NCBI GenBank assembly: GCA_030390025.1
Contig: CM059432.1
Location: 806,001 to 870,000 of the forward strand
DNA length: 64,000 nt
Source of the DNA: Squalus acanthias
Taxonomy: Eukaryota
Direction of reading: 5' to 3'
Shown here: in pieces, positions 1-64,000 of the stretch
Layout: each line of letters begins with the position of its first letter
How positions within the stretch are numbered: the stretch's first letter is position 1
The notes under the pieces: generated by a model
The model's database searches: none
What the model was told of the DNA's origin: nothing
The model's input: the letters and a program-made list of their open reading frames with translations, nothing else
Made by a program: the position numbers and the translations under genes

Positions 1-1022
1 TGGCGCATTATCCCCCCTTGTCCTCCTTGACCTCTCTGTAGCATTTGATATGGTCGACCATACCATCTGCCTCTGACGCCTCTCCTCAGCTGTCTGCTGC
101 CCTCACTTGGTTCCACTCTTACCTATCTAATCGTAGCCAGAGTATCTCTACCAATGGCCTCCCCCGACCCCTGCAGCATCATCCTAGGACTCCTGCAAGG
201 ATCCATCCTTGACCCCTCATCCTTCAGAGTTACATGCTGCTTGATGGGCCGAATGGCCTCCTTCAGTGCCGTTATGACTTTATGACTCTTGGTGGCATCA
301 TTCGCAGACATGGGGTCAACTTCCACATGTAAGCTAGCGTTACCCTCCACCTCTACCTCTACCTCTACCTCTACCTCTCCACCACCTCTCTTGGCCCATC
401 CACTGACTGTATTGTCAGGCTGCTTGTCTCACATTGAGGGCTGAATTTTGCCGGTGCTCAGAGGGCGGGTTTGGAGGCGGGTCCACTGTCAAAATCCAAA
501 TGATTGACAGTGGGGCGGTATCCCGCTCTAAACCCGCCTCCTTGTGAGTTTCCCTAGTGCCGGTTCTGCCTGCGCTTTGCAGACCCAGCACTAAGCGGCG
601 GGTCATTCAATTGTGTTTCATTCAATTCAAAGGTGTTTAAACCAATTTACTCACCATTTTAGTAGGCACAACGTATTTTCCCAAGTTTTCCAGGAGGTTC
701 CCGTCACTCGGGGATCGCGCCAGGTCAGTCTGTCGCGTTCTGAACAACTCTCCATTTCTTTCAATAGGTGACAGCTCCGAAGGTGGTTTAAAACCTGCCA
801 TTTTACAGCTGCTCACTTTCCACTCTCAGAAGCTTCAGGCTTGAGTATTTGGAACAGATTTTTAAGCTTTATGCATTTGGGAAGTGTTTGCAGTAAACTC
901 CCTATTCACTGTCACCTCCTTGCAACATCATATCTCACCCTTGATAGATTGGTTCTGTCATCTGAACCTCACCTGCCGAATGAATCATCAGAATTGGCAC
1001 GATTTATGCTCTGTTACCTTGA

Positions 1023-2233
1023 TCCTCCGAATCTGATGACGATCAGCCGCAGAAGCAGAACCAGCCACACCTGCAGCAGCAGCAACAACAAGAGCGCCAA
1101 CCTTCTCCTCAACCACCTGATGCTGCACAGGGCAGAGGGCATCAGCGCAGGGCTGCACCGCGCCGGAGGTCACACCCCCAACACATGGTATACAGGCAGA
1201 GGATGAGCTTCCTCAACATGACGGAGCAGCAGTGCCAAAGGAGGCTCAGGCTATCGCGCCAGGTTGTCGCCGACATTTGCGCTTTACTGGAGCAAGACCT
1301 GCAGCCCAGAGGAAGGGGTGGACACTCCTTACCAGTGGCTGTCAAATTCACCCTTGCCCTCAACTTCTTCGCCTCAGGCTCCTTCCAGGCATCTTCAGCA
1401 GATCTTTGCGGCATCTTGCAGTTGGCCGCACACAGATGCACCGCACAGGTAGCCGATGCCCTCTTTAACAAGTCCACAAATTATATTCATTTTGCCACTG
1501 ATGAAGCCAGTGTCAATGAACGTGCGCTTGGCTTTGCCGCTCTAGCTGGCTTTGCATGGGTGCAGGGAGTCATCGACTGCACACATGTGGCCATCAGGGG
1601 ACCCCATCACAACCCAGTAGCATTTGTTAACCGCAAGGGCTTCCACTCCCTCAACGTTCAGCTGGTCTGCAACCATAGGAAGATTATCATCCATGTGTGC
1701 GTCAAGTTCCCTGGCAGCTGCCATGACTCGTACATCCTGCTCCATTCCACTGTCCCTCAGCGCCTCGCACCGCCAAACAGTCTTGGTGGCTGGCCGCTTG
1801 GAGACAAGGGCTATCCCCTGAAGACGTGGCTCATGACACCTTTGAGGAGGCCAACAAACAAGCCTGAGGGATGTTATAATCAAAGCCACATCTCCACGAG
1901 AAGTGTCATCGAGCAGACAGTAGGCTTGCTCAAAATGCGCTTCAGATGCCTCAACAGATCTGGAGGACCCCTTCAGTATGACCAGCTAGGGTCTCGTGAA
2001 TAGTCGTCGTCTGCTGCGCCCTGCACAACATAGCGCAGCAACGAGAATTAGTACTGGATGAGGAAGACGCTGCTGAGCGCAGAGCCTCATCGGAGGACGA
2101 GGAGAGTCACCATCAGGTTGGTTACGAGGATGAGGAACACCTGGACGAGCTGGTGGTCCCATTGCGACCAGTACGCGAGCACGTTGCTGCCCGTCACGCC
2201 AGGGATACCCTTATCAATGGCAGATTTCAATAA
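1023..2233 (+). pseudogene. Harbinger (HARBI1-family DDE) transposase pseudogene
   Basis: ORF 1185-2003 has [31 protein letters not shown] and RSVIEQTVG. Frameshift near 1980 and in-frame TGA at 1997-1999, then VVVCCALHNIA...GRFQ* ending 2233. A Q-rich in-frame extension lies upstream of 1185. Confidence 0.9.
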
Positions 2234-2519
2234 CTTCATGCAGCTCATACATGTGGCTGCCACCCGTGTTCGCAGGTTTGCATCACCCGACACCAACACC
2301 ATGCAGCAGTCAAACAATGATTGGTCCCTTGTTTTGACTCTCACCTCGGTTGCTGGGTGTGAAATGAGCCCTGACCCTTCACTCTGCCACTTTTATTTCA
2401 TCACACAAATTTGCCAATGACCTCCAAGTGTGACAATTAGAAGATTTATTAACAGCACTTCATAGAATACTAACATAACATTGATAAAGAAAGACACACC
2501 CGAGTGACTACCCTTGTGA

Positions 2520-2630
2520 CTATTTGTGTGGGATCTTTCTTTTCCGGGTGCTTTTACGTCGTGCTACCCCTGCGGCTTCAGCAGAGGTAGAGGCAGCCTC
2601 CTCATCTCCGCAACTGACAGTAACTGGGGC
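2520..2630 (-). pseudogene. Possible C-terminal remnant of the Harbinger second (Myb/SANT-like) ORF
   Basis: Minus frame reads APVTVSCGDEEAASTSAEAAGVARRKSTRKRKIPHK*, convergent with the transposase, with a basic NLS-like end. The Myb domain itself is absent. Confidence 0.45.
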
Positions 2631-3298
2631 TATGGCCCCTTTAAATCAACCGGCAATAATCGCGTCATTCGGTGACGTCACCAGACCCGCACCCTTTAAT
2701 AGGGCCGGGAAACGCGCAGGGCGATCCTAACAAAGCCCATTAGGGCAAGATTCGATTTATCGACGGGATCCATGCAGCAGCGGAATCGCCCCCTGCCGTC
2801 GACCTCTCCCGCCTTGAAGCCGCCCAGGTAGGCGAAATCGCGGCCCTTGGATGAGCCGCAATTTCCTCCAGTGAAACATTGGGAAGACCGAAGCCATCAT
2901 CTTCGGCCCCCACCACGTACTCCGTACCATTGCCACCGATTCCATACTCCCTCTCTGGCCATTGTCTCTGGCTAAACCAGACCAGTCACAAATTCAGCTC
3001 CTATTCGACCCAAGGCTGAGCTTTCGACTCCATATCCTCTCGATCGCAAAGACTGCCTACATCCCCCTCCATAACATCGCCTGTCTCCACCCCTGCCTCA
3101 GCCCACCTGCTGCTGAAACCCTCAGCTATGCCTTTATCACCTCCAGACACAAATATTCAACCCTCTTCTGGGTGGCCCTCTCATCATTCACCATCTATGA
3201 ACTTCAGATCATCCAGATCTCAGCTGCTTGTATCCTATCCCACACCAAGTCCTGCTCACCCGTCATCCCTGTCCTTGCTGCTATTACATTATCTCTAG

Positions 3299-3773
3299 GT
3301 GTCAGCCCTGGCTCAGTGGGTAGCACACTTGCCTCTGAGTCAGAAGGTTGTGGGATCAAGTCCCGCTCCAGAGACTTGAGCACAAAAATCCAGGCCGACA
3401 CTCCAGCGCAGTACTGAGGGAGCACTGCGCTGTCGGAGGTGCCATCTTTTGGATGAGATGTTAAACCGAGGACCCATCTTCTCTCTCAGGTGGAGGTAAA
3501 AGATCCCCCGGCACTATTTCGAAGAAGAGCAGCGAAGATCTCCTTGATGTCCTGGCCAATATTTATCCCTCAATCAACATCACTAAAACAGATTATCTGG
3601 TCGTTATCACATTGCTGTTTGTGGGAGCTTGCTGTGCGCCAATTGGCTGCCGCGTTTCCTACATTACAACAGTGACTACACTTCAAAAAAAAAGTACTTC
3701 ATTGGCTATAAAGTGCTTTGGGATGTCCGGTGGTCGTGAAAGGCGCTGGATAAATGCAAGTCATTCTTTTCTT
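3299..3773 (+). mobile_element. Full-length tRNA-head Deu-domain SINE (SacSINE1/AmnSINE1-like) with L2-type tail
   Basis: A-box TGGCTCAGTGG, B-box-like GGGATCAAGTCCC, Deu core GGATGAGATGTTAAACCGAGG...AAAGATCCC, and tail AAATGCAAGT shared with L2 3' ends. Many copies in the window. Confidence 0.85.
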
Positions 3774-4354
3774 CCTTAATTCTTCCAATTTAAAATTCTC
3801 ATCCTTGTGTTCAAATCCCTCTAATTGAATGGTGGAACAGGCTCGCGGGGATGAATGGCCTCCTCCTGTTCCTATGCGAGCCTTCACTTCCTGAAAACTG
3901 AAATGCAACCACACACGCACAATATCTGGTCAAACAGAAGCCTTGTACTTTATTTAGCTTACTGGATGTACCATAACACTCTAGATTTCAGAAAGCAGTA
4001 CAATAAACATTCTTATCAGACCTTGGTTTAGGCAAATACTATGGAACACATTTATTAAAAGAAACAGATAAGCAGCAGTAGACAATACAAGAGAACTTTA
4101 GCTAAACCTCCTCGATACCAAAAAAACAAATGATGTGACGCTTCGCTAATTCTCCAGGTTAATATTGGGGCCACAGAGTCTCCAGTGCATAGTTTATTGG
4201 CCTCTAATGAACTGGAGGAGGAATGCCCATGATATAGTCGCTGTCTCATTTGAGGTTCTATCAGGAGCAAAGGAAATCAAATATGTATCTCTCACATTGT
4301 CGAACATCCACAGAACTTAAAACACAGGAGATGTTTGCAGTCCAGGAATGCAGC

Positions 4355-4760
4355 TCTTAAAATTCTCATCCTTGTTTTCAAATCCCTCCATGGCCTCGCC
4401 TCTTCCTATCTCTGTAACCTCCTCCAGTCCCCCCGCCCCCCTGCCCCCCGGCGAGATCTCTACGCCCCTCCAATTCTGGCTTCTTGCGCATCACCAATTT
4501 CCATCACCCCTCCATTGGCAGTCGTGCCTTCAGCTGCCTGGGCCCTAAGTTCTGGAATTCGCTCCCTAAACCTCTCCGCCTCTCTCTCCTCCTTTAAGAC
4601 GCTCTTTAAACTCTACCTCATAGACCAAGCTTTTGGTCATCTGTCCTAAGATCTCCTTCTGTGGCTCGGTGTCAAATTTTGTTTGATAATCGCTCCTGTG
4701 AAGCGCCTCGGGACGTTTTACTATGTTACAGGCGCTGTATAAATGCAAGTTGTTGTTGTA
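4355..4760 (+). mobile_element. L2 LINE 3' end
   Basis: KILILVFKSLHGLA..YL C-terminal motif; ends AAATGCAAG(TTG)n. Confidence 0.85.
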
Positions 4761-5256
4761 AGTTAAAACCTGGATTTAGGAAAGCTAAAGATGAGAACCC
4801 AGTGATCTGCCCAATTCAATAGACTGATAATTATGAGAAGTATTTCCAAATGCACTCGTTCAAATACCCAGCGGCAGCCCACATAGTAGCCATGTGATAC
4901 CAATCCATTTACCACTTAGTCATAAAATCCTTTTGCGCAAATGCGCAAATTGGCTGCCACGTTTCCCACATTACAACAGTGACTACACTTCAAAAGTACT
5001 TCATTGGCTGTTGAGCGCTTTGGGATGTTCTGAGATGGTGAAAGGCGCTATAGAAATGCAAGTGCTTTCTTTTTTCTGAGCATTTATATTTTAACTGATG
5101 GAATAGGAGCTATGCTCAGACATGTAACCATGCATATGAACATACGAAATTAACTTCTCTATGATGCACTCTCTGCCCCAGTCAGGAACCGGTCCAACTC
5201 CCTCCTGAAGGCAGAGAGTCAGCACCCACCACACTAGCCGGCAGCACATTAGAGTC

Positions 5257-6488
5257 GGGTGCGGTAGCATAGTGGTTATGTTACTGGGCTAGTAATCCAG
5301 AGACCAGGACTATGAGTCTATGGGCTGGATTTTGATACTGGGGACGTGATGGAGGTGGGACTCCCACTTTTTGGGTTGTAGTCCCGCCTCCATCGACTTG
5401 TGGCCAACCCACTGCATTTTCACTTGATTGACCTTGTTGAGCCCGCCCAGTGAGCTCAGCAGGCCAATTAAGGGCCACCCGGCAACAGGTGACATCACAG
5501 ATTGACATTTCATCTGTCAAGAGCTTTTGACAGATGAAATATCAGCGTTTGACAGCTCCTTGAAGCTGTCAAACACTGACAATCTGTCTTCTAACTTGAG
5601 TCCTTCCTCTCAGGCTGAGTTAGAAATCATTCCAGCACAGAAAACAGAGGCTGCAGTTTTTGACAGCACCACGGCCATTGTGCTTTCTGTGCCGGTGAGA
5701 TTTCTGAGTCCCGAGACCTGAAGGGCTGACACCTGCAGGAGGAAGTTAAGGTAAGTAAAACTTTTTCCCACACTTTACACTTACCTTACACACTTACCTC
5801 TGCACACATGCACTCATCATTCACCTGCCCACCTCCAACCCCTGCAGACCCACGGTCCGCCTCGCTAACTTGGCGTGGTTGGGACCTGTCGGGAAGCCCA
5901 CATTTCACGAATCAAAATAGGGATTAGGCAACAAACTGCCTGTTAACTACCTGTTAACAGGCAGTTAATTGCCACTAATCCCCTTCCCACCTCGGGGAGG
6001 CGGGTCCCAGCACAGGTCGGGTACCCGCCTCCAACGAAACTGGCATGGAGGCGGGTTGGGGGCGGGATGGGTTCGGGACCCCCGAATCTGCAACTTTAAC
6101 CCCCCACACGCCTTCAAACCCGACTCCACGGGTCAATGAAAATCCAGCCCCATGAGTTCAAATCCCACCATGGCAGCTGGGGAATTTAAATTCAGTTAAT
6201 TAAATAAATTTGGAATTAAAAAGCTAAGTATCAGTAATGGGAATCATGATGGTAATCATGAAACTACTGGATTGTTGTAAAAACCCATCTGGTTCACTAA
6301 TGTCCTTTAGGGAAGGAAATCTGCCAGTCTGGGCCTATATGTTGACTCTTAACTGCCCTCTGAAATGGCCCAGCAAACACTCAGTTATGAAGGTGGTTCA
6401 CTGCCATGTTCTTGAGGGCAATTAGGGATGCACAATAAATGCTGGCCTTTCCAGTGACGCCCACATCCTGTGAATGAATTAAAAAAAA
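5257..6488 (+). mobile_element. Second tRNA-derived SINE family, interrupted by a MITE at 5322-6150
   Basis: A-box TAGCATAGTGG lies before the MITE and B-box GAGTTCAAATCCC after it. The tail matches the LINE end at about 37550-37710. Another copy is at 20051-20493 (-). Confidence 0.75.
5322..6150. mobile_element. Non-autonomous Harbinger-type element (TIR GGGCTGGATTTT)
   Basis: TIRs GGGCTGGATTTT...AAAATCCAGCCC with 3-bp flanks TAT/CAT. Related copies at 47438-48283, 52460-52703 and 56281-56600. Confidence 0.85.
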
Positions 6489-6701
6489 TTCCAGAGGCTC
6501 ATTTACTCTCTGGGGAAAGGAAGAACTGCCCAACATCCAGTCTATTCCCACCCTTACATTGTTTAAACTCATGTCCTCTGGTCCTCCCTCCCCGATCTGT
6601 TAAACTGGAATAATCTATCGATAGGGACACTAACCAGCCTTTCATTATTTTATAGACATCTATCTGGTCACCTCTAAGTCTACGCTGCTCTAAAGTAAAT
6701 A

Positions 6702-6846
6702 TGCCGGTGTTGTCTTTGAGCCTATATATGCTTTGGCGATTCTGTATCTCTTTACTTCACCTGAGGAAGGGGCGATCGATAGCTCCGAAAGCTTGTGATT
6801 TCAAATAAAACTGTTGGACTATAACCTGGTGTTGTGCGACTTCTCA
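6702..6846 (+). mobile_element. Short Penelope-like pLTR-derived insertion
   Basis: Flanked by the direct repeat CTAAAGTAAATA (6690-6701, 6847-6858). Same family as 11801-12030. Confidence 0.7.
6757..6798 (+). ncRNA. Minimal type I hammerhead ribozyme motif
   Basis: TCAC-CTGAGGA-A-GGGGC-loop-GCTCC-GAA-AGCT-T-GTGA: conserved CUGANGA/GAAA core, stems I and II, palindromic helix III. Confidence 0.65.
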
Positions 6847-7324
6847 CTAAAGTAAATAGACCAAGGTCCTTGAGCCTATTCGAGTAGCTGAGGTTCTTTA
6901 AGCTCGGAATCATTCTTGCAGCACTCCTCTGGACCTTTTCCAAGACCACTATATCACCCACCATGTGTGGGGACCAAAACTGGGCCCAGTATTCTAGGTG
7001 CGGTCTGTACAGCGCTCTCCTGGGTAGAAGGATTGGAATCCGAGTCAAACAGGAGCCAGGTAGTGTCGGGAAGACAGTGTAATTTCCTTGTAAACCATAT
7101 GTGAAATGTCTTTAACCAAATCTGTTTTATGCCTTAAACTCCAGTGGTGGGGGGGTGGGGCGGGGAAGTACAAGTATTTACAGTGACAATCAAAACGGTT
7201 TAAGGGAGGGGTGGACTGGCTATATGGGAAATCAGGAAATTCCCCGTGTTCTACCATGAATGGTTCCAGAGGGCTGTATTCCAAAGGGCCTTCCCCTTTT
7301 CCCGTGAGAATCCGCCACCCTTTC

Positions 7325-7580
7325 AACAACAACAACAACAACAACTTGCATTTCTACAGTTCCTTTATCATAGTAAAACGTCCCAAGGTGTTTCACAGGA
7401 GCATTAGCAAACAAAATTTGACACCAAGCCACAAAAGGAGATATCAGGGCAGACGACCAAAAGCTTGGTCAAAGTGTTAGGTTTTGAGGAACGTCCTAAT
7501 GGAGGAGAGAGAGGCGGAAAGGTTTAGGGAGGGAATTCCAGAGCTTGGGGCCCAGGCAGCTGAAGGTGTGATCACCAACT
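7325..7580 (-). mobile_element. L2 LINE 3' end
   Basis: (CAA)n-CTTGCATTT terminus; reverse complement of 4355-4760. Confidence 0.85.
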
Positions 7581-7902
7581 TTCGGAAGCCAGTCTTCCCC
7601 TGATTACCTGGGATGAACTCTTGTGTTAATTTGGATTTTGGTTAAGATTGGGATAGTCAGAGATTTGAGTGCTCCAGAAACAGAAACTGTATTTTATTGC
7701 CCTATTATGTGGAATAACATTTAGAGCAGATAAAACTGTACTGTAGCTGTAGCTATGCACTACTACCCCTACAGTAATCATTAAGAAGTGTTGTAATTGT
7801 TGTAGCTCTAGATTTGTTATTATGTATAACTATACTCCGTATATTCTGCGCCTTGGTACCAGAATAATTCAGTTAACACATTATCAGCTGTTAACTCTTT
7901 CT

Positions 7903-8215
7903 GTCTTTCGGATGAGACGTTAAACTGAGGCCCCACCTGCTCTCTCAGGTGGACGTAAAGGATCCCATGGGACCATTTCAGAGAAGAGCAGGGGGCAGTT
8001 CTCCCGGTGTCCTGGGGCCAATATTTATCCCTCAACCGACATCACTAAAACAGATTATCTGGTCATTATCACATTGCTGTTTGTGGGAGCTTGCTGTGCG
8101 CAAATTGGCTGCCACGTTTCCCACATTACAACAGTGACTACACTTCAAAAAGTACTTCATTGGCTGTAAAGCGCTTTGGGACGTCCTGAGGTCATGAAAG
8201 TCTTTCTTTCTCTTC
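7903..8215 (+). mobile_element. 5'-truncated Deu-domain SINE
   Basis: Matches 3299-3773 from the Deu core to the tail. Confidence 0.85.
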
Positions 8216-8649
8216 AACTTTGTTTGGTAATGAGGAACTTGAAAACAGCTGACAGGTTAAATATTTATGACAAAAGTTCAATCTCTTGGACGAGTTTTCC
8301 TGCTGCCAAGGGGATTGACCATTTAAAATGAGTTTATTATATTAGCTAAGGTACCTACCTCCACCTTTAGTTGCAGTGTAATCTTCCTGCTACCTCCCAC
8401 ATGGTATAGAATGGCATCTTGCTGATCTTTTGCAGGGGAGAAAACCTGATAAACACTTTGCACAGACAGAGCTAAGTACAACTAATGCTCTAACATGTTA
8501 TCATACTATTTTGGTCCATAGAAGTGTGATAACTTCTTACAGCGATGACCAAAAACATTTTATAACATAAAGCACCCATGAGGTGTATCTTGGTCAACCT
8601 CTCTTATAGAGATATTTATCTTGACTTGACTGCTCACAACATATCCTTT

Positions 8650-10795
8650 CATAGAATCATAGAACAGTAGGAGGCCTTTCGGCCCATCGTGCCTGTGCCG
8701 GCTCTTTGAAAGAGTTCTTCTATTAATCCCATTCCCCTTGCCCTTTTCCCATAGCCCTGCAAATGTTTTCCCCTTCAAGTATTTATCCAATTCTCTTTTG
8801 AAAGTTATTATTAAATCTGCTTCCACTGCCCTTTCAGGCAGCGCATTCCAGATCATAACAACTATGATAAATCTTTTTAAAAATCAGTAAGTCATGGTGG
8901 TATTGTACTTCAGAGCGCCAACACTTGGAGCCACGACGTGAGTTTTTTGATCTTAAGCCTGATACCACTTTCACTCAGATCCCAATCTGAGCTAAATGGA
9001 GAGAAGAGATGCAGAGTGCGGGCGGTAGGATCTCTATGCAGGGAGGAGGGGAAATCACGCCCGTTAGTTCCTAGTATCACCTCATGATTTGCTGCATAGG
9101 GAATTGGAGACAGACTGAAACTAAGTGAAGAGCCTGAGTAGCAAGGCCAGGTAGACAGGAGATGGGAGACCTTTCACAAGGTAGAAAAATTACATGAGAA
9201 GAAAATACAAAAAACAGTTGATTATTGTAAAATCATTCCTTTTTGATGTATCTCATTGAAACATATAAGATGCTGAGGGGGCTTGACAGGGTAGATGCTG
9301 AGAGGCTGTTTCCCCTGGCTGGAGTGTCTAGAACCAGGGGTCACAGTTTCAGAATAAGGGGTCGGCCATTTAAGACCGAGATGAGGAGGAATTTCTTCAC
9401 TCAGAGGGTTGTGAATCTTTGGAATTCTTTGCCCCAGAGGGCTGTGAATGCAGAGTCTTTGAGTATATTCAAGGCTGAGATCGATAGATTTTTGGACTCT
9501 AGGGGAATCAAGGGATATGGGGATCGGGCGGGAAAGTGGAGTTGAGGTCGAAGATCAGCCATGATCTTATTGAATGGCGGAGCAGGCTCGAGGGGCCGTA
9601 TGGCCGACTCCTGCTCCTAATTCTTATGTTCTTATTTGTACTACAGATCATTGTTCAAATACAATGGACAAGTGCGGATTAATTAAGGAAAGTCTGCACG
9701 GATTTGTTAAAGGCAAATCGCGTTTAACTAACTTGATTGAGTTTTTGATGAGGTAACAGAGAGGGTTGATGAGGGCAATGCGGTTGATATGGTGTACATG
9801 GCCTCTCAGGTGGACATAAAAGATCCCATGGCACTATTTCGAAGAAGAGCAGGGGAGATCTCCCCAGTGTCCTGGCCAATATTTATCCCACAACCAATAC
9901 CTAAAAAAAAAAGACAATCTGGTCGTTATCACATTGCTGTTTGTGGGAGCTTGCTGTGTGCAAATTGGCTGCCGCGTTTCCGACATTGCAACAGTGACTA
10001 AACTTCAAAAGTACTTCATTGCCTGTAAAGCGCTTTGGGATGTCCTGAGGTCGCGTAAGGCACTATATAAATGCAAGTTTTTCTTTAAATATGTTTAAGG
10101 ATAATTACCTTGGTATTATTTTGGAAAAATGTTGTGCTTTAAGAGCTTAAAAGCCCATTCTTGTTCCAAATTGAACTGGCCCTATTGTGAAAATCCCCTC
10201 AGATTTGGTAACACATTCATTGCAAAACTTCTAAACATAATAATTGGCATAATTATCCACAAATATAGGGTAAATATTTGTAACTCACTGATTACCCAAG
10301 ACATACAAGATGCTTTTTAAAAAGGCCGACCATTTATTTTCCACTGCATATTTCAGCTGGTGATTCGGAGCAAGAGGAATCAATTGCCAATCTTTTAGCC
10401 TTCCTTCACCTCAGGTCTGTAAATGCTGGACTAAAATCACTGTAGTGATATGAGGTGATCCCTGCATAGAATCATAGAATAATAACACCGAAGGAGGCCA
10501 TTCGGCCCATCCAGTCTGTGCCGGCTCTTTCGCAGAGCAATCCAGTTAGTCCCACTCCCCCGCTCTTTCCCCATATCCCTGCAATTTTTTCACTTTCAAT
10601 TATTTATCCAATTCCCTTTTGAAGGCTACTATTAAATTATATCCACCACCCGATCAGGCAGCGCGTTCCAGATCCTAACCCACTCGTTGCGTAAAAAAGT
10701 TTTTCCTCATGTCGCCTCTGGTTGTTTTGCCAATCACCTTAAATCTGTGCCCTCTGGTTATCGACCCTTCAGCCATTAGAAACAGTTTCTCTTTA
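8650..10795. mobile_element. Cluster of CR1 fragments (8650-8860 -, 9245-9635 +, 9650-9800 +, 10467-10795 -) and a SINE fragment (9800-10086 +)
   Basis: TRGH...RRNFFTQRVVNLWNSLP motif, CR1 microsatellite tails, and HGFVKGKS..TNLIEF. Confidence 0.85.
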
Positions 10796-11071
10796 ATATA
10801 TTTTTCAAAAACTCTAGTCAAGAAGTCCAGATTAGACATTGAGCCCTCCACTAAGTCATATTGGCAACTTTAGAAAATTGATTTTGTTTCTTTATTTCAC
10901 CTAATAATAAATAATCAGAATAGGCCATTTATTCTTATGATTTTTTTTGAATTACCGTGCTCTTATTCCATGAGGTTAAGATTAGTCTGGAATCAAGGTG
11001 CACATTTCAACCTGCCCAAACTTAACTGGTTGGATTGAGCCAAACCAACGAGCTCAGTTAATGAATCACGA

Positions 11072-12160
11072 ATACAAAGTCAAAATACTGAGGATGCTGG
11101 AAATCTGAAATATAAACAGAAAATGCTGGAAATACTCAGCAGGTCAGGCAGCATCTGTGGAGAGAGAAACAGAGTTAACGTTTCATGTCGGTGACCTTTC
11201 GACAGAACTGGAAAATGTTAGAGGTGTAACAGGTTTTAAGCAAGTGCGGGGGGCAGGGAAGGGTGGGGGTGTGGAGGAAAGATTAAAAGGGAAGGTCTGT
11301 GATAGGGTGCAAGGTAGGAGCAATTAAATGACAAAAGGGATGATGGCAATGGGACAAGTAAATAACCAAAATCGAAATGGGATACACAGTAAAGGGCCCT
11401 GCCCGCCCTTCTGCCTTCACCCCTTCCCCTCCCTCCTGGAACCACGATTGGTTTTCCCTTGTCCTCACCTTCCGCCCCACCAGCCTCCACATTCAACAGA
11501 TATTCGTCCGTCATTTCCGCCACCTCCAGCGTGATCCCACCACCAAACACACCTTCCCCTCCCCTTTCAGCATTCCGAAGAGACACCCTGGTCCACTCCT
11601 AAATCACCCCAAACACCCACTCCCCTCCCCACGGCACCTTCCCATGTAAGCGCAGGAAATGCAACATCTGCCCTTTCACCTCCTCCTTTACAATGTCCAG
11701 GGTCCCAAACACTCCTTCCAGGTGAAACAGTGATTTACTTGTACTTCTTTCAATTTAGTATACTGTATTTGCTGCTCACAATGTGGTCTCCTCTACGTTG
11801 CCATGATGTGGAGATGCCGGTGTTGGACTGGGGTGGACAAAAGTGAGAAGTCGCACAACACCAGGTTATAGTCCAACAGTTTTATTTGAAATCACAAGCT
11901 TTCGGAGAGGCTGCTCCTTCGTCAGATGAACCTTCACCTGACGAAGGAGCAGCCGCTCCGAAAGCTTGTGATTTCAAATAAAACTGTTTCGGACTATAAC
12001 CTGGTGTTGTGCGACTTCTCACTTTTGTCCTCTACGTTGGGAAGACCAAACGCAGATTGGGTGATCGCTTTGCAGAACACCTCCGTTCAGTCCGCAAGCG
12101 TGTTCCTGAGTTTCCGGTCGCCTGTCATTTTAATTCTCTGCTCCATTCCCACTCTGACCT
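11072..12160 (+). mobile_element. Penelope-like retroelement fragment: inverted pLTR (11072-11395) plus RT-thumb/GIY-YIG coding remnant
   Basis: LVLTFRPTSLHIQQIFVRHFRHLQRDPTTKH; VYCICCSQCGLLYV|GKTKRRLGDRFAEH (GIY-YIG) rejoins across the insertion at 11801-12030. Confidence 0.85.
11801..12030. mobile_element. Hairpin-shaped Penelope pLTR insertion with two opposed hammerhead motifs (11892-11929 -, 11934-11971 +)
   Basis: About 96-bp inverted arms (11835-11930 and 11933-12030), TSD (TC)CTCTACGTTG, and a CTGACGA...GAAAGCTT core in each arm. Confidence 0.75.
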
Positions 12161-12881
12161 GCACAGAGCAGGATTAAAAATGGAGTGGACTTAAACAGAG
12201 TGTTTTATTTGGGAATTTGGAAAGAGTGGGAATTTGGAGAAGAGGGGGAAGGAGTTGCTGCTTTTTGCCTACACTACTTGTAGTGCTTTGTGTACAGGTA
12301 GATATTTAATTTCAGTACCCATAACTTAATCTAGATCAAGTAAGTAGCCAAGAAACAACACTGTAAACTAAGTTACCTAATTACAAATTTAATTACATTT
12401 AAGTAAATAAAACAAGGTCATAAGATGTGCGGGTTAGGTTGGATTTGGCTATGATAAATTGACCCTTAGTGTTAGGGGGGGGATTAAATACGGGGATAGG
12501 GTGGGATATGTGTCGGTGCAGGCTCGATGGGCCGAAATGGCCGAAATGGCCTCTATCTGCACTGTGGGGATTCTGTGATTCTGATCCTAACTCACACCAA
12601 GACCCATTCACCCATCATCCGAACTTATATAGGGATTGCAGTGCAGGTGGTGTGCCGCAACTGCAGCAGTGGGAGTTTGTGGAGAGCATTGTGATCCCGG
12701 ACAACCACGTTTGCAGCAAGTGCCTGCATCTTGAGGAACTTCAGCTCAGAGTTTTTGAGCTGGAGTCCGAGATGCAGACATTGCGGGGCAGCAGGGATGG
12801 GGAGAGTTACCTGGACACTTTGATCCCGGAGGCAGTCACACCCCTTAGGTTAGGTAGTGGTACAGGTCTGGTTAGTGGTCA
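12160..12881 (+). mobile_element. CR1 5' region / ORF1 N-terminal zinc-finger-leucine-zipper remnant, with a SINE 3' fragment at about 12425-12585
   Basis: WEFVESIVIPDNHVCSKCLHLEELQLRVFELESE in ORF 12469-12894. Confidence 0.65.
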
Positions 12882-13343
12882 GGGGCAGTACTGAGGGAGC
12901 GCTGCACTGTCGGAGGGGTAGTACTGAGGGAGCGCTGCACTGTCGGAGGGGTAGTACTGAGGGAGCGCTGCACTGTCGGAGGGGTAGTACTGAGGGAGCG
13001 CTGCACTGTCGGAGGGGTAGTACTGAGGGAGCGCTGCACTGTCGGAGGGGTAGTACTGAGGGAGCGCTGCACTGTCGGTGGGGTAGTACTGAGGGAGCGC
13101 TGCACTGTCGGAGGGGCAGTACTGAGGGAGTGCTGCACTGTCGGAGGGGCAGTACTGAGGGAGTGCTGCACTGCCGGAGAATTAGTACTGAGGGAGTGCT
13201 GCACTGTCGGAGGGGCAGTACTGAGGGAGTGCTGCACTGTCAGCGGGCCAGTACTGAGGGAGTGCTGCACTGTCAGAGGGGCAATACTGAGGGAGTGCTG
13301 CACTGTCAGAGGGCCAGTACTGAGGGAGTGCTGCACTGTCGGA
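12882..13343 (+). repeat. 33-bp tandem array (~14 units) amplified from the Deu-SINE interior; SINE body continues to about 13660
   Basis: Unit GTACTGAGGGAGCGCTGCACTGTCGGAGGGGTA; 11-aa periodicity in the ORF track. Confidence 0.95.
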
Positions 13344-13993
13344 GTTGCCGTCTTTCGGATGAGACGTTAAACCGAGGCCCCGTCTGCTCTCTCAGGTGGA
13401 TGTAAAAGTTCCCACGGCCACTATTCTGAAGAAGAGCAGGGGAGTTCTCCCCGGTGTCCTGCCTAATATTTATCCCTCGACCAACATCACTAAAAAGCAG
13501 ATTATCACATTGCTGTTTGTGGGAGCTTGCTGTGCGCAAGTTGGCTGTTGTGTTTCCTACATTACAACAGTGACTGCACTTCAAAAAGTATTTGCTTGGC
13601 TGTGAAGTGCTTTGGGATGTCCTGAGGTCATGAATGGCGCTTTAGAAATGCAAGTTCTTTCAGGTTAGGATTAGTGGGTTTGAATGCTTTAGTGGTAATT
13701 TTTTACAATCTCTGAGAATAGGACACTGTGATCCCTCACATAAAGGCTGTTAAAAACAGTCCCTTTCACTAGAATCAATCGAACTTTCTGAAAAGTGCGT
13801 CCGGCACTTAAGCTGCAAACTGTGTCCAGACAATCAGATGAATGAAGTTAAAAGCGATAGCTCCGATTGTAACTGCAGCGCACGAAGGGGTCGAAGCGAG
13901 CGTCAAGCTCACACGGTGTGCTGGTCTCAGCCCCAGCCCGTTTCAACCCTCCCCAACCTCAACTGCGTCTGTGGGCCGTTTCCAGGCTTAGGC

Positions 13994-14332
13994 TTCAGGG
14001 TCTAGGCCAAGGGTTCAGGGTCGGGGCCAAGGGTTCAGGGTCGGGGCCAAGGGTTCAGGGTCTGGGCCAAGGGTTCAGGGTCTGGGCCAAGGGTTCAGGG
14101 TCTGGGCCAAGGGTTCAGGGTCTGGGCCAAGGGTTCAGGGTCTGGGCCAAGGGTTCAGGGTCTGGGCCAAGGGTTCAGGGTCTGGGCCAAGGGTTCAGGG
14201 TCTGGGCCAAGGGTTCAGGGTCTGGGCCTAGGGTTCAGGGTCTGGGCCAAGGGTTCAGGGTCTGGGCCAAGGGTTCAGGGTCTGGGCCAAGGGTTCAGGG
14301 TCTAGGCCTATTGTTCAGGGTCTAGGCTAAGG
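13994..14332 (+). repeat. 20-bp G-tract minisatellite (~17 units)
   Basis: Unit TCTGGGCCAAGGGTTCAGGG. Confidence 0.95.
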
Positions 14333-14344
14333 GTCCCACCAGGC

Positions 14345-15951
14345 CTGGTGAGAATCACATACCTAGCGGGAGGGAGGGAATCACACATCTGGCGGGCAGG
14401 AATCACACACCTGGTGGGAGGGAGGGAATCACACACCTGGCGGGAGGGTATGAATCATACACCTGGCGGGAGGGTGGGAATCACACACCTGGCGGGAGGG
14501 AATCACACACCTGGCGGGAGGGAGGGAATCACACACCTGGCGGGCGGGAGGGAATCACACACCTGGTGGGAGGGTATGAATCACACACCTGGCGGGCGGG
14601 AGGGAATCACACCTGGCGGGGGGAGGGAATCACACACCTGGCGGGAGGGAATCACACACCTGGCGGGGGGAGGGAATCACACACCTGGCGGGGGGAGGGA
14701 ATCACACACCTGGCGGGAGGGAATCACACACCTGGCGGGAGGGAATCACACACCTGGCGGGGGGAATTCACACACCTGGTGGGCGGGAGGGAATCACACA
14801 CCTGGCGGGAGGGAGGGAATCACACACCTGGCGGGGGAGGGAATCACACACCTGGCGGGGGGAGGGAATCACACACCTGGCGGGAGGGAATCACACACCT
14901 GGCGGGGGGAGGGAATCACACACCTGGCAGGGGGAGGGAATCACACACCTGGCAGGAGGGAATCACACACCTGGCGGGGAAGGGAATCACACACCTGGCG
15001 GGAGGGAATCACACACCTGGCGGGAGGGAATGGCGGGGGGAGGGAATCACACACCTGGCGGGAGGGAGGGAATCACACACCTGGCTGGGGGAGGGAATCA
15101 CACACCTGGCGGGGAAGGTATCACACACCTGGCGGAAGGGAATCACACACCTGGCGGGAGGGAATCACACACCTGGCGGGGGGAGGGAATCACACAGCTG
15201 GCGGGAGGGAGGGAATCACACACCTGGCGGGAGGGAATCACACACCTGGCGGGCGGGAGGGAATCACACACCTGGCTGGGGGAGGGAATCACACACCTGG
15301 CGGGGAAGGTATCACACACCTGGCGGAAGGGAATCACACACCTGGCGGGAGGGAATCACACACCTGGCGGGGGGAGGGAATCACACAGCTGGCAGGAGGG
15401 AGGGAATCACACACCTGGCGGGAGGGAATCACACACCTGGCGGGGGGGAGGGAATCACACACCTGGCGGGCGGGAGGGAATCACACACCTGGCGGGAGGG
15501 AATCACACACCTGGCGGGAGGGAGGGAATCACACACCTGGCGGGAGGGAATCACACACCTGGCGGGAGGGAGGGAATCACACACCTGGCGGGGGGAGGGA
15601 ATCACACACCTGGCGGGGGGAGGGAATCACACACCTGGCGGGAGGGAATCACACACCTGGCGGGGGGAGGGAATCACACACCTGGCGGGAGGGAATCACA
15701 CACCTGGCGGGCGGGAGGGAATCACACACCTGGCGGGGGGAGGAAATCACACACCTGGCGGGGGGAGGGAATCACACACCTGGTGGGAGGGAATCACACA
15801 CCTGGCGGGCGGGGGGGAATCACACACCTGGCGGGGGGAGGGAATCACACACCTGGCGGGAGGGAGGGAATCACACACCTGGCGGGAGGGAATCACACAC
15901 CTGGCGGGAGGGAATCACACACCTGGCGGGAGGGAATCACACACCTGGCGG
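14345..15951 (+). repeat. 22-26 bp VNTR (~65 units)
   Basis: Constant GGAATCACACACCTGGCGG plus a variable G/A spacer. Confidence 0.95.
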
Positions 15952-16407
15952 GTACAGGATTTCGGGCAGATGGAGGACACCAGCAGGCACCATCTTGTCG
16001 GGAACACTGCGGGAAACACCGCTTGCCATTTCAACCACCCACCCCGTCACATTCCTGACGGGCAGGCAGGGTTAAAATTTGACAGTTTGTGTAAAATTAT
16101 GTGTAACATTAAACAGTTTAAAATGAAGTTCATGTTTCTGAAAAACTTTACCAAGGACACTAAGCTTATTTTGGTTAAATTCTAAACTTGAAGTTTGCTT
16201 TGATTTAAAAACTTTGACAAAATACAGTTCCTTGGAGGAGGGGCGATGGGTTTCTTGTAACTTTTTTGGCAAATGTGTACAGTGCCTATATTTCCTGTTT
16301 TGCAAAGGACTGATGAGACACAGAGAAGAGAACATTTTTATTACTGTTTAGATGATTTAACAGCTGTAGGAATCATTAGTGGGTTGGATCACAGACACAT
16401 ATGTTTA

Positions 16408-16942
16408 GTGTCAGCTGTGGCTCAGTGGGCAGCACTCATCTATTGAGTCATGAAGGTTGTGAGTTCAAATCCCACTCCAAGAGACATGAGCACAAGATCT
16501 TGTCTGACACTCCAGTGCAGCGCTGAGGGAGTGCTTGCACTGTCGGAGGGGCAGTACTGAGGGAGTGCTTGCACTGTCGGAGGGGCAGTACTGAGGGAGT
16601 GCCGCACTGTCAGAGCTGCCGTCTTTTGGATAAGACGTTAAACCGAGGCCCCGTCCGCTCTCTCATGTGGATGTAAAAGATCCCATGGCACTATTTCGAA
16701 GAGCAGGGGAGTTCTCCCCGGTGTCCTGGCCAATATTTATCCCTCAATCAACATCACTAAAACGGATTATCTGGTCATTATCACATTGCTGTTTGTGGGA
16801 GCTTGCTGTGTGCAAAGTGGCTGCCGCGTTTCCCACATTACAACAGTGACTACACTTCAAAAGTACTTCATTGTCTGTAAAGCTCTTAGGGACATCCTGA
16901 GGTCGGGAAAGCCGCTATAGAAATGCAAGTCTTTCTTTCTTT
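16408..16942 (+). mobile_element. Full-length Deu-domain SINE with the internal unit triplicated
   Basis: A and B boxes, three copies of the ~33-bp unit at about 16515-16612, Deu core, tail. Confidence 0.9.
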
Positions 16943-17739
16943 GAGTGCCAATTTCAATTAACAGCATCTTTCTTAAATGATTAGGAATAAATTTAAAGTA
17001 ATTGCGGCATTCCCAAACTCTGTCATTGAAAACATTTCTGATAATATATGGTTGAAAGTATACAAGTAATTCTGGCAGAAGGCCTGGCCTTTATCAGATT
17101 CTAGTTAGCGAGTGTTGCATGACTGAGTCTTCAGGCATTTGCCTCAACCTGTAAGAACTTGAATAAATGGCAAATTTATGAAGAATTATGTACCTCTAAC
17201 TTTCTGACTGCAAATGCAGCTGTCCGATTATGTTTCACCCACAGCTTACACTGTGGAGCGGTTTGTAATATAAAAACAAGGTATTTTTGTACATTAGATT
17301 ATTATTATAAATGTTGTCCATAAAGTTTTTCTTTCCTGTGAATGAAATTACAGAGATGCATTTAAGGGGAAGCTAGATAAGTACAAGAGGGAGAAAGGAA
17401 TAGAAGGTTATGCTGATAGGGTGAGATGAAGTAGGGTTGGGAGGAGGCTCGAGTGGAGCAGAAACACCGGCACGGAACCATTGGGCCGAATGGCCTGTTT
17501 CTGCGCTGTAAAATTCTATGTAATTCTATGTAATATATCCTGCTGCCGTGGTTGTACACCATTTACTTTAGCATTATTGTCACTTTTAGACATCAGAATG
17601 GACTCAACAATTGTTGCCGATGCCGATACTGGTCGGGTTAATGATAGCAGTGTTATACTGTGAAACATTCATCAAGTTAATGGTAAATTGATAAATATTT
17701 GAAATTCGATTTGAAGCAGAGGAAGGTATAGAGAGGTAT

Positions 17740-18987
17740 AGAGAGAGCGGGACAGTGGAATTAGTTTGGGATTGTTACAGGTCTATGGGGAGAGAGCGGG
17801 GCAGTGGGATTAATTTGGATTGATACAGGGCTATGGGGAGAGAGCGGGGCAGTGGGATTAGTTTGGGATTGATACAGGTCTATGGGTAGAGAGCAGGGCA
17901 GTGGGATTAGTTTGGGATTGATACAGGTCTATGGGTAGAGAGCGGGGCAGTGGGATTAGTTTGGGATTGATACAGGTCTATGGGTAGAGAGCGGGGCAGT
18001 GGGATTAGTTTGGGATTGTTACAGGTCTATGGGGAGAGAGTGGGGCAGTGGGATTAATTTGGATTGATACAGGGCTATGGGGAGAGAGCGGGGCAGTGGG
18101 ATTAGTTTGGGATTGATACAGGTCTATGGGTAGAGAGCAGGGCAGTGGGATTAGTTTGGGATTGATACAGGTCTATGGGTAGAGAGTGGAGCAGTGGGAT
18201 TAGTTTGGGATTGTTACAGGTCTATGGGGAGAGAGCGGGGCAGTGGGATTAGTTTTAGATTGATACATGGCTATGGGGAGAGAGCGGGGCAGTGGGATTA
18301 GTTTGGATTGATACAGGGCTATGGGGAGAGAGTGGGACAGTAGAATTAGTTTTAGATTGATACAGGGCTCTGATGAGAGGGTGAGATAGTGGGATTAGTT
18401 TTAGATTGATACAGGGCTATGGGGAGAGAGCAGGGCAGTGGGGTTAGTTTGGGATTGATACAGGGCTATGGGGAGCGAGCAGGGCAGTGGGGTTAGTTTG
18501 GGGATTGATACAGGGCTATGGGGAGAGAACGGAGCAGTGGGATTAGTTTTGGGATTGATACAAGGATGTAGGGAGAGAGCGGGGCAGTGGGATTAGTTTG
18601 GGATTGATACAGGGCTATGGGGAGAGAGTGGGGCAGTGGGATTAGTTTGGGATTGATTCAGGGCAGTGGGGAGAGCGCGGAGCAGTGGGGTTAGTTTGAG
18701 ATTTATACAAGGCCATGGGGAGGGAGCGGGACAGTGGGATTAGTTTGGGATTGATTCAGGGCAGTGGGGAGAGAGTGGAGCAGTGGGGTTAGTTTGAGAT
18801 TTATACAAGGCCATGGGGAGGGAGCGGGACAGTGGGATAGTTTGAGATTTATACAAGGCTATGGGGAGGGAGTGGGACAGTGGGATTAGTTTGGGATTGA
18901 TTCAGGGCAGTGGGGAGAGAGTGGAGCAGTGGGGTTAGTTTGAGATTTATACAAGGCTATGGGGAGAGAGCAGGGCAGTGGGATTAG
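17740..18987 (+). repeat. 48-49 bp minisatellite (~25 units) derived from a CR1 ORF2 terminus
   Basis: Unit GGGCTATGGGGAGAGAGCGGGGCAGTGGGATTAGTTTGGGATTGATACA reads GYGERAGQWD*. Confidence 0.9.
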
Positions 18988-20050
18988 AATTGCAACGGCC
19001 TGCAGAATATAGGAAATTTAACCCTGTACACAAGGTAACATGATCAAATATCATGGAGAAAGTTACAGGTCAGTTTAAACAGATTTGTGTTACATTTTTT
19101 TAAAAGAAATAATTGTGACAAACATAAAATGCTAGCATGGAGTGCTGAAATGATATTCTGCATGCTAAACCCAAAGGGCCGTGTACAACGTTCATCTCTC
19201 ACAGACTCTTCCCCAACGTATTCAGTCTCGTGAGGGAGGCAGATAACCATGGGTAAATTTCTCCTTGATGCCGAAAGATAATCAAGCAAAATCTCCAGGA
19301 TATCAGTCTGCTTTGCAGTCTACACGAGTCAGTCCTGACCAGCAGAATTTCTCGGATGACTTTCCCATGATTCCAAAAGGATGGGGTCATAGTTTTGCAA
19401 AGTATCTGATGATTTGTGTTTATACTTATCCCGATAACTATGAGACGTTTAAGTAATCAAAGAATCTTACAGCACAGAAGGAGGCCATTCGGCCCATCGT
19501 GCCTGTGCCAGCTCTTTGAAAGAGCTCTCCAATTAGTCCCACTCCCCCCCCCTGCTCATTCCCCACAGCCCTGCACATTTCTCCTGTGTCTCAATTTATT
19601 TTTTACTGAGCCTTTTGTGAGGTGACTGTGTGGCTGCTGTGGATGAAGGCGGTTGGAGTTGTGTTTGAGATCAGGATCCTGAATGCTTGATACTTTGAAA
19701 AAATGTAGTAAATTTCCAGGCCATTATTCTTCATTTTACTTTCCCCAGCTGTCATGTGAGAGCTCATTTTATGTTTTTATGTTAAATTATTATTACCGAC
19801 TCCCTTATGTCCCCCTTGAGGTCTCCAGTGGTTAGATAAAGATCAGAGCCATTTATTTAATCTTTCTTTCAAGTTAAGCAAGCTGCAGAAAATACAATGT
19901 GCAAGATATTTAGAAAATCCTTGTTTTCTGCCAGTCTCAATCCAGACTGAATTGGACTTGCAGCAGAAAATGATCCCTATTTTGGCACTGAAAGGTATTG
20001 TTTACAAAATCCTGTGCAGCCCATTGAATTGAATGCCTGAATTCCCAATT

Positions 20051-20493
20051 TAAAAAAAATTAATTCACGGGATGTGGACGTTCCAGCAAGGCCAGCATTT
20101 ATTGCCCATCCCTAGTTGCCCTGAGAAGGTGGTGGGGAGCTGCCTTCTTGAACCGCTGCAGTCTTGATAAAACTGAGTGTCTTGCTGAGCCATTTCACAG
20201 GGCAGTTAAGAGTCAACCATTTGCTGTGGGTCTGGAGTCACATATAGGCCAGGGTAAGGACGGCAGGTTTCCTTCCCTAAAGGACATCAGTGAACCAGAT
20301 GGGCTTTTATAACAATCCAGTAGTTTCATGGTTACCATTACTGATACTCGCTTTTATATTCCAGATTTATTTAATTAATTGAATTAAAATTCCCCAGCTG
20401 CCTGTGGTGGAATTTTAACTCACGTCTCATCAGATCATTAGTCCAGGCCTTTGAGTTACTAGTCCAGTAACATAACCATTATGCTACCGTACC
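20051..20493 (-). mobile_element. tRNA-derived SINE (second family)
   Basis: Reverse complement of the SINE at 5257-6488. Confidence 0.8.
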
Positions 20494-20966
20494 TCAGGTC
20501 CCAGCAGATAGAGTTCCATGGCAGGAGTGTGAATCTATAAAATATACTCTTAAAACTGCAATCTGATTGAGGGAGGGCAAAGGATGGCCAGTATAGAAAA
20601 TGGCAAATTCACACCCTGGTGCAGTTGGGGTGCTTGTCTGAGGATGGGGATGAGGCACATTGTTGGGATGGAATAGAGGAATCTTTGCTCTGCATCGAAT
20701 CATGCTATACCTGATCTCGGAGCACTTAATGATGACAGCCGGAGCTCAAAATTGGAAAATGTCCCCAGCGCTGGCATCCCTGATCTTGATGAGCATAAAA
20801 TTCACGAAAAAAACACCCACAAAATATGAAACAATCTTGGTTTAATGGGGTGATCGTAAAGCAGTCATATTAATCATATCCAATTTGCCTTGCAATCCAA
20901 TGCTTACTTGCAAACTCACAGAAACAGTGGGCAGGTATTAGTAGACGTTTCCAAGCAGACACTATT

Positions 20967-22780
20967 GGGGGCAATTTTAACCTAACGCACCCATCAGGAA
21001 ACTGACGGGATGGAGTGCAACGCAAACTCCCTGAGTGTTTTAACCCTCACTGGGGGTCCTCACTGCCTGATCCCAGTACTGACCCTCACTGGGGGTCCTC
21101 ACTGCCTGATCCCAGTACTGACCCTCACTGGGGGTCCTCACTCCCTGATCCCAGTACTGACCCTCACTGGGGTCTTCACCCCCTGATCCCAGTACTGACC
21201 CTCACTGGGGGTCTTCACTCCCTGATCCCAGTACTGACCCTCACTGGGGGTCCTCACTGCCTGATCCCAGTACTGACCCTCACTGGGGGTCCTCACTGCC
21301 TGATCCCAGTACTGACCCTCACTGGGGGTCCTCACTCTCTGATCCCAGTACTGACCCTCACTGGGGTCTTCACCCCCTGATCCCAGTACTGACCCTCACT
21401 GGGGGTCTTCACTCTCTGATCCCAGTACTGACCCTCACTGGGAGTCCTCACTCTCTGATCCCAGTACTGACCCTCACTGGGGGTCCTCACTCCCTGATCC
21501 CAGTACTGACCCTCACTGGGGGTCCTCACTCTCTGATCCCAGTACTGACCCTCACTGGGGTCTTCACCCCCTGATCCCAGTACTGACCCTCACTGGGGGT
21601 CTTCACTCTCTGATCCCAGTACTGACCCTCACTGGGGGTCCTCACTCCCTGATCCCAGTACTGACCCTCACTGGGGGTCCTCACTCCCTGATCCCAGTAC
21701 TGACTCTCACTGGGGGTCCTCACTCTCTGATCCCAGTACTGACCCTCACTGGGGGTCCTCACTCTCTGATCCCAGTACTGACCCTCACTGGGGGTCCTCA
21801 CTCTCTGATCCCAGTACTGACCCTCACTGGGGGTCCTCACTCTCTGATCCCAGTACTGACCCTCACTGGGGGTCTTCACTCCCTGATCCCAGTACTGACC
21901 CTCACTGGGGGTCCTCACTCTCTGATCCCAGTACTGACCCTCACTGGGGGTCCTCACTCTCTGATCCCAGTACTGACCCTCACTGGGGGTCCTCACTCTC
22001 TGATCCCAGTACTGACCCTCACTGGGGGTCCTCACTCTCTGATCCCAGTACTGACCCTCACTGGGGGTCCTCACTCCCTGATCCCAGTACTGACCCTCAC
22101 TGGGGGTCCTCACTCTCTGATCCCAGTACTGACCCTCACTGGGGGTCCTCACTCTCTGATCCCAGTACTGACCCTCACTGGGGGTCCTCACTCTCTGATC
22201 GCAGTACTGACCCTCACTGGGGGTCTTCACTCCCTGATCCCAGTACTGACTCTCACTGGGGGTCCTCACTCTCTGATCCCAGTACTGACCCTCACTGGGG
22301 GTCCTCACTCTCTGATCCCAGTACTGACCCTCACTGGGGGTCCTCACTCTCTGATCCCAGTACTGACCCTCACTGGGGGTCCTCACTCTCTGATCCCAGT
22401 ACTGACCCTCACTGGGGGTCCTCACTCTCTGATCCCAGTACTGACCCTCACTGGGGGTCTTTACTCCCTGATCCCAGTACTGACCCTCACTGGGGGTCCT
22501 CACTCTCTGATCGCAGTACTGACCCTCACTGGGGGTCTTTACTCCCTGATCCCAGTACTGACCCTCACTGGGGGTCTTCACTCCCTGATCCCAGTACTGA
22601 CTCTCACTGGGGGTCCTCACTCTCTGATCGCAGTACTGACCCTCACTGGGGGTCCTCACTCCCTGATCCGTGCCTGATTTTGCTCTCCATTGAGGTCAAT
22701 ATTGGACGGGGTGTAAACCAGTGTTTCCTCCCGATCCCATGGGCTTCCCGCCTGACGAGTTAGGTTAATATTACCTCCCC
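20967..22780. mobile_element. Small MITE carrying a 1.6-kb minisatellite in its centre
   Basis: Ends GGGGGCAATTTTAACCTAAC and GTTAGGTTAATATTACCTCCCC are inverted repeats. Confidence 0.65.
21043..22668 (+). repeat. 39-bp minisatellite (~42 units)
   Basis: Unit ACTGACCCTCACTGGGGGTCCTCACTCTCTGATCCCAGT. Confidence 0.95.
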
Positions 22781-22812
22781 TAGGAGGGTGCAGCAGATAA
22801 CTAAACTCTACC

Positions 22813-23279
22813 GTGTCAGCCATGGCTCAGTGGGCAGCTCCCTCGCCTCTGTGTCAGAAAGTTGTGGGTTTAAGTCCCACTCCAGAGACTTGAGTACAAA
22901 AATCTAGGCTGACACTCCCGTGCAGTACTGAGGTAGTGCTGCACTGTTGGAGGTGCCATCTTTCAGATGAGAGTTAAACCGAGGCCCCGTCTTCCCTCTC
23001 AGGTGGATGTAAAAGATCCCGTGGGCCTATGTGGAAGAAGAGCAGGGGAGTTGTCCCTGGTTTCCTGGCCAATATTTATCCCTCAATCAACATCACTAAA
23101 ACAGATTATCTGGTCATTATCTCATTGCTGTTTGTGGGAGCTTGCTGTGCACAAATTGGCTGTTGTATTTCCTGCATTACAACAGTGACTCCACTTCAAA
23201 AATACTTCATTGGCAGTAAAGTGCTTTGGAACGTCTGGTTGTCGTGTAAGGCGCTATAGAAATGCAAATCATTCTTTCT
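22813..23279 (+). mobile_element. Full-length Deu-domain SINE
   Basis: Matches 3299-3773. Confidence 0.9.
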
Positions 23280-23599
23280 AACTTTTTTACCAAAAAATGC
23301 CCTAAATAATTCCTTTCCTCCATTATTATCTCATTAGAGATTCTGATAATAACCCTTTTCTTTAATCCTCTGCATGTGTTGTTTTCTTGAAGCGAAACTT
23401 TCCAAACTCCTGAAAAACTTGGTTAGGTAGCCTGATTGAAAGCAGATGTAGTAACGGTCGGCCAAGGCTTCAGCATTGTTTTTATGAAATACAGCTACTT
23501 TGGCACTTGCTGCTGTTTTGTAGATCACGCTGCTGCTGATTGCTATGAGCTGAGGCACAAGTCTCATTTCTATACTGTCCCCAAACTACCAACCCTGCG

Positions 23600-24280
23600 T
23601 TCAGCCTGAGACTGTAGCTTGTCTCTGCCGATGACGGGCTTCCTCCCTCTCGGCTGCAATTCACAGTGAGGCTGATGTAAGCTTGGTCAAAATGCCTTGG
23701 TGGTCTTCTCCGCTGATGGTATGGTGATATCAACAGTGGCGTCACAGTGTAAGATATCCTCTGGTCACTCTGTGCAGCGACATGGCAAATACTTCTTGTG
23801 TGAGGACGTCCTCTGTTCACTAGGAAGCGGAAGAGAATTCCAAGCTCCTTGGAATACCCCTCCTGATCACTGATCCAGTGATCCCTGCTGGGAAAGAGCC
23901 AGACTGCGATGCCTCTCCGCCAATACTGACCGTCTAGGCTTCTCCAACCTGCGGAACTGGTGGAACCGTATCCCAGAATTAGTACATTCACCAGAGGAAG
24001 GAAAGACGGTTGTTGCGGGGGAGGGCGGGGCAGTGGAATGTGAAAATAAAAAGGATTTTTGCAAAGTATTAGCACAACAGCTCCGTATGTTTGGACGTTC
24101 GCACATGACGAGGCTGCGTGCCATTACATCTGCTGCAGTCACAAGGAGAGTAATTCCAGAGGTGAATATGCAGCTGATTTGTGCTGAGCTGAAATTGTTC
24201 CCACATGAAACCCAAGCCCAGTGTGGCGTTCTTTCACGCCAAGCTGGATTTGGAGCACAGCATTCGCACGACCTAAAAAG
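23600..24280 (-). mobile_element. Possible very old RTE-clade LINE remnant
   Basis: Scattered motifs in RTE order across frames: AADVMAR, IRFHQ, SVLAER..LALSQQ, RGRP, EREEARHRQR. Confidence 0.35.
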
Positions 24281-25021
24281 CAAAATTCTAAGCTCTGTGA
24301 TGCTTTAGTGGTTTTACCATCAAATGCATAAATATCAATAGGGTATTAAAGTCACGTTACAAACTGTCAAATGAGTTCTTCTGCCAGTTAAAGCATCCCC
24401 CTGTTAGACTACAGCTCCTATAAAGATTGCATTGAGTTCCAGTCGTGATGAGCTCCAGTGAATTTGATCTCTCAGGGTTTATATTGGCCGCTGCCCAGGT
24501 TCAGTTGAAGTGTAGACGGTATTAAATTACCAGCCCGTTGCCTTCACTGAGCTTTCTTTTCCTACAGACAACAACTGGAGATTTCGATCAGGTGATTATA
24601 CTGGGTCATTGTAATTCCCTTGCTTCAGAGTCGAGACCTCGAGAAGTCGAATCTTTTAATTCCAAACTAGAAATGGAGTAGCTCACTCCGTACTGTTTAC
24701 TCTTCGCAATCCCGTACAAATCAGCTTCAAATTCAGAAAGAGATAGATTTCCAGCCATTGTATGAACAGGACTATAGACACAATAAAGCCAGCCTGTGTA
24801 ATCTGCTGCTAGCAACAGCAGTGCCAAGTAGTATGTGCGTAGTGGAGTCTAACCTCATGTGCAAACATGCACACTAACGCCATAAACAAAACGTCTTACC
24901 ATTATGAAGCGACCAGTTTAACTCATTAGGTAGCCACAGATCAAACAACATTGCTGTGGAGCAAGATTCAATTCATACCCTTAGTCAGATTTAATTCTGT
25001 CGGATAGAATATATCCATCAC

Positions 25022-25188
25022 TAATGTTCCCTGTCATTTTTTTTTGGGGCCATGCGGTCCCTTTAACGGGCTGCGCGGCCCATTCAAAATTCTGCGCATG
25101 CGCTTTTTTTTCAATTTAAAAGCCGGCTCACCGGCTGCGCGGGACCCCTGGAGCGCTGCGCGGTCACGCCGCTTAAAGGGAAACATTG
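25022..25188. mobile_element. hAT-type MITE (~165 bp)
   Basis: TIR (C/T)AATGTTCCCT...AGGGAAACATTG; 8-bp flanks TCCATCAC/TCCAATAC; second copy at 36617-36779. Confidence 0.75.
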
Positions 25189-25189
25189 T

Positions 25190-27940
25190 CCAATACTGGT
25201 TAGGCCTCAGCTGGAGTATTGTGTCCAATTCTGGTCACCACACTTTAGGAAGCATGTCAAAGCCTTAGAGAGGGTGCAGAGGAGATTTACCAGAATGGTA
25301 CCAGGGATGAAAGACTTCAGTTATGTGGAGAGACTGGAGAAGCTGGGATTGTTCTCCTTGAAGCAGAGAAGGTTAAGGGGAGATTTAATAGAGGTGTTCA
25401 AAATCATGAAGGGTTTTGATAGAGTAGACAGAGAGAAACTGATTCTATTGGCGGGAGGGTTGGTAACCAGAGGACACAAATTTAAGATAATTGGCAAAAG
25501 AACCAGAGGGGAGATGAGGAGCAATGTTGTTAAGCAGCGAAATGTTGTGATCTGGAATGCACTGCCTGAAAGGACAGTGGAAGCAGATTCAATAGTAACT
25601 TTCAAAAGGGAATTGGATAAATAATTGAAAAGGAAAAAATTGCAGGGCTGTGGGGAGAAAGCAGGAAAGTGGGACTAATTGGAGAGCTCTTTCAAAGAGC
25701 CGGCACAGGCACGATGGGCCGAATGGCCTCCTTCTGTACTGTATCATTCTAGGATTCTAACATGAGCTTCTGACTCGGAGTTTCGCACATCGGACGTACA
25801 CACTGGGAATTCAGGCGCTGAGGTGAACAGGCCTCACGGGCTTCCCATCTAATATAACGGATGGAAAATCTTGTAGGACTTGCCAACCCAAACTTCCAAT
25901 TGCTCGTGTGTGAAGCTCTATCCCAGGAACGTGATTTCATAAAATTTACCCATGTATCACTGCAGTACAAATCAGTAGTTTGAATCATGTTGTTCCGTTG
26001 TCCACTCTTTAACCTATACCTCATCCTATATAGTTCCAGCAGGCAATTTCATGTTATTTCTAGAGCTCCTTGACCTCTCTGCGACCTTTGGTCAAATGAA
26101 TTACATAGAATTTACAGCACAGAAACAGACCATTCGGCCCAACTGTTCTGTGCTGGTTTTTATGCTCCACACGAGCCACCTCCCGCCCTACTTCATCTAA
26201 CCCTATCAGCTATTACTTTCTTCCTCATGCGCTCATCTGTGCTATTCGCCTCAACTACTCCATGTAGTAGCGAGTTCCACATTCTCACCACTCTCTGAAT
26301 TTCCTATTGGGTTTATTGGTGACTACCTTATATTGATGGCCCCTAGTTTTGGACTACCCCCACAAGTGGAAACATCTTCTCTACGTCTACCCCTACCATA
26401 CTCTTCCATCATTTTAAAGACCTCTATCAGGTCACCTCTCAGCCTTCCCTTTTCTAGCCCCAGCCTACTCAGTCTTTCTTGATAATTATAACCTCTCAAT
26501 TCTGGTATCATCCTTGTAAATAATTTTTGCACTCCCTCCAGTGCCTCCTCCATCATCTCCTCTCTCTGTGGTCCACCTTTGTGCTATTGCCATCTCATTG
26601 CTCCATTGCTATCTGTCCCAGCACAGCACAGAAACATTTCCTGGAATTACTCAACATGGTGTAACCTCAAAATTAGAGCCAGGCCGTTCAGGGGTGATGT
26701 CAGAAAGCACTTGTTCACACAAAGGGTAGTGGAAATCTGGAACCATCTCCCTCAAACAGCTGTTGAGGTTGGGGGGGGTCAATTGAAAATGTCAAAACCG
26801 AGATTGATAGATTTTTGTTGGGTAAGGGTATTAAGGGATACAGAACCAAGGCGGGTAAATGGATTAAAGATACAGACCAGACATGATCTAATTGAATGAC
26901 TTGTTTTGTAGTCTTCCTTGAAAACAAGTGCCACGCTAGCTTGTTTTTAATCCAGTAGAGCCTCCTCTGTATTCATTGACTCTCTCTTAATGATTGTCTT
27001 GCTGGTGCAGCAGTAGCTGCTTTACTGATACTGAGATTAAGGGATATTGTCGAGGCAGAGGTGGGATGGGAGCTTTGCCCTGCATTTAACCTGTACTGCG
27101 CCTGACCCAGGAGTAACTGGTATTGATGTTTGTTGCAAAAAGTACAAATTATTCCGATCTTCAGAATGAATAAGAATCAAAGTATTGGCTGAAAGATTCT
27201 CATCGTGCTAGCTATTTGATGTATGTGCAGATAGGCTACAATACTGGGAGATCTCCACTAGGTGACAGTGTACATTTCCGTCTCAAATAACATTGTCACC
27301 AAAACAAGATTGCAAGTCTTGGCTGGATGTTACATAAGAACATAAGAAATAGGAGCAGGAGTAGACCAATCGGCCCCTCGAGCCTGCTCCGCCATTCAAT
27401 GAGATCATGGCTGATCTGATCCAACCTCAACTCTAAAGAACACAAGAAGCAGGAGCAGGACCAGGCCACTCGGCCCCTGGGCCCGCTCCGCCACCCACAG
27501 GGCCTTGACCGATCCGAACTCAAACTCATGTCCAATTTCCAGCCCACTCCCCGTAACCCCTGATTCCCTTTACTTCTAGGAAACGGTCTATTTCTGTTTT
27601 AAATTTATTTAATGAAGTAGCTTCCACAGCTTCCTGGGGTAGCAAATTCCACAGACCCACTACCCTCTGAGTGAAAAAGTTTCTCCTCATCTCAGTTTTG
27701 AAAGAGGAGCCCCTTATTCTAAGATTATGTCCCCTAGTTCTAGTTTCACCCATCCTTGGGAACATCCTTACCGCATCCACCCGATCAAGCCCCTTCACAA
27801 TCTTATATGTTTCAATAAGATCGCCTCTCATTCTTCTGAACTCCAATGAGTAGAGTCCCAATCTACTCAACCTCTCCTCATATGTCCACCCCCTCATCCC
27901 CGGAATTAACCGAGTGAACCTTCTTTGTACTGCCTCGAGA
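25190..27940. mobile_element. CR1 3' fragments (25190-25760 +, 26100-26550 -, 26655-26900 +, 27333-27940 -)
   Basis: QRRFTRMVPG..SY.ERL..LGLFSL..RRLRGDLIE motifs and CR1 tails. Confidence 0.9.
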
Positions 27941-28039
27941 GAGTGAGAATACTCTCTGTGGGAGAAATTTCTTTTTGCACTGCTCAGAGTAAAGAAAGAA
28001 AAAAAACCCTACATTTATATAACACCTTAATCTGTCTTT

Positions 28040-28690
28040 TGAAGCTGAGCTTTTGACCTCATATTCTCTCCATCACAAAGACCGCCTACTTCCACCTCTG
28101 CCTCCGCCCCTACATCAGCTTCTCTGCTGTTGAATCCTTCGTTCATGCCTTTGTCATCTCCAGACTTAACTACTCCACTGCCCTCCTGGCTGGTCTCCCG
28201 TCCTCCATGCTCCATGAACTTCAGCTCATCCAAAGCTCTGCTGCCCGTACGCTATCCCACATCAAGTCCCACACACCCATCAGCTTTGTCCTTGCTGACC
28301 TAGATTGCCTCCCGGTCCCTGAGAGCCCCATATTTAAAATGCTCATTCCTCATGTTTAAATCCTTTTATTGCCTCATCCCTGCCTATCTCTGTAACACCC
28401 TCACCCTGCTGAACTATCCATTTCTCTGACCTCTTGTGCATCTCCGCTCCACCCCACCATTGCAGCCTTCCCATCAGCCACCTAGGCCCTAAACTCTGGA
28501 ATTCCCTCCCTAAACCTCTCCGCCTCCCTCTCCTTCTTTAACACCCTTCTTAAAACCCACCTCTTGTCACCTCTCCTACTATTGCCTTCTTTGGCTCAGC
28601 ATCCAGTTTTTGATTGCACTTCTGTGAGGTGCCGTGGGATATTTTTCCACATTAAAAGCACTTTATCGATGCAAATTGATGTTGTTGCAG
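28040..28690 (+). mobile_element. Degenerate L2 3' region
   Basis: Similar to 2990-3285 and 4355-4760. Confidence 0.75.
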
Positions 28691-28850
28691 AATAATTTCA
28701 CACCACTTCACATATCTTGAATTATTTTGAAGTTTGTTTGACTGTTATGTCAGCAAAATCAGCAGCCATATAATTTGAGGGAAATCATTAATAGGTCATC
28801 CACGAAAGTGCAAAATCCTAAGGTGCTTTTACCTCATCAGCGTTGCTAGT

Positions 28851-29099
28851 GGCCCCGATTTTTAACTCCAGTTGGATTCCCCGCTCAGGCCTGAGTTAAA
28901 ATTACAGTCGGGTCGCAATGACGTCATCGGGTCGCAACATGCACATGTAAAGAAGGACCCCTGTTGGCTCCGGGCGGGTGTCCTTGCCGCCTGCTCAGGA
29001 GAGTGGGTTAAAATTGCAGATGTTGCGATTATGGCGGCTTTCGGACAGGTAAGAGCCAGGCCCAGGTTTCTGCTGAGCAAGTAGGGTTAAGGTCGCCCC
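28851..29099. mobile_element. Probable MITE (~250 bp)
   Basis: Imperfect inverted ends GGCCCCGATTTTTAAC and GTTAAGGTCGCCCC; CpG-rich interior. Confidence 0.5.
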
Positions 29100-29725
29100 T
29101 GACGCTGTGCCATCAACACAATATAAACAATCTGACCTCGACTCATCCGATGACATTTTTTCTTGGGTCTTCTCATCTGCTATTGCAACACCTGCCAGAA
29201 TCAGTCTTCATGGTCCTGAGTGGCCGCTAACAAGTCTGTAGACCAAAATATAAAAATAGGAGAGTGCTGCAGGGAGGTAGCATGTTTGGCACTCTCCCAG
29301 AACCCAACCGACATCAAGCTTTAGGGCCTTGAAAGGGCACACAGGTGATCTGATTCCAGTAATTAGAATGCCACAGGGAGCGGTTGAGGCGAGTAGTATA
29401 GATGCCTTTAAGGGGAAGCTAGATAAGAACATGATGGAGAAAGGAATAGAAGGATATGCTGATAGGGTGAGATGAAGTAAGGTGTGAGGAGGCTCTTGTG
29501 GAGCAGAAACATTGGCACGGACCAATGGGCTGAATGGCCTGTTTCTGTGCTGTACATTCTATGTAGTTCACCTAGATGGGTGAGGAAGCTAACTTGAAAG
29601 AGTAGAAAATCGAGGGGAGATTTTGAAACCAGTAAGTTGTATATATGATGTGACTAATATGATGGGTGCATTCTATGGTGGGGCTTACATTCACATTCAT
29701 GAGAATTACCAAATACCATATAATA

Positions 29726-30185
29726 TGTCAGCCAGTGGCTCAGTTGGTAGCACTCTCGTCTCTGAGTCAGAAGGTTGTGGGGTCGAGTCCCACTCCAGAG
29801 ACTTGAGCACATAAAGCTAGGCTGACACTCCAGTGCAGTGCTGAGGGAGTGCTGCACTGTCGGAAGTGCCGTCTTTCGGATGAAACTGAGGTCCCGTTTG
29901 CTCTCTCAGGTGGGCGTAAAAGATCCCACTGGCACTATTTCGAAGAAGATCAGGGGAGTTCTCCCCGGTGTCCTGGGGCCAATATTTATCCCTCAATCAA
30001 CATCGCTAAAACAGATTATCTGGTCATTATCACATTGCGGTTTGTGGGAGCTTGCTGTGCGCAAATTGGCTGCCGCGTTTCCCACATTACAACAGTGACT
30101 CCACTTCAAAAAGTACTTCATTGGCTGTAAAGCGCTTTGAGACGTCCGGTGGTCGTGAAAGGCGCTGTAGAAATGCAAGTCTTTT
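29726..30185 (+). mobile_element. Full-length Deu-domain SINE
   Basis: Matches 3299-3773. Confidence 0.9.
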
Positions 30186-30559
30186 AATCTAATTTTGAAA
30201 AATGGGGCCAAATTTCTGTTTAATGAGACTGTTGCTATACCAGTTAATCCACTAGATGGAGCCAGCCTTGTGCAGAGTTGGCGATAAGGAAAAATAGTCA
30301 ATGAGACGAGCTGTCACCAGAACATGTTACAACCTACATTCCACAAAAGATGGTCCATTCCGATCTATCAAAAGCTGCTTCAGCATTCCAAGTGCAAACT
30401 ATTGCTGGGTTTTAAAAATCTGGCCAAAGTCCAATTTTTATTGATGCAGGCAGGTGGAAAATAATTTTACCCTTGTGAACCCCACTCCCTTCACCCCACC
30501 ATGGGCGGCCGTGCCTTCAGCTGCCTCGGCCCTAAGCTCTGGAATTCCCTCCCTAAACA

Positions 30560-33500
30560 GGCAGAGGTACGAAATGAGTACTTTGCATCTGTCTTCACTG
30601 AAGACGAGGATGCTGCCAATGTCACAGTAAAGGAGGAGGTAGTTGAGATATTGGATGGGATAAAAATAGATAAAGAGGAGGTACTTAAAAGGTTGGCAGC
30701 GCTCAAAGTAGAAAAGTCACCCAGTCCGGATGGGATGCATCCTAGGTTGCTGAGGGAAGTAAGGGTGGAAATTGTGGAGGCTCTGGCCACAATCTTTCAA
30801 TCCTCCTTGGATATGGGAATGCTGCCAGAGGATTGGAGGATTGCAAATGTTACACTTCTGTTCAAAAAAGGGGAGAGGGATAAACCCGGCAACTACAGGC
30901 CAGTCAGCCTAATGTCGGTGGTGGGGAAACTTTTAGAGACAATAACCCGGGACAAAAATTAATTGGCACTTGGAAAAATATGGGTTAATAAATGAAAGCC
31001 AGCACGGATTTTTTAATGGCAAATTGTGATTGACAAACTTGATTGAGTTCTTTGATAAAGTAACGGAGAGGATTGATGAGGGTAGTGCGGTTGATGTTGT
31101 GTATATGGACTTTCAAAAGGTGTTTGATAAAGTACCACATAATAGACTTGTTAGCAAAATTGAAGCCCATGGGATTAAAAGGGCTGCGTGATGCAAAATT
31201 GGCTAACGGACAGAAAGCAGAGAGTAGTGGTGAGCGCTTGTTTTTCAGACTGGAGGGAAGTATACAGTGGTGCCCCCCAGGGGTCAGTATTGGGACCACT
31301 GCTCTTTTTGATATATATTAATGACCTGGGCTTGGGTATACAGGGCATAATTTCAAAATTTGAAGATGACACAAAACTCAGAAATGTAGATAGACTGGAG
31401 AAATGGGCAGACACATGACAGATGGAATTTAATGTAAAGAAGTGTGCAGTGATTCATTTTGGTAGGAAGAATGAGGAGAGACAATATAAACTAAATAGTA
31501 CAATTTTAAAGGGGGTGCAGGAAGAAGATGCAAAAAACCTTCCGGAAATAGTGGAGAACCAAGGGTCTAGTGAGAATGAGGAACTGAAAGAAATTAGTAT
31601 TAGTAAAAAAAATAGTACTGGAGAAATTAATTAAACTGAAAGCGGATAAATCCCCATGACCTGATTGCCTACATCCTAGGGTTTTAAAAGAGATGGCTAT
31701 AGAGATAGTGGATGCGTTGGTTGTCATCTTCCAAAATTCCATAGATTCTAGAACAGTTCCCGCAGATTGGAAGGTAGCAAATGTAACCCCACTATTTAAG
31801 AAAGGAGGGAGAGAGAAAATGGGGAACTATAGACCAGTTAGCCTGACATCAGAAGTGGGGAAAATGCTAGAATCTATTATTAAGGACGTGGTAACAGGGC
31901 ACTTAGAAAATAATAATAGAATTGGGCAGAGTCAACATGGATTTATGAAAGGGAAATCATGTTTGACAAATCTGTTAAGAGTTTTTTGAGGTTGTAACTA
32001 GCAGAATAGATAAGGGGGAACCAGTGGATGTGGTGCATTTGGATTTTCAGAAGGCATTCGATAAGGTGCCACACAAGAGGTTATTAAACAAAATTAGGGC
32101 TCATGGGATTGGGGGTAATATACTAACATGGATTGAGGATTGGTTAACGGACAGAAAACAGAGAGTAGAAATAAACGGGTCATTTTCAGGTACCACAAGG
32201 ATCAGTGCTTGGGCCTCAGCTATTCACAATCTACATCAATGATTTGGATGAGGGGACCAAATGCAATATATTCAAGTTTGCTGATGATACAAAGCTCGGT
32301 GGGAATGTAAGTTGTGAGGAGAATGCAAAGAGGCTTCAAGGGGATATAGACAGGCTAAGTGAGTGGGCAACAACATGACAAATGGAATATAATGTGGAGA
32401 AATGTGAAGTTATCCACTTTGGTAGGAAAAATAGAAAAGCAGAGTATTTTTTAAATGGTGAGAGATTGGGAAATGTTGGTGTTCAGAGGGACCTGGGTGT
32501 CCTTGTACACGAATCACTGAAAGTTAACATGCAGGTACAGCAAGCAATTAGGAAAGCAAATGGTATGTTGGCCTTTATTACAAGAGGATTTGAGTATAAC
32601 AGTAAAGACGTCTTACTGCAATTATATAGGGCCCTGGTGAGACCACACCTGGAGTATTGTGTACAGTTTTGGTCTCCTTACCTAAGGAAGGATATACTTG
32701 CCATAGAGGGAGTGCAACAAAGGTTCACCAGACTGGTTCCTGGGATGGGGGGAATTGTCCTATGAGGAGAGATTGAGTAGACTAGGCCTATATTCTCTAG
32801 AGTTTAGAAGAATGAGAGGTGATCTCAGTGAAACATACAAAATTCTTACAGGGCTTGACAGGGTAGATGCAGGGAGGATGTTTCCCCTGGCTGGGGAGTC
32901 TAGAACCAGGGGTCACTGTCTCAGAATAAGGGGTCGGCCATTTAGGACTGAGATGAGGAAAAACTTCTTCACTCAGAGGGTGGTGAATCTTTGGAATTCT
33001 CTACCCCAGAGGGCTGTGGAGGTCCAGTCATTGAGTATATTCAAGACAGAGATCGATAGATTTTTGAATATTAAGGGAATCAAAGGATATGGGGATAGTG
33101 CAGGATGGTAGAGATGAGGTAGAAGATCAGCCATGATCTTACTGAATGGCGGAGCAGGCTTGAGGGGCCGAATGGCTGACTCCTGCTCCTATTTCTTATG
33201 TTCTTATGTAGGAACAAACCTGGGTTGTCTGTACAAAATCTTTGAAGGTGGCAGGACAAGTTGAGAAGGCTGTTAAAAAGGCATGTGGGATCCTTGGCTT
33301 CACAAATAGAGGCATAGAGTACAAAAGTACTGTGCTAAACCTTTATAAAACACTGGTTAGGCCTCAGTTGGAGTGTTCAATTCTAGGCACCGCACTTTAG
33401 GAAGAATGTCAAGGCATTAGAGAGAGTGCAGACGAGAGAGAAATGCTACCAGGGAGGAGGGACTTCAGTTATGTGGAGAGACTGGAGAAGCTAATATTTG

Positions 33501-33620
33501 TTCCCAAGATAAAGAAAGAGAAAAGAGAATAAAAGAAACTAGATATAAAACCATCATAACCAACAGACACGATGAGCAGAATGACCTCCTTCTGAGCCGT
33601 AAATCTTTAGGATTCTATGG
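30560..33620 (+). mobile_element. CR1 RT pseudogene with a second CR1 (about 31521-33209) nested inside
   Basis: Two sets of RT motifs ([25 protein letters not shown](A/E)DDTK). The outer element resumes after the inner tail (AGGAA repeated at both junctions). Confidence 0.9.
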
Positions 33621-33889
33621 ATTAGAGGAATAGAGTGAGTTGGATTAGAGGAATAGAGTGACTTGACCTGTACAAGAAGGATATGATATTGAAGCTGGTA
33701 CATTATGAAGAGGCAGCTTGGTGAGGTTACACAAGTACTGTTAAGTCATTTCTGGCTAGTATAGGTTCAAACTACAGTCACGGGAGTAAAGAGATTGTCA
33801 AGGGACGGCGGAGAGACTTGCGATAATAAACGATAAATGCTATTTTGAATCACCAAATGTTGCTTCCAGTGGAGCTGACAGTGATACAA

Positions 33890-34920
33890 AGAAAGACTTG
33901 CCTTTCTATAGCGCCGTTCACCCAACCTCAGGACGTCCCAAACCGCTTTACAGCCAATGAAGTACTTTTGAAGTGTTGTATTGTGGGAAACACGGAAGCC
34001 AAATTTGTCCACAGCAAGCTCTCACAAACAGGGTGTGATAATGACCAGATAATCTGTGTTTTAGTGATGTTGGTTGAGCGATAAGTATTGGTCAGATAGT
34101 GGCTTAGGAACCAGTCACCCAATTGCCTTCACAGTGATCCACTTCAATTGGGATGAACCCCAAAAAGTGGATAAGAACGATATCAAAGAATGAGTCAGGA
34201 GATAAATTAATGTCCCTTCCATTGCTTATTGGGCTAAATTTTTATTTATAGTTGTTCCATTAATTACCTTGCTGGCAGTTCAAAGCTTCACAATACCAGA
34301 AAGTAAACTTTATTCATTGAACTAACATGAATGTAACCACAACAACGACACCTTCATTTATATAGCACTTTTAACATAATAAAACATCCTAAGGGGCTTC
34401 ACAGGTGTGTTATCAAACAAAATTTGACACCGAGTCAAATAAGGAGATATTAGGACAGATGAACAAAAGCTTGGTCAAAGAGGTAGGTTTTAAGGAACAT
34501 CTTAGAGGAGGAGAGAGAAGTAGAGAGGCGGAGAGGTTTAAGGAGGGAATTCCAGAGCTTAGGGCCCAGGCAGCTGAAGGCATGGCCGCCAATGGTGGAG
34601 TGATGAAAATCGGGGATACGCAAGAGGCCAGAATTGGAGGGCGCAGAGATCTCGGGGGGTTGTAGAGCTGGAGGAGATTACAGAGATAGGGAGGGGCGAG
34701 GCCATGGAGGGATTTGAAAACAAGGATGAGAATTTTTAAATTGAGGCGTTGCCGGACCGGGTGCCAATGTAGGTCAGCGAGCACAGGGGGTGATGGGTGA
34801 ACGGGACTTGGTGCGAATTAGGATACGGGCAGCAGAGTTTTGGATGAGCTCAAGTTTACGGAGGGTGGAAGGTGGGAGGCCGGCCAGGAGTGCTTTGGAA
34901 TAGTTGAGTCTGGAGGTAAC
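33890..34920 (-). mobile_element. SINE 3' fragment (33890-34095) and L2 3' end (34340-34920)
   Basis: Reverse complements of the SINE and L2 tails; LADLHWHPVRQRLNLKILILVFKSLHGLAP. Confidence 0.85.
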
Positions 34921-35959
34921 CACACCAAATAAATATTCACCCCCCTTACTTGCATTAATTTTGGTGAGGTTTAATACATGTCTTTTGTGAACAGAATAAA
35001 TGCCCTCCCTCCTGGAAACCAATGTGTGGTATTGCCTTGTCATCTCAACACACAACGGCAGCGGGTTTGGGCTCATTCCTTCTACAGTGAGATCCAAATC
35101 TCAGTCCTGCTGTGGTAGGGAATGTGGCAAATGGAGGCAGGCATCTCCCCACAAGAAGGGAGATGAGATCACATGAAGACTTGATATCATCGCCAAAATA
35201 CAGTTACTACGGTAATTAATATTTGAGCACAAAACCTATGCCATTGTATGATTTGGGCTGCCCGTAAATCCATCGCTGCAGGAGATGTTTTAATTTGCAA
35301 TGCTAACGAGCAGTTGCCATTTCTCAAAGTAAAACACGCCTCATCCAGTAAATATCTGACATTCCTTTCAGGTAGCTAGCGATCCTAGCAGTTGAGACGT
35401 GTAAAAAAAAAAAACTGTTTTATTCAAACACAACCAAAATAGGCACCAACATGTAATATCACTCCAATATTTTAGTTATAATTATGATTTTTTTCAAGTA
35501 AAATATAAATTGCCCATTTGTACTGACATTGTTGTGCATTTTTCCACTCTGCTTTAAACCAAAAATCTGGATTGTGAATGAGTTGCCCCAGAGTATGTTT
35601 CATTCTGACTTTTGATAAAACATCGGTTATTACTTTCTTAATAACGAAGGAAACATATAAATCAGCCTTGGCATCATATGTCCCTTACATTTCTACAACA
35701 GCATTATAAGTTCACTATGCTTTTGACAAGAAATAGCATTTTGTGTTGTTCTCGGTAGAAAAGGGAGTGTCCGTCCGCAGGATATGAGTCGCTAGAGTAA
35801 TGAGATGCTTGCTGGTTAGTGTTGGGTTGTGGAAACACACCCTCAACTATGTTGTGCAACTCAGGCAGTGACCGACAGCCTAGTCATTTGAATGAAGGAG
35901 GGGAATTATTTCTTAGACCTTTAGTAATGTGTCTAATAAAGATCTAATAATGACACATT

Positions 35960-37385
35960 GGGCCGGATCTTGACGGTAAAATTAATGATGTGTTGACGGC
36001 GCACGCCGTTATTAATGCGCAAATCGTCCAGCAAGTTCAGTGGATGAAGAGCTTCGCCGTGAGTTGTGAATCTCCAGCACTTGCTGGTTTGCCGTTTGCT
36101 TCGCGCAAATGGCATCTCGCCCTTAGCCTCTCCGTTATTTTTAAGAACTTGTTAGACTTTCACATTAATTGTCCATTAAATGGGGTAGAGGAGCAAAGAG
36201 ATCTAGGGGCACACATACACAAATCATTAAAAGGAGCAAGACAAATTAACAAGGCCATAGAAAATGTAAACTAAGCACTGGGGTTAATTTCTTGAAAAGC
36301 AGAGAAGTTATGTTAAACTTGTATCGAACCTTGGTCAGCCCACACTTGGAGTTACTGTGCACTGTTCTGGTCTCCATATTACAAAAAGGATATAGAGTCA
36401 CTGGGGAAGGTGCAAAAAAGATTTACAAGGATGATTCCAGAACTGAGAGGTTACACCTATCAAGAAAGACTGAACAGGCTGGGGCTCTTTTCTCTAGAAA
36501 AGAGAAGGCTGAGGGGTGACCTGATAGAGGTCTTTAAAATTGTGAAGGGGTTCGACAGGGTAGACGTGGAGAAGATGTTTCCACTTGTGGGGGAGTCCAA
36601 AACTAGGGGTCATAAACAACGTTTCCGCTAAGCTGTGCGGCCGTGCAGCGGTCTGGAGGTCCCGCGCAGGCCGCTCACCGGCTTTTTAATGGAAATAACC
36701 GCACATGCACGAAAAATTGAATGGGCCGTGCAGCCAGTTAAAGGGCCCACGCACCCAAAAAAAATTACAAGGAACATTGGTCATCAATATAAGACAGTCA
36801 CTAATAAATCCAGTAGGGAATTCAGGAGAAACTTCTTTACCCAGAGAGTAATTACCAAGGGTCACAGTCTAAGGATATGGGGTAAGCCATTTAGGACAGA
36901 AATGAGGAGGAATTTCTTCACCCAGAGAGTGGTGAACCTGTGGAATTCTCTGCTACAGAAGGCAGTAGAGGCCAATTCATTAAATAGATTCAAGAAGGAG
37001 TTGGATATATTTCTTAAGGCTAAAGGGATCAAGGGATATGGGGAGAAAGCAGGGACAGGGTACTGAATTTGGATGATCAGTCATGATCGCATTGAATGGC
37101 GGAGCAGGCTAGAGGGGCCGAATGGCCTACTCCTGCTCCTATCTTCTATGATTCTATGATTCTGTGGTGAGAATGTGGAACTTGCTACCACAGGGAGTGG
37201 TTGAGGCGAATAGCATAGATGCATTTAATGGTAAGCTAGATAAGCACATGAGGGAGAAAGGAATAGAAGGGTATATTGATGGGATTAGATGAAGAAAGGT
37301 GGGAGCAGGCTCGTGTGGAGCATAAACACCAGCACAGACCAGTTGGGCCGAATGGTCTGTTTCTGTGCTGTAAATTCCACGTAAC
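35960..37385 (+). mobile_element. Truncated MITE (35960-36180) followed by nested CR1 3' ends and a hAT MITE (36617-36779)
   Basis: The MITE left end matches 40033; CR1 motifs; 8-bp TSD GTCATAAA/GTCATCAA around the hAT MITE. Confidence 0.85.
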
Positions 37386-38142
37386 TTGTTGGAATTATCT
37401 GTGATGTTCAAGTTGCATGAGGTCTGGAGAATCTGCCTTTGCACCAGAATGCGCTGCAAACATGTTGTACGACTTACAACATTAAGTGCAACCCACAATA
37501 TATTCCACCATTATGGAAGTATATTCAGTGCCCTCGCCCCACCACTAAGAACACCCTCCCTAACAGCACTGTGGGAGCACCTTCATCACACGGACTGCAG
37601 CAGTTCAAGAAGGCGGCTCACCACCACCTTCTCAAGGGGCAATTAGGGATGGGCAATAAATGCTGGCCTTGCCAGCGACGCCCACATCCCATAAAAGGAA
37701 TTAAAAAAAAGAATGTGAAAGATGCCTGTCCCTCAGTGAATAATGCACAACATGGAATTTACTTTTTAGAAATTGCTCAGGAATGAGTCCCTTTGTTTAT
37801 CGTGCTAACACATTTGCATTGTTCAAAATGCATTTGCATCAGTGTACTGCAAAGGAGGGGACAGAAATAGCCTTGATGCAATGTCTAACTAAATAGTATT
37901 GATTTTTATATGACACACTTGGTACAGTAAATATTCACCGGATCTAGCATGACTTCATTCCCATAAAATCATGCTGGAGCAGGTTCCCTCCTTTTCACTG
38001 TGATTGCGCTGATCAGAAGCAAGTGACTATTTAAGAAACACAGGGACCATCACTGATCACAAACTGAACTGGACCAGCCATGTCTACAAGACTAGGTCGG
38101 GACTGGATACCCTGCAACCAGTGGCTCACCTCCTGACACCTC

Positions 38143-39625
38143 AACAACAACAACTTGCATTTATACAGCGCCTTTAACGTAGTAAAACCTCCCAATTTGC
38201 TTCGCAGGAGCGATTATCAGACAAAATTTAACACCGAGCCACATACGGAGATATTAGGACAGGTGACCAAAAGCTTGGTCAAAGAGGTCGGGTTTAAGGA
38301 GCATCTTGAAGGAGGAGAGAGTCAGAGAGGTTTAGGGCCTTGATAGCTGAAGGCGTGGCTGCCAATGATGGAGCAATGAAACAGAACAAAATGAAATGAA
38401 AAATATAATAATGAGAATGAAAACATTCCGACGACATTAAAAACATTGAGAATGTGGAACTCGCTACCACAGGGAGTGGTTGAAGCGAATAGTATAGATG
38501 CATTTAAGGGGAAGCTAGATATGCATTGACGGAGAAGGGAATAGAGGGTTATGCTGATAGAGTTAGATGAGGAAAGATGGGAGGAGGCGCGAGTGGAGCA
38601 TAAATGCCGGCATGGACTGGTTGGGCCGAATGGCCTGTTTCTGTGCCGTATATCCTATGTAATCCTATGTAATTAAATGAGGACTAGGATAGTACAATAT
38701 ATGGATTGGTGAATGGTTATAAGACCATGAATTGATTCAGAATTATACATTTCCTACACCTCTAGAAAACTGGTCAAAGTATGAAATAGGTACGAACCAT
38801 CTTCTTTACTTGAAATGGCAAACACACTTTAAATTAATGTACAAAAGAGATTTGTGTTAAAACACAGCCACAGGATAGTCGGGCTTTGAGAGGATGTGGC
38901 ATAAATTTACACCAATTAACTGTACAGATGTGCTGAAGATCTGTGTTACGACCTAACAGTGATTGACATGCATACCTTAAACAGAGACTTAACTTAGAAA
39001 GGTTTGCACTCGTGTGATGTCAGTTGCAAGTAGGTGCTTGAATGATAATGAAATCAACCCGTTGTCCTGATTGAGCATGTGCACCGTTGGAATGTACAGT
39101 TAGATCCTCCTGGGCACATAGATGCACTTAGGGTGAGGAAAAAAATAACTTAATGGGCCTACTGCCTGTCACAGTTATGTTAAGTGTTTTTTTAAAACAA
39201 GAATCATAGAATGTAACAGCACAGAAGGAGGCCATTCGGCCCCTCGTGCTTGTGAAAAAGCTCTCCAATTAGTCCCACTCCCCCTGCTCTTTCCCCATAG
39301 CTCTGCAAATTTTTCCTTTTCAAGTATTTATCCAACTCCCCTTTGAAAGTTATTATTGAATCTGCTTCCACCGCCCTTTCAGCCAGCGCGTTCCAGATCA
39401 CCACAACTCGCTGCGTAAAAACATTCTCCTCAGCTCCCCCCTGGCGTTTTTTGCCAATTATCTTCAATCTGTTTCCTCTGGTTACCGACCCTCCTGCCAG
39501 TGGAAACAGTTTCTCCTTTTTTACTCTATCAAAACCCTTCATGATTTTGAACGCCCCTATCAAATCTTCCCTTAGCCTTCTCTGCTCTAAGGGGAACAAC
39601 CCCAGCTTCTCCAGTCTCTCCACAT
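38143..39625. mobile_element. L2 tail (38143-38375 -) and CR1 tails (38445-38675 +, 39200-39625 -)
   Basis: Match other L2 and CR1 ends in the window. Confidence 0.8.
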
Positions 39626-40032
39626 GCTTTGATGCTTTGGAACTCCCAGATATGATATAAAATTTACTCTTCAAATACTCTTGAGAAAAATCAGTATTCC
39701 GTGAAACCAAAAGAATACGACTATAAGTGTAAAAGACAGTAAAAATGAATGAATGTTTTGTACTATTAATAGCAGTTTGAAAATAGAGTTGATAGTTCCA
39801 GAAGTAGGGCTGTAAATTTGACAGACACGGGCAGGTCAGCACGAGTGGACGTGGGATCCATTACATTAGGATATGTCACTGGCAGTTGTAAAATAAGATT
39901 TTTATTTGTAGAGCTGTGAGACCAATCAGACAGATAACTCACGAGCAAGAAAGGCACACATCAATATAACCGGTCTGTGGGTAGAAACAGCCCATCATGT
40001 TATAGCTGGCTGTTATAAACATCTTACATTAT

Positions 40033-40813
40033 GGGCCAGACCTTGCTGGAAAATTAACGGGTGTGTTGACGATGCACGCCGTTATTAACGCGCAAATCGT
40101 CCAGCAGGTTCAGGGGGTGAAGAGATGCGCCGTGAGTTGCGAATCTCCAGAACTTGCTGCTCGATTTACGCCGCTACTTTGCACAAATAGCATCTCGCCC
40201 TTAGCCTCCCCGTTATTTTTAAGAAGTTGCTGAATTTTCACGTTAATTGCCCATTAAACCGCCGAAGAAAGTTAGCGTCAAATCAGGTGTAGAATAATTA
40301 AGAGCGTAAGAACATTTTTAACAAGGTGATAATTGTTAAAGCAATGCCAAGTAATCTCTCCGGCCCAGAAAGGAAACAGTTTTACCTGTTGAGTCTCATT
40401 CCTGCAGGAAGTCAGTTCTTCATAGAGATTTTTAAAATGTCAAATTTTAAATTTAAATTCTTTTTTCTTACTTTTCCTTTCTGTCTCTTTTTCTCTCTCA
40501 CTCTTAATCCAATCTTTCTTCCCTGCTCTTTATTTCTCTTTCTACACCTGATTTGACTCTAATTCACTCTATTTCCTGCTCCGTCGTTCCTCTGTTTCTT
40601 TCTCAATCCTTAAATCTCACCGGTTAAGGAGATAGACTTGTTGGTCTCTCCGTTCACCGAGGTCCCAGACGCCCCGTTGCCCTCGCTGCTCCATTATCAA
40701 CTCGCACTTCCAGCAAGTTTCGGCACAAATTATATTTGTGCTGAAGGGTGCAGGAAGAAGTCTAACTAACAGCGAGATGCCGCGAGATGTCCCGCTCCAG
40801 CAAGATCTGGCTC
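40033..40813. mobile_element. Non-autonomous DNA transposon, probably Harbinger-type
   Basis: TIR GGGCCAGACCTTGCTGGA...TCCAGCAAGATCTGGCTC; TSD ambiguous. Confidence 0.7.
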
Positions 40814-40914
40814 ATTATTTTTGAAGGAATCTTACCCTCCTATAATGGTGGGTTTTGTTCCCTCACCTGGATCACATTCTTCCCCCATCCCTACTGCGCT
40901 CTCTGTGCTCTTTA

Positions 40915-41468
40915 CCCCCCCCCCCGAGGTCCTGACCTCCTCGCCCCTCCCCTCCGACATTCTCCTCCCCCTTCGATCATCTCTCTCTCTCTTTGATTGT
41001 CTCTCTTTCCCCTTCTCTCTCTCTCTCCCCCTCCTCTCTCTCTCTCTCTCTCGCCCCCTCCTCTCTCTCTCTCTCTCTCTCTCACTCCTCTCTCTCTCTC
41101 AACCCTTCTCTCTCCCCCTCACTCTGCCTCTCTCTCTCTCCCCCTCCTCTCTCTCTCTCCCCCTCCAATTCCCACTCTTTCCCCCTCCCCTTCTCTCTCT
41201 CCCCTCTCCTTTCACTCCCCCCTCCTCTCTCTCCCTTCTCTCACTCTCTCTCCCCCTCCTCTCACTCTCGCTCCCCCTCCTCTCACTCTCTCTCCCCCTC
41301 CTCTCACTCTCTCTCTCCCCCTCCTCTCACCCTCTCTCCTCTCCCCTCTTCTCTCTCCCCCCTCCAATCCTCTCTCTCCCCTCCGATTCTCTTTCTCTCT
41401 CCCCACTCCGATTCCCTCTCTCTCTCTCTCTCCTTTCGATCCTCTCTCTCCCCCACCCTGCCCCCCCG
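40915..41468 (+). repeat. (CT)n-rich polypyrimidine tract
   Basis: About 550 bp almost entirely C/T. Confidence 0.95.
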
Positions 41469-42461
41469 GCCACTAACGGATCCAGAGGGGAGAGAATGTG
41501 GGGGGTGGCAGAAGGTCTTAACCCGCGAGGGTGAGCCCTGTCTGTTCTATGTGAGCTCTGTTCTGTCTGGAGCCTGGCAGTGATAATGGCTCGAATTACA
41601 CATTGTAAAGTCATTGATTACTTAGGTAGGCAGGATCTAATTACACATTCCAAAGAAACTGCTGGGTGTGTCTTGTCTTCCAAGGGGACCAATCAGAAAT
41701 AAGGTCTTGTCTTCCAAGGTGACCAATCAAAAATCTGGTGTTGGAAATAAACGCGACCGCTGTAAAGTGCCCAATCGAAAGATGAGGTGCTGTTCCTTGA
41801 GCTTGTGTGGAGTTTCATTGGAAGAGTGTAAGAGGCCGAGGACAGAGTGGGAGTGGGATGACGAATTAAAGTGGAGAAATAAAGATTTTTTGAATTAGCT
41901 TGAATGTCAATTGCAGCTTTATAATGCAAACGGTTCCAAGGGCTGTTTAATAAATAAACTCCTTGGTCCCTCGACAGTGCTCTGATATAATTGTGTAGAG
42001 AATACTGGAGTAGTAAAAGAATGAAAATCACTGATTCTCCGCATCTTCTGTAAAGGACACAGCGATATTAGAATATTTACTGATACAGCAAGTCATCACT
42101 CACAGAGTGCAACCTGGTATTTACCTTCATTGAGGCATCTGGACAACCTAAATCAACATAATCATCCTATTAGACAAATCATCCAACAGCCGTTACTTCC
42201 AAACTTATACATATTCAGCTGGCTGCTTTTCTGAATATCAATATGAATACTGGCACAAAAAGAGCTCTCAGGGGATGCTCTGCAAATGATGCTGGCGAAG
42301 GCACGTGCTCAGAAAGGTCATCCTAGTACATTGAAAACCAATTCCCTGGAAAATCCATTAATTCAAAGTATGTGTGCAGTTAAAGGAGGCAAAGACAGGA
42401 ATGGATCAACATACAATTCTGGAATGATGATAAAAATCGCAAGCAATTTAGGGAAAGAAAG

Positions 42462-44947
42462 ATAAAACTCGCATTTCTACAGTGCCTTTCACCACCGGAC
42501 GTCCCAAAGCGCTTTACAGCCAATTAAGTACTTTTTGAAGTGTGGTCACTGTTGCAGCAGCCAATTTGTGCACAGCAAGCTCCCACAAACAGCAATGTGA
42601 TAATGATTATTTCCTCTGGTGGGGGGAGTACAATTAGAGCTAGGCCATTCAGGGGTGATGTCAGGAAGCACTTATACACACAAAGGGTGGTGGAAATCGG
42701 GAACTCTCTTCCCCGAAAATCTGTTGAGACTGGGGGTCAACTGAAAATTTCAAAACTGAGATTGAGAGATTTTTGTTAGGCAAGGGTATTAAGAGGATAC
42801 GGAACCAAGGAGTTGTTACAGATCAATCCTGATCTAATTGAATTGCGGAACAGGCTCAAGGGGCTGAATGGCCTACTCTTGATCTTATATTCCTAATCTG
42901 TTTTAGGTTGAGGGGTAAATATTGGCCAAGACACTGGGGAGAACTCCCCTGCTCTTCTTTGAAATAATGCCATGGGACCCTTTTCATCCACCTGAGAGGG
43001 CAGACGGGGCTTTGGTTTATCATTTTATCCAAACAACGGCACCTCCAATAGTGCAGTGCTTCCTCAGTAAACATAGAAACATAGAAGATAGGAGCAGGAA
43101 TAGGCCATTCGGCCCCTCGAGCCTGCTCCGCCATTCGATGAGATCGTGGCTGATCATCTAAACTCAGTACCCTGTACCTGCCTTCTCCCCATATCCCTTG
43201 ATACCTTTAGCTTTAAGAAATATATCTAACTCATCCTTGAATATATTTAATGACTTGGCCTCAACTACCTTCTGTGGTAGAGAATTCCACAGGTTCACCA
43301 CTCTCTGGGTGAAGAAATTCTTCCTCATTTCTGTCCTAAATGGTTTACCCGTTATCCGTAGATTATGACCCCTGGTTCTGGACTCTCCGACCATCGGGAA
43401 CATTCTTCCTGCATCTAGTTTGTCCAGACCTGTCAGAATTTTATATGTTTCGATGAGATCCCCTCTCATTCTTCTATACTCCAGTGAGTATAAGCCCAAT
43501 CGACCCAATCTCTCCTCATATGTCATTCCTGCCATCCCAGGTATCAGCTTTGTGAATCTTCGCTGAACTCCTTCCATGGCAAGAACATCCTTCCTCAGAT
43601 AAGGCGACCAAAACTGCACACAGTACTCAAGGTGTGGTCTCACCAAGGCCCTGTACAACTGCAGCAGGACATCCCTGTTCCTATACTCAAACCCTTTCGC
43701 TATGTAGGCCAACATACCATTTGCCTTCTTCACCGCCTGCTGCACCTGCATGCTTACTTTCAGCGACTGGTGCACAAGGACACCCAGGTCTCGTTGCACT
43801 TCCCCTTCTCCCAATCTATTGCCATTCAGATAATAGTCTGCCTTTCTGTTTTTGACACCAAAGTGGATAACCTCGCACTTATCCACGTTATATTGCATCT
43901 GCCACGCTTCTGCCCACTCACCCAACCTGTCCAGATCATCCTGGAGTTTCTCGCTATTCTCCTCACTGCACACACTCCCACCCAGCTTTGTGTCATCTGC
44001 AAACTTGGAGATATTACATTTAATTCCCTTATCTAGATCATTAATGTATATTGTGAATAGCTGGGGTCCAAGGACCGATCCCTGCGGTACCCCACTAGTC
44101 ACTGCTTGCCACTTGGAAAAAGACCCATTAATTCCTACTCTCTGCTTTCTGTCCGCCAACCAGTTCTCTATCCAAGTCAATACCTTGCCCCCAATCCCAT
44201 GTGCCTTAACTTTACCCGCTAATCTCTTATGCGGGACCTTATCGAAAGCCTTTTGAAAGTCCAAATACACCACATCTACTGGTTCTCCCTTATCTATTTT
44301 CCCAGTTACATCCTCAAAAAATTCCAGTAGATTAGTCAAGCACGATTTACCTTTTGTAAATCCATGTTGACTTTGTCCGATCCTTTCACTGTTTTTCAAA
44401 TGCTCAGCTATTACATCCTTTATAATGGACTCTAGCATTTTCCCCACTACCGATGTCAGGCTTACCGGTCTGTAATTCCCCGTTTTCTCTCTACCACCCT
44501 TTTTGAATAGTGGGGTAACATTAGCTACCCTCCAATCCATGGGTACAGTTCCATATTCCATCGAATGTTGGAAGATGATCAGCAATGCATCTACTATTTC
44601 TAGGGCCACTTCCTTAAGTACCCTAGGATGTAGATTATCAGGCCCTGGGGATTTATCGGCCTTCAATACCGTCAATTTCCCTAACACCATTTCCCTGCAA
44701 ATACTGATTTCTTTCAGTTCCTCCCTTTCATCAGACCGTATGTTCTCCAACATCTCTGGGAGGTTATTTGTGTCCTCCTTTGTGAAGACAGAACCAAAAT
44801 ATGCATTTAATTGGGCTGCCATTTCTTTGTTCCCCATTATAACTTCCCCCGCTGGCACTGGAATATCAAACCAGATTTTGCACTCAAGTCTCGGGAGTGC
44901 GACTCGAACCTACAACCTTCTGACTCAGAAGCAAGAGTGTTATCCAC
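42462..44947 (-). mobile_element. Deu-domain SINE split in three (42462-42610, 42896-43069, 44853-44947) by two CR1 insertions
   Basis: The pieces are collinear with the SINE consensus in reverse; junction CCTCAGTA|...|CTGGCACTGG. Confidence 0.8.
43070..44852 (-). mobile_element. Young 5'-truncated CR1 with uninterrupted RT ORF (43164-44858, 564 aa)
   Basis: [38 protein letters not shown]; (TTCTATGT)n tail; no endonuclease domain. Confidence 0.95.
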
Positions 44948-47437
44948 TTTTTTTTTAATATATATTATTTATTGAACATTAAAAACATTTACAACATCAT
45001 GATCATTCCATTGTATCATACAAATCCATTCCGCCGCTCTGCACAGCCATTCCTCTGCCACATATTAACATCAAAACCTGACATTTAATTTGTCTCCAGT
45101 AACATATATTAATCTATTGTACTTTAAAAATTGATCATAAAATACTATCTTTAAATTCCTTTCTGAATAAAACATCCACATAGCCTTATAATGATCTTTA
45201 AGCTTATATTTAAAATACTCTTTTAGATTGATTCTCCTCCCCTTAAAAACCAGAGCATTCCTTCTTTGCAGAATTACGAATCTAGCCAAACTGAACATTA
45301 AATTAATTGCTGCTCCGCTAGACTCGGCCAGACTCTCCTGCAATCCCCATCTCAATATTGAGTCCCACGGGATTCCCATTCTCACTCTTTGGTCCCCATC
45401 CAGCAAAAAAAACTCACACAACTGTTGAACATAGCACTTAAAATCCTTTAACTGTGGACATAACACCAGTAAATGGGACAGAGTCTCATCATGTGTCCCA
45501 CACACTGGGCAAGTTGCCTCCTCCACTCGTCCAATCTTACACAAGACCGTCATGGTAAAAATCCGGTTATGAGCCAATTTGAAATCCAGTTCAATCAACT
45601 CTGGACATTTAAAATTCTCCCACACTCCCTTCCAAATCCTGTTGAAGTCCAGCTGTGGGTATATACTCTGCCAAAACTCCTGACCAGCAGGTGTCTTGAA
45701 TCTCCATTCTCTAAATACCCCATAGAAATCTCGAGTATGACAGTTGTCAAGTTGGACCAACTCTTCCCCTTTCTCCAGCAGAAAGCTTGGAAAAGCAGGA
45801 TGCATTTTACTTCCTTTGGAGATTTGCGCATTTATTTCTTCCATCCAATCCTGTGGCATTGTCCTCACAATCTTCTCATACATGATCATAATTGCTTTTT
45901 CCTCTACCTCCTGATCCTCCTCCCACACCATATCCCTCACGACCGCTTCCGGCAACCAACCTGGAATTACCTCGTATAATACATCTTTCACACATATAAT
46001 ACCAGCTTCTATAAAAGCTTGATTAAATAATACCTCTCCTTCAATGTTGACCCACCTGTTCAAAAATAAGGGCTGTTCTAAAAATTCCTCAGCACCCTTG
46101 GGCATACACTGCACACTTTTTAAAAATTGGGCCCAAGTCTCTATAATCCCCTTATAAAACCTAGGGAGAAGTTTAATCGATTTCAAAAACATATTATTGT
46201 ATTCCATATACAATATTCCCTGCCCTCCTATCCCACTTTGTTTTAAAAAATGCTCGAAACAACTCTTCCAAAAACTTGTATTTGACTTCTGAAGAAATCT
46301 CTTCACCCATTTGATTCTAAAGGATTTTTTCTTCAAATCAGTATGTGGGAAATTGAGTCCTCCCTGATTTCTCTGTCCAATTATGGTATTTTAAGCAACC
46401 AAAGCTGGTTTCCCTTCCCATAAAAACCTCACACAAGCCTCTTGGATGGACTTTTCCGCCCACTCAGGAATATCCTCCACCGTCAATAAGTACCATAGCT
46501 TAGATAGCAGGAGAGCGGACACCACTGTCGCTCTCCCTTGCACTTTCAACCAACTTCTTTCCCATCTTCCCAAAATCTTTTTAATTTTCATAACCTTCGG
46601 TTCCCAATTTAATCAATCCACTTCATCCCTGTCCTTCTTGCACCCCATATGCACCCCCAGAACTTCCAAAACCTCCACCACCTTAAAGGGGCTTTCCTCC
46701 AACCATTCCCCCCTACCCCTTCCCGCAACCTGGCATTGGGACTTACTATAATTCACTCTGGCTCCTGAAGCTCTACACTACATCCATAGCTTTCCTCACT
46801 GACTCCCCATCTCTCAACGTTAAGGTTGTGTCATCTGCATATAGGTGTATCACCGACACCCGCCCGGAACTGGGAACCGCAATCTCGACTACGCCTTGTT
46901 CCTTTCGCATCATGTAATCTAATGGTTCTGCTACCAATGTGTACAACAATGGGGACAGGGGACAACCCTGTCTCACTGACCTCTGTATCAGAAAATACTT
47001 GGATAAAAAACCATTACATTTAAGACAGCTAAATATGTTTGAATAAAAAATCCTTATCCACTTAATGAAATTTTTCCCGAAACCAAATGCTTCCAAAACC
47101 ATCAATAAAAACTCATGAGAGACCCTATCAAAGGCTTTCTCTTGATCTATCTTTAACACATAAGCCTCCCTCCCACTCTCTTCCATGAGCTCTATTGCAT
47201 CTCGGATTGAGACCACAGAGTCTGCGATGTCCCGGCCTACGACTCCACAGGACTGAGAGGGCAAAACTATCTGCGGCAACACCTCCTTCATACGATTTGC
47301 CATAACCCTCGCCAAGATCTTATAATCCACATTTAATAATGTGATGGGCCTCCAATTCTTTAGATCCCTTCTATCCCTTTTATTTTTATGAGCTAAGCTT
47401 ATGATACCTCTCCTCATAGATGAGCAATGGACTTAAA

Positions 47438-48283
47438 GGGCTGGATTTTATGAATGGAGATGTGTTGGAGGCGGGACTGCTGCGTGCCCGGTTTCAGTCC
47501 CGCCTCCATCAGCTTCTGGCCAACCAGCGGGATTTTCCCTTGATTGACCTTGTTAAGCCCGCCCAGCGGGCTCAGCAGACCAATTAGGGGGAAGTCAGTG
47601 ACAGAGCATGTCAATGTATGACGTGTCATCTGTCAAGAATTTTTGAAAGAAGAAATGTCCTTGTTTGACAGCTCTGTGAAGCTGTCAAACAATGACATTC
47701 TGTGTAGTTTGATGAGTCCTTGTGTTCAGGACTCATCAAACCTTTCTACTTTGCAGAAGTCAGCTGGCTATTGGATCGGAGGATGCAACAGCCAGTCTGT
47801 GATCTTGACAATGGAGATGTCGGGGACTACAGCTCCACAGCGGCTGAAGGCTGTAGGGTGAAACAAAGGTAAGTTAACATTTTCTAACACTTTACACTCA
47901 CCTCACATACTTACCACTCCACACTTGCACCCATCACTCACCTCTACATCACACTTTCAGACCCCTCCGACCCCCGCAGACCTCCTACTCGGCTCCTACA
48001 CCCCGGCGGGGTTCCCCCAGGTCGGGAAGCCCGCACTTCAGCATGAAAAATGGGGATAATCCTATTTTCTGCCTGTTAACTACCTGTTAACAGGCAGTTA
48101 ATAGGCTTTAATCCCTTCCCGCCTCCAAGGAGACGGGACCCAGGGCAGGACGGCTTCCCGCCTCCTGGTAAGAGGGCACGGAGGCGGGTTGGGGCCGGGT
48201 TTGCCACCCTCCCCCAAATTCTGCAACTTTCCCGGCAGTCCCGCCTCCATACCCGCCTCCTCGGGGCTGAGAAAATCCAGCCC
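47438..48283. mobile_element. Non-autonomous Harbinger-type element inserted in the Tx1 RT
   Basis: TIR GGGCTGGATTTT/AAAATCCAGCCC with AAA TSD; removal restores NGLSAEFYKEFLEILSPLL. Confidence 0.9.
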
Positions 48284-48487
48284 AAAATCTCTAAAAATTC
48301 TTTATAAAATTCTGCACTTAGTCCATTGGAGGCTTCCCCCCCCCCCCTTCATTCCACTTATTGCTACTTTTATTTCCGCTAATTCTACTTCTTTGTCACA
48401 CATGCTTCTCTCATCCTCCTTTAAACCCTCTTCAATAAAAACACTAACCTTTTCCATTGCCAATTTGGAAATGTCCTCTTTTGTATA

Positions 48488-48990
48488 TTACATAGGATTA
48501 CATCAGATATACGGCACGGAAACAGGCCATTCGGCCCAACCAGTCCATGCTGTTGTTTATGCTCCGCTCGAGCCTCCTCCCGTCTTTCTTCATCTAAATC
48601 TATCAGTGTAACCCTCTATTCCCTTTTCTCTCATATGCTTGTCTAACCTTCCCTTAAATGTATCTATACTATTTGCTTCAACCACTCCCTGTAGTAGCGA
48701 GTGCCACATTCTCAACACTCTTTGGGTAAAGAAGTTTCTTCTAAATTCCCTATTTGATTTCTTTTTAACTATCTTATATCGATGGCCTCTAGTTATGCTC
48801 TTCCCCACAAGTGGAAACATTCTCTCTGTATCCACTCTATCAAAACCTTTCATAATTTTAAAGACCTCTATTAGGTCACCCCTCAGCCTTTTTTCAAGAG
48901 AAAAGAGACCCAGCCTGTTCATCCTTTCCTGATATGTATACCCTCGCATTTCTGGTATCATCCTTGTAAATCTTCACTGCACCCTCTCCC
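48488..48990 (-). mobile_element. CR1 3' fragment inside Tx1
   Basis: ORF 48590-48961 encodes a CR1 C-terminus. Confidence 0.9.
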
Positions 48991-49514
48991 ATAACGTACC
49001 GAAAAACTTTTACCTCATATTTGAAATTGTCCTACCAAACTCTTCTTTCTTTCAAGAATAAAGGTTCCTTCCTAGCATTCTATATTATATTTAAAATCCC
49101 TTCTTTATAAGCAATTTCTTTCAGGTATTGATTGTTTAAAATCCACACCCCTGGACAGATCTTAACTCTGCTGTTCCTAATTCTAAGAACCAAAGCCGAG
49201 TGGTCACTAAAAAATACTTTTTAGTAATAAATCTCCATCACCTCAGAACTTAACCTCTGGGCTGAAATGTCCATCCGAGATAAAAAAAATGCATTAAAAT
49301 CCCCCACTATACGGGGAGATTTGCTCGTGCTGTTGGGGAGGTTTAAACTAATTTGGCAGGAGGATGGGCACCAGGATAACATTAGAAAGGGGAAATAAAG
49401 TGCTCAAAGGATTGGGAGAGGCAGAGAGCACTAGAGTAAGAAATAGTAAGGTATTAGGTGGGGTCAAACTAAGAGAGAATACAGGATGGTCTAAGATGGG
49501 TTTACAGTGTATGT

Positions 49515-50108
49515 CTTCTTCTTAGGCAGTCCCTCGGAACCGAGGATGACTTGCTTCCACATTAAAAATAAGTTCTCAGGTGACTGATGAGTCCAATGCG
49601 GGACCTAAAGTCTCTGTCACGGGTGGGGCAGACGGTGGTTGAGGGGGCGGGTGGGTGGGGTGCTTGGGTTGACGTGCGCTCCTTCTGCTGTTTGCGCTTG
49701 GCTTCTGCTTGCTCCCAGTGAAGAGACTCGAGGTGTTCGGCACCTTCCCGGATGCTTTTCCTCCACTTTGTGCGGTCTTGGGCCAGGGATTCCCAGGTGT
49801 CGGTGGGGATGTTGCACTTTTTCAAGGAGGCTTTGAGGGTGTTCTTGAAGTGTTTCCTCTGCCCACCTGGGGCTCTCTTGCCGTGTCGGAGCTCCGAGTA
49901 GAGCTCTTGCCTTGGGAGTCTCGTATCGGGCATGCGGACGATGTGGACCATCCATTGGAGCTGATTGAGCGTGGTCAAAGCTTCGATGCTGGGGATGTTG
50001 GCCTGAGCGAGAACACTGACGTTGGTGCGCCTATCCTGCCAATGGATTTGCAGGATCTTGCGGAGGCAGCATTGGTGGTACCTCTCCAGTGCTTTGAGGT
50101 GCCTGCTG
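49515..50108 (-). mobile_element. RTE-clade LINE 3' fragment
   Basis: LERYHQCCLRKILQIHWQDRRTNVSVL...SRIGLISH; (GAA)n tail; 12-bp TSD TACAGTGTATGT. Confidence 0.9.
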
Positions 50109-50783
50109 TACAGTGTATGTATGTGAACGCACGAAGTGTAGTAAACAAGGTAAGTGAGCTGCAGGCACAAATAGCCACATGGGAATATGATGTTGTGGCA
50201 ATAACGGAGACCTGGCTCAAAAAAGAGCAGGAGTGGGTATTAAATATTCCTGGTTATAAGGTGTTCAGGAAAGATAAGGAAGGAAGATAGGACTTGGTGT
50301 GGCAGTATTGGTTAAGGAGAATGTTACAGTGCTGGAGAGGGAGGATGTCTTGGAGGGGTCAAGGACAGAATCTGTATGGCTAGAGTTAAGAAATAATAGA
50401 AGTGCCATTACACTACTAGATGTATTCGATAGAGCAGCAATTAGTGGGAAAAATATGGAGGAACAAATTTGCAGAGAAATTACAGAGAGGTGCAAAAACT
50501 ATAGTAATAATGGGGGACTCCCCACTATCCTAATATAGACTGGGATCGTAATAGTGTAAAGGACAGAGAAGGGGGAGAATTTCTGAAGTGTGTTCAGGAG
50601 AACCTTCTTGATCAGTATGTTTCCGGCTCAACGAGGGAGGAGGCATTGCTGGATCTGGTTCTGGGGAATGAGGTGGGTCAAGTGGAGCAAGTGTCAGTAG
50701 GTGAACATTTAGGGAACAGTGGTCATAGTATCACAAGGTTTAGATTAGCTATGGAAAAGGACAGGGAGCAATCTAGAGTAAAA

Positions 50784-51568
50784 GGGGGAAAAATTGGGTA
50801 TCACCCATTTTGGGGCACCAGATTATTGCCTCTGACTGCAAAATACGCCTCTATCGCCCCTGGAGGTGATTTGAGCGCTAAATCAGGCACTACACACCTC
50901 TCTTAAGGCGCAAATGTCGGAGAGCAAGGCGCTACCTCAGAACACTACCGAAGCTCAGGTGATGCCAGTTACCATGGAAGTCAGACAGACTGGCGCCGTC
51001 CAGTTCTTAAAGGGGAGGGGCCATCTTGCTGACCAGCCACACCCTGCTCATTGCAGCCTTCAATCTCGGCCTGCAGAGACCTCTAAAGCAATTGTGTTGG
51101 AAGCACTAATGGATCGACCCAGGGAAAGAGCTCGGCGCTTAGGAACCTCAAAAGTGGTGCTGAGGGCCAAAACTCCTTAGGACAGTGTTATATCTTTCCA
51201 GACATCTCTCTCCCCCTCAACCTGCGTGTACCAAAAGCTTTGCCGACTAGAAAAGGCAGGAAGTGCCTGCCTTTAGATAGCGCTCCCCCAGCCCCTTCCC
51301 GACCTGAAAACATTCCCCTCTACCTGTCGTTCCTAGCGGCAGGCACTAAGGCAGGGGGCGCGACTCAATATCCAGTCTGGGGCGCTACCGGGGCGTTGCA
51401 CGCTCGACTGATGTCATGATCTGTGGGCGCAGGAGATCATGGCAGGTAGTGTTTAGCGCCGCCGCAACACGACTGGTCAATTTCGCGAGTGGCGCTAAGT
51501 TCCTAGCGCCCCGTTAGCAACCCCCGGAGGCCCTAATGAGAGACGCTAACCAACCGAATTTTTTCCCC
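50784..51568. mobile_element. Non-autonomous Harbinger-type element
   Basis: TIR GGGGGAAAAATTGG / CCGAATTTTTTCCCC with AAA TSD. Confidence 0.8.
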
Positions 51569-52189
51569 AAAATGTTTAACTGGGGGAGGCCAATTTCAGT
51601 GGGATGAGAACGGATCTGGCCCGGGTAAACTGGAATCAAAGATTGGCAGGCAAAACTGTAATGGAACAATGGCTGTCTTTAAAGAGGAAATAGTTCAGGT
51701 ACAGTTGAGATATATTCCCACTAGGGGGAAAGGCAGGGCAACTAAAGTCAGGGCTCCCTGGATGACGAAAGAGATAGAGAATATGATGAAGCAGAAAAAG
51801 AGCGCGTATGACAGATGTCAGGTTGCAAATACATCTGAGAATCAGGCTATATATAGAAAGGTCAGAGGGGAAGTTAAAAAGAAAATAAGAGGGGCAAAGA
51901 GAGGGTATGAGAATAGAATGGCAGCCAGCATAAAAGGTAATCCAAAAGTTTTCAATAGGCATATAAATAGTAAAAGGGTAGTAAGAGGAGGTGTGGGGCC
52001 GATTCGGGACCAAAAAGGAGACCTGTGCATGGAGGCAGAGGGCATGGGTGAGGTACTAAATGAGTACTTTGCATCTGTCTTCACCAAGGAAGAGGATGCT
52101 GCCATTGACATAGTGAAGGAGGAGGTAGTGGAGACAATTTCAGAGCACAACCTCGGCCCCTATTTTTTTGTTTAATATTAAAAAAAAAA

Positions 52190-52703
52190 TTTCTCACATG
52201 GCAGCTGTTGATGATTCTGCCTTTGCCATTTACACCTCATCTAGAGTCATCTTTTGTTTCTTAACTTGCCCCATTATCATCTCCTTTTGCCTTGCACCAT
52301 CATCCCTTTTGTTTTTTAATCTCTCCTGCCTTCCAGCCTATCACAGACCTTCCCTTTTGTTCTTTTATCCCCTCCTCCCTTTCCCTGCCCCACACTTGCT
52401 TAAAAATCTGTTACATCTCTAACTTTTCCAGCTCCGACAAAGGGTCACAGACCTGAAACGGCTGGATTTTGCCAATGGGGAGCTTTTGGAGGCGGGACTC
52501 CCACTTGTCGGGTTTCAGTCCCGCCTCCATCAACTTCTGGCCAACCCACGCTATTTTCCCTTGATTGACCTTGTTAAGCCCGCCCAGCGGGTTTAGCAGG
52601 CCAATTAAGGGGAAGCCGGTTACAGAGAACGTCAACGTATGACGTTTCATCTGTCAAAAATTTTTGACAGATGAATTATCATCGTTTGACAGCTCTGTGA
52701 AGC
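52190..52703 (+). mobile_element. Penelope 3' fragment (to about 52460) cut by a truncated GGCTGGATTTT MITE
   Basis: Reverse-complement similarity to 11180-11395; the MITE begins right after GACCTGAAAC. Confidence 0.7.
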
Positions 52704-53009
52704 ATAGTTCAAGCCCATGGAATAAAAGGGACAGTGGCAGCATGGATACAAAATTGGCTAAGTGACAGGAAACAGAGAGTAGTGGTGAACGGTTGTTTTT
52801 CGGACTGGTGAAAGGTATACAGTGGTGTTCCCCAGGGGTCGGTTCTAGGACTACTGCTTTTCTTGATATGTATTAATGACTTGGACATGGGTGTACGGGC
52901 TCAATTTCAAAATTTGCAGATGACACAAAACTTGGAAGTATAGTGAACAGTGAGGAGGAGAGTGATGGACTTCAGGAAGACATAGACAGGCTGGTGAAAT
53001 GGGCGGACA

Positions 53010-54741
53010 CATAAGAACATAAGACGTAGGAGCAGGAGTAGGTCATTTGGCCCTTCGAGCCTGCTCCGCCATTCAATAAGATCATGGCTGATCCGATCTT
53101 GGCCTCAACCACTTCCCTGCCCGCTCCCCATAACCCTTGACTCCCTTATCGTTCAAAAATCTGTCTATCTCCATCTTAAATATATTCAATGACCCAGCCT
53201 CCACAGCTCTCTGGGGAAGAGAATTCCAAAGATTCATGACCCTCTGTGAGAAGAAATTCCTCCTCATTTCCGATTTAAAAGGGTGCCCCCTTATTCTGAA
53301 ATTATGCCCCCTCGTTCTAGATTCCCCCACGAGGGGAAACATCCTCTCTGCATCTACCCTGTCAAGCCCCTTCAGAATCTTATATGTTTCAATAAGATCC
53401 CCTCTCATTCTTCGAAACTCCAATGAGTATAGGCCCAACCTGCTCAACCTTTCTTCATAAGATAACCCCTTCATCTCCGGAATCAACCTTGTGAACCTTC
53501 TCTGAACTGCCTCCAATGCAAGTATATCCTTCCTTAAATAAGGAGACCAAAACTGTACGCAGTACTCCAGGTGTGGTCTCACCAACGCCCTGTACAGTTG
53601 TAACAGGACTTCTCTACTTTTATACTCCATTCCCTTTGCAATAAAGGCCAACACTCCATTTGCATTCCTAATTGCTTGCTGTACCTGCATGCTAACTTTT
53701 TGTGATTCATGTACAAGGACCCCCAGAGCCCTCTGTACCTCAGCATTTTGTAATCTCTCCCCATTTAAATAATAATTTGCTTTTTCATTTTTCCTACCAA
53801 TGTGGATAACCTCGCATTTTCCCACATTAAACTCCATCTGCCAGATTTTTGTCCACTCACCTAGCCTATCTATATCCCTTTGGAGATTCTTTGCATTCTC
53901 CACACAATTTGCTTTCCCACCTATCTTTGTATCATCAGCAAATTTGGCTACATTACACTCAGTCTCTTCATCCAAGTCATTAATATAGATTGTAAATAGT
54001 TGAGGCCCCAGCACTGATCCCTGCGGTACCCCACTAGTTACAGTTTGCCAACCTGAAAATGACCCATTTATCCCGACTCTCTGTTTTCTGTTAGTTAGCC
54101 AATCCTCTATCCATACTAATATATTACCCCCAACCCCGTGAGCTCTTATCTTGTGTAGTAACCTTTTATGTGGCACGTTATCGAATGCCTTCTGGAAATC
54201 CAAATACACGACATCTACTGGTTCCCCTTTATCCACCCTGCTCGTTACATCCTCAAAGAACTCCAGCAAATTTGTCAAACATGATTTTCCTTTCATAAAA
54301 CCATGCTGACTCTGCTTGACTATATTATGATTTTCTAAATGTTCTGCTATCACTTCCTTAATGATGGACTCCAGCATTTTCCCAATGACAGATGTTAGGC
54401 TAACTGGTCGATAGTTGCCTGCTTTCTGTCTGCCTCCTTTCTTAAATAGGGGCGTTACATTTGCGGTTTTCCAGTCCGCTGGGACCGCTCCAGGATCCAG
54501 GGAATTTTGGTAGATTACAACCAATGCATCCACTATCTCTGCAGCCACCTCTTTTAAGACTCTAGGATGCCCGCCATCAGTTCCAGGGGACTTGTCCACC
54601 TTAGTTTTCCTAGTACTTTCTCTCTAGTGATAGTGATTGTTTTAAGTTCCCCCCCCCCACCCTAATAGCCCCTTGATTATCCATTATTGGGATGCTTTTA
54701 GTATCTTCTACCGTGAAGACCGATACAAAATATTTGTTCAA
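53010..54741 (-). mobile_element. Young 5'-truncated CR1 with long RT ORF (53082-54599)
   Basis: 505-aa ORF with all RT motifs; (TTCTTATG)n tail. Confidence 0.95.
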
Positions 54742-56280
54742 GATATGTGGCAGATGGAATTTAACGCAGAAAAGTGTGAAGTGACACATTTTGGTAGAAA
54801 GAATGGGGAGAGGAAATATAAACTGAAGGGTACAATCCTGAAGGGTGTGCACGAACAGAGAGACCTGTGCACAAATTGTTGAAGGTGGCAGGGCAGGTTG
54901 AGAAATCAGTTAAAAAGGCTTACGGGATCCTGGGCTTCATAAATAGAGGTATAGAGTACAAAAGTGTGGAAATTATGATGAACCTGTATAAAACACTGGT
55001 TCGACTTAACTGGAGTATTGTGTCCAATTCGAGGCACCGCACTTTAGGAAGGATGTGAAGGCCTTAGAGAAGGTGCAGAAAAGATTTACGAGAATGATTC
55101 CAGGAATGAGGGACTTCAGTTACGTTGATGGACTGAAGAGGCTGGGCTGTTCTCTTTGGAGCAGAGAAGTTTGAGAGGAGATTTGATAGAGGTGTTTAAA
55201 ATCAAGAAGGGTCTAGATAGAGAGAAACTGTTCCCATTGGCAGAGGGATCGAGAACCAGAGGACACAGATTTAAGGTGATTGGCAAAAGAACCAAAGGCG
55301 ACGTAAGAAAAAACTTTTTTACGCAGCGAGTGGTTAGGATCTGGAATGCACTGCCCGAAAGGGTGGTGGAGGCAGATTCAATCACGGCTTTCAAAAGGGA
55401 GTTGGATAAATACTGAAGGAAATTTTTTTGCAGGGCTACAGGGAAAGGGTGGGGGAGTGGGACTAGCTGAAGTGCTCTTGCAGAGAGTTGGCACGGGCTC
55501 GACGGGCTGAATGGTCTTCTTCCGTGCTGTAACCATTCTATGATTCTATGATCCTATACAAGTGTTTTCCGCCTCTAACAATTCAGTGAATAACCACCGA
55601 AAAAACTTGCGATGCTTGCAATGGTCATTCGGTGCATAGATATTAAAGAAATCGCAATTAAATTCCTCCATTTTTACCTTTAGCCGTAAAAATCTCCCCT
55701 CAGGTGTCCTTGTCCACCAAAGCAACGTTCTGTATTATGGACGGACTCACTAAAACAGCCACTCCTCTACGGTTATTGTTTGCACAACTTGCAAACACCT
55801 CTCCCTTCCAAACCTTCCAAAATCTTTCTAGGATATCCTCATCCCAAAAGGTTTCTTGCAGACACAAGTCAGTGCCTTTAAAACACTGCAACAACTGCAG
55901 CAATTTCTTCTCACCCCTCAGTCCGTTCACATTAATCGAGACCATTGTAATCATGGCTCCGAATAAGGGAAGTGTGCCTGATAATCCCCCCATCATTTAA
56001 TTTCCGGCTCCTTCCCAACTTTTCGGGCAGCTGTTGCTTTCTCCTGCAGCCTCCGGCTCTTTTTCACTTCCTGTTTGAACCTTCCCTGCAGTTTCAGCCT
56101 CTTCCTTACATTAGGTTTGGGCTGAGGAGCTGCCCCTTCTCCCTCCTTCCGCCCCTCACTAACCTTTCCCTTTCCACACGATGCCACCCCACCCCCCACT
56201 TCCATGTCTCTGTCCCCCTCTGACTCCTCACTCTCGAGCTCTTCTGTAACCTCCCGGCCCTGCACCCCGTCAGATACATA

Positions 56281-58125
56281 GGGCTGGATTTTTTCAATGG
56301 AGACGTGCTGGAGGCGGGACTTCTGATTTCCGGATTTCAGTCCTGCCCCCCAGCGACGTCTGATCAACCCACGCTATTTTCCCTTGATTGGCCTTGTTAA
56401 GCCCGCTCTGCAGGCTTACCGGCCAATTAAGGGAAAGCCGGTGACAGATGACGTCAGCGTTTGACAGCTTTGAGAAACGAGAGGCAATTAGCAGCAGCTC
56501 AGTGGAAAACAGAGAAGCCACTGTGATTAAGCCTCTCAGCGTTAGCTTGGCTATGTTATGGGATGAGGTTCCCCACATTTGCAGCACATGTATGCGTGAA
56601 AGGATCATAGAATCATGGAAAGTTACAGCACAGAAGGAGGCCATTTCGGCCCATCATGTCCGTGCCGGCCAACAAAGAGCTATTCAGCCTAATCCCACTT
56701 CCCAGCTCTTGGTCCATAGCCCTGCAGGTTAGAGCATCCCAAGTGCACATCCAAGTACTTTTTAAATGTGGTTAGGGTTCCTGCCTCTACCACCCTTTCA
56801 GGCAGTGAGTTCCAGACCCCCACAACCCTCTGGGCGAAGAAATTTCCCCTCAAATCCCCTCTAAACCTTCCACCAATTACTTTAAATCTGTGCCCCCTGG
56901 TTTTTGACCCCTCTGCTAAGGGAAATAGGTCCTTTCTATCCACTTTATCTATGTCCCTCATAATTTTATACACCTCAATAAGGTCTCTCCTCAGCCTCCT
57001 CTGTTCCAAGGAAAACAGACCCAGCCTATCCAGTCTTTCCTCATAGCTAATATTCTCTACTCCCAGCAACATCCTTGTAAATCTCCTCTGTACCCTCTCT
57101 AGTGCAATCACATCTTTCCTGTAATGTGGTGACCAGAACTGCACGCAGTACTCTAGCTGAGGCCTAACTAGTGTTTTATACAGTTGAAGCATAACCTCCC
57201 CTGCTCTTGTATTCTATGCCACGGCTAATAAAGGTAAGCATTCCGTATGCCTTCTTAACCACCTTATCTACTTAGCCTGCTACCTTCAGGGATCTGTGGA
57301 CATGCACTCCAAGGTCCCTTTGTTCCTCTACACTACTCAGTGTCCTACCATTTAATGTGTATTCCCTCCCCAAATGCATTACCTCACACTTCTCCGGATT
57401 GAATTCCATTTGCCTACTGTTCTGCCCACCTGACCAATTTATTGATATCTTCCTGCAGTCTACAGCTTCCTTCTTCAGTATCAACCACACAGGATATTGA
57501 AAGTAGATTGTCATTTTTACAATGTATATGCTTTAAAGGAAGATCAATGCATTTAAGGGAAAGCTAGATGAGTACAAGAGGGAGAAAGGAATAGAAGGAT
57601 ATGCTGATAGGGTGAGATGAAGAAGGGTGGGAGGAGGCTCGTGTGGAGCATAAACACCGGCACAGACCAGTTGGGCCAAATGGCCTGTTTCTGTGCTGTA
57701 AATATTATGTAATTCTATGTATAACTCTATGTACAATTCTCATCCTTGTTTTCAAATCCCTCCGTGGCCTGGCCCCTCCCTATCTCTGTAATCTCCTCCA
57801 GCCCCACAACCCCCCGAGATCTCTGCGCTCCTCTAATTCTGGCCCCTTGAGCATCCCCGATTTCATCGCTCCACCATTGGCGGCCGTGCCTTCAGCTGCC
57901 TGGGCCATAAGCTCCGGAATTCCCTCCCTAAACCTCTCCGCCTCTCTCTCCTCCTTTAAGACGCTCCTTAAAACCTACCTCTTTGACCAAGCTTTTGGTC
58001 ATCTGACCTAATATCCCCTTATGTGGCTCGGTGTCAAATCTTGTTTGATAATCGCTCCTGTCAAGCGCCTCGGGACACTTTACAACGTTAAAGACGCTAT
58101 AGAAATACAAGTTGTTATTGTTGTA
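56281..58125. mobile_element. Truncated MITE (56281-56600), CR1 (56605-57490 -), CR1 tail (57545-57735 +) and L2 end (57735-58125 +)
   Basis: Family motifs as above. Confidence 0.85.
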
Positions 58126-58879
58126 TAAATAGTTATTACTTTCCATTGCTCCAGTGTTACACAGCTTACACATCACGCTAAACTGTCATATTTCTCTCAA
58201 TGCACTCTAAATCATTTGTAAACTTGTGTTGCCTTACTTTATGATTGCCAGCTACCAAGTGTTTATCTTACACTTCTCATTATAATTTAATTATCTGTAA
58301 CCTCAAATTTAATGGCAGCCTTCAGCCCACAGAACTGTTAATTAATGTTATTAAACACTGCTCTTGGGAGTTTTTCCTACTGTTGCATTGCCTGCATCAA
58401 CTATTCCTAATTAAAGAGTAATTTAGTCCTATATTTCCTACGCAATATTATATAATTTTCTTTTCCTGCACCATTGGCTAATTTAATATTCCCTTCCCCC
58501 CCCCCCCACCTTTTAAAAAAAGCAGTCAATTTGTGAGACACAATCTGTTACTTCTGAAAACATTGTTATGATTTTGAGTTCCTTTGCATCATTTTCTTGT
58601 TCAATAGCCTGATGACACTTCTTATAAACAGACCACAGCCCCGTACAATCGGAAATCTGCATTGTTTTGCTTTCTGCACTTGCCGAGTGCAATGATCTGA
58701 AATGAGCAATTGCTCCAATTGTGGTACTGCTACTGGTTTAAGCATTGTCTTGAGCTATGCTCCTGCATGCACTTCATATAGATGGAAAGTACAACATACA
58801 GAGCAGAGATCTGACAGGTTAAATCAACTAATCGAGTTTACTGACAAAATCAGGTATAAAGATATAAAATGCAGCAAGT

Positions 58880-59525
58880 TACAACAACAACTTACATTTA
58901 AATAGCACCTTTAACATAGTAAAACATCCTGCGCTTCACAGGAGGGTTATCAAACACAATTTGACCCCCGAACCACATAAGGAGTTATTAGTACAAAAGC
59001 AAAATACTGTGGATGCTGGAAATCTGAAATAAAAACTAAAAATGCTGGAAATACTCAGCAGGTCAGGCAGCATCTGTGGAGAGAGAAACAGAGTTAACGT
59101 TTCAGGTCGATGACCCTTCGTCAGCACTCACAAAAGGTCATCGACCTGAAACGTTAGCTCTGTTTCTCTCTCCACAGATGCTGCCTGCCCTGCTGAGCAT
59201 TTCCAGCATTTTCTGTTTTTATTAAGGAGATATTAGGACAGGCGACCAAAAGCTTGGTCAAAGAGGTAGGTTTTAAGGAGCGTCTTAAAGGAGGAGGGTA
59301 GAGAGGCGGAGAGGTTTCGGGAGGGAATTCCAGAGCTTAGAGCCCAGGCAGCTGAAGGCACGGCCGCCAATGGTGGAGCGATGGAAATCAGGGCTGAGCA
59401 AGAGGCCAGGATTGGAGGAGGGCAGAGATCTCGGAGGGCTGTAGGGCTGGAGGAGGTAGGGAGGGGGGCGAGGCCATGGAGGGATTTGTAAACAAGGATG
59501 AGTTATTTAAAATAGATGCGTTGCC
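58880..59525 (-). mobile_element. L2 3' end interrupted by a Penelope hairpin
   Basis: The L2 tail resumes after the TSD at 59223. Confidence 0.85.
58992..59222. mobile_element. Hairpin-shaped Penelope pLTR insertion with a hammerhead motif (59091-59129, -)
   Basis: About 90-bp inverted arms; 14-bp TSD TAAGGAG(T/A)TATTAG; minus strand reads CTGACGA-A-GGGTC-ATC-GACCT-GAA-ACGT-T-AACTC. Confidence 0.75.
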
Positions 59526-59784
59526 TCTAATATGTTAGTCTAATATTAGAGTACAAGGCAGCCATGATGTATAGCACCAAATTTCTCAGCACGCTCACCA
59601 CCCATTCTCCACCTGCTGGAGCAAACTTTTAGAATAAAAACAGTGGGTGTAAATTTTCACCTCCGGTGCGGGCAGAAAACTGATGGTTGGAGATCAGGTG
59701 CCCATTTTCTGCCTCGCCCAATTTTCATTTCATTGGATTCAGTGGGACTGAAAATCAGGCAGGCAGTATACAAAACTTTGCAAA

Positions 59785-62235
59785 GTATTTACAGCGCAAG
59801 AACAGGCCATTCAGCCCAACTGCTCCGTGCCGGTGATTATGCTCCACACGAGCCTCCTCCCACCCCTCTTCATCTCACCCCATCACCATATCCTTCTATT
59901 CCTTTCTCCCTCATGTGTTTATCTAGCTTCCCCTTAAATGCATCTGTGCTATTTGCCTCAGCCACTGCCCGTGGTAGCGAGTTCCACATTCTCACCACTC
60001 TCTGGGTAAAGAAGTTTCTCCTGAATTCCCTATTGGATTTTTTAGTGACTGTCTGGCTGGGGAGTCTAGAACCAGGGGTCACAGTCTCAGAATAAACGGT
60101 CGGCCATTTAGGGCTGAGATGAGGAGAAATTTCTTCACTCAGAGGGTGGTGAATCTTTGGAATTCTCTACCCCAGAGGGCTGTGGAGGCTCAGTCGTTGA
60201 GTATATTCAAGACAAAGATCGATAGGGAATCAAGGGATATGGGGAGAGTGCAGGAAAGTGGAGATGAGGTAGAAGATCAGCCATGATCTTATTGAATGGC
60301 TCAAAATTCTAAATGGCCTACTCCTGCTCCTATTTCTTATGTTCTTATGTCTTATATCTATGGCCTCTAGTTCTGGTCTCGCCCACACGTGGAAACATCT
60401 CCTCTAGGTCTACCCTATCAAACCCTTTCATAATCTTGAAGACCTCTATCAGGTCACCCCTCAGTCTTCTCTTTTCTCGAGAAAAGAGCCCCAGCCTGTT
60501 CAATCTTCCCTGTTAGGTATAACCTCTCAGTTCTGGCATCATTCTAGTAAATCTTTTTTGCACCTTCTCCAGTGCCTCTATATCCTTTCTATAATATAGA
60601 GACCTGAACTGTTCACAGTACTCCAAGTGTGATCTAACCATGGTTCTATACAAGTTTAACACAACTTATCTGCTTTTCAATTCTGTCTGTCCCTCTCGAA
60701 ATAAACTCCAGTGCTTTGTTTGCTTTTTTTGTGGCTTTATTAACCTGCGTCGCTACTTTTAGTGATCTGTGTATCTGCACCCCCGATCCCTCTGTTCCTC
60801 TACCCCATTTAGACATTTATTTTACAAGGGGTATGTGGCCTCCTTATTCTTCCTCCCAAAATGCATGACCTCACACTTATCTATATTGAAGTTCATTTGC
60901 TAATTACACGCCCATTTGCAAGTTTATTAATGTCTTCCTGTATTTTGTCGCAGTCCTCCTTGTTAAACAAAAAACAGTCGATTTGTGAAACACAATCTGT
61001 TACTTCTGAAAACATTGTTATGATTTTGAGTTCCTTTGCATCATTTTCTTGTTCAATAGCCTGATGACACTTCTTATAAACAGACCACAGCCCCGTACAA
61101 TCGGAAATCTGCATTGTTTTGCTTTCTGCACTTGCCAAGTGCGAGGATCTGAAATTAGCAATTGCTTCAATTGTGGTACTGCTACTGGTTTAAGCATTGT
61201 CTTGAGCTATGCTCCTGCATGCACTTCATATAGATGGAAAGTGCAACATACAGAGCAGAGATCTGACAGGTTAAATCAACTAATCGAGTTTACTGACAAA
61301 ATCAGGTATAAAGATATAAAATGCAGCAAGTTACTACAACAGCTTGTATTAATATAGCACCTTTAACATAGTAAAATGTCCCAAGGTGCTTCACAGGAGC
61401 GATTATCAAACAAAATTTGACACCAAGCCACATAAGGAGATATTAGGACATCCCCGATTTGGTGTCATCGGCAAATTTTGAAATTGTATTTCCGATATAT
61501 AATGGGCGGCTGATCCGCAACTGCCAGCTTACTGCCCAAGCCCAAAGAATAAATTGGCCACGGTATCTTGGGATAAAACAATGCCTTGAAAGCTGGCACA
61601 ACTGAACGGATTGTTAGCATCCCATTTTATCATGTCCCTCAGGTAGCGAGTGTCATATATAGACTGTGAGCCACAGACTGTCAGAGCTCTTTAATCTGAA
61701 TAGTCTCCAATTCTTTAATCACTAAAAACAAGTGGTACAAAAAAATAATGAAAAAGGCAAATGGAATGTTGGACTTTATCTCAAGGAGGCTGGAATACAA
61801 AGGGTGGAAGTGATGCTACAGTTGTATAAAGATCTGCGTTCAGTTCTGGGCATCGCACCTCAGGAAGGATATATTGGCCTTGAAGGGGGTGCAACGCTGA
61901 TTCACCAGAATGATACCGGGGCTTAAAGGGCTAAGTTATGAGGACAGGTTGCATAGACAAGGCTTGTATTCCTTTGAGTATAGAAGATTAAGGGGTAATC
62001 TAATTGAAGTGTTTAGGATGATTAAAGGATTTGCTAGGGTAGAGAGAGAGAAACTATTTCCTCTGGTGGGGAGAGTCCAGAACAAGGGGGCATAACCTTA
62101 AAATTAGAGCCAGGCCGTTCAGGGATTGTGATGTCAGGAAGCACTTCTTCACACAAAGGGTAGTGGAAATCTCGAACTCTTTCCCCCAAAAAGCTTTTGA
62201 GACTGGGGGTCAATTGAAAATTTTGAAACTAAGAC
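59785..62235. mobile_element. CR1 fragments (59785-61490 - with inserts; 60052-60350 +; 61730-62235 +)
   Basis: CR1 C-terminal motifs and tails. Confidence 0.85.
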
Positions 62236-62585
62236 CAGAGCTCACCAATACTGTCAGGAATGTAACAAGTGTCACCTTCGTAAGAGGCAACTGCCATCCA
62301 GAAACCAAGAATTTCTAATTGAATCGTCCCATTCCTGGGCAATAGGTTGTTCACACCCAGCTTGAAAAAACAGTAGTTGGTTTGTGAATTAGAATAATTT
62401 GAACTTTAATCTTTGTTTCAGTTCAAAAACCTCAGGAAAACTCAGATATAACGAATGATCAAAGTACATATTACAATCACAAAAACTAACCCTTTCAGAT
62501 TGGCAAATGGATCTATCAGTGTAAAGGTTTTTTATTGCAGGTGCTGTTGTGTTAATATTAATGAATACATGTGTCTTCTTAACAG

Positions 62586-62703
62586 CTCTTTCACGTGGCT
62601 TATATTCTTATCAAGTTTGCTAACTCTCCGCGTCCTGACCTTTGGGTCCTTGAGAGATCAGTTGACTTTGGAAGATCCTACAACCCGTGGCAGTACTTTG
62701 CTC
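62586..62703 (+). CDS. LAMA3: Internal coding exon of laminin subunit alpha-3 (LN domain; equivalent to exon 3 of the long alpha-3B form)
   Basis: cttcttaacag|...|gtaagt; 118 bp, phase 0/1; translates [50 protein letters not shown] and the trailing C (compatible with His) favour LAMA3 over LAMA5, from recalled sequences. Laminin alpha-3/5 identity is near certain; the paralogue is less so. Confidence 0.88.
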
Positions 62704-62839
62704 GTAAGTTTCACAATTTTTAAATCTCAGGATTTTAGTTTGTTTTCTTGTTGCTTTTACAAATTGGAAGGTTCTTCAAGTTTGAACTCAAGCTTCTTTT
62801 CTGAATTTAGGATCCTGCCTGTAAAATCGCTTTAAAATA

Positions 62840-63600
62840 CGAGATGAGATGAGGAGAATTTTTTTTTACGCAGCAAGTTGTTACGTTCTGGAAATGCACT
62901 GGCTGAAAGGGCGCTGGAAGCAGATTCAGTAATAACTTTCCAAAGGGAATTAGATAAATACTTAAAAAGGAGAAATTTGCGGGACTATGGAGAAAGAGCA
63001 GGGGGGAGTGGGACTAATTGGAGAGCTCGTTCAAAGAGCCGGCACAGGCACGATGGGCCGAATGGCCTCCTTCTGTGCTGTGAGATTCTATGATTCTATA
63101 TAATCCTGCAATAGATTTGGTTTTTGTGTGTGCATGTTTAGAAAATTTCACAAAAAAAGACATGTGCTAATCTCTCCAAGATTGGTTAGAACTGGAGGAG
63201 GCAGATCATTTTTGCAGACCCTGATACTGTGGAAACCTCTTAAAGTGAATTTGCACAATTACTAGCAAAAACTTCCCATTATCTGATTTATTCCTGTTAA
63301 ACTAACATTGCATACGCTAATCACATTTTCCCTTTAAAAGATTTTTAACATGATAAGGAGGAAACTCCGCCTCTTTATTTTTCATCTTCGGTTTCCATTG
63401 TTTCTAATAATTTCTTATTAACAGTAAAATAGCTGATTGCTGTTAATGAGAGCTTGCTGTGCATACATTGGCTGGTGCATTTCTCTATGTTACAACAGTG
63501 ACAACACTTCATATGTGCTTCATTGGCTGTGAAGCACTTTGGGACGTCCTGAGGTCGTGGAAAGGTGCTATAGAAATGCAAGTTATTTTTCTTTCTTTCT
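62840..63600 (+). mobile_element. CR1 3' end (62840-63100) and Deu-SINE tail (63430-63600)
   Basis: Family motifs. Confidence 0.8.
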
Positions 63601-64000
63601 GCAAAGTAAAAGAATGTAAATGAATTTGATTAGTTACTGCATTCTAGACAGAACTATTTAAAAACAAATCAGTAGTACAGTGACAGAGAAAGCTGTAGTT
63701 ATTTTTAATTATACAAGGACCTTTAGATGTGGATATTTTCCCAGTCTTTTTATTCGTAATGATCTCCAGTTATTGAATTGGCAGACAAAATGACTATTAT
63801 GTATATTCGCAGCTGGTTAGACCTAGGAAGTGTTGGAGTTGGATAGTGCAGCTAACGCACTGGAAGCCTTGATAGTACAGAGGAAGGATAATTGGCCCTT
63901 TGTTGCAGTCTATCTCTGCTGTTTCGGTTTATTAGCAACCAGACATGTTTCAGCACACTTTCCATCATCAGTAGGGCACAGAACGCTGATTTATAACTCT

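Follow-up and report, generated by a model that had tools for sequence, protein, structure and literature searches.

A fold-back Penelope-like insertion with two opposed hammerhead motifs in Squalus acanthias is very probably a dead-end by-product

Introduction

Insertions of Penelope-like elements (PLEs) typically contain an inverted pLTR (PMC3846280, PMC8557442), as an earlier note on the present DNA had pointed out, together with a one-sided 31-bp tail, a target-site duplication (TSD) of 9–10 bp, and palindromic junctions (PMC3846280). PLE tails have been located at the ORF start (PMC2377424, PMC3846280, PMC11167929). In Drosophila virilis Penelope, a TATA-less promoter lies 46 nt above an intron (PMC2377424), and the end of this intron maps to helix I (PMC4209133). 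A TATA box plus initiator is described in the Adineta pLTR (PMC3846280). A CX2-5CxxC linker ahead of GIY-YIG, combined with a CCHH motif, is the Neptune/Nematis pattern (PMC8557442). The PAc protein (Poseidon, Anolis carolinensis) cleaves and extends both strands, uses uncleaved RNA, and is predicted to be a dimer; its reverse transcription begins at two neighbouring internal positions that delimit the tail, and the steps after priming were left unvalidated (PMC11167929). The formation of tandem and inverted PLE structures is stated to be unresolved (PMC8557442).

In minimal PLE hammerheads, a palindrome replaces helix III, helix II is preceded by an extra base, and the closing pair is G-C; their monomers were reported to be inactive and their dimers weak (PMC4209133). 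Opposite-strand pairs of such hammerheads, spaced by 100–700 bp, were described in 2014, and truncated PLEs were given as their source (PMC4209133). Non-autonomous PLE derivatives are known, namely retrozymes (bioRxiv 10.64898/2026.07.22.740005) and MRC1 (PMC8557442), and siRNAs matching Penelope inverted repeats were described in transgenic D. melanogaster (PMC3681739).

Here, we analyzed a fold-back insert (A1) that carries two opposed hammerhead cores and lies within another PLE. The window, that is, the whole stretch of DNA analyzed, comprises 64,000 nucleotides of Squalus acanthias (assembly GCA_030390025.1, contig CM059432.1, positions 806,001 to 870,000).

Results

Structure of the fold-back insert

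As shown in Table 1, A1 consists of two arms that meet at a 2-nt spacer, and a tail that is present on the left arm only. Apart from 2 substitutions and a 2-nt insertion on the right side, the arms are reverse complements of each other, in agreement with the earlier reading of arms of about 96 bp, a 2-nt gap, and about 3 differences. At least one base of the spacer is untemplated (11931); the other (11932) may be templated, as copy A2 has a C there. The earlier note had delimited the element as 11801–12030; a fold-back is indeed present in this interval, but the one-sided 34-nt tail within it had been overlooked. With the tail included, the arms measure 130 nt and 98 nt. The tail ends with the sole ATG of the sense arm, where the ORF would be predicted to start. 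When folded as RNA, the hairpin reached −180.3 kcal/mol (z = −26.7), a stability that none of 200 shuffled sequences matched.

The TSD of A1 amounts to 9–12 bp because its first 3 nt are common to the end of the right arm. The host frame breaks off at ...CSQCGLLYV before the insert and resumes with LYVGKTKRR... after it, so the 10–12 bp duplication that was said to split the host at LYV|GKT agrees with the 12 bp and the host residues observed here.

Table 1. Coordinates of the features of the insert, its host, and related insertions in the window
Feature	Position	Strand	Description
Left TSD copy of A1	11789–11800	+	TCCTCTACGTTG; 12 bp, host codons around L-Y-V
Tail of A1	11801–11834	−	34 nt, left arm only; ends in ATGG
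Left arm of A1, pLTR 3′ part	11835–11930	−	96 nt; element sense on this strand
Spacer at turn of A1	11931–11932		CC, 2 nt
Right arm of A1, tail-less	11933–12030	+	98 nt; last 3 nt common to TSD
Right TSD copy of A1	12028–12039	+	TCCTCTACGTTG
Putative minimal type I hammerhead	11889–11930	−	core from 11925; helix I with one G-U pair, helix II 4 bp
Putative minimal type I hammerhead	11933–11974	+	core from 11938; helix I 4 bp, helix II 5 bp
Host family-B pLTR region	11073–11395	−	tail, decayed hammerhead, upstream pLTR
Host ORF fragment	11396–12161	+	CX4CxxC linker, GIY-YIG endonuclease with CxxC and two His
A2, family A	6701–6848	+	12-nt inverted tail piece and 136-nt sense arm
TSD of A2	6690–6701 and 6847–6858		12 bp
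B2, family-B hairpin	58992–59223		36-nt tail, arms 97/97 nt (92% alike), 2-nt spacer
B3, family-B pLTR fragment	~52295–52461		ends just past hammerhead GAAA; TATA-like and initiator-like motifs kept

Host element and target site

The host belongs to a Penelope family (family B) other than that of the insert (family A). Its pLTR region forms the inverted arm of an asymmetric insertion. The hammerhead of this region, with its core at 11205, is decayed, and the initiator match is perfect (+1 = 11209), with a weak TATA; no TSD was found for this family-B insertion. The host ORF contains a stop and a frameshift, and its 3′ end is missing. It is predicted to be of the Neptune/Nematis type, as the CX4CxxC, the CxxC within the GIY-YIG motif, and the two His were found in its fragments, while the Pfam GIY-YIG match was weak (E = 0.092, below the cut-off).

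Because the host was already broken, 3′-incomplete, and itself an inverted insertion with a decayed hammerhead, the landing of A1 inside the GIY-YIG motif of another Penelope is incidental and functionally meaningless. Target specificity for this motif was considered and rejected, since A2 landed in unrelated sequence and A1 in a host that was no longer intact. No family-A ORF was found in the window, nor was a host gene found among the 30 of 77 long frames scanned, a scan that short exons would escape. Other frames in the window correspond to a DDE_Tnp_4 (Harbinger-type) transposase and LINE reverse transcriptase (1023–2000; 43167–47432; 53085–54623). To the right of A1 lie minisatellites at 12880–13350 (33-bp units), 13925–14394 (20-bp), and from 14321 onwards (22–26-bp). 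Two palindromes with ~30-bp arms (5918–5984 and 52631–52690) are unrelated to the Penelope families.

Related insertions in the window

An nhmmer search of the window detected two family-A loci and three family-B loci, and only two family-A copies, A1 and A2, were seen whole. The sense arm of A2 reaches 43 nt above helix I, and this copy keeps a TATA (6723–6729) and an initiator; its 12-nt inverted piece is the sole other tail match in the window. Downstream of helix II, A2 and the left arm of A1 are identical at 66 of 66 positions, whereas helix II differs. In the A2 variant of helix II, pairing is kept through a G-U pair, and the loop is longer and partly palindromic. The arms of A2 measure 12 and 136 nt, compared with 130 and 98 nt in A1; these different arm ends suggest that the turn of family A is not fixed.

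The family-B hairpin B2 has arms that both begin at the first C of the core, and its 14-bp TSD contains 1 mismatch. All three TSD-flanked Penelope insertions (A1, A2, and B2) have the tail at one end and a tail-less, oppositely oriented other end, with TSDs of 12–14 bp and an overlap of 1–3 nt at the tail-less end. Symmetric and asymmetric forms each account for two of the four inverted insertions in the window. The target of B2 is the second of two copies (57861–58021 and 59223–59386) of an interspersed repeat; these copies are inverted, 93–95% alike, and 1.2–1.3 kb apart. B2 also yields a spurious weak mir-14 match in Rfam.

Hammerhead cores and their folding

One CUGACGA...GAAA core was found on each strand of A1, as had been proposed from the sequence before (Table 1). 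Cleavage of the plus-strand hammerhead is predicted after CUU, and in the minus-strand hammerhead a palindromic AAGCUU replaces helix III. An Rfam scan of the window gave four weak matches, none of them to a hammerhead model; the ribozyme is therefore called from the motif and from the four features listed in PMC4209133. The motif and all four features are present in the A1 pLTR, which accordingly contains a predicted ribozyme.

Folding of isolated 45-nt cores gave helix I and II probabilities of 0.86–1.0 for the plus arm and 0.60–0.77 for the minus arm. In a whole single arm, the hammerhead stem probability was only 0.003–0.04, indicating that the hammerhead fold is not favoured there, and in the full hairpin it was 0.0, with ~57 kcal/mol needed to force the hammerhead helices. 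The suggestion that a double-stranded RNA stem would mask the ribozyme is thus borne out in silico. The further suggestion that such a stem could be a Dicer substrate has a precedent in Drosophila Penelope inversions (PMC3681739). Because the core lies 3′ of its own complement on either strand, transcription would leave it no window for folding. A1 also contains no same-strand partner core for dimer formation.

Position of the turn relative to the predicted transcription start

In A2, a perfect TATA is located at −31 of a perfect initiator (+1 = 6754). Such a combination occurs at 10 sites in 128,000 strand-bases, which corresponds to ~0.0005 for a 6-nt window. The two arms of A1 end 2 nt and 1–2 nt short of the +1 seen in A2, where the start site of A1 is motif-predicted, post hoc, and borrowed from A2, a sister subfamily with a different helix II. 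Both arms of B2 end 4 nt short of a weaker match, consisting of a perfect initiator and a TATA with 2 mismatches; this class comprises 327 sites (~0.015). In both symmetric hairpins of the window, the two arms stop at the same base or 1 nt apart, no more than 4 nt from the predicted +1. The start region of family B also looks like a branch point followed by a 3′ splice site (CTAAC...CAG), and the turn boundary could therefore be a splice junction. A further point against a start at the turn is that the TATA-less promoter of D. virilis Penelope lies well upstream of its hammerhead.

These positions hint that the turn lies at the predicted transcription start of the element, a new lead that rests on two hairpins and on motif prediction. 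In the open-licence literature, we found no paper that ties the turn of a Penelope hairpin to the transcription start, or that deals with twin-primed hairpins.

Public sequencing contigs

Contigs of 4 of 21 public runs (5,920–95,442 contigs per run) were aligned to 11070–11932, which covers only the host and the left arm. They contained 386 distinct joints. Among the 15 best-supported of these 386, five join opposite strands; all five belong to family B and are asymmetric. Their short arms measure 76–84 nt. Relative to the predicted +1, the long arms end 1, 8, 19, and 20 nt below it in four cases and 2 nt above it in the fifth. The long arm thus comes within 2 nt of +1 in two of these five (11208 and 11211). 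Two family-A joints, 11874/11807 and 11930/11802, were present as well, of unspecified kind. No joint at the A1 turn (11930–11932) was found among the best 15 of 386, which do not include the locus's own junction either; this comparison had no positive control. A loose end represented by 22 contigs in organism B runs past the family-A core with non-mirror sequence.

A strand-change joint at 11156/11189–11190 recurred in three runs from two organisms, with 3–14 contigs per run, and was seen in 1 contig of a fourth; a hot spot, an amplified subfamily, or misalignment of a related family may explain it. In three runs, 262–341 contigs per run depart from family B at 11165 with a similar continuation, which suggests a third family sharing the tail region. 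Contig depth was lower above the family-B hammerhead and at the family-A arm end, but depth cannot rank parts and was unused. Counts of A>G and T>C in a run guessed to be RNA (20 and 24) were not above those in DNA runs (21 and 30; 32 and 33); contigs are uninformative on editing, strand, small RNA, and circles. Pattern scans for families A and B found neither in viral contigs nor in metagenome contigs; a match of 20–21 nt in a Flavobacterium contig was rejected as chance.

Discussion

Comparison with described systems

The arrangement of A1 is already described for PLEs, and the coincidence with the start site is the sole new hint. Like Adineta Pen2a, A1 shows a head-to-head inverted pLTR, a one-sided tail of 30–40 nt, and a TSD of ~8–12 bp (PMC3846280, PMC8557442). 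Insertion into other elements is likewise shared, as is a pLTR in which TATA plus initiator were noted (PMC3846280). In contrast to Pen2a, A1 has no ORF or direct pLTR, and its arms, separated by 2 nt, end at the same base near the predicted +1. As in PAc, the predicted hammerhead of A1 lies just upstream of the two sites bounding the tail at which reverse transcription would start, and the use of uncleaved RNA and the extension of both strands by PAc match what is proposed below for A1 (PMC11167929). The PAc ORF starts in helix II and reverse transcription begins 111–118 nt into the ORF, whereas the sole ATG of A1 is at the tail end; symmetric hairpins and run-off at the RNA 5′ end are not described in the accessible part of that report (PMC11167929).

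The type I core, the extra base before helix II, the G-C closure, and the palindrome are likewise those of metazoan pLTR hammerheads, but the A1 cores are only ~12 nt apart within one hairpin, unlike the widely spaced pairs of the 2014 report (PMC4209133). A1 is similar to animal non-LTR retrozymes in being short, non-coding, hammerhead-bearing, and derived from a PLE pLTR (PMC7229834; bioRxiv 10.64898/2026.07.22.740005). Those retrozymes, as far as these sources describe them, consist of head-to-tail tandems with same-strand ribozymes and circular RNA, whereas A1 is one inverted pair of masked cores that are minimal, not canonical. In twin-primed 5′ inversions of L1, both target strands prime, and a single TSD encloses the inverted part, a scheme that A2 and the host fit directly; the arms of L1 inversions are not known to overlap, whereas those of A1 cover the same sequence.

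Proposed origin of the insert

We consider that A1 is very probably a dead-end by-product of some kind. With moderate confidence, we further propose that it is a dead-end minimal insertion of an autonomous family-A PLE that arose in a single event, with both target strands acting as primers. Of the two alternatives raised in the earlier note, the first was a minimal abortive Penelope insertion, and the inverted pLTR, the one-sided tail, and the TSD support it.

According to this proposal, the endonuclease would cut the two strands ~9–12 nt apart, a spacing taken from the observed TSD. One 3′ end, that of the top strand, would prime reverse transcription at the tail end, and the 3′ end of the bottom strand would prime 34 nt upstream through a 3-nt primer-template match, the shared TCC. 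Priming at two sites is suggested by the biochemistry of PAc, while the one-sided tail and the shared TCC are observed. The template RNA would be uncleaved at the hammerhead, because both arms of A1 keep the whole core. If transcription begins just above the hammerhead and these are the first start sites on the RNA, the cDNAs would run off its 5′ end after ~100–130 nt, a run-off to which the TATA and initiator of A2 point. The cDNA ends would then be joined head to head, with 1–2 untemplated bases, by a template jump or end-joining. Since one RNA cannot template two overlapping cDNAs at once, we assume two RNAs or sequential use. In the asymmetric types (A2 and the host), one cDNA may have stopped early, or the template may have come from a read-through transcript. 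The product has neither promoter nor ORF; read-through would give a 96-bp hairpin in which the ribozyme is unable to fold.

On geometry alone, it is possible, although we put it slightly below an even chance, that Penelope replication inherently generates such hairpins as a by-product of fixed size. Reverse transcription primed at the first tail site would copy only the stretch from the transcription start to the ORF start, and two such cDNAs would be joined head to head. That these hairpins would, in addition, act through siRNA or editing as a brake on the parent element when read through is unlikely in our judgment.

Alternative origins

In an ordinary double 5′ truncation, both strands would prime in the same way, but chance, RNA structure, or a splice boundary would explain why copying stopped at the 5′ edge of the hammerhead. 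Breakpoints do vary, as seen in A2, in the asymmetric host, and in the 386 distinct contig joints, and the intron of D. virilis Penelope ends at helix I (PMC4209133), where family B has CTAAC...CAG. However, both symmetric hairpins stop both arms at most 1 nt apart and within 4 nt of the predicted +1, and a structural stall would be expected 3′ of the ribozyme, not after full copying. We regard this explanation as rather unlikely.

Self-priming, in which one cDNA or antisense RNA folds at the pLTR palindrome and is copied back, has been proposed for the frequent palindromes at inverted Adineta Penelope junctions (PMC3846280), and symmetric arms would result from it directly, with no second primer needed. 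Nevertheless, the A1 junction contains neither a templated loop nor a native palindrome, only the spacer with at least one untemplated base, and the arms of A2 do not overlap, which is impossible by fold-back copying. This route is improbable for A1.

The second alternative of the earlier note, a self-propagating, non-autonomous, retrozyme-like hairpin family mobilised as a unit by the Penelope enzyme, fared worse, and we consider it very improbable. Non-autonomous PLE derivatives do exist, as introduced above, and the hairpin shape recurs in the genome in B2; B2, however, comes from an unrelated family, indicating that this shape arises independently. A1 has only one minimal hammerhead per strand, both cores are masked in the hairpin, and there is no tandem same-strand pair of ribozymes, so that neither a dimer in cis nor a unit-length RNA would be formed. 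Moreover, the upstream promoter motifs are missing from the insert, A2 has other ends, and no joint at the A1 turn was seen among the best 15 of 386, weak evidence given the lack of a positive control. Whether the turn is fixed had been put forward as the check for a replicating family. The turn does differ between A1 and A2, but a fixed turn is a confounded sign of replication, since independent insertions from an RNA with a defined 5′ end would share their turn as well; a recurrent turn is therefore not proof of a replicating family.

Although near-perfect palindromes are a known artefact of long reads and amplification, A1 is almost certainly not an assembly or library fold-back chimera, because both TSD copies are present, the arms differ at three places, the tail is one-sided, and the host codons resume past the insert.

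Significance

As a single locus, A1 is an inert repeat, and annotators should not label such hairpins as MITEs, microRNA genes, or retrozymes. If the by-product reading of these hairpins is true, two unrelated families of this genome would disperse large numbers of near-perfect 100-bp hairpins, which pinpoint the start site to the base and cover exactly the ribozyme and the reverse transcription start sites. If the turn is the transcription start, minimal hairpins would be natural snapshots of second-strand formation, countable in any good assembly of this genome, and they would account for the excess of short hammerhead-bearing fragments.
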